Positions 1 through 35,653 of a DNA stretch of 35,653 nucleotides are shown piece by piece; the first letter of the stretch is position 1; each line of letters begins with the position of its first letter. The position numbers and the translations under genes were made by a program. Below the pieces are notes generated by a model. That model worked only from the letters and a program-made list of their open reading frames with translations, searched no databases and was not told the DNA's origin. Source of the DNA: Candidatus Tepidifontimicrobium thermophilum (GTDB taxonomy: Bacteria > Sysuimicrobiota > Sysuimicrobiia > Sysuimicrobiales > Sysuimicrobiaceae); NCBI GenBank assembly GCA_031459915.1, contig JAVKHO010000024.1, positions 1 through 35,653 of the forward strand, in the 5' to 3' direction.

Positions 1-51
1 ACCCACCGTTTCCGTCGTCCCACTGAATGAACGCAGCTGGCTGGCGTTTTG

Positions 52-202
52 GGGCCCTGTCCCCAGGGGACAGGGCCCAGGGACAGGCCGCAGGGGACAG
101 AGCCCAGGGGGGCAGGGCCCTCGGGCAGGGCCCTCGGGCAGGGCCCTCGGGACAGGCCGCAGGGTACAGGGCCCAGGGGACAGGGCCCTCGGGACAGAGC
201 CC
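52..202. repeat. Degenerate tandem array of ~10 units (12-16 bp, consensus GGG(G)ACAGGGCCC(A/TC)) preceded by one inverted copy
   Basis: Units start at 66, 80, 93, 107, 123, 136, 149, 162, 176 and 191. 52-64 GGGCCCTGTCCCC is the exact reverse complement of 66-78 GGGGACAGGGCCC. Confidence 0.9.
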
Positions 203-207
203 GGGCC

Positions 208-1245
208 CTAGGCCCTGGCGGGTTGCGGCCTGAGGCCAGGCTGCAGGGCCACCACGGTCTCCGCGATCTGCACCGCGTTCAGGGCCGCGCCCTTGCGCAG
301 GTTGTCCGCCACCACGAAGAAGGCCAGGTTGCCGGCACCGTCGAAGCGGATGCGGCCCACGTACGCGGGGTCGCGCCCGGCGGCCCCCAGTGGGGTGGGG
401 TAGCGACCGGACCTCGGGTCGTCCACCACCTCCACGCCCGGGGCAGCACGCAGGATCTCCCGAACCTCGTCGAGGTCCGGGGTCTGTTCGAAGGTGGCGT
501 GCACCGCCACCCCGTGGCCCAGAAGGGTGGGCACCCGCACGCAGGTGATCCCCACCTCCAACGTGGGGTGCTCCAGGATCTTGCGGCTTTCCGCCTGCGC
601 CTTCAGCTCCTCGCTGGTGTGCCCGCCGTCGCGGACCGACCCGATGGCAGGGATCACGTTGAACACGATGGGGTGGCTGAAAGCGCTGCCCAGGGACTCC
701 TCCAGGGGCTCCCCGCGCTCCGCCGCGGCCCGGAGCTCCCGCCACAACTGCTCCACTCCCGCCTGCCCCGCCCCGGACACCGACTGGTAAGAGCACGCCA
801 CTACCCGACGCAGTCCGTAACGCCGGTGCAGGGGTGCCAGGGGCATCAGGAAGGTGGCGGTAGTGCAGTTGGGGTTGGCGATGATCCCGCGGGGGCGATC
901 CAGCACGCGCGGGCCGTTGATCTCCGGGATCACGAGTGGCACGTCCGGGTCCAGGCGGAAGGTAGCGGCGTTGTCGATCACCACCACGCCGCGCGATGCG
1001 GCCCTGGGCGCCCACTCCCGGGAGACCTCGTCGGGCACGTCGAAGATGGCGATGTCGCAGCCTTCGAAGACCTCCTCGCTCAGGGCCACCACGGGGTGCC
1101 CGTCGACCCGTTTGCCCGCCGACCGGGGCGACGCGGCCAGCCGCAGCTCCCGCACGGGAAACCGCCGGGCCTCCAGCAGGCCCACCGCCTGCCGCCCCAC
1201 GGCACCCGTGGCTCCCACCACCGCGACCACGTACCCGTCCCGCAC
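208..1245 (-). CDS. asd: Aspartate-semialdehyde dehydrogenase
   Basis: VVGATGAVG Rossmann motif, catalytic PNCTT, YQSVSGAG, CVRVP..GH, DNLRKGAALNAVQ; GAGGTGA RBS. Confidence 0.96.
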   Translation of the reverse strand: MRDGYVVAVVGATGAVGRQAVGLLEARRFPVRELRLAASPRSAGKRVDGHPVVALSEEVFEGCDIAIFDVPDEVSREWAPRAASRGVVVIDNAATFRLDPDVPLVIPEINGPRVLDRPRGIIANPNCTTATFLMPLAPLHRRYGLRRVVACSYQSVSGAGQAGVEQLWRELRAAAERGEPLEESLGSAFSHPIVFNVIPAIGSVRDGGHTSEELKAQAESRKILEHPTLEVGITCVRVPTLLGHGVAVHATFEQTPDLDEVREILRAAPGVEVVDDPRSGRYPTPLGAAGRDPAYVGRIRFDGAGNLAFFVVADNLRKGAALNAVQIAETVVALQPGLRPQPARA

Positions 1246-1249
1246 GGCC

Positions 1250-2089
1250 TCACCTCGCTTCTTCGGAGTGCAAAGTTGTCTGTGTGTCCAGCAGGTGTTC
1301 CAGGCCCACCACCAGCTCCGACAGCCCCACGACCCGACGGACCGCCAGCAACACGCCTGGCAGGAACGACTCCTCGCTGTACGCGTCGTGACGCAGGCTC
1401 AGCACCTGCCCGGGCCCGCCGAACAGGACCTCCTGGTGCGCCACCAGACCCGGCAGCCGCACGCTGTGCACCCGCACGCCGTGGTGGACGCCGCCGCGGG
1501 CGCCGGCCACCTTCTCCTCCTCCGCCACCGCGGGCTGCGGGGCCGTCCCCCGGGCCCGCGCAATCAGCTCCGCGGTGCGCAGCGCAGTGCCGCTGGGCGC
1601 GTCCCGCTTGCGGTCGTGGTGCAGCTCCACCACCTCCGCGTGGGGGAAGTACGGCGCGGCCAGCTGGCAGAACCGCATGAGCAGCACCGCTCCCAGGGCG
1701 AAGTTGGGGGCCACGACACCGCCCACCCTGGCCCGCGCGCAAGCCTGCCGCAGGGCTTCCAGGGACTCTGGACCGTAGCCGGTGGCTCCCACCACCGGCC
1801 GCACGCCCGCCTCCGCCGCCCGTGCCGCATTGACCAGGGCCGGGTCCCCCACGCTGAACTCCACCAGCACGTCCGCGCGACCCCGCAGCTGCGGGATCGC
1901 CTCCGCGGGCTGGATGGCAACCCCCGCAGGTCCGACCCCGGCTACCACCCCTGCGTCGTCGCCCACGTGGCGCTTGTGGCCGAAGGCGGCCACCAGCTGC
2001 AGGTCCGCCTGCTGGCACACCGCCCGGACCACCGCCCGTCCCATGCGGCCCGCAGCGCCGCCCACCGCCACCCGCAGGGGAGCGCTCAC
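1250..2089 (-). CDS. dapB: 4-hydroxy-tetrahydrodipicolinate reductase
   Basis: GAAGRMG, APNFALG, ELHHDRKRDAPSGTA, SVRLPGLVAHQEV. GTG start at 2089 overlaps the upstream stop (GTGA). Confidence 0.96.
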   Translation of the reverse strand: MSAPLRVAVGGAAGRMGRAVVRAVCQQADLQLVAAFGHKRHVGDDAGVVAGVGPAGVAIQPAEAIPQLRGRADVLVEFSVGDPALVNAARAAEAGVRPVVGATGYGPESLEALRQACARARVGGVVAPNFALGAVLLMRFCQLAAPYFPHAEVVELHHDRKRDAPSGTALRTAELIARARGTAPQPAVAEEEKVAGARGGVHHGVRVHSVRLPGLVAHQEVLFGGPGQVLSLRHDAYSEESFLPGVLLAVRRVVGLSELVVGLEHLLDTQTTLHSEEAR

Positions 2090-3375
2090 ACCACCGCCTC
2101 CAGGGCGGCCCGGGTGGTGGCCTCCGCGTCTGCGGGACCGACCGCCGCCAGCGCCGGCCGGTCCCGGAGCAGCCGCTGGGCCAGGGCCTGCAGGCGGTCG
2201 GAGGTGACCGCCTCCAGCTCCTGCAGGACCTCGTCCGGGCTGATCCGCCGGCCGAAGTACAGCTCCGCCCTCGACAGGAAGAACATGCGGCTCGCGGTGC
2301 TCTCCAGCGAAAGCATGAGGCTCGCCTTCAAGGACTCCCTCGCCCGGCTGAGCTCCTCCTCGGGCACGGGCTCCTGGCGCAGGCGGTCCAGCTCCCGCAG
2401 GGACACCTCCAGCACTTCCCGCGCCCGCTCGGGGCTCGTACCCGCGTACACCGCGAACGCGCCCGCGTCCCGGTACAGGACGGTGAACGTCCCGATGCTG
2501 TACACGAGGCCCCGCTTCTCCCGCACCTCCTGGAACAGGCGGGACGACATGCCTCCGCCCGCCACGTGGTCCAGGACCGACAGCACGTAGCGGTCCGGGT
2601 CGCCCTGCGGCAGGCCGGGATAGCCGAAACACAGGTGCACCTGCTCGGTGTCCTTGGTCCGGTAGGTGGAGTCCAGGGAAACCGACGGGGTGGAGGCACC
2701 CCGCGGCGGTGCCTCCGCGGACAGCGGTCCGAGGAGCTCTGCGGCCTGCTCCACCACCTGGTCGTGGTCCACGTCTCCGGCCGCCGCCACCAGCAGCCTG
2801 GGCGACCGGTACTCCCGCGACACGAACTCCACGAAGTCCGGCCGGCGGAGGGACTCCACCGTGTGGCGGAACCCGATCACCGGACGGCCGAGGGGGTCGT
2901 GGGCCCACACCGTCTCCAGGAACAGGTCCTGCACGAGGTCGTCCGGGCTGTCCTCGTACATCTTGATCTCCTCGAGGATCACCTGCCGCTCCCGTTCCAA
3001 CGCCTCCTCCTCGAAGAGGGAGCCCGTGAGCATGTCCGCCAGCAGGTCGGTGACCTTCGGGAGGTGCTCAGAAAGCACCCGGACGTAGTAGCAGGTGTGC
3101 TCCCGGTCGGTGAAGGCGTTGAGCTGCGCGCCCAGGGCGTCCGCCTCCTCCGCGATGCGCTGGGCGGTCCGCCGGCGCGTGCCCTTGAACATCATGTGCT
3201 CGGTGAAGTGGGCGATCCCGCTCCACCCGGGCGGCTCGAACCGCGAGCCGGTCTCCACCCACACCCCCAGGGCCACGGTGCGGACCCCGGGCAGCGCCTC
3301 CGTCACCACCCGGATGCCGGAGGGCAGGACCGTCTTGCGGTACTCGGCGTCACGGACGTGCACGGGCGCGTCCAA
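2086..3375 (-). CDS. M16 family (pitrilysin-like) zinc peptidase
   Basis: Inverted zinc motif HFTEH (HxxEH), LNAFT, GGGMSSRLFQEVREKRGLVY; usual position downstream of pnp. Confidence 0.93.
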   Translation of the reverse strand: MDAPVHVRDAEYRKTVLPSGIRVVTEALPGVRTVALGVWVETGSRFEPPGWSGIAHFTEHMMFKGTRRRTAQRIAEEADALGAQLNAFTDREHTCYYVRVLSEHLPKVTDLLADMLTGSLFEEEALERERQVILEEIKMYEDSPDDLVQDLFLETVWAHDPLGRPVIGFRHTVESLRRPDFVEFVSREYRSPRLLVAAAGDVDHDQVVEQAAELLGPLSAEAPPRGASTPSVSLDSTYRTKDTEQVHLCFGYPGLPQGDPDRYVLSVLDHVAGGGMSSRLFQEVREKRGLVYSIGTFTVLYRDAGAFAVYAGTSPERAREVLEVSLRELDRLRQEPVPEEELSRARESLKASLMLSLESTASRMFFLSRAELYFGRRISPDEVLQELEAVTSDRLQALAQRLLRDRPALAAVGPADAEATTRAALEAVV

Positions 3376-3378
3376 GGG

Positions 3379-5595
3379 CTACCGCTCCGGACGAGGGCCG
3401 GGCCTGCGCGGCGGGCGGCGCGGGGGTCGGTCCTGGCGCGGACGGTCCGCAGCACCGGCCCCCACGGGAGCTGCTGCCGCTCCGCCGTCGTCGGACACAA
3501 GGCCGCGGCGGGTCAGGTTGATGCGGCCCAGGGAGTCGATCTCCTTCACCCGCACCAGGATCTCGTCGCCCACCTTCACCACGTCCTCCACCTTTTCCAC
3601 CCGGCGGTCCGCCAGCTCCGAGATGTGCACCAGCCCCTCCTTGCCCGGCAGGACCTCCACGAAGGCCCCGAAGTTCACCAGCCGCGTGACCCGGCCCAGG
3701 TAGGTCTGGCCCACCTCCACCTCCCGCACGATGTCCTGGATCATCCGCACCGCCCTCTGGGCGGCCTCCGGGTCCGTGGAGGCGATGATCACGCGGCCGT
3801 CCTGCTCGATGTCGATCTTCACCCCGGTCTCCGACGTGATCTTGTTGATCACCTTCCCGCCGGGACCGATGACCTCCCGGATCTTTTCGGGGTTGATGTG
3901 GAGGGTCAGCAACCGCGGCGCGTACGGGGACAGGTCCGACCGCGGGGCGGGCAGCACCCGCAGCATGGCGTCCAGGATGGCCAGCCGCGCCTGCCGGGCC
4001 TGCTCCAGGGCCTGCCGGAGCACCTCGCGGGTGAGCCCGGGGATCTTGATGTCCATCTGCAGGGCGGTGATCCCCTCCCGGGTGCCGGCCACCTTGAAGT
4101 CCATGTCGCCCATGGCGTCCTCGATGCCCTGGATGTCCGTCAGGATGGCCATGCGGCCGTCCTCACCGGTGATCAGGCCCATGGCGATCCCCGCCACCGG
4201 CGCCTTGATGGGGACGCCCGCGTCCATCAAGGCCAGGGTACTGCCGCACACGGACGCCATGGACGTGGACCCGTTGGACTCCAGGACCTCGGACACCAGC
4301 CGGATGGTGTAGGGGAAGGCCTCCTCCGGAGGGATCATGCGGGCCAGCGCCCGCTCCGCCAGGGCCCCGTGTCCGATCTCGCGGCGGCCGGGGCCGCGCA
4401 GGGGCCGCACCTCGCCCACACTGTAGGGCGGGAACACGTAGTGGTGCATGAACCGCTTGCTCTCCACGATCCCCAGGTCGTCCAGGATCTGCTCGTCCTC
4501 GCCCGTGCCCAGGGTGCACAGGGTGAGGACCTGGGTCTGGCCCCGCTGGAACAGGGCGCTGCCGTGGGTGCGGGGCATGAGGCCCACCTCGATGTACAGG
4601 GGCCGGATCTGCGTGGGCGTCCGGCCGTCGGGCCGCGCGCCCTCCCGCAGGATCATGCGCCGCACCAGCTCCTTCTGCAGGTCCAGGAGGAGGTTGCTGA
4701 CCTCCTGCACCCGGTCGGGGTAGCGCTCCGCGAACTGCTGGGTGACCTCGTCGATGACCCGCTGGGTCTGCGCCTCACGGCTCAGCTTGTCCGGGTGGCG
4801 CAGCGCCGCGTCCAGCCTGGATTCCGCCGCCTCCCGGACCTCCCGGGCCAGGTCGGGGTCAGGGAGCGCCAGGGGCACTTCCCGCTTGGGCTTGCCCGCC
4901 TGTGCCACGAGGTCCCGGATGGCGGCGATCACCTTGCGGCACTCCCCGTGGGCCAGCTCCATGGCCTCCAGCATCTGCTCCTCGGGGACCTCGTCGGCAC
5001 CGCACTCCACCATGATGATCGCGTCGTCGCTGGCCGCCACCACCAGGTCCAGGCGGCTCTCGTTCTCGATCTGCTGCAGGGTGGGGTTCACGACGAACTG
5101 TCCGTCCACCAGTCCGATCCGCACGCAGCCGATGGGGCCCGCCCAGGGGATGTCGGAAAGGCTCAGCGCCGCGGACGCCCCCACCACCGCCGCCACGTCC
5201 GGCGGGTGGACCCGGTCTGCGGAAAGCGCCGTGGCGATGACCTGGACGTCGTTGCGGAACCCCTTGGGGAACAGGGGTCGGATGGGACGGTCCATGAGGC
5301 GCGCGGTGAGGATGGCTTTCTCACCGGGCCGGCCCTCCCGCTTGAAGAAGCCCCCGGGGATCTTGCCCGCGGCGTACAGCCGCTCCTCGAAGTCACACGT
5401 CAGCGGGAAGAAGTCGATCCCTTCCCGGGGCTGGTCCGAGGCGGTGGCGGTGACCAGCACCACGGTCTCCCCGTACCGGACGGTGACCGCGGCGTTGGCC
5501 TGCTTCGCCAGCTTGCCTGTCTCGATGGTCCATTCCTTGCCCCCGACCTCGAAGCGGACGCTCCGGAGTTCGGGTACGCTCCACTCTACCTGCAT
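3379..5595 (-). CDS. pnp: Polyribonucleotide nucleotidyltransferase (PNPase)
   Basis: [47 protein letters not shown], then KH (IGPGGK) and S1 domains. Confidence 0.98.
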
Positions 5596-5649
5596 CTCTC
5601 CCTCTCCCTCCTGGTCTCCGGCACCTGCCCCGGGCCCGCGCCAGGAGGA

Positions 5650-5713
5650 GGGGATCGATCACCGGGAACCACACTCCCGCGGGAGTGTGCATCTCGATGA
5701 TCGAAAGACCCCC
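5650..5713 (-). promoter_or_regulatory. Long stem-loop in the rpsO-pnp intergenic region, candidate RNase III processing site
   Basis: Perfect palindrome CACACTCCCGCGGGAGTGTG (5670-5689) flanked by 10-bp arms at 5655-5664 and 5695-5704 (one G-U pair in the minus-strand RNA). Confidence 0.65.
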
Positions 5714-5745
5714 ACGTCCCGGCGGGCGCCCGCCGCAGGCCTCGG

Positions 5746-6015
5746 TCACTTCCGCAGTCCCAGCCGCTCCACGACCTCGCGGTAGCGCTGCGGGTCCTCC
5801 CGCTGCAGGTACCGCAGCAGCCGGCGCCGCTGGCCCACCATCTTCAGCAGGCCGCGCTGGGAGTGCAGGTCCTTCCGGTGCACCTTGAGGTGCTCGGACA
5901 GACTGTTGATCCGGTCCGTAAGCAGGGCGACCTGCACCTCTGGGGAGCCCGTGTCCTGAGGGGACCTCTGGAACTCCGCGATCCGCTGCTGCTTGGCCTC
6001 CTTCGTCAGCGCCAC
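5746..6015 (-). CDS. rpsO: 30S ribosomal protein S15
   Basis: [38 protein letters not shown] start at 6015 with GGAGG RBS; 89 aa. Confidence 0.98.
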
Positions 6016-6092
6016 CGTCTTCCTCCAAGCACGAAAGTCGCCCGCGGCCGAGGGGCCGACCGGAACCGACCTCCCAGCCATGGGCCACCCCG

Positions 6093-6121
6093 ATGGTAGC
6101 ACGCCCGTTCGGCGGGGGCAA
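6093..6121 (-). promoter_or_regulatory. Putative sigma70-type promoter for rpsO
   Basis: TTGCCC-N17-TACCAT with an extended TGn motif. Confidence 0.55.
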
Positions 6122-6133
6122 ACCTACGGACCC

Positions 6134-7024
6134 TCATCGCCCGCACGCCAGCTCCAACACGCGGCGGTAGGGAACTTCCAGCGCGGCATCCGACACCGCC
6201 TCCCACCGCCCCGCACCGTCTGCGGGAGAGGGGTTGGACCGCACCAGCAGCCGGTACGGGTACCACACCTCCAGGAACTCGGGAACCACCAACCGGCCCA
6301 GGGGCTCTGCCTGCCACGACCCGCGCTCCACGGAGGCCACCTCCGCCACGGCCCGCCACGCGGCCTCCTCAGGGTCCTCCCCCGGCAGCACCGGGGCTTT
6401 GGGCAGCCGGCCGCCCGGGGCCACCAGGACCCTTTCGCCGTACAGGGCGCACCCCACGGCTTCCCGGTGGGCCAGCAGCTCGCACGCCTCCTCCGCACGC
6501 CCCTCCTGCAGCAGCGCCCGGACCCTGGAGCTGCTGACCCGCTGTCCGCCGACCTCCACGGGCGCGCACACCTCCACCGAGAAGCCGAGCTCCCCGCCCA
6601 GCTGACGGAGCAGGTCCGCGTCACCCCGGCGGTCGCGTCCGAACCGGAAGTCGGGGCCGCACACCACCGCCCGCGCACCCAGCCCTCCCAGCAGGACCCT
6701 CCGCACGAAGTCTTCGGGCTCGGTCCGGCGCAGCGTCTCGTCAAACCGCAGGACCAAGGCCGCGTCCACGCCCAGGGTGGCGATGCGCCGGAGCCGCTCC
6801 TGCAGCGGGAGCACGAGGAAGGAGTCGGGCAGGCCAGCCACCACCTGCTGGGGGTGCGGGTGGAACGTGAGCGCCACGCTGCGCCAGCCGCCCTGACGGG
6901 CGCGCTCCACCGCGGTCCCCAGGACCGCCCGGTGCCCCAGGTGGACCCCGTCGAAGACGCCCAGGGCCACGCAGCTCCCCGAGGGGTGCGGCGGGACGTC
7001 CTCCAGCCGGTAGTAGACGTTCAT
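6134..7024 (-). CDS. FAD synthetase (FMN adenylyltransferase) domain fused to a degenerate Nudix-like C-terminal domain; riboflavin kinase domain absent
   Basis: GVFDGVHLGH, TFHPHP, GPDFRFG and VSSSRVR are intact; no GFPTAN kinase motif; C-terminus has LPKAPVLPGEDPEEAAWRAVAEVAS. ATG at 7024 overlaps the truB stop (ATGA). Occupies the ribF position between truB and rpsO. Confidence 0.85.
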   Translation of the reverse strand: MNVYYRLEDVPPHPSGSCVALGVFDGVHLGHRAVLGTAVERARQGGWRSVALTFHPHPQQVVAGLPDSFLVLPLQERLRRIATLGVDAALVLRFDETLRRTEPEDFVRRVLLGGLGARAVVCGPDFRFGRDRRGDADLLRQLGGELGFSVEVCAPVEVGGQRVSSSRVRALLQEGRAEEACELLAHREAVGCALYGERVLVAPGGRLPKAPVLPGEDPEEAAWRAVAEVASVERGSWQAEPLGRLVVPEFLEVWYPYRLLVRSNPSPADGAGRWEAVSDAALEVPYRRVLELACGR

Positions 7025-7923
7025 GAGGAGGTCGGCGGACGGAACACCTTGAGGGGCCGCAGCTTGCCGCCCTCCGCGCGGCCCAGGGCCAGAAGCCGGC
7101 CGTCCTCGTCCAGTACCTTCACCAGGGAGCTGGGGGGCACCTGGAGGTGGGGCGCCACCTTCCACAGGGGCACGGCCTGGCCGTTCACGATGGCCGCCCG
7201 CAGGGTCCCTGTCACCTCCACGTCGGGAACGCCCGGAAGCGCCTCCGCACCCGGCGTCAGCACCCGGTCCAGCCGGCCCGCGGCCACCTCCTCCTCCAGC
7301 TCCTCCAGGGTCACGCTTTCCTCGAGGGTGTACGCGCCCACCCGCGTGCGGACCATGAAGGCCGCGTGTGCCCCGCAGCCCAGCTTCTCGCCCACGTCGT
7401 GGCACAGCTGCCGGACGTACGTGCCCTTGGAGCAGGTGATGTCGAACAGCACCCGCGGCGGCTCGCACCGCAGGACCCGCAGCTCGTAGACGGTGACCTC
7501 CCGGGGCGTCCGGGGGACCTCCACGCCCTCCCGGGCCAGCTCGTACAGCCGGCGGCCTTCGTGGTGCACCGCGGACACCATAGGGGGCAGTTGCTGGATC
7601 CGGCCCACGAAGCTCTCCAGCACCTGCCGGATCCGCGCGCAGTCCCGCACCACCTCCCGCCGTTCCACCACCTCACCGTAAGCGTCGCCGGTGTGGGTGC
7701 TCACCCCCAGGGCCAGCTCCACCCGGTAGCTCTTGTCGGACTCCATGAGGAACTCACTGAGCCGGGTGGCGGACCCCACGCACAGCACCAGCACCCCTGC
7801 GGCGCCCGGGTCCAGGGTGCCCGTGTGGCCGACCCGCCGCGTCCGGAGGATCCGGCGCACGGCGTCCACGCAGTCGTGGGACGTCATGCCCGGCGGCTTC
7901 AGCAGGTTGATGACGCCGTCCAA
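7021..7923 (-). CDS. truB: tRNA pseudouridine(55) synthase
   Basis: KPPGMTSHD, GHTGTLDP, PPMVSA, CSKGTYVR; AGGAGG RBS and TTG start. Confidence 0.97.
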   Translation of the reverse strand: MDGVINLLKPPGMTSHDCVDAVRRILRTRRVGHTGTLDPGAAGVLVLCVGSATRLSEFLMESDKSYRVELALGVSTHTGDAYGEVVERREVVRDCARIRQVLESFVGRIQQLPPMVSAVHHEGRRLYELAREGVEVPRTPREVTVYELRVLRCEPPRVLFDITCSKGTYVRQLCHDVGEKLGCGAHAAFMVRTRVGAYTLEESVTLEELEEEVAAGRLDRVLTPGAEALPGVPDVEVTGTLRAAIVNGQAVPLWKVAPHLQVPPSSLVKVLDEDGRLLALGRAEGGKLRPLKVFRPPTSS

Positions 7924-7932
7924 GGCGCCCTC

Positions 7933-8898
7933 CTATCCGGACCCGGTCTGGACCTCTGCGGCCGCGGCCTGCAGGGTCTGCCGCACCACGTCCTCGAGAT
8001 CCCCGCGGGCTACGAAGCCTGCCGCGCCCAGGTGGCCCCCGCCGCCGAAGCGGGCGGCCACCTCGTTGGCCCGGGCTCCGTCCCGCGCCCGCAGGCTCAC
8101 CTTCACCCGCGACGGCTCCACCTTGAACAGCAGCGCCAGCCGCACGCCGGCGATGGACCGCAGGGTCTCCACGATGTTCTCCGTGTCCTCCCACCGGGCG
8201 CCCGCCTGCTGCAGCATGGCCTCGTCCACCACGCTCCACGCCACCTGCCCGTCCGCGGAAAGCTGCAGGCGGGACAGAGCGAGGCCCAGCAGCCGCACCG
8301 CGGAGGGCGGCCGCGACTCGTAGACGAGCTCGTAGATCCGGTCCGGCCGCGCCCCTCGGCGGACCAGCTCCGCGGCCAGCTCGAACGTCTCGGGCCGCAC
8401 GGAGCTGTACCGGAACGAGCCGGTGTCCGTCAGCAGGCCCGTCATCAGGCACGTGGCCACCGCCTCGTCCACCTCCGCGCCCAGCTCCGCCAGCAGGGCG
8501 TATACCATCTCGCACACGGACGCCGCCTGCGGGTCCTGCCACACCAGGTGGCCGTAGCCCGTGTTGTCCCGGTGGTGGTCCAGGTTCACCAGCACCGGAC
8601 AGGCGGCCAGCACGGGCGCGAAACGGCCCGCGCGCTCCAGGTCCGGGCACTCCAGGGCCACCGCCACGTCGAAGCTGTCGAGCCCCTCCGCCCGGTCCGT
8701 GACCCGCTCCCAGGCCGGGAGGAACCGGTAGACGGCCGGAACACCGTCGGTGCTGGCCACCACCACCCGCTTGCCCGCCCGCTCCAGGGCCAGGCACAGG
8801 GCCAGGGCCCCACCCAGGCAGTCCCCGTCCGGGCTCTCGTGGCAGGCCGCCAGCACCCGGCGCGCCGCGCGCAGGGCGCTAGCCACCGCCGCCTTCAC
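7933..8898 (-). CDS. nrnA: DHH/DHHA1 phosphoesterase (NrnA-like nanoRNase/pAp phosphatase)
   Basis: HESPDGD, LDHH, TDTGSF, SLR and GGGGH motifs; lies between rbfA and truB. Confidence 0.88.
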   Translation of the reverse strand: MKAAVASALRAARRVLAACHESPDGDCLGGALALCLALERAGKRVVVASTDGVPAVYRFLPAWERVTDRAEGLDSFDVAVALECPDLERAGRFAPVLAACPVLVNLDHHRDNTGYGHLVWQDPQAASVCEMVYALLAELGAEVDEAVATCLMTGLLTDTGSFRYSSVRPETFELAAELVRRGARPDRIYELVYESRPPSAVRLLGLALSRLQLSADGQVAWSVVDEAMLQQAGARWEDTENIVETLRSIAGVRLALLFKVEPSRVKVSLRARDGARANEVAARFGGGGHLGAAGFVARGDLEDVVRQTLQAAAAEVQTGSG

Positions 8899-9259
8899 CC
8901 TGGCCTCCCCCCTGCGAGGTGCGGATCTCCCGCAAGAGCTGCAGCACCCGGGTGCCCCGCTCGATGGAGGTGTCCAGGCGGAACTGGATCTCGGGGGTGT
9001 GGTAGGTCCTTAGCCGCTTCGCCAGCTCCGTCCGCACGAACCCCACCGCGTGCTGCAGGGCCTCCATGGTCTTCGCCCGTTCCTCCTCCGACCCCAGCAC
9101 GCTCACGTACACCTTCGCGTGCCGGAGGTCGTTGCTCAGCTCCACGTCCGTCACCGACACGAACCCGATGCGGGGGTCCTTGGCCCCCCGGTGGAGGATG
9201 TCGCTGACCTCCTCCCGGATGAACTCCCGGAGCTTCTGCACCCGCTGCGGCGACGCCAT
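8879..9259 (-). CDS. rbfA: Ribosome-binding factor A
   Basis: KDPRIGFVSVTDVELSNDLRHAKVYVS, PEIQFRLDTS; ATG at 9259 with GAGGTG RBS. Confidence 0.96.
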   Translation of the reverse strand: MASPQRVQKLREFIREEVSDILHRGAKDPRIGFVSVTDVELSNDLRHAKVYVSVLGSEEERAKTMEALQHAVGFVRTELAKRLRTYHTPEIQFRLDTSIERGTRVLQLLREIRTSQGGGQGEGGGG

Positions 9260-9299
9260 GGCCACCACCTCGCCTTGGGGGTCCGGTCCTGTCGCCCCC

Positions 9300-9581
9300 T
9301 CACCGGATCTCCACCTCGTAGTCCACCACGTACGCCTCCCGCTCCCGCTCCAGGTAGCGCACCACCTGGGCGAGAACCCGGTCCGCGTGCCGGCCGTCGT
9401 TCGTTACGTACGCCACCCCCAAAGTGGCGCGGGTCCAGACCTCGTGGTCGTCCACCTCGGACACGGACACCGGGAACTCGTTGTGCAGCCGCTGGACCAG
9501 GCTCTGGACGATCCGGCGCTTCTCCTTCAGACTCTGGGCGCCGTCGAGGCTCAGGGTGACCCGCAGCGTCCCCACCACCAT
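9300..9581 (-). CDS. DUF503 (YlxP-like) protein
   Basis: SLKEKRRIV...FPVSVSEV motif; conserved position after infB; ATG at 9581 with GGAGGGG RBS. Confidence 0.88.
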   Translation of the reverse strand: MVVGTLRVTLSLDGAQSLKEKRRIVQSLVQRLHNEFPVSVSEVDDHEVWTRATLGVAYVTNDGRHADRVLAQVVRYLEREREAYVVDYEVEIR

Positions 9582-9630
9582 GGCGACCCCTCCGCGACGT
9601 CGGGCGCACGCGGGCACCGACACGCGTGAC

Positions 9631-12033
9631 CTACCCGGCCGCCTGCTCCTGCACCGCGTACGCCTCGATCACGTCCCCTTCCTTGATGTCCTGGAAGTTC
9701 TCCAGCACCATGCCGCACTCGAACCCCGCGGCCACCTCCCGCACGTCGTCCTTGAACCTCCGCAGGGACGCCAGCCGTCCTTCGTACACCACCGCACCGT
9801 CCCGGATCAGCCGCACCTGGGCCGACCGTGAGATGCGGCCGTCCACCACGTAGCAGCCGGCCACCGTCCCCACGCGGGAGATGTGGAAGATCCGCCGCAC
9901 CTCCGCGCGGCCGAGGACCACCTCGGTGACCTTGGGCGCCGCCAGGCCCTTCACCAGCGCCTGCACGTCGTCCAGGGCCTCGTAGATGATGCGGTACAGC
10001 CGGACGTCCACGCCCTCCTGCTCCGCCAGCTTCCGGGCCGCGGGGTCGGGGCGGACGTTGAAGCCCAGCACCACCGCGCGGCTGGCGGCGGCCAGCATCA
10101 CGTCGGACTCCGTGACCGCGCCCACCGCCGCGTGCAGCACGTTGATCTTGACCTCCTCCGTCTGCAGCCGCTGCAAAGCGCCCGTGATGGCTTCCAGGGA
10201 GCCGTGGACGTCCGCCTTGACGATCAGCCGGAGCTCCCGGACCTCCACCAGCTCCTCCAGGCTGCCCTTGCGGGCCTGGGCCAGCTCCGCGGCCCGGCGG
10301 CGCTCCCGCCGCTCCTCCGCGACAGCCTTGGCCCGGCGCTCGTCAGGGACCACCTCCAGCAGGTCCCCTGCGGTGGGCACGTCCGACAGTCCCACCACCT
10401 CCACGGGTGTCGAGGGGCCCGCTTCCTGCAGGCGCTGGCCGCGGTCGTCGGTCATGGCGCGGACCTTCCCGTACACCTCACCCACCACCACCGCGTCGCC
10501 CACCCGCAGGGTGCCCTCCTGGACCAGGACGGTGGCCACGGGACCCCGGCCGCGGTCCAGCTTCGCCTCCAGGACCGTGCCGCGGGCAGGCTTGTCGGGG
10601 TCGGCCCGCAGCTCGTGGAGCTCCGCCACCAGCAGGATCATCTCCAGCAGGTCGTCGATCCCCTGCCCCGTCCGGGCCGAGACCGGGACCATCACCACAT
10701 CACCGCCCCAGTCCTCCGGCACCAGTCCCAGCTCCGCCAGCTGCTGCTTGACCCGGTCCGGGTTGGCCTGCGGCAGGTCCACCTTGTTGATGGCCACCAC
10801 GATGGGCACGCCCGCGGCCTTGGCGTGGTTGATGGCCTCCACGGTCTGCGGCATCACGCCGTCGTCCGCGGCCACCACCAGCACCGCGATGTCGGTGACC
10901 TGCGCGCCCCGGGCGCGCAGGGCGGTGAAGGCCTCGTGGCCGGGCGTGTCGATGAAGGTGATCCGGCGGCCGTCCCGCTCCACCTGGTAGGCGCCGATGT
11001 GCTGGGTGATGCCTCCGAACTCGCCCGCGGCCACGTTGGTGTGCCGGATGGTGTCCAGCAGGGTGGTCTTGCCGTGGTCCACGTGACCCAGGACCGTGAC
11101 CACGGGCGGCCGCGCCTGCCCCTCCTGCGCGACCTGGAGCCTGCGCACCGGTGCGGGCCCTTTGGGCCCCTCGGTGACCACCCGGGCGCCCAGGGCCTCG
11201 GCTACGGCTTTGGCGGTCTCGAGGGGGATCTGCTGGTTCACGCCCGCCAGGACCCCCACCTCGATGAGCCGCTTCACCACCTCGGCGGCGGGGACGCCCA
11301 GCCGCTGCGCCAGCTCGCCCACCGTCAGGGAGCCATCCAGGCGCACCTCCGCGGCCACCGGGGGAGGCGCCGCGGGCGGCGCCTCGGGGGGCACAGGCTG
11401 CCGGACCCTCGGGGTGGGCGGCGGCGGCGGGGGCTTGCGTACCTGCCGCAGGGACGGGGGCGGCGGAGGGGGCTTGCGCACCTCCGGCCTGGGCTGGGCC
11501 ACCTTCTTCAGGACCTCCGGTGAGATGGTCACCGCGGGCTCCGCGTGCCGCTCCGGGAGCGGCACGCTGCTGGGCTTCGGCGCTTCCGCGGGCGGCGCCG
11601 CGGGCGCGGCGGCTGCCGCGGGTGCCGGAGCTGGCTCAGGGGGGGCCGGGGGCGGAGGAGCGGCGGCAGCCTCTTTCAACTGCTCCTCCGCCAGCCGCGC
11701 GGCCTCCTCCGCGGCCCGGCGGGCCGCCTCCGCGGCCAGCCGCTCCTGCTCCTCCCGCTCGCGGGCCACCTCCTCCGCGCGCTTGATGATCCGGCGCTTG
11801 GGTCCGGTGGGCTCTGGCGGTGGCGGCGGTGCGGCGGGCTTTTTTGCCTTGGCGGGAGTCCTGGTACCGCCGTCCAGGTGCAGGTCGGGGTGCTGTTCCC
11901 GCAGGGCCCGGAGCGCCGCCTCGGGGACCGCGGCCTGCGGGTTGGCCTTCACCTCGTGGCCCAACGCCGCGAGCCGGTCCGCGGCCTCCTTCGTGCTGAC
12001 GCCCAGCGCCTTTGCCAGTTCGTGCAGTCGCAT
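9631..12033 (-). CDS. infB: Translation initiation factor IF-2
   Basis: [40 protein letters not shown]; Pro/Ala-rich N-terminal region. Confidence 0.98.
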
Positions 12034-12065
12034 GCAAGCCTCCGGTCCCTACGCTGCGCCGTCCC

Positions 12066-12368
12066 CTACGGCCGGGCCGCCTGCGCCGCAGCCGCCCGAC
12101 GCCTGACTTCCTGTTCCAGCTCCACGAGCACGGCCTCCGGCACCTCGCACTCCAGGGCGCGGTCCAGCTTCCGGCCCTTGCGGGCGGCCTCCAGACACTC
12201 CTCCCTGGGCTCCACGTACGCCCCGCGGCCGCTCATCTTCGCGCTCCGGGTGGTGTCCACCTTGACGTCCCCCTGGGGGGTCCGGACCACCCGGACCATC
12301 TCCATCTTGGGCCGCATGGCGCCGCAGCCCACGCACATGCGCATGGGGACTTTACGCACCTTCGGCAC
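12066..12368 (-). CDS. ylxR: YlxR/RnpM family (DUF448) RNA-binding protein
   Basis: PMRMCVGC and GRGAYV motifs; lies between nusA and infB. Confidence 0.92.
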   Translation of the reverse strand: MPKVRKVPMRMCVGCGAMRPKMEMVRVVRTPQGDVKVDTTRSAKMSGRGAYVEPREECLEAARKGRKLDRALECEVPEAVLVELEQEVRRRAAAAQAARP

Positions 12369-12423
12369 GGGCCTCCCCTCCTAGACCACGGCTCGGCCGG
12401 ACGGTGTCTTCCCGTACGCGCCC

Positions 12424-13593
12424 CTAGCCCGGGCCCGCACCACCCGGCGAGCCCTCCTTGGCCTCCGCGGGTTGGGGCTCGCCGTCTCCCGCGGGGCTCT
12501 GGTACTGCGCCAGTTCCTCCGGAGACAGGTCCACGAACAGCTTCGCGGCCTCCTGCTCCCGGACCTGGCTCTCACTCTTGATGTCGATGCGCCAGCCGGT
12601 GAGCTTGGCCGCCAGCCGGGCGTTCTGTCCCTCCCGGCCGATGGCCAGGGACAGCTGGTTATCGGGGACCGTGACCCGGGCCGTCTTGGTCTCCTCGTCG
12701 ATCTCCACCCGGACCACCTTGGCCGGCTGCAGGGCCGAGGCCACGAACTGTGCGGGGTCGGGGCTCCACGGCACGATGTCCACCTTCTCGCCCCGCAGCT
12801 CGTCCACCACGGCCTGGACACGGGTCCCCTTGGGCCCCACGCAGGCACCTACCGGGTCCACGTTCCGGTCGCGGGAGTACACCGCGATCTTCGTGCGCGC
12901 CCCGGGCTCCCGGGCCACGTTCTGGATCACCACGATGCCCTCGCGGATCTCGGGTACTTCCTGCTCGAACAGCGCCCGGACCAGCCCCGGGTGCGCCCGG
13001 GACACGTGGATCTGCGGGCCGCGGGGGGTGTCCCGCACCTCCATCACGTACACCTTGATGCGCTCTCCCTGGCGGTAGGACTCCCGGGGGATCTGTTCGG
13101 TCTTGCTCAACACCCCCTCGATGCGGCCCAGGTCCACGTACACGTTCCCCTTCTCCACCCGGTGCACGATCCCCGTGACCACCTGCTTTTCCCGCTCCTC
13201 GAACTCCCGCTTGATCATCTCCCGCTCCGCCTCGCGGATCCGCTGCACCACCACCTGCTTGGCGGCCTGGGCGGCGATCCGGCCGAAGTCCCGCGGGGTG
13301 ATCTCCTCCTCCACCACGTCGCCCACCTCCGCGGTGGGGTCCTCCTTGCGCATCTCCTCCAGGGACAGCTCCGTGGCGGGGTCCTGGACCTTCTCCACCA
13401 CCGTCTTCACGCTGAACACCCGGATCTCCCCGGTCTTGGGGTCTACCTCCACCCGCACGTTCTGGCCGGTGCCGCCGAAGTTCTTCTTGTACGCGGACAC
13501 CAGGGCGGACTCCACCGCCTCCAGGAGCACGGCCTTGGAGATCCCGCGCTCCTCCTCCAGCTGTTCGAGTGCCCGGATGAGCTCGCCGTTCAT
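12424..13593 (-). CDS. nusA: Transcription termination/antitermination factor NusA
   Basis: [58 protein letters not shown] at 13593. Confidence 0.98.
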
Positions 13594-13610
13594 CGGTCCA
13601 CCCCTTTTGG

Positions 13611-14111
13611 TCACCGCCGCTTCCTCTTGAGATCCCGGAGGATCTCCTCCGGGTCCACCCGCAGCCGCGCCTCCGCCACCTCCCCCAGGGGCACCCGGAG
13701 GTCCCGCCCGTCCGGCAGGTGCAGGACTACCCGACCACCCACCAGACCTCCCAGCCGGCCCACGAACCTCCGCTGCCCTTCCACCGGCTGGCTGGTCACC
13801 ACCTCCGCCAGCCGGCCCGCAAACCGGTCGAAGTCCCCGGCCCGGCGCAGCGGCCGGTCCAGCCCCGGGGAGGAGACCTCCAGGGTGTAGCGGTGCTGGA
13901 ACGGGTCCTCCAGGTCCAGCTGGCGGGACAGCATCTCGCTCACCCGCGCACACTCCTCCACGCTGACCCCGCCTTCCCGGTCCACCAGGACCCGGACCAC
14001 GGTCCGCACGCCCTCTCCCGTGACCTCCACGTCCACCAACTCCACGCCCAGCCGGTCGGTAATAGCCTGGGCCAGCTCGTGGACCCGCCGGGCCACGTCC
14101 TCTCGCCGCAC
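13611..14111 (-). CDS. rimP: Ribosome maturation factor RimP
   Basis: YTLEVSSPGLDRPL motif; GTG at 14111 with GGGGAG RBS; first gene of the nusA-infB operon. Confidence 0.95.
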   Translation of the reverse strand: MRREDVARRVHELAQAITDRLGVELVDVEVTGEGVRTVVRVLVDREGGVSVEECARVSEMLSRQLDLEDPFQHRYTLEVSSPGLDRPLRRAGDFDRFAGRLAEVVTSQPVEGQRRFVGRLGGLVGGRVVLHLPDGRDLRVPLGEVAEARLRVDPEEILRDLKRKRR

Positions 14112-14135
14112 CGCCTGCTCCCCGGAACCCCGACC

Positions 14136-14214
14136 GCAAAACGAAGGAGTGGGCCTGCCACCCACTCCTGTCCAGCGCGGTAGGTTCCAGCAAAAATGGG
14201 CCTTTCGGCCCCAC
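14136..14214 (-). promoter_or_regulatory. rimP leader with two tandem hairpins, each followed by a U-rich tract
   Basis: Minus strand: GGGCC-GAAA-GGCCC-ATTTTT (14211-14192) and AGGAGTGGG-N7-CCCACTCCT-TCGTTTT (14169-14138). Confidence 0.7.
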
Positions 14215-14220
14215 GGGCGC

Positions 14221-14250
14221 AGTATACACCCCCCGGCCCGCAGGGTGCAA
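14221..14250 (-). promoter_or_regulatory. Putative sigma70-type promoter of the rimP operon
   Basis: TTGCAC-N18-TATACT directly upstream of the leader hairpins. Confidence 0.65.
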
Positions 14251-14304
14251 TAGAGCCTCGAGCGGCCCGGGGCCGAGGCCACCCGGGGGGGAGCCGGGAC
14301 GGGG

Positions 14305-15138
14305 CTACGGACGGCGCCGAACGCCCCGCGCGGCCGCCGGCGGCCGCTCCTCCCAGGATAGCGGTCCCAGGTTTGTCACTAGGCGGCCACCCGCGTCCTG
14401 GACGTCCATGGCCCCCGTCAGCAGGTACCGGGACTTCCTGGGGTCCAGCCAGAACTCCGCGTACTCCACCGGCTCCGTCCTCGACCACTGGCACAGGGTC
14501 ACCGCAAGGCACGGGCTTCCCTGGCGTGTCCCCAGCAGCCTGGCGTTCTCCGCGGACATCGCGGTGAGTTCCATGCGCTCGTCGATCCGCGTGATGACGA
14601 CCCCGAACTCCCGCGCCAGGACCTCGAGGAACGCCCGCCGGGAAAGGTCCATGGACAGCAGGCCAGCGAAACGGCGTGCGGGCACCCAGGAACGCCCACG
14701 CGCCACGGGCTCCTGACCCGCCCAGAACACCCGGTCAAAAAATACGGACCACCCATGCACCCCGGGTCCTCCAGCAGAGCGCCAGGCCTGGAGCACCCGG
14801 CGCGGCGTGGGCCGCTTCTTCAACGACAGGACCTGGACCCGCGGCTCCATGCCGGCCGCCTGGATGGCGCGGAAGGGCGACACAAACACCAGCCCACCGG
14901 CCTCCGGCACCCTGACTACCTGCGTGCCGAGCCGGCGGTGCCTGACCACCAGGCCCTCGTGGGCCAGCCGGCCCAGGGCCTGACGGACGGTCCCGCGGCT
15001 GACCCGCAGGGCCCGCGCCAGCTCCTCCTCCGGCGGCAGGGTTTCCCCCACCCGCCAGGTCCCCTGCGCGATGCCCAGGCGGATCAGCTCCCGGATCTGC
15101 ACGTGCAGGGGTACCCCGCTGTCCCGATCCAGCCTCAA
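14305..15138 (-). CDS. GntR family transcriptional regulator, HutC/UTRA type
   Basis: Winged HTH PLHVQI...LPPEEELARALRVSRGTVRQAL and a UTRA-like C-terminal domain; divergent from the catabolic operon. Confidence 0.88.
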   Translation of the reverse strand: MRLDRDSGVPLHVQIRELIRLGIAQGTWRVGETLPPEEELARALRVSRGTVRQALGRLAHEGLVVRHRRLGTQVVRVPEAGGLVFVSPFRAIQAAGMEPRVQVLSLKKRPTPRRVLQAWRSAGGPGVHGWSVFFDRVFWAGQEPVARGRSWVPARRFAGLLSMDLSRRAFLEVLAREFGVVITRIDERMELTAMSAENARLLGTRQGSPCLAVTLCQWSRTEPVEYAEFWLDPRKSRYLLTGAMDVQDAGGRLVTNLGPLSWEERPPAAARGVRRRP

Positions 15139-15191
15139 CGCGCCCTCCTAGCTCCGGGCACCATCGTCCCGCGCACGCCTCCGCTCCGCTC

Positions 15192-15245
15192 TTGACAGGC
15201 CAACAGCCCGCACTCTAGCATAGAATTGTTTTTAAGGCTATACAA
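15192..15245 (+). promoter_or_regulatory. Putative promoter and palindromic operator for the LarA-family operon
   Basis: TTGACA (15192)-N18-TAGCAT (15216), followed by AT-rich TTGT-N12-ACAA (15226-15245). Confidence 0.6.
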
Positions 15246-15347
15246 AAGTTCAATGGGTGGGCGGGCGCCTGAGGCTGAAGCGCGTGCGTGCCCGGGGAAT
15301 CTGTGCTTGAGGCCGCGGCGCGTTCAGTAGGCAACTACCGAATAACC

Positions 15348-16808
15348 ATGACCGCCGCGCAGCGGGTGACGTTGGAGTACGGGGACGGCCTCGTGGAGGT
15401 CGAGGTCCCCGAGGGCGCCGTGGTGGTGGAGCCCGCTACCCTTTACCAGGAGCCCGCTCCCCCAGAGGACCCCGTCCTGCTTACCCGCCGTGCCCTCGCG
15501 CAGCCGCTGGGCAGTCCTCCTCTGCGAGACCTCGTGGGGCCGGGGTCGACGGTCCTCATCGCCTTTCCCGACCGGGTGAAGGGGGGCGCGCACCCCACCG
15601 CCCACCGCCGCGTGACCCTTCCCCTGCTCCTCGAGGAGCTGGAGTCTGCGGGAGTGCGCCGCGGGGACATCACCCTCCTCTGTGCCAACGGTCTGCACCG
15701 GAAGAATACCCGGCAGGAGATGGAAGGCTACCTGGGGCGGGACCTCGTTCAGCGCTTCCCTCCGAGTCGCCTTTTAAATCACGACGCTGAGGACCCGGAC
15801 AACATGGTGCGGCTGGGCGAAACCGACGACGGGGACGCGGTGGAGGTGAACCGCCGCGTCCTGGAAGCCGACCTCGTGGTGGTGCTGGGCCACACCCTGG
15901 GCAACCCGTACGGCGGCTACAGCGGCGGCTACAAGATGCCTTGCACCGGCCTGACAGGCTGGCGGTCCATCCGGTGCCACCACACCCCTGCGACGTTGTT
16001 CCGGAACGACTTCGTCCCTATCAGCCCCCGGAGTCACTTCCGCTCCCAGCTCCGGCGGATCGGGGAGTTCATCGAGCGGCACATGAAGCAGCCCTTCTTC
16101 GCGGTGGACGCCGTCCTGAACGGCCGGAATGAGCAGCTGGCGGTGTTCGCAGGCCGGCTAGGCGAGGTCGAGCAGGCCAGCTGGCCCCTGGCAAGGCAGC
16201 GCACGGAGGTCACGGTGCCGGGTGAGCCGGCGGACGTCCTGGTGCTCGGGATCCCCCGAAACTTCCACTACGGCCCGGGAATGGGTTCCAACCCGCTGCT
16301 GTTCAAGCAGGCGATCGCCGCGTCGCTCGCCAGAGCCTACGGGGCGCTCCAGCCGTACCCGGTGGTGGTCGCCTTCTGCGTCTGTGACGGCTGGTTCAAC
16401 GACGAGTGGTTCCCGCCCTACCGGGAGGTCTACGAGCTGCTCCAGCGGTGCTGCGGAGCGGACGAGCTGGCCCGCTACGAGGACGAGGTCTGTACCCGGG
16501 CTGAGTGGGTCCGCAAGTACCGTCACGCGTACGGGTACCATCCTTTCCACGCTTTCTCCATGGCGTATTTGGGTGCGCTGGCGGACCGTTACGCCCGGGC
16601 CGTCTACCTGGTCGGGGCGCGGGAGCCGTCGTACGCCCGGGGAATGGGCTGCATCCCGGTACCCACCTTCGAAGCCGCGCTCGAGCACGCCAGGCGCCAC
16701 GTGGGATCCCATCCCCGTCTGCTGGTGATCCCGCGGCTTTCCCGCGTCCAGGTGCACCTGTTCGCAGAGGGAGCGCAGGCGAAGGTCACGGAGGTGGCGG
16801 CCAGGTGA
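15348..16808 (+). CDS. Lactate racemase (LarA/DUF2088) family racemase/epimerase
   Basis: AL..PLGSPPL..L, FPDRVK, ANGLHRK, NHDAEDP, VEVNR, GYSGGYK, IRCHH. Start is uncertain (ATG 15348 or GTG 15288). Confidence 0.85.
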   Translation: MTAAQRVTLEYGDGLVEVEVPEGAVVVEPATLYQEPAPPEDPVLLTRRALAQPLGSPPLRDLVGPGSTVLIAFPDRVKGGAHPTAHRRVTLPLLLEELESAGVRRGDITLLCANGLHRKNTRQEMEGYLGRDLVQRFPPSRLLNHDAEDPDNMVRLGETDDGDAVEVNRRVLEADLVVVLGHTLGNPYGGYSGGYKMPCTGLTGWRSIRCHHTPATLFRNDFVPISPRSHFRSQLRRIGEFIERHMKQPFFAVDAVLNGRNEQLAVFAGRLGEVEQASWPLARQRTEVTVPGEPADVLVLGIPRNFHYGPGMGSNPLLFKQAIAASLARAYGALQPYPVVVAFCVCDGWFNDEWFPPYREVYELLQRCCGADELARYEDEVCTRAEWVRKYRHAYGYHPFHAFSMAYLGALADRYARAVYLVGAREPSYARGMGCIPVPTFEAALEHARRHVGSHPRLLVIPRLSRVQVHLFAEGAQAKVTEVAAR

Positions 16809-17758
16809 AGGCCCGGGTGCCGGCGTTCAAGGGGAACGCGCAGGACCTCACAGGGACTGCCCCGGAAGGGTCGTACCTGCCGCCCACGGCGGTGGGGGTG
16901 GTGGGGTGCGGGACCATGGGCCGGATCATGGTATCTGCCCTGGTTCGCCGCAAGTACGCGGTGGTGGTCTGGGACCCCAACCCCGCGGCCCAAACCGCGG
17001 CCTCGGCCGCCGGAGCGAGTCTCGCCAGCGACCTCTCGGGTGTCGCCTCCTGCCCCGTGGTGATCCTGTCTCTGCCAGGCCCCCGGGAGGTCCGCCAGGT
17101 GGTCCTCGATCTGCTGGGGCTTCCGCGGCGCCCGGCGGTGATCGTGGACACAACCACCAGCGATCCCGAGGCCACCCGGGACCTGGCGGCGGCCGCCGAG
17201 CAGGAAGGAGTCGCTCTCGTGGACGCCCCCATCCTCGGACGTCCGGCCAGTGCAGGCCGCTGGACGGTGCCCGTGGGGGGCGAGCCTTCCGCCGTCGAGC
17301 GCGTCCGGCCCGTGCTGGAAACCTTCGCGGCGCGTGTGATCCCGGTAGGCCCGGTGGGAAGTGCCCACACCCTGAAACTGTTGAACCAGATGATGTTCGC
17401 CATTCTCAACGCGGCGACCGCGGAGGTCCTGGCCCTGGCTCCCCAGCTGGGTCTTTCGCCGGATCTCTTCTACGAGACGGTGGTGTCCAGCGGCGCCGCC
17501 ACCGTCTCGGGGTTGTTCCAGGAGCTCGGGAGCAAGATTTCCCGGGAGGACTTCTCTCCCGTGTTTTCGGTGGAACTGTTGTGCAAGGACACCGACCTGG
17601 CGTTGCGGATGGCGCGGCGGGTGGGCGGGGCAGCGGTCCTCACCTCCACGGTGCAGCTGCTCAACCACCTGGCCCGGACACGGGGCCTGAGCGACCGCGA
17701 CAGTTCGGCGGTGGTCCTGGTCTACCGGGAACTGATGAGCGCGCCGGAGCCGTCATGA
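16805..17758 (+). CDS. NAD(P)-dependent beta-hydroxyacid dehydrogenase (3-hydroxyisobutyrate DH/tartronate semialdehyde reductase family)
   Basis: GVVGCGTMG, VDTTT, DAPILG, catalytic KLLNQ, KD..LAL; GTGA overlap with the upstream gene and GGAGGTGG RBS. Confidence 0.9.
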   Translation: MKARVPAFKGNAQDLTGTAPEGSYLPPTAVGVVGCGTMGRIMVSALVRRKYAVVVWDPNPAAQTAASAAGASLASDLSGVASCPVVILSLPGPREVRQVVLDLLGLPRRPAVIVDTTTSDPEATRDLAAAAEQEGVALVDAPILGRPASAGRWTVPVGGEPSAVERVRPVLETFAARVIPVGPVGSAHTLKLLNQMMFAILNAATAEVLALAPQLGLSPDLFYETVVSSGAATVSGLFQELGSKISREDFSPVFSVELLCKDTDLALRMARRVGGAAVLTSTVQLLNHLARTRGLSDRDSSAVVLVYRELMSAPEPS

Positions 17759-18816
17759 ACACGGACCGCACCGTCCTCCAGGACCTGGCGCTGGCCGCGG
17801 AGCACTTGAGGCAGGACGGCCTCGCCTTCGTGGCGGTGAGGCGCGGGCAGGTGGTATTCGAGTCCGCGGACCCCGGGCTGGGCGCCCTCCTCCACGCGGC
17901 CCGGAAGCTCCGTGAGGCTGCCGCTCAAGATGTGGTGCTGGCGGACCGGGTCGTGGGCGCGGCGGCCTTGCTGGTAGCCTGCTGGGCCGGAATCCGTGCG
18001 GTTCACGCGGAGCTCGCCAGCGAGGCGGCGCACCGGGAGGCCGACGCCCGTGGCGTGTTCCTGCGGAGCGTGCGCCGGGTCCCGTGGGTGCTCAACCGCC
18101 GTGGGGATGGCCCTTGCCCGTTCGAGGCGGCCGTCCGTGAGGCGCTGGCCGGCGGAGCGGCACTGCCGGACGTGATCCGGCTCCTGGAGCAGGTGACGTC
18201 CGCGGCTCCCGCAGCTCCCCCGGGGCAGGACGGCGCGGCGCGCCCACACGTCCTGGCCGGGACCGGCCTGGGTCTGGCGCTGGCGGTGATGTTGCCCGTC
18301 TTCTTCCACCTGTTGGGGCTGGGGCCCACCTTCCTTCCCATGCACCTGCCGGTGCTGCTGGTGGGTGCCCTCTTCGGGGCGGGCGCAGGGTTTCTGGTGG
18401 GTGCGCTGGCCCCTCTGGCGTCCAGCCTGCTGACCGGGATGCCGCCCCTCGTGCCCGTGGCCGTGCTGATGACCGTGGAGCTCGCTACCTACGGGGCGGT
18501 GGCGGGGTGGATGCGTCAGGCGTGGGGGGACCGGTACGGGGGCCGGAGGGCTCACCCCCTCATCCGGGAGTACGCGTGGATCCTCGCCGCCCTGCTGGCA
18601 GGGCGGGCGGCCTTGGGGTTGTGGGCGGCCGTGGTGGGACCGCTGGTCGGCCTTCGCGTCCCCGCCGCCTCTTACGTGGGAGCTGCGGTGGTGAGCGGCC
18701 TTCCCGGCATCGCCGTGCAGCTGGTCCTGGTGCCGCTCCTGAGCTGGAAACTGGCAGAAGCCCTGAACACCAAACCGGAAAGGGGGGATCGGGATGGAAC
18801 GCCTGACGCGCCGTGA
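17755..18816 (+). CDS. DUF1893 (TM1506-like) domain fused to an ECF transporter S component
   Basis: N-terminal ADRVVGAAA and VLNRRGDGPCPFE; hydrophobic C-terminal LPMHLPVLLVGALFG, GMPP, ELATYG, LPGIAVQL; ATGA overlap. Confidence 0.8.
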   Translation: MNTDRTVLQDLALAAEHLRQDGLAFVAVRRGQVVFESADPGLGALLHAARKLREAAAQDVVLADRVVGAAALLVACWAGIRAVHAELASEAAHREADARGVFLRSVRRVPWVLNRRGDGPCPFEAAVREALAGGAALPDVIRLLEQVTSAAPAAPPGQDGAARPHVLAGTGLGLALAVMLPVFFHLLGLGPTFLPMHLPVLLVGALFGAGAGFLVGALAPLASSLLTGMPPLVPVAVLMTVELATYGAVAGWMRQAWGDRYGGRRAHPLIREYAWILAALLAGRAALGLWAAVVGPLVGLRVPAASYVGAAVVSGLPGIAVQLVLVPLLSWKLAEALNTKPERGDRDGTPDAP

Positions 18817-20179
18817 GATGCTCCGCCTCACCGCGGGGGGCATCGCCGCCTGGACGCTGGGAGCCCCGAGGTGGTCGTGGTCAGCTCCGGCTTCCGACCC
18901 GTACGCGGCCGCCAGGATCGACTGGCGCCAGCTGGCGGGTGAGCGGATCCACATCCTCGTCACGCCTGCCCACTACTTCACCAAGTTCCGGGCCATCACG
19001 CCGGAGTTCACCCGCCTCACGGGCATCGAGGTCACCTTCGAGGTGATCCCGCCCCGGGAGATGCGGGAGAAGGCCGTGCTGGACCTCAGCGCCCGCACGG
19101 GCAACTACGCCAGCCACACCGCGGACCCCATGTACCTGCCCCTGTACGCGGTCAACAACTGGGTGGAGCCCCTGGACCTGTTCCTCAACGACCACAAGCT
19201 GACGGACCGCGCCTGGTTCGACCTGGAGGACATCGTCCCCCTGTGGCGGCGTCACAACACCGTCCGGGGCCGCCTGTGGGGGATGCCCGTGGAGGGCGAG
19301 GTCACCATCCACATCTACCGGAAGGACGTCTACGACCAGCTGGGGTTGCGCCCCCCGGAGACCCTGGACGAGCTGCGGGAGACCGCGCGGCGCGCCCATG
19401 CTCCTGCCCGCAACCTGTACGGTCTGGCCCTGCGCGGCTTCCGGGGCGCGGGCCAGAACATGTACATCTGGCCCTCCCTGTTCCGCGCGTACGGCGGCCA
19501 GTGGTTCGACCACGCGGGCCGGCCCACGGTGAACAGCGAGGCAGGGGTCCGGGCCCTGGAGTACTACGTGAGCGTGTTACGGGAGTTCGCGCCCCGTGGG
19601 GTGGAGAACTGGAACTGGCCGGAGATCATGGAGGCCTTCGCCGCGGGAACCGTAGTCCAGTACATCGACGCCAACAGCACCGCCTCCGTCATCGAGAACC
19701 CCGCCAAGTCCAAGGTGGCGGGGAAGATCGGGTACCAGCGCTGGCCGAAAGGGCCGACCGGCAAGCGGGTGACCAGCATCTGGAACTGGGCCATGCCCGT
19801 CAACGCCGCGCTTCCCGCCCGGAAGAAGCAGGCCACCTGGCTGTACATCCAGTGGCTGGCCAGCCGGCCCACCCAGCTGCGGTCCGCCACCTTCAAGGAG
19901 GCACCCGACGCGGTGGTCCGGACCGGTGTCAACCGCATGTCCATCTGGCGGGACCCGGATTACCGGAGGGTGATCGCCTTCACGCCGGACTACGCGGACG
20001 TGGTGCTGACCTCCCTCCGGGAGGACACCGACGCGGACTGGCGGCCCCGTATCCCGGAGTGGCCGGAGATCGGCGAGGTCATGGCCATCGCCATCCAGGA
20101 AGCCCTGGTGGGCCGGAAGACGCCCAAGCAGGCCCTGGACGACGCGAACGCGGAGCTGCGGAGGGTCCTGCGGCGGTGA
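18794..20179 (+). CDS. Carbohydrate-type ABC transporter substrate-binding protein with Tat signal
   Basis: LTRREML twin-arginine signal; YRKD, PPETLDEL, A(T)WLYIQW, PRIPEWPEI, TPKQALD. Confidence 0.92.
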   Translation: MERLTRREMLRLTAGGIAAWTLGAPRWSWSAPASDPYAAARIDWRQLAGERIHILVTPAHYFTKFRAITPEFTRLTGIEVTFEVIPPREMREKAVLDLSARTGNYASHTADPMYLPLYAVNNWVEPLDLFLNDHKLTDRAWFDLEDIVPLWRRHNTVRGRLWGMPVEGEVTIHIYRKDVYDQLGLRPPETLDELRETARRAHAPARNLYGLALRGFRGAGQNMYIWPSLFRAYGGQWFDHAGRPTVNSEAGVRALEYYVSVLREFAPRGVENWNWPEIMEAFAAGTVVQYIDANSTASVIENPAKSKVAGKIGYQRWPKGPTGKRVTSIWNWAMPVNAALPARKKQATWLYIQWLASRPTQLRSATFKEAPDAVVRTGVNRMSIWRDPDYRRVIAFTPDYADVVLTSLREDTDADWRPRIPEWPEIGEVMAIAIQEALVGRKTPKQALDDANAELRRVLRR

Positions 20180-21147
20180 GGCCATCCCGGATCTATCCGT
20201 CTCCGGGGGAGGGCCCCGCGGCCTCAGCCGAACTGCCGGGGGCCGTCCCAGGGGGCCGGGCTCTGCCCCGGCTGGATCGGGAGGCGCGCCTCGCCCTCCT
20301 GCTGGTGGGGCCGAGCCTAGCGGTCCTGCTGGCGGTCTCCACCGTCCCCTTGCTCGTGCTGCTGGGGGCTTCCCTGTTCCGGATCGAGCTGACCCGCCCG
20401 TGGGTCGGCGGGTTCGTGGGGGTGGCTAACTACGCCGCCATGCTGGAGGACGTCCGCTTCTGGCACAGCCTCCAGGTCACCGCTGTGTACACCCTCACCA
20501 GCGTGGCCCTCCAGCTGCTCCTGGGGCTGGCCTTCGCTTTGGCCCTCTCCGCGGTGGTCCGCGGCCAGGGGCTCCTGCGGGTGGCGGTGCTTTTGCCCAT
20601 GATCCTGACGCCCGTGGTGGTCGGCTTGGTCTGGCGGACCCTCCTCCTCACGCCCCGCTACGGGCTCCTGGACTACCTGTCGATCCTCCTCGGCCTCGGG
20701 TCCCACAGCTGGCTCGGAGACCCGCGGCTCGCCCTCGGGGCCGTGATCGTCATGCACACGTGGCAGTGGACGCCCTTCGTGTTCCTCGTCCTCGCCGCCG
20801 CCCTGGCGGCCCTCCCGGTGGAGCCCTACGAAGCCGCCCTGGTCGACGGCGCCACACCCTGGCAGCGCTTTCGCTTTCTGACCCTTCCCCTGCTCCGGCC
20901 CGCCATCGTCACCGTCGTGGTCATCCGCCTGATCATCGCGCTGCGCGCCTTCGACGCCATCTACGCGGCCACCGGCGGCGGCCCGGGGACGGCCACCGAG
21001 ATCCTGAACCTGTACGCGTACCGGGTCGCCTTCAACTCCCTCAACCTCGGGTACGGAGCGGCGCTGACCACGGCCCTCCTCCTTTTCACCCTTGGCGCTA
21101 CCGTCGTCTTCGGACGGGTGCGCGGTGCCGTGGAGGCCTCGCCTTGA
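20176..21147 (+). CDS. Carbohydrate ABC transporter permease (MalF-like)
   Basis: FVGVANY, WQWTPF, EAALVDGA EAA loop, TGGGPGTATE; GTGA overlap. Confidence 0.92.
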   Translation: MRPSRIYPSPGEGPAASAELPGAVPGGRALPRLDREARLALLLVGPSLAVLLAVSTVPLLVLLGASLFRIELTRPWVGGFVGVANYAAMLEDVRFWHSLQVTAVYTLTSVALQLLLGLAFALALSAVVRGQGLLRVAVLLPMILTPVVVGLVWRTLLLTPRYGLLDYLSILLGLGSHSWLGDPRLALGAVIVMHTWQWTPFVFLVLAAALAALPVEPYEAALVDGATPWQRFRFLTLPLLRPAIVTVVVIRLIIALRAFDAIYAATGGGPGTATEILNLYAYRVAFNSLNLGYGAALTTALLLFTLGATVVFGRVRGAVEASP

Positions 21148-21974
21148 GCTGCGCGACCGTGACTTCCCTCCGGGCACTGCCGCGCGTGGCCGCTATGCTG
21201 GTCGCCGTAGCCGTCTGGGTGGTGCCGGTCCTGTGGGTGGTGGCCACTTCCCTCAAGCCGCGGACGGACATCTTCACCCTGCCGCCCCGACTGTGGTTCA
21301 CGCCAACTTTCGAGCACTATCGGGTGGCGCTCGGAACTGCGGACATCCTCCGAGGCCTGAGCAACAGCGCCTTGGTGGCGACGCTCACCATGCTCCTGAC
21401 ACTCCTGATCTCGATCCCGGCCGGTTACGCGTACGCGCGGCTACGTTTCCCGTACCGGGAGCCGCTGTTCTTTTACACCCTCTTCACGCAGATGGCTCCC
21501 CCCGTGGGGTTTCTGATCCCCTTCTTCCTGGCCTTCTCCAGACTGCGACTGCTGGACACCCACGCGGGGATCGTGCTGATCTACCTGAGCATGAGCGTTC
21601 CCTTTGCCGTGTGGCTGATGACGACCTACTTCCTGGACGTGCCGCGCGAACTGGAGGAAGCCGCGCTGGTGGACGGTTGCTCGCGGGGCCGCGCGCTGGT
21701 CCGGGTGGTGCTCCCCCAGGTCTACGGGGGCGTAGCGGTCACCGCCGTCCTCTCGTTCATCAACGCGTGGAACGAGTTCATCTACGCCTCCGTGCTAACC
21801 GGGGCACGGGTCCGGATGGCTCCCGTGGCCATTTTTGGCTTCCTGACGACCGAGGAAACCCTCTGGGGGCCCTTCGCCGCCACCGCGGTCCTGATCATGG
21901 GTCCGGTGGTCGTCCTGGCCCTGCTGGCCCAGCGCCAGATCGTGCGGGGCCTGACTCTCGGAGCGTTCCGGTAG
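21144..21974 (+). CDS. Carbohydrate ABC transporter permease (MalG-like)
   Basis: TSLKP, NS, AGYAYAR, ELEEAALVDG, WNEF, RGLTLGA; TTGA overlap with GGAGG RBS. Confidence 0.92.
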   Translation: MSCATVTSLRALPRVAAMLVAVAVWVVPVLWVVATSLKPRTDIFTLPPRLWFTPTFEHYRVALGTADILRGLSNSALVATLTMLLTLLISIPAGYAYARLRFPYREPLFFYTLFTQMAPPVGFLIPFFLAFSRLRLLDTHAGIVLIYLSMSVPFAVWLMTTYFLDVPRELEEAALVDGCSRGRALVRVVLPQVYGGVAVTAVLSFINAWNEFIYASVLTGARVRMAPVAIFGFLTTEETLWGPFAATAVLIMGPVVVLALLAQRQIVRGLTLGAFR

Positions 21975-21988
21975 AGGAGGTGAACCGA

Positions 21989-23929
21989 TTGGCCCGCAAA
22001 CCGGACAAGTTGCTCGTCCTCGGTCTCGACGCCGCACTGCCGGACCTGTTGCGCCGGTTCAGCGAAGAGGGAGCGATCCCCCACCTCCGGTCCCTCATGG
22101 ACCGCGGGGTGTTCAGCCGGGCCATCACCACCTTCCCGCCCCTTACGGCGGCGGCTTGGTCCGCCATCGTGACGGGAGCCGCCACGGGCAGCACGGGGGT
22201 ACCCAGCCTCATGGTCCACTTCCCCGGCGAGCCGCTGGACCGGTGGCACACCTCCTTCGACCGGAGGGTGCAGCTCGCGGAAACTCTGTGGGAGGCGGGC
22301 CTGCGAGCGGGAAGAGTTCCCGCCCTGATCAACTGGCCGGTCACGTGGCCCCTGGGTCTGGAGCGGGGCGTCCAGGTGGCAGCAGCTCTGAATCCTCCCT
22401 TCCGGTTCTTCTACATGCCCTTGTTCGACATCGCCAGCAGCTCCTTTTTCGCCACGCGCCGGTATCCCTGTAACCAGGTGCCCGGCCGGATGGTGGTGGT
22501 GCAGCCCCGGCCAGCCTCGGACTGGGCCGGGCTGGAGGACAGCCGCCTGCCACCACTGGAGTTCACCATCGAAGTGCCGCCCACGTACGCCCGGGGCCCG
22601 CGGTACCGCGTTGCGGTGGTGGCCCGGTCGGAGTCGGGGTACGACGAGGTGGTCGTCTCGCCGGTCCCCGACGTCCGCGCCGCCGTGGCGCGGTTGCGCC
22701 CCGGGGAACTCAGCCCCTGGGTGTACGGGACGTTCGAGACCGGCGGGCAGGTGCGCCGCGGGCGGTTCCGGTTCCAGCTGGTGGCCCTGAGCCCGGACGG
22801 GCAGGACGTGCGCCTGTACGTGACCGCCGTCAACACCGCCGAGCCCTACACGGTGCCGCCCGAGCTGACCACGGAGGTGGAGAAAGCCGCCGGCCCCTAC
22901 ATGGAGGTGGACGACCCCTGGGCGTTCATGGACGGCTGGATCCCCTTGGAAGCCTTCCTGGCCCAGCTGACCGCACACAACGAGTGGTGGCAGCGCGCCA
23001 CCTCCTACATCCTCCGCACGCAGCCGTGGGACCTCGCCTTCTCCTGGGTCGGCACCATCGACCACATCCAGCACGTCCTGTACGGCGGCATCGAACCCCG
23101 TGCCCGAACCTACGACCCGGACACCGCGGACCGGTGGTGGGCAGCCATCCGCCGCGTGTACCAGGAGGTGGACGCCGGCGTGGGGGAGATCCTGAAGTGC
23201 GTGGACCCTGACCGCACGGTGATCCTGGCGGTTTCCGACCACGGGTTCACCCACCTGGACTTCTTCCCCTTCATCAAGTACGCGCTGGCGGAGGCCGGCC
23301 TGATCCACTTCACCTTGGACCCCGAGACTGGGCAGATGCAGGTGGACTGGTCCCGGACGAAGTGCTACCCCCTGGAGCCCGGCCACGCTCACATCTTCAT
23401 CAACCTTAAGGGACGCGACCCTGATGGCTGCGTGGACCCCGCCGATTACGAGCGGGTGCAGGACCAGATCATCGACGCCCTTATGCGGCTCAAGGATCCG
23501 GTCACCGGCGAGACCGTCGTGGCGGTCGCGGTGCGCAAGCAGGACGCCCGGATCCTGGGGATCCACCCCGGGCCGGGTTTTGACCGGATCGGGGACGTGC
23601 TGTACGCGTGGAAGCCCGGCTACATGGCCAACCCTTACGTCTACCGGGCAGCGGTGAAGTACTTCGACGGGACCGAGCGCATCACGGTCAACCGAGAACT
23701 GTTTGAGGCCTCCCGTCTGCTTCACAACTTCACCGGGGCGCACCTCACGTTGCCCACGGTGCCCGAGATGCACGCGGCGGTGATCCTGGCCGGACCCGGA
23801 ATCCGCCACGTGTGGCCGGACCAGCCCATCGACCTCGTCGACCTCGCCCCGACCCTGGCCCCGCTGCTGGGGATCCCGACCCCGCGCCACGCGGAGGGAC
23901 GCGTCCGTCCCGAGCTGCTGGAGCCGTAA
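21989..23929 (+). CDS. Alkaline phosphatase superfamily, nucleotide pyrophosphatase/phosphodiesterase-like hydrolase
   Basis: VLGLDAA, PPLTAAAW (Thr nucleophile), DHIQH, VSDHGF, GAH, DLAPT; TTG at 21989 after AGGAGGTGA; no signal peptide. Confidence 0.88.
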   Translation: MARKPDKLLVLGLDAALPDLLRRFSEEGAIPHLRSLMDRGVFSRAITTFPPLTAAAWSAIVTGAATGSTGVPSLMVHFPGEPLDRWHTSFDRRVQLAETLWEAGLRAGRVPALINWPVTWPLGLERGVQVAAALNPPFRFFYMPLFDIASSSFFATRRYPCNQVPGRMVVVQPRPASDWAGLEDSRLPPLEFTIEVPPTYARGPRYRVAVVARSESGYDEVVVSPVPDVRAAVARLRPGELSPWVYGTFETGGQVRRGRFRFQLVALSPDGQDVRLYVTAVNTAEPYTVPPELTTEVEKAAGPYMEVDDPWAFMDGWIPLEAFLAQLTAHNEWWQRATSYILRTQPWDLAFSWVGTIDHIQHVLYGGIEPRARTYDPDTADRWWAAIRRVYQEVDAGVGEILKCVDPDRTVILAVSDHGFTHLDFFPFIKYALAEAGLIHFTLDPETGQMQVDWSRTKCYPLEPGHAHIFINLKGRDPDGCVDPADYERVQDQIIDALMRLKDPVTGETVVAVAVRKQDARILGIHPGPGFDRIGDVLYAWKPGYMANPYVYRAAVKYFDGTERITVNRELFEASRLLHNFTGAHLTLPTVPEMHAAVILAGPGIRHVWPDQPIDLVDLAPTLAPLLGIPTPRHAEGRVRPELLEP

Positions 23930-23994
23930 GCCGTGCGCCCGCCGGAGCTCTGGTACCCTGATGGCTGGAGCGCCATCGTGCTTGGAGGTGCGGC

Positions 23995-25284
23995 ATGGGC
24001 AAGGACCTCGGGATCCTGGTGGGCGGCGGTCCGGCACCGGGCATCAACGGGGTGATCAGCGCGGTCACCATCGAGGCGCGGAACCGGGGCCTTCGCGTGT
24101 GGGGCTTCTACGACGGCTGGCAGTGGCTCATGCGGGAAGACCCCGTGAGCCTTCGGGAGCGGGGCCTGGTGCGCGAGCTTCGGATCGAGGACGTGTCCCG
24201 CATCCACTTCGACGGCGGGTCCATCCTCCGGACGTCGCGGGCCAACCCCACCCGTAACGCAGAAGACCTGGACCGGGTGGTCCGCAACCTTCAGGAGCTG
24301 GGGATCGGGTACCTGGTCACCATCGGCGGCGACGACACCGCGTTCGCTGCGGGCCGGGTGGCGGAACGGGCCGGAGGGGCGGTACGGTTCGCGCACGTCC
24401 CCAAGACCATCGACAACGACCTGCCCCTACCGGGCGGGGCCCCTACCTTCGGGTTCAACACCGCCCGGCACCTGGGCTTCCAGCTCCTGCAGAACATCAT
24501 GGAGGACTCCCGCAGCATGAACCGGTGGTACTTCGTGGCCGTCATGGGCCGGTCCGCGGGCCACCTGGCCCTGGGGATCGGCAAGGCCGCGGGCGCCACG
24601 CTGGTGCTCATCCCGGAGGAGTTCGGCCCGCGGGTGTCCCTGGAGGCGGTGTGCGACGTCCTGGAGGGAGCCATGCTCAAGCGCCGGGTGATGGGCCGAC
24701 AGGACGGGGTGGCGGTGATCGCGGAGGGGATTCTGGAGCGGGTCCCCGAGGAAGAGCTAGGGAGCCTGGAAGGCGTGCGCATCGTCCGCGACCCCTACGG
24801 CCACATCCGGCTCGCGGAGCTGGACCTGGCGTACATCCTCAAGAGCATGGTGGAGGGCCGGTTCGCCCGACGTGGCGACCCCGTGACCATCGTGCACAAG
24901 AGCCTGGGCTACGAGCTGCGGTGCGCGCCCCCGGTGGCGTCGGACTCGGAGTACGTGCGGGACCTGGGCTTCGGCGCGGTGGAGTTCCTGCTGGGCGACC
25001 ACCCCGGCTCCGGTGCCCTCATCTGCCGGGACGGCGACCGGCTGCGCTTCGTGGACTTCCGCGAGCTGCTGGACCCGGAGACCGGCCGGCCCCGCACGCG
25101 TCTGGTGGACATCCACTCCACCAGCTACCGGGTGGCGCGCAAGTACATGATCCGGCTGGAACCCCAGGACTTCGAGGACCCCGAACAGCTGCGGAGACTG
25201 GCGGAGGCCGCGAGGACCACCCCGGAAGAGTTCCGGCGGCGGTACCGGCACGCCGCCGAACTGGCGGCTACCACAGGTACCTGA
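23995..25284 (+). CDS. pfp: Pyrophosphate-dependent phosphofructokinase
   Basis: GGGPAPGIN, GGDDT and PKTIDND (the Asp/Lys pair typical of PPi-type enzymes), MGR, GYELRC. Confidence 0.88.
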   Translation: MGKDLGILVGGGPAPGINGVISAVTIEARNRGLRVWGFYDGWQWLMREDPVSLRERGLVRELRIEDVSRIHFDGGSILRTSRANPTRNAEDLDRVVRNLQELGIGYLVTIGGDDTAFAAGRVAERAGGAVRFAHVPKTIDNDLPLPGGAPTFGFNTARHLGFQLLQNIMEDSRSMNRWYFVAVMGRSAGHLALGIGKAAGATLVLIPEEFGPRVSLEAVCDVLEGAMLKRRVMGRQDGVAVIAEGILERVPEEELGSLEGVRIVRDPYGHIRLAELDLAYILKSMVEGRFARRGDPVTIVHKSLGYELRCAPPVASDSEYVRDLGFGAVEFLLGDHPGSGALICRDGDRLRFVDFRELLDPETGRPRTRLVDIHSTSYRVARKYMIRLEPQDFEDPEQLRRLAEAARTTPEEFRRRYRHAAELAATTGT

Positions 25285-25696
25285 AGCGGTCCGCGAACCG
25301 CCTCTCCAGCTCCTCCCGGTGCAGGTGGTACACGGGGCAGTTGCGCAGCATGCACACGTGCAGGGCGTGGTTACAGTAGGCGTCGGGGACCTCCCAGCAC
25401 CGGCGGTTGACGAAGTACGCCTGGCAGACGCCCTTCCGCGGGTCGTACTGCGCCAGCTCCGTCCAGCGGGGCCCCTCCGGGGCTTCCGCTTCGGGCCGCA
25501 GGTACCGGACCGTGGCGCGCCGGGGCTCCTCCGCCTCCGGTTCGGCCGGCTGAGGGGGCTGCAGGTCCTCGGGGCGCGGCAGCAGGGGCCGGGCCGCCGG
25601 TGCCGCGGTCCCAGACTCCAGCTCCTCCATCCGCTGGCGGGTGTCCTGGATCAGCGCCCTAATTCCGCGCCGCAGCTCTTCCCGCGACCTGCTCAC
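25268..25696 (-). CDS. Hypothetical ParA-associated protein with a C-terminal Cys-rich domain
   Basis: AGAGGTGA RBS, GTG start 38 nt inside the parA 3' end; N-terminal LRRGIRALI; C-x8-C-x7-C-x6-C-x4-C motif. Confidence 0.75.
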   Translation of the reverse strand: MSRSREELRRGIRALIQDTRQRMEELESGTAAPAARPLLPRPEDLQPPQPAEPEAEEPRRATVRYLRPEAEAPEGPRWTELAQYDPRKGVCQAYFVNRRCWEVPDAYCNHALHVCMLRNCPVYHLHREELERRFADRFRYLW

Positions 25697-26468
25697 GGGC
25701 GATCACCTCTTTCGCGAGCGCCATGTACTCCTGCGCGCCCCTGGAATGGGGCTGGTGCAGGAAGATGGGGACCCCCACCATGGCGGACTCCACCAGCTTG
25801 ATGCTGAAGTGGATGGTGGTGTTGAACACCCGGTCCCCGAAGAACTCGTAGATCCCCCGCACGATCTCCCGGCTGACGTTGTTCCGGGCGTCGTACATGG
25901 TGGCCACCACGCCCAGGATCTCCACCGCGTGGCCCACTTCATCCCGGACCATCTGCAGGGTCCGCATGAGCTGCCGCATTCCCAACAGGGCGTAGTAGTG
26001 AGTCTGGATGGGGATGATGACCTGGTCACAGGCCACCAGAGCGTTCAGGGTCAGCAGCCCGAGAGACGGCGGGGTGTCCACCAGCACGAAGTCGTAGCGA
26101 TCCCGCACGGGCTGCAGCTTGCGGCGCAGGGCGTGCTCCCGGCCCATGCGGGCCACCAGCTCCAGCTCCGCGCCCGCCAGGTCGATGGACGACGGCGCCA
26201 CCACGAGGCGGTCCACGCTGCTGGGCCGGAGGATGTCCTCGAGCCGCACCGCCCCCCCGTCCGCGGGAGCGTCCACCAGCACGTGGTACAGGGTGGCGCT
26301 CAGCTCCGCGGGGTCCAGGCCCAGGCTCACGGTGGCGTTGGCCTGCGGGTCCAGGTCCACCAGGAGCACCTCGTGCCCCAGGGCGGCCAGGCAGGCGGCC
26401 AGGTTCACCGCGGTGGTGGTCTTCCCGCAGCCGCCCTTCTGGTTCACGAGGGCGATGACCTTGGACAT
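25659..26468 (-). CDS. parA: ParA/Soj family ATPase (orphan, no adjacent parB)
   Basis: Deviant Walker A NQKGGCGKTTT, DLDPQANAT, DTPPSLG, TMYDAR; ATG at 26468 overlaps the cca stop (TGATG). Confidence 0.93.
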   Translation of the reverse strand: MSKVIALVNQKGGCGKTTTAVNLAACLAALGHEVLLVDLDPQANATVSLGLDPAELSATLYHVLVDAPADGGAVRLEDILRPSSVDRLVVAPSSIDLAGAELELVARMGREHALRRKLQPVRDRYDFVLVDTPPSLGLLTLNALVACDQVIIPIQTHYYALLGMRQLMRTLQMVRDEVGHAVEILGVVATMYDARNNVSREIVRGIYEFFGDRVFNTTIHFSIKLVESAMVGVPIFLHQPHSRGAQEYMALAKEVIAREQVAGRAAARN

Positions 26469-27802
26469 CAACCGTGGGGTTCGACCCCCGCGGGGGCTTC
26501 TCCTCCGGCGGCCCGGCGCTGGACCTCCCGTGCGGCCAGCGCCAGGGCCTGCTGGCGGGTCTTGACCTGGCCCTCCAGCTGGGCGTTGTACACCGCGTCC
26601 AGGATGTCCCGGAAGACCGGGCCGGGGCGGAGTCCGAGGGCGATCAGGTCGTGGCCAGTCACCAGCCTCGCAGGCCGGAGCGGCTCGCTGGCCCGCTCCC
26701 GCAGCCAGGCCTGGATCCACTCGTACACGGTGAGGTCCCCGTGGGAGGCGACCGAGTCCGCCCGCAGCAGCTCCACCAGCTCCGGGAACTCACTTGAGCC
26801 GGCCAGGCGGCGGCGTTTGGCCTCCCGCATCTGGGGGAAGTCCTTGACCCTCATGTGGCCGCGCACCAGTGCAGTGACCCGCTCCACCTGCTCGTTGCTC
26901 GCCCGGAGCCTCCGCATCACCTGGTCCGCGACCTGCGCGCCCACCTCGTCGTGCCGGGGGAACCGGATCCGCTCCCGGACCTCGTAGGTGAGCGGCTTGC
27001 CCACGTCGTGCAGAAGCGCGCCCCACGCCAGCGTCACCGTGGGGTCGCGTAGTGCTTCCAGCACGCGCACCGTGTGCTCGAACACGTCCCCTTCCGGGTG
27101 GTACTCTTCGGGTTGGGGGACCCCGCGCATAGCCGCCACTTCCGGCAGCAGCTCCCGGAGCAGGCCTGATTCCTCCAGCAGGCGCAGGCCGGCTCCCCGG
27201 CCGGGAGATACAAGCAGCCGGCTGAGCTCCTCGTACACCCGCTCCGCGCTCACGGACCGGATCAGCGGCGCCTGCTCACGGATGGCCTCCAGGGTGTCCG
27301 GGTGGATCCGGAAGGCCAGCTCCGCACTGAGCCGGACCGCCCGCAGCATCCGGAGCCGGTCTTCCTCGAAACGCTGTCGGGGGTCTCCGATGGCGCGGAC
27401 GGTACCGGCGCGCAGATCCTCCAACCCGCCCACGTAGTCCAGCACCTCGCCGGTCTCGGGGTCCATCAGCAGGCCGTTGATCGTGAAGTCCCTTCTCAGG
27501 ACGTCCGACCGGGCGTCAGAAAACCGCACCGACGAGGGCCGGCGGCCGTCCTCGTATGGACCCTCGGTGCGGAAGGTGGCCACCTCCACGGCCACGTCCC
27601 CCTCGGGGCCGGGGACGAGGACACGGACGACTCCGAAGGCGGCTCCTACCGCTACCGTGCGGGGGAAAAGGGCCTGGACCTGGTCGGGAGTCGCGGAGGT
27701 GGCGACGTCGTAGTCCTTGGGAGCCCGGCCGAGCAACACGTCGCGCACGCAGCCGCCAGCCAGGTAGGCCTCGAAGCCGGCCTGCCGGAGCCGGACCGTC
27801 AC
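26468..27802 (-). CDS. cca: Class II tRNA nucleotidyltransferase (CCA-adding enzyme) with HD domain
   Basis: GGCVRD, DYDVAT, RRDFTIN, EDRLRMLR, YHPEGDV, LLHDVGK. The true start may lie upstream (see findings). Confidence 0.9.
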   Translation of the reverse strand: MTVRLRQAGFEAYLAGGCVRDVLLGRAPKDYDVATSATPDQVQALFPRTVAVGAAFGVVRVLVPGPEGDVAVEVATFRTEGPYEDGRRPSSVRFSDARSDVLRRDFTINGLLMDPETGEVLDYVGGLEDLRAGTVRAIGDPRQRFEEDRLRMLRAVRLSAELAFRIHPDTLEAIREQAPLIRSVSAERVYEELSRLLVSPGRGAGLRLLEESGLLRELLPEVAAMRGVPQPEEYHPEGDVFEHTVRVLEALRDPTVTLAWGALLHDVGKPLTYEVRERIRFPRHDEVGAQVADQVMRRLRASNEQVERVTALVRGHMRVKDFPQMREAKRRRLAGSSEFPELVELLRADSVASHGDLTVYEWIQAWLRERASEPLRPARLVTGHDLIALGLRPGPVFRDILDAVYNAQLEGQVKTRQQALALAAREVQRRAAGGEAPAGVEPHG

Positions 27803-27858
27803 CTGGCGTGCGGCCTGCGCGGGTGCGTCGTCCGGTAGCCGCAGGGCACGCTCAGGAC

Positions 27859-28236
27859 TCAGCTTTCCCCCAGCTCCTCCAGGCGTCCGAGGAGCTCTTC
27901 GCGCTTTTCCTGAGCGGCCTCCGCTCCCCTTTGGTAGGCATGCCGGACCCGCTCGATGCCCTCCTGCAGCACTTCGCGGCCCTTGTGGGCCAGCTCGGAG
28001 GCAGCTTCCTTGGCCTTCTCCGCGGCATCGGCCGCGGTCTCCCGCACCCGCTCCGTGGCCTCGTGGGCGCGCTCCCGCACCCGCTCGCCCACCTCGGAAG
28101 CCTTCTTGCGGACCAGCTCTCGGGTCTCCCGGCCGGGCCTGGGCGCAAACAGCACCCCCAGCCCGATCCCGACGCCGATGCCCACCAGGGTGCCTACCAC
28201 GAGCCCCGTCAGCAACTCCGTGCGCTCGTCACTCAT
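27859..28236 (-). CDS. YtxH domain-containing protein
   Basis: N-terminal Gly-rich hydrophobic helix, LFAPRPGRETR motif, charged helical tail; AAGGAGG RBS and ATG at 28236. Confidence 0.88.
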   Translation of the reverse strand: MSDERTELLTGLVVGTLVGIGVGIGLGVLFAPRPGRETRELVRKKASEVGERVRERAHEATERVRETAADAAEKAKEAASELAHKGREVLQEGIERVRHAYQRGAEAAQEKREELLGRLEELGES

Positions 28237-28276
28237 CGCCCTCGCCTCCTTTCTACGATCCCTCAAAAAGGGCAGC

Positions 28277-29383
28277 TCACACCGCCGCCGGCTCTGTCAG
28301 ACGAGGGGCTGCGACGGTGACCACCTCCGCCACCGTCCCGCCGCCCAGTACCTCGTCTCCTCGGTAGAAGCAGGCCACCTGTCCCCGACTGGGCGCCCAC
28401 TGGGGCCGGTCGAACCGCACGCGGACGGACTGCTCCACCTCCAGCCACGCGGGCACGAGCTGTCCTGTGTGCCGGATCCTGACCTCCGCCCGTACCCGCG
28501 CCTGTGCGGGAGGCTCCACGGTCCACGTGACGTCTTCCACCAGCAGCTCGGCGGCCTGCACGTCCTCCTCTGTCCCCACGAACACCGCGTTGCGCTCGGG
28601 GTCCAGAGCCACCACGTACAGAGGGCGCCCCGCGGCCACCCCCAGCCCGCGGCGCTGTCCGACGGTGTAGCGGGCGAGCCCCGCGTGCGTGCCCAGCCGC
28701 CGGCCCTGCAGGTCGTAGATGGGGCCGGGCCGGAGGGCGTCCGGGGCGTACCTGGCCACCACCTCCGTGTAGTGCCCCCTGGGCACGAAGCAGATCTCCT
28801 GGCTTTCGGGCTTGTCCGCCACGGGCAGCCGCAGCTGCCGCGCGAGAGCCCGCACCCGCTCCTTGGTGAGCTCCCCGAGCGGAAACAGCACGTGCGGCAG
28901 CTCCCGCTGCGTGAGGCCGTACAGGACGTAGGACTGGTCCTTACGGGGGTCTGCGCCGCGCAGCAGCCGCACGACCTGGCCGTCCCGCCGGGTCCGGGCG
29001 TAGTGGCCGGTCGCCAGGAAATCCATCCCGAGGCTGCGGGCCCGGTCCAGGAGCAGGGAGAACTTGACGAAGCGGTTGCAAGCCACGCAGGGGTTGGGCG
29101 TGCGCCCCCGCGCGTACTCCCGTGCGAAGGGCCGGACCACCGCCTCTTCGAAGGCCTCCCGGAAGTTCAACACGTAGTGGCGGATGCCCAGGACCTGCGC
29201 CACGGCCCGGGCGTCCTCCACGGCCCCCACCCCGCAGCACGCACGGGGGTTTCCGTCCTCCGGGAGCCACGCGGGCCACAGGTTCAAGGTAAAGCCCACC
29301 ACCTCGTGGCCCGCCTGGACCAGGAGGGCTGCAGCCACCGAGCTGTCCACGCCGCCGCTCATGGCGACGGCCACACGCGCCAT
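28277..29383 (-). CDS. mnmA: tRNA 2-thiouridine(34) synthase
   Basis: AMSGGVDSS, GRTPNPCVACN, ATGHYA, KDQSY, ESQEICF, YTVGQRRGLG; ATG at 29383 with GGAGGTG RBS. Confidence 0.97.
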   Translation of the reverse strand: MARVAVAMSGGVDSSVAAALLVQAGHEVVGFTLNLWPAWLPEDGNPRACCGVGAVEDARAVAQVLGIRHYVLNFREAFEEAVVRPFAREYARGRTPNPCVACNRFVKFSLLLDRARSLGMDFLATGHYARTRRDGQVVRLLRGADPRKDQSYVLYGLTQRELPHVLFPLGELTKERVRALARQLRLPVADKPESQEICFVPRGHYTEVVARYAPDALRPGPIYDLQGRRLGTHAGLARYTVGQRRGLGVAAGRPLYVVALDPERNAVFVGTEEDVQAAELLVEDVTWTVEPPAQARVRAEVRIRHTGQLVPAWLEVEQSVRVRFDRPQWAPSRGQVACFYRGDEVLGGGTVAEVVTVAAPRLTEPAAV

Positions 29384-29401
29384 CCCGTCACCTCCGTCCC
29401 C

Positions 29402-29410
29402 ATCATAACA
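29402..29410 (-). promoter_or_regulatory. Possible extended -10 promoter for mnmA
   Basis: TG-T-TATGAT just upstream of the mnmA RBS; no good -35. Confidence 0.4.
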
Positions 29411-29420
29411 GCCACCGCGG

Positions 29421-31241
29421 CTACAGGCAGTCGCCCAGCAGCAGCGCGGCGGCCGCCGCGCCCGGCCACGCAAACCACGCTCGCGTGTGGGGCCAGCCCG
29501 TCTGCGGGTCGTACGACTCGCACAGCAACCCGTCGTCGAAAGCCACCTCCCGAAGCCGGCGCCACGCGCGCCGCACCAGTGAGCCGTCCCGCGTGGCGAC
29601 CCCCACCACCCACGCCTGGAGGTCCCCCAGGGTCCACGGGCCGCGCGCGTGCACGGACCCCAGCCCGCCGTAACGGCCCGGGAAGAAGCCAGGGTTGTCC
29701 GGACTCCACGCGAACCGCAGGGTCCTCCGCCAGGCAGGATCGTCTGTGGCGCAGAACCCCCAGTGCGGCGCGCACGCCAGCGGAAGGTCGTTCGCGTCGT
29801 GGTAGGAAAGGTAGCCGGTGCTGTCGGTGGCGTACGCGAAAGTCCCCTCAGGTGTGGAGAACATGCGGTAGACCGCCTGCCGGATTTTGGCCGCCTCTTG
29901 TTCCCACGGGCCCTCGGGATCCACCCGCGCCAGCACCCGCAGGGCTCGCCACGCGAGCACGTGGGAGGAAAAGTGGTAAGGGAGCGAGAGGGGGTCGTCC
30001 GCGGGCGTTTCTGAAGTGGGCCACAGCCCGTTCGGGTGCCGCGCGGCCAGCAGCCGACCTGCCACCTCGAGGACGTCACCGCCGTACTCCGACCAGGCTC
30101 CCGGAAGGTTCCAGTCCGTGGCCGCACGGACCACTTCCAGTACCGGGTACCACTGCTGGTCCAGCTGGAACGCGGGGTCCTTGACCTCTCCGTGCGTCAG
30201 GTAGCTCCTCCCCCACCACCCGGAGGTCCGGCGGGCCACGCGGAACAGCCACCGCAGGTGGCCCTCCAGCGCGGCGCGTGCCCGCTCGGCCAGGGGTCCG
30301 CCCAGCCGTCCGGCAGCCCCTAGCAGGCACGCCATGTAGTACGCGTCCCGATTCCACGAAAGCGGCAGGAGCACCGGGTCCGTCACCAGGCACGTGGCGT
30401 CTCCGACCTGCACCGCACAGGTGTCCAGTACGAACAACAGTTGGCGGCGCACGAATCCTCTCAGGCGAGGGTTGCGGGGTACGGCGGCCTCCCACCGGCG
30501 CTGGCACAGCGCTCGTTCCAACGCCGCCTGAGCCTCGCGCGCCGTGGGCACGGGACGCCTGAGGTCCGGCGGCCGGTCCCGGAGCTCTACGACCAGCACA
30601 CGGTCCGCGCGACCTCCCGCTAAGGACAACTCCTCGTCCCAGCTCACGTGCAGGGGCGGCGGGCCCTCCCGAGCTCCTGTCCGTGGGACGGGGCGGAGTG
30701 CTGCCCACGCGGGCAGCCCGGGCGCCTCCCACACGAGGGCGCCGTCTTCCCACCGGAGGCGGTTTGTCGGATCGGGTACCGGCAAGGGGCCGCCCTCCGT
30801 CACCTGGGCGTAGGCAGCGCGCGCCAGACCCCAGGACACCGCGACCCGGACGCGCGCAGGCGGCCCGGTCCCGTAGACCGAAAGCCAGAGGAAAAGTTGG
30901 CCCTCGGCGGGGAAGACCACCCAGCGGGCTTCCAGGTCCCGCCCCTGATACACGAACTCGGGCACCGCACCCTCCAAGAGCCGCCGGCCCACGAACGCCA
31001 GCCCCTCTATCTCGAGTTGCAGGCCCGGGCCCTCGGGATCCTCCAGGGTTCTTCGGTACGCCCGCACCGCGTCGGGGTCGTACCGGCGGCCCTCGTCGAA
31101 CAGGGGGAAACCGCTGAGGTGCGCCCAGCCCCACCGCGGGTGCGGCCCGTGCACAGACACCACCTGGCCCCGGGAGCCCACCGCCGCGGCTAGGTGGCCG
31201 TCGCCCACGTCCCAAGGCTTCCGCGGCACGGGGTGCCCCAC
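29421..31241 (-). CDS. Glycoside hydrolase family 125-like protein (putative alpha-mannosidase) with an N-terminal extension
   Basis: WNRD, TPADDP, HDANDLPL, GSVH...W, LCESYD, TRAWFAW match GH125-type C-terminal motifs; GTG at 31241 after AGGAG. Confidence 0.75.
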   Translation of the reverse strand: MGHPVPRKPWDVGDGHLAAAVGSRGQVVSVHGPHPRWGWAHLSGFPLFDEGRRYDPDAVRAYRRTLEDPEGPGLQLEIEGLAFVGRRLLEGAVPEFVYQGRDLEARWVVFPAEGQLFLWLSVYGTGPPARVRVAVSWGLARAAYAQVTEGGPLPVPDPTNRLRWEDGALVWEAPGLPAWAALRPVPRTGAREGPPPLHVSWDEELSLAGGRADRVLVVELRDRPPDLRRPVPTAREAQAALERALCQRRWEAAVPRNPRLRGFVRRQLLFVLDTCAVQVGDATCLVTDPVLLPLSWNRDAYYMACLLGAAGRLGGPLAERARAALEGHLRWLFRVARRTSGWWGRSYLTHGEVKDPAFQLDQQWYPVLEVVRAATDWNLPGAWSEYGGDVLEVAGRLLAARHPNGLWPTSETPADDPLSLPYHFSSHVLAWRALRVLARVDPEGPWEQEAAKIRQAVYRMFSTPEGTFAYATDSTGYLSYHDANDLPLACAPHWGFCATDDPAWRRTLRFAWSPDNPGFFPGRYGGLGSVHARGPWTLGDLQAWVVGVATRDGSLVRRAWRRLREVAFDDGLLCESYDPQTGWPHTRAWFAWPGAAAAALLLGDCL

Positions 31242-31251
31242 GGCACCGCTC

Positions 31252-32328
31252 CTAGCGCCGCGGCAGGGCGCGCTCCGTGTGGGCGTCCATGAGGCGCAGG
31301 TGCGCTTCGGGCAGGCCCAGGGCCACGGGGTCGCCCCCGCGCAGGGCACGGTCAGGGCCCACGGCCACCTTGACCACGTGGTGGGCAGTCCGCACGGTCA
31401 ACAGCTTCTGCGCCCCGAGAGGCTCCACCACCAGGACTTCCCCCCTGAGAGGCCCCGCGCCCACCGACACGTGCTCGGGCCGGATCCCCACCAGCACCGA
31501 TCCACCCCTGCGCTCCGCCAGCGCCTCCGCGTACGCCGCGGGCGCGGGGAACTTCACCCCTTCCACCCGAAGGCTCCCGTCCTCGGGGTCCACGGTGGCC
31601 TGGAAGAAGTTCATGGGCGGGTTGCCGAGGAACGACCCCACGAAGCGGTCCGCGGGGTGGTCGTAGATCTGCGTGGGGGTGTCGAACTGCACCACCTGCC
31701 CCTCGCGGAGCACCGCCACCCGGTCTCCCAGGCTCATGGCCTCCACCTGGTCGTGGGTCACGTACACGGTGGTGGAGCCCACCTCCCGGTGCAGCCGCTT
31801 TAGCTCCGCGCGCATGTGCAGCCGCAGGAGCGCGTCCAGGTTGCTGAGGGGCTCGTCCATGAGTAGGACCTGGGGTCGGACCACGAGGGCGCGCGCCACC
31901 GCTACCCGCTGCCGCTGTCCCCCGCTGAGCTGCGCGGGATAGCGATCCAGGAGGTCCGCGATCTGCAGGAGCTCGGCCACCTCCTGTACCCGCCGGCGCT
32001 GCTCGGCCGCCCCGAGCCCCCGCATGCGCAGCCCGAAGGCCACGTTGTCGAAAACCCGCATGTGGGGGAACAGGGCGTAGCTCTGGAACACCATCCCCAG
32101 GTCCCGCCGCCCCGGCGGCAGACGCGTCACGTCACGGCCGCCGATCCACACCCGCCCGCGGTCCGGCGTCTCCAGCCCTGCAATCAACCGCAACACCGTG
32201 GTCTTGCCACATCCCGACGGGCCCAGCAGGACCACGAACTCTCCCTCCCGGATCTCCAGGGACACGTCCCGGACCGCCACCACGCGGCCGAACCGCTTGT
32301 GCAGGCTCTCCAGGCGGATCTCCGCCAC
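31252..32328 (-). CDS. Sugar ABC transporter ATP-binding protein (MalK-like)
   Basis: GPSGCGKT, VFQSYALFPH, LSGGQRQR, MDEPLSNLD, YVTHDQ, C-terminal TOBE region. Confidence 0.96.
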   Translation of the reverse strand: MAEIRLESLHKRFGRVVAVRDVSLEIREGEFVVLLGPSGCGKTTVLRLIAGLETPDRGRVWIGGRDVTRLPPGRRDLGMVFQSYALFPHMRVFDNVAFGLRMRGLGAAEQRRRVQEVAELLQIADLLDRYPAQLSGGQRQRVAVARALVVRPQVLLMDEPLSNLDALLRLHMRAELKRLHREVGSTTVYVTHDQVEAMSLGDRVAVLREGQVVQFDTPTQIYDHPADRFVGSFLGNPPMNFFQATVDPEDGSLRVEGVKFPAPAAYAEALAERRGGSVLVGIRPEHVSVGAGPLRGEVLVVEPLGAQKLLTVRTAHHVVKVAVGPDRALRGGDPVALGLPEAHLRLMDAHTERALPRR

Positions 32329-32331
32329 CCG

Positions 32332-33141
32332 TCACCTCACCGTCACGCCCCACAGGGTCAGAAGGTAGCGCCGGATGACGAAGATGATGACCAACGCAGG
32401 GAGGACCAGAAAGAGCCCTCCCGCGTAGCGGTAGTGGAGGGGAGCGCCCTCCGCCACCACGGAGTGCACCAGGAGAGCCGGCAGGGTCCGGTGGTTGACC
32501 GTCAGCAGGGTGGCCGCGAACACCTCGTTCCACGACAGGATGAAGGTGAAGATGGCCGCCGCCGCCAGCCCGGGCAACGCCATGGGGAGGGTCACCCGAA
32601 GGAAGGCCCCCACGCGGCTGGCCCCCAGGCTCATGGCGGCCTCCTCCAGCTCCGCGGGGACCCCGCGGAACACGCTGGCCACGATGAGGATGACGAATGG
32701 CAGGCTGAGCGCGGTGTGCACCAGCGCCACCCCGAAGAGGGTGTCGTACAGGCCCCAGCGGATGAACGCTACCGCCAGGGGCACCGCCAGGGCCGTAGCG
32801 GGGAACATCTTCGTGGCCAGGATCCCCAGCTGCACGGCCTCCCGGCCCCGGAAACGGTAGCGGCTCAAGGCGTAGCCCGCGGGCGCGCTCACCAGCGTGG
32901 CGAGGACGATGGTGAGCCCCGCCACCGCCAGGCTGTTGCCGAGCGCCCTCAGCACCGCCTCCTGCCGGGCGAAAGAGGACAGAACCTCCAAGGACAGCCG
33001 TTCCGGCCACAGGGGCCGGGGCCACCGGTACAGGTCCTCCCGCGGGGTCGTGGCGGCCAAGGCGATGAGGAGGATGGGCACGAGGACCCAGGCACTCAGG
33101 AGCAGGGCGGCGGCGTACAGCCCGAGCTTCCGAAGGGTCAC
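32332..33141 (-). CDS. Carbohydrate ABC transporter permease (MalG-like)
   Basis: AGYALSRY, ELEEAAMSLGA, SWNE; GTG at 33141 overlaps the upstream stop. Confidence 0.92.
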   Translation of the reverse strand: MTLRKLGLYAAALLLSAWVLVPILLIALAATTPREDLYRWPRPLWPERLSLEVLSSFARQEAVLRALGNSLAVAGLTIVLATLVSAPAGYALSRYRFRGREAVQLGILATKMFPATALAVPLAVAFIRWGLYDTLFGVALVHTALSLPFVILIVASVFRGVPAELEEAAMSLGASRVGAFLRVTLPMALPGLAAAAIFTFILSWNEVFAATLLTVNHRTLPALLVHSVVAEGAPLHYRYAGGLFLVLPALVIIFVIRRYLLTLWGVTVR

Positions 33142-34007
33142 GTTCCCTCTCCCTCCGGTCGCAGGGTCCGCAGGTACCCCCACACGAACAGGGCAGAGAG
33201 CAGCAACACCAGGGTGGCGTACGCGCTCGCCACGTGGGGGTTGCGGTACAGGGTGTACCAGAAGTAGGTCTCCCCCGCCAGCACCGGGACCAGCCGGCCG
33301 CTCAGGGTGACCACGGTGGCGAACAGCTGGAAGGCCAGCACGGTGCGGATGATCAAGGCGGTCTGCAGGCTGGGGCGCAGGAGCGGCAGCAGGACGTGCC
33401 GCAAAGTCTGCCACCAGCTGGCCCCGAACACCGCGGCCGTCTCCGCGTAGTCCCGGGGGAGCAGCTGCAGGCCTGCCACCAGCACCACCATGACAATGGC
33501 GGTGGCGCGCCATACCTCCGTGGTGACGATCGCCCCCACGAGCCAGGCCGGGTGCTCGTGGCTGAGGAAGTTGAAGGGCGAGCGCAGCACGCCCCACTGG
33601 ACCAGTGCCGCGTTCAGGTACCCTCGCTCGGTGAACAGGGACAGCCAGATCAGCCCCGCGGCGAGGTCCGAGACGGCCAGGGGGATCGCGCACACGTACA
33701 GGAACACCGTGTGGCCCGGGAAACGGGTGTTCACGAGCAGCGCCATGGACAGAGCCAGGACCACCTGGAGGGGGACGGCCAGAGCCGTGATCCAGAGCGT
33801 GTAGCGCACCGCGGGCCAGAAGTACAGGTCCGAGGCCATGCGTCGGACGTGCTCCAGGGTCCACCCGCCCGTGTGGGGGTCCGCCGCCCCCAGCCGGATC
33901 GCCTGTGCCATGGGGTAGACGACGAACACGGCCAAGTACGCCGCCGCGGGGAGCACCAGAAGGTACGGGGTCGCCGCCGCCAGGACCCGCGGCCGGTGTT
34001 CGTCCAT
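33138..34007 (-). CDS. Carbohydrate ABC transporter permease (MalF-like)
   Basis: PYLLVLPA, several TM helices, AGLQ..P...ETAAVFGA EAA loop, LPLLRP. Confidence 0.92.
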   Translation of the reverse strand: MDEHRPRVLAAATPYLLVLPAAAYLAVFVVYPMAQAIRLGAADPHTGGWTLEHVRRMASDLYFWPAVRYTLWITALAVPLQVVLALSMALLVNTRFPGHTVFLYVCAIPLAVSDLAAGLIWLSLFTERGYLNAALVQWGVLRSPFNFLSHEHPAWLVGAIVTTEVWRATAIVMVVLVAGLQLLPRDYAETAAVFGASWWQTLRHVLLPLLRPSLQTALIIRTVLAFQLFATVVTLSGRLVPVLAGETYFWYTLYRNPHVASAYATLVLLLSALFVWGYLRTLRPEGEGT

Positions 34008-34016
34008 TCCCTGGCC

Positions 34017-35318
34017 TCAGTCGGGGCGGCAGGGCCGTTCGGCAGGGTCCGGAGGCGGGCAGGGCGCGTTCGTGGCCCGGTACAGCTCCTCCAGCCGCCG
34101 CGCCTGAGAGGCCAGCACGTCCTCGATCCGGCGTCCCTCGATGGCGATGAGCCGGAACGTGTCCACGTAGATGGGGACGAACTCGCCCGTGCGGGCCCCG
34201 AGGCCCACGGGGAGGAGAGCGGTCCGGGCGTCCGGTGCCCCCGCCTGCGCGGCCACACCGTCTGCCATCACCTTCAGACCGCCGGTGGGGACGACCCGTG
34301 CCGCCTCCGGCGAAACCGGGAAGAAGCCCACTCCCTGCAGGGTCAGCACCTGGGTGGACGGCCGGGTGAGGTACTCCACCAGCCGCACCCCCGCCTCCGC
34401 GTTCGGAGCCCACCGCGTGAGGCTCAGCCCCACCACCACGGACAGGAACGACCGGCCGCGCGGCCCTGCGGGCGAGGGCAGGACCACGAACTCCTCCGGC
34501 CTCTGCCGGAGCGCCGGGAGCAGCCGCGCGGTGTGGTCCCACGCTACCCACACCTCCCCCAGCAACAGCGGCTCGTGCATGAACTCGTAGCGGAAAGACG
34601 ACGGGTGGGTCACCCCCCACAGGCGCCGCAGGTACTGCCACATGGCCACCGCCTCAGGTGACTTGAACCTCTTCACCTGGGAGCCCGTGAAGGACGGGTA
34701 GGCGTAGCCGTGTAGGAACCGCCCGTACAGCCCCCGCGGCCCCACGGGGAAGCCCAGGCGCCGCTCGCCCGTGGCCTCCCGGATGTTCTGGCCCCACTGC
34801 AGCAGGTCGTCGTAGGTCATACGCATGGGGTCGCGGCCCTGCGGGAAGTAACGCAGGGCCTCCCGCCGGGCGGCCACGAGGTAGGTGGCCTGCATCCACG
34901 GGACGAAGGCCTGGATCCCCTCCATCCGCGCCACCGCCAGGAGGTCCCGGTAGAAGGTGCGGTCCCGCCGCCCCTCCAGCTGTCGCTGGATGTCCAGCAT
35001 GTCCCGCACCACACCCTGCGCCACCAGCACGGGGAAGATCCCGTGCAGGGTGCCCGTGACGTCGATGCTGCCCCGTCCCGCCCGTGCCTCCGCCATCAGG
35101 CGGTCCACGTAGGGACCCTCGGGCTCCGTGATGAACCGCACGGGGATGCCCGTTTCCCGGGTGAACCCTGCCAGGAGGGTGTTGCGGGCCCACTCCTGTT
35201 CTTCCACCGGCGTGAGCTGGTTGGACGTGAACACCACCTCCCCAGCCGGCCCGGGCCACGCCGGAAGCCCCAGTGCCGCCACCGCGAGGACCGCAAGGGC
35301 GACCACCGCATGCCTCAT
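34017..35318 (-). CDS. Carbohydrate ABC transporter substrate-binding protein
   Basis: Sec-type signal MRHAVVALAVLAVAALG; VPWMQATY, AWDHTARL, PAGPRGR; heads the ABC operon; ATG at 35318. Confidence 0.9.
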   Translation of the reverse strand: MRHAVVALAVLAVAALGLPAWPGPAGEVVFTSNQLTPVEEQEWARNTLLAGFTRETGIPVRFITEPEGPYVDRLMAEARAGRGSIDVTGTLHGIFPVLVAQGVVRDMLDIQRQLEGRRDRTFYRDLLAVARMEGIQAFVPWMQATYLVAARREALRYFPQGRDPMRMTYDDLLQWGQNIREATGERRLGFPVGPRGLYGRFLHGYAYPSFTGSQVKRFKSPEAVAMWQYLRRLWGVTHPSSFRYEFMHEPLLLGEVWVAWDHTARLLPALRQRPEEFVVLPSPAGPRGRSFLSVVVGLSLTRWAPNAEAGVRLVEYLTRPSTQVLTLQGVGFFPVSPEAARVVPTGGLKVMADGVAAQAGAPDARTALLPVGLGARTGEFVPIYVDTFRLIAIEGRRIEDVLASQARRLEELYRATNAPCPPPDPAERPCRPD

Positions 35319-35419
35319 GCTCTCACCCCCTTGAGAGTCAAGTTTCTTCCGGGCAGACTTAACTCCCTGCCGGTTTGGCTGACCGCATGAGTTACCGCCT
35401 GTCATGTCGGTATCCTGAC

Positions 35420-35448
35420 ACTGTGAAGATCAGCCTCTAGAGTGTCAA
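35420..35448 (-). promoter_or_regulatory. Putative promoter of the sugar ABC operon, bracketed by an inverted repeat
   Basis: TTGACA-N17-CACAGT on the minus strand; TGACACT (35416-35422) and AGTGTCA (35441-35447) form a perfect 7-bp inverted repeat. Confidence 0.45.
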
Positions 35449-35653
35449 TCGGAAGCGTCGGCAGACGGATACACGCACCGCCCACCCACCACGGTTCGCA
35501 GGACGCGGACCTTTGCAATATCCTCAGGGTCCACCTGGAACGGGTCACGGTCCAGGACCACGAAGTCCGCCCACTTCGCCACCTCCAGGGAGCCCAGCTC
35601 CCTTTCCGCGAACGCGCTGTAGGCAGCCCCCAGGGTGTAGGCCCGGACGGCTT
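35445..35653 (-). CDS. Amidohydrolase (YtcJ-like), C-terminal part, truncated by the window edge
   Basis: Manual translation: AVRAYTLGAAYSAFAERELGSLEVAKWADFVVLDRDPF...VLRTVVGGRCVY, stop at 35445-35447. Confidence 0.88.
   Translation of the reverse strand, partial: AVRAYTLGAAYSAFAERELGSLEVAKWADFVVLDRDPFQVDPEDIAKVRVLRTVVGGRCVYPSADASD

Follow-up and report, generated by a model that had tools for sequence, protein, structure and literature searches.

A degenerate Nudix-fold domain predicted in place of the riboflavin kinase module of an FAD synthetase

The bifunctional FAD synthetase RibF is essential and is of interest as a drug target. An FMN adenylyltransferase (FMNAT) module followed by a riboflavin kinase (RFK) module is regarded as the rule for this enzyme in prokaryotes. 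The window analysed here, the whole stretch of 35,653 nucleotides, contains a gene that departs from this design, and it raises the question of what stands in the place of the kinase module and what this part of the protein may do. The gene is located at 6134..7024 on the minus strand, encodes 296 amino acids and ends with a stop codon at 6134-6136. It occupies the ribF position of the usual truB-ribF-rpsO-pnp row, and its ATG start overlaps the truB stop codon (ATGA). Upstream on the same strand are truB (7021..7923; Pfam TruB_N, E 4.2e-56) and, before it, an NrnA-like DHH/DHHA1 phosphoesterase (7933..8898; Pfam DHH and DHHA1). Downstream are rpsO, which encodes ribosomal protein S15 (5749..6015; Pfam Ribosomal_S15, E 5.1e-39), and pnp, which encodes polynucleotide phosphorylase (3379..5595; Pfam RNase_PH, PNPase, KH and S1). 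The minus-strand order is thus phosphoesterase, truB, ribF, rpsO and pnp.

The N-terminal half of the protein is an intact FMN adenylyltransferase module, and it is the only one in the genome. The module covers residues 1-184 (6473..7024, minus strand). Pfam FAD_syn (PF06574) matches residues 13-167 with an E-value of 4.8e-46 (156.9 bits, above the cut-off of 27), and residues 1-181 align with the FAD synthetase (FADS) of C. ammoniagenes over its residues 1-180, where the alignment ends (phmmer against the PDB, E 1.2e-28). When the full-length model is searched with Foldseek, FAD synthetases rank first over about 200 columns, with FADS structures matched at E 4e-17. The motifs named for prokaryotic FADS are HxGH and xSST/SxxR (PMC2972280). 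The first, a nucleotidyltransferase motif, is H28-L-G-H31 (6932..6943, minus strand), in which H28, G30 and H31 are invariant in 28/28 aligned relatives. The second, a phosphate-binding motif, is SSSR at S164-R167 (6524..6535, minus strand), with S164, S165 and R167 invariant in the same 28-sequence alignment. Pfam Flavokinase (PF01687) gives no match in the protein even at E<=10, and the NCBIfam RibF equivalogs (TIGR00083 and PRK05627) extend over residues 3-192 only, all of them below their cut-offs (best 169.2 bits against 295). On the extents of the Pfam, NCBIfam and phmmer matches and the invariant motifs, the protein has a complete FMNAT half but no kinase half, in agreement with what the earlier note had read from the sequence.

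With such a protein, FMN had been expected to come from a separate riboflavin kinase or from uptake, and the genome search found a separate kinase. In the host genome (96% complete) there is a single FAD_syn match, the ribF-position gene, and a single Flavokinase match, on another contig. The latter is an open reading frame (ORF) of 286 amino acids (L001, 1471-2331) in which Flavokinase (E 2.6e-30) is fused to a YbaK-type aminoacyl-tRNA editing domain (tRNA_edit, E 2.3e-28). Ten loci of the family carry this RFK-YbaK fusion, whereas no Flavokinase match was obtained in one genome of the genus (G090, 94% complete). FMN from the separate kinase would be adenylylated to FAD by the N-terminal module.

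The remaining residues, 185-296 (6137..6472, minus strand), are predicted with high confidence to adopt a Nudix fold, an alpha/beta/alpha sandwich. The full-length AF2 model, built from a 19-sequence family alignment, has a pLDDT of 93.7 and a pTM of 0.90, and a model of the domain alone (residues 185-296), built from 8 sequences from genomes, reaches 92.0 and 0.86. In the modelled topology, three strands and a helix precede four further strands and a second helix. The strand pattern guessed at the outset, EAVGCALYGERVLV, corresponds to strands 187-195 and 198-202 of the model. A comparison with 48,161 representative chains by VIA-align returned 95 chains at a Z-score of at least 8, and the best 50 of the 95 are all Nudix-fold. 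The top four are AraR (5bs6, Z 13.9), NadM-Nudix (2qjo, Z 13.7), Ndx1 (Z 13.4) and NrtR (3gz5, Z 13.3), so that both systems with which the protein had initially been compared, NadM-Nudix and NrtR, stand among the closest structures. The C-domain drew 160 Foldseek matches at E<=0.001, the highest TMq being 0.76. Among the matches listed these are Nudix proteins, the exceptions by title being the MUTYH C-domain and one mitoribosomal chain, both of which we take to be Nudix folds as well. At 112 amino acids the C-domain is smaller than most of the matched Nudix chains (126-223 amino acids among the VIA-align matches listed), which leaves little room for specificity inserts.

Sequence profiles point in the same direction at lower strength. 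A profile of the C-domain searched against PDB sequences gave 15 matches at E<=10, of which 14 are Nudix proteins (best RppH, E 0.0038) and one is a UBA domain. Pfam NUDIX (PF00293) is the top match in 6/8 members of the genus, and all of these matches are sub-threshold (best E 0.0038); the 296-residue protein scores 12.0-12.1 bits against a gathering cut-off of 21.1. NUDIX clusters account for 21/30 matches of the C-domain in the ESM Atlas. In other families of the order, 22 genomes contain proteins that match the profile weakly (E 1.4e-5 to 0.0096), and the three of these that were looked at are all bona fide Pfam NUDIX proteins. The hhalign comparison of the C-domain with one such protein of a sister family gives a probability of 70.9% (E 3.8e-5), and that with another gives 17.7%. 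It had been proposed from the letters that a Nudix-type domain replaces the kinase, a reading that a flavokinase barrel or the lack of a Nudix fold would contradict; the model scores, the structural matches and the PDB profile search all favour the Nudix fold.

Within this domain, the stretch that had been read as a Nudix box with exact spacing and several substitutions is borne out on both counts. It covers residues 210-232 (6329..6397, minus strand) and reads A210-x5-E216-x7-R224-A-V-A-E228-V-A-S-V232. The spacing is that of Gx5Ex7REUxEExGU, with the changes G to A, RE to RA, EE to EV and G to S. The box was tabulated in 19 full-length proteins of the family and is degenerate in every one. 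The glutamate of Gx5E (E216) and the arginine (R224) are kept in 19/19, whereas the first glycine, the glutamate after the arginine and the second glutamate of EE are absent in 19/19. The first glutamate of EE is present in 10/19. The HMMER alignment to RppH places a one-residue gap after the box arginine, and in that register an EE pair occurs in 4/19. Seven of the 19 have no glutamate at the two central positions (x and the first E of EE) in either register. A Nudix box with its metal-binding glutamates is therefore not a feature of the family. With no conserved acidic metal-binding cluster, and judging from known Nudix catalysis, it is unlikely that the C-domain has been conserved as a hydrolase. 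The host genome encodes seven canonical Nudix genes elsewhere. The conserved C-domain residues are E188, C192, L207-P208-K209, E216, R224, L251-E252 and W254. As the invariant ones are mostly at positions conserved in the Nudix fold, ligand binding need not follow from their conservation.

The combination of FAD_syn with a Nudix-like domain is found in one genus of uncultured bacteria only, among 5.8 billion proteins searched. In that search the C-domain profile matched 10 longer proteins, all of them FAD_syn proteins of the same family; no stand-alone relative of 60-223 amino acids appeared at E<=1, which is weak evidence as the search needs shared five-residue words. Among the genomes, the profile matches 8/8 of the genus at E<=6.5e-41, and the single sequence also finds 8/8. 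The ORF runs uninterrupted across the junction of the FMNAT module and the C-domain in all eight. The same junction is present in 18 further database proteins, and the metagenome proteins come from several sources. Since it is common to all of these, the junction is not a misassembly. It had been recognised beforehand that relatives with a normal RibF could point to such a misassembly; the genus shares the junction, and RibF in its normal form is confined to other families within the order. The alignments omit P0017, a partial protein of 226 amino acids, and the kinase-module alignment omits canonical RibF rows shorter than 295 amino acids.

Two further matches were set aside. When 1.84 billion representative proteins were searched with the C-domain (phmmer), one match was returned, P0122 (1324 amino acids, E 6.1e-7), which has only fragmentary sub-threshold Pfam stretches and was taken as a low-complexity chance match. 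That search did not return the family members themselves, whose clusters presumably have other RibF-like proteins as their representatives. The single-sequence genome search also gave a match of 39 residues in genome G049 (E 9.9e-4), which lies in no ORF of at least 60 amino acids with a start codon and was treated as chance.

The C-domain varies widely across the genus, with identities of 29-85%. In the four closest genome pairs its dN/dS is 0.23-0.35, against 0.13-0.21 for the N-module. In the most distant pairs the C-domain ratio is near 1, and these pairs are saturated. The close-pair ratios indicate that the C-domain is under purifying selection and is maintained, with a constraint that is looser than that on the N-module.

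The setting of the gene within the order suggests how this arrangement may have arisen. The 94 genomes that represent the phylum in the collection belong to a single order, and their tables of FAD_syn and Flavokinase matches were compared by eye. A normal RibF, with the two domains about 50 bases apart on one strand, is found in 75/82 genomes outside the family and in 0/12 genomes within it. The other seven outside the family consist of one with a split arrangement (G093), three with fragmentary or partial matches and three with neither domain. The family itself shows three states. In genus g1 (8 genomes), the FMNAT module is followed by the Nudix-like domain. In g3 (3 genomes), it is followed by a truncated, motif-less flavokinase remnant, which hhalign relates to canonical kinase modules at 96.6% (E 5.1e-10). 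In g2, represented by one genome that is 100% complete (G081), nothing follows, and the protein stops just past the linker. Outside the family, G093 (family f7) has an FMNAT-only protein and a stand-alone kinase of 125 amino acids elsewhere.

A maximum-likelihood tree of 22 N-modules was rooted on nine canonical RibFs of the order. All split FMNATs form one clade (support 100/99), and inside it the eight Nudix carriers form one clade (99/94). The simplest reading of this tree would be a single RibF split followed by a single acquisition of a Nudix-type domain; the branching among g2, g3 and g1 plus f7 is not resolved. RibF would have been split once, in an ancestor that the family shares with one sister lineage. 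Left on its own, the old kinase module would then have decayed or been lost, and in g1 only, a small Nudix-type domain would have taken its place. A neighbouring Nudix gene was considered as the donor and rejected, as in g2 rpsO and pnp come directly after the FMNAT gene and no Nudix gene intervenes. The next-best match of the C-domain profile in the host genome is a Nudix gene on another contig (E 0.158).

What the domain does can be approached from its structural relatives. We consider there to be about an even chance that the C-domain has no catalytic activity and instead binds an ADP-containing ligand, such as FAD or an ADP-ribose-like molecule, by which it modulates FAD synthesis or holds the product. 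With the glutamate of RE and the second glutamate of EE missing in all members, and the remaining glutamate not conserved, the domain would be incapable of Mg-dependent pyrophosphate hydrolysis. It would bind FAD or an ADP-ribose-like molecule in the manner of the inactive Nudix domains of NrtR and AraR and of the inactivated plant FADS1 domain, and this binding would tune FAD synthesis or hold its product. The reading draws on the AraR and NrtR structural matches, on the domain order of NadM-Nudix and on the precedent of plant FADS1. Against it, the proteins of g2 (G081) and f7 (G093) extend barely beyond the FMNAT module, so FMNAT function does not depend on a C-domain in these relatives. 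The domain also evolves faster than the N-module and is small, and its invariant residues are mostly fold-defining.

Several of these points lend some weight to a second explanation, which nonetheless appears rather unlikely: that the pseudo-Nudix domain binds no ligand and fills the place of the kinase as a structural cap or as a solubility or oligomerisation module. Relatives manage with the stump of a decayed kinase (g3) or lack a C-domain (g2 and f7), which suggests that the position tolerates any domain or none, and both the fold-defining character of the conserved residues and the relaxed constraint relative to the N-module would fit. The pTM of the full-length model points to a C-domain in fixed contact with the FMNAT module. 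In the C. ammoniagenes FADS, the C-module contacts the FMNAT module of its neighbour in the oligomer (PMC5428420). However, a domain with no function would be expected to decay or vanish, as in the sister lineages, and this one is kept in 8/8 genomes with the close-pair dN/dS given above. The invariant charged and aromatic residues E188, K209, E252 and W254 are also not obviously needed for a plain filler.

That the C-domain is an active pyrophosphatase, acting for example on FAD or ADP-ribose through non-canonical residues, is improbable. Such an enzyme would form a pair like that of the algal and human FAD synthases or of NadM-Nudix, and the fold and domain order do match those of NadM-Nudix, an active ADP-ribose pyrophosphatase. 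E216 and R224 are invariant, a further invariant glutamate, E252, is located on a strand after the helix, and four of the 19 members have the EE pair under the one-residue shift of HMMER. Set against this are the universal absence of the glutamate after the arginine and of the second EE glutamate, the seven members that have no glutamate at either central position, and the lack of any family-wide acidic cluster. All eight genus members also fall below the Pfam NUDIX cut-off, and the seven canonical Nudix genes of the genome are available for such chemistry.

A last explanation, an extremely diverged or frame-shifted flavokinase remnant or an assembly artefact, is scarcely credible: in the sister genus g3 this position is indeed taken by an evident flavokinase remnant, and MAFFT places the family's LPKAPVLP over PPRKLLP of that remnant, but hhalign relates the C-domain to 87 canonical kinase modules at 0.3% and to nine g3 remnants at 0.4%, the predicted fold is Nudix and not a barrel, and the junction recurs in eight genomes that were assembled independently, as well as in metagenome proteins of various origins. 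A six-frame HMM search of the eight genus loci with the flavokinase profile likewise gave nothing (all E>1, at most 0.1 bits), which agrees with the first observation that the other minus-strand ORFs of the region show no kinase motif and speaks against a frameshift.

Close known systems include the type I FADS, or RibF, of C. ammoniagenes (2x0k) and T. maritima (1mrz). These share the FMNAT module with its HxGH and SSSR motifs, at about 35% identity over 197-209 Foldseek columns, and the type I gene is likewise placed after truB. They differ in that the riboflavin kinase barrel is absent here and a predicted Nudix-fold domain is found instead. In type II FADS, the FMNAT module is conserved and is followed by a shorter C-module without the PTAN motif, with a separate RFK gene in some genomes (Yruela et al. 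2010, PMC2972280). The C-modules of type II appear in RFK-like alignments as shortened, non-conserved derivatives, and genomes with a split FMNAT and RFK are described as rare (PMC2972280). The g3 proteins fit type II, whereas the C-module of the present protein has another predicted fold, that of Nudix, and its separate kinase is joined to a YbaK-type domain. That the kinase module can be lost is thus already known, as Yruela et al. describe both type II FADS and split genomes (PMC2972280). The part that appears new is the predicted Nudix-fold C-module on an FAD_syn enzyme, which was found neither in searches of open-access full texts nor in passages of a gene-fusion survey (PMC4921024). One family displays the whole range of outcomes after the break-up of RibF, with the kinase relocated and fused and its module decayed, lost or replaced by another fold.

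NadM-Nudix proteins (Synechocystis 2qjo; Francisella 2qjt and 2r5w) have the same general layout, in which an N-terminal nucleotidyltransferase of the HxGH type is followed by a C-terminal Nudix fold. The Nudix domain of 2qjo is the second-best structural match to the C-domain, with an rmsd of 1.9 over 107 residues. Both domains of 2qjo are matched by the full-length model (Foldseek E 6e-10), although the domain orientation differs (TM 0.35, rmsd 18). In NadM-Nudix the transferase acts on NMN and the Nudix domain is, by the entry titles, an active hydrolase, with a Nudix box that is presumably intact; here the N-domain is FAD_syn and the box is degenerate. There is no detectable sequence relation between the two beyond the superfamily level.

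The NrtR and AraR regulators (3gz5/3gz8 and 5bs6) use a Nudix fold to bind an effector, and 3gz8 is by its title a co-crystal with ADP-ribose. Their Nudix boxes are often degenerate. In these regulators the fold is fused to a DNA-binding domain, whereas only the Nudix part is matched here (residues 11-141 of 223 in AraR and 18-152 of 214 in NrtR). The present protein has no winged-helix part, as it ends at residue 296 with the Nudix fold.

Elsewhere, enzymes of the Nudix family hydrolyse FAD and ADP-ribose. An FAD-forming enzyme that carries a putatively dead member of this family echoes both NadM-Nudix and the plant and human FAD synthases. In plant AtFADS1 and the human enzyme, an FAD synthetase is joined to an FAD pyrophosphatase domain, which has been inactivated in land plants (Lynch & Roje 2022, PMC9678776). 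The pyrophosphatase-like domain of plant FADS1 has lost a key metal-binding residue, yet it is kept, and it has been proposed and modelled as a non-catalytic binder of FAD (PMC9678776). The likeness to the present protein lies in an FAD-forming enzyme with a pyrophosphatase-type domain that is retained despite the loss of metal-binding residues, as in the plant protein. The folds are different, with a PAPS-reductase-like FMNAT and a CinA/MoCF-type pyrophosphatase domain in the eukaryotic enzymes, so any likeness would be convergent. We offer, as a tentative proposal, that in one bacterial genus a dead Nudix domain may have been recruited to the vacated kinase spot of RibF, where it would sense FAD or ADP-ribose as a switch, or retain the product, on the sole FAD synthetase of its host. 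It would be a bacterial, Nudix-based and convergent counterpart of the inactivated pyrophosphatase in the FAD synthetase of plants, and the first case of an NrtR/AraR-like sensor attached to an enzyme. If the C-domain does bind FAD or a related nucleotide, it would represent a simple natural case of a pseudoenzyme that regulates the supply of a cofactor.

The sole riboflavin kinase of the genome is joined, by Pfam assignment, to a YbaK-type aminoacyl-tRNA editing domain. The gene for this RFK-YbaK fusion lies outside the window, on contig C3 of the same genome (locus L001, positions 1471-2331, plus strand), and its product matches both Flavokinase (E 2.6e-30) and tRNA_edit (E 2.3e-28). The fusion is kept in 10 loci, which span all three genera of the family. 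The neighbourhood of the protein in the ESM Atlas consists of plain kinase clusters only, and no paper that mentions both riboflavin kinase and YbaK was found among the open-access papers searched. Directly downstream of the gene there is a run of masked bases (L001, approximately 2560-2830), seen as X in the translations, as a result of which the adjoining gene is unreadable.

A genome search returned no Flavokinase match in G090, a 94% complete genome of the same genus. This genome has the same FMNAT-pseudo-Nudix gene, and the lack of a kinase match may be due to an assembly gap.

The gene in the ribF position is joined to its neighbor through an ATGA at window positions 7021-7024, in which the truB stop codon overlaps the ribF start codon. 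This stop/start overlap suggests that truB and ribF are translationally coupled. The closest sequence relatives of the pseudo-Nudix domain (residues 185-296) are small, stand-alone Pfam-NUDIX proteins of approximately 130 amino acids from sister families, encoded on the minus strand in genomes G011 (L059, positions 348-737) and G036 (L061, positions 208-597). As read from their translations, the Nudix boxes of the two proteins look non-canonical, with RR in place of RE and KE or RD in place of EE. These proteins could represent the donor family of the domain.

The split RibF has reached other end states in sister lineages. The FMNAT module of genus g3 (L031, L032 and L033) is followed by a flavokinase remnant of approximately 90 amino acids without the PTAN motif, and that of genus g2 (L027) stands alone, the protein ending just past the linker. 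FMNAT is likewise alone in G093 (L051 and L052), a genome of another family, where it is accompanied by a separate, stand-alone kinase of 125 amino acids.
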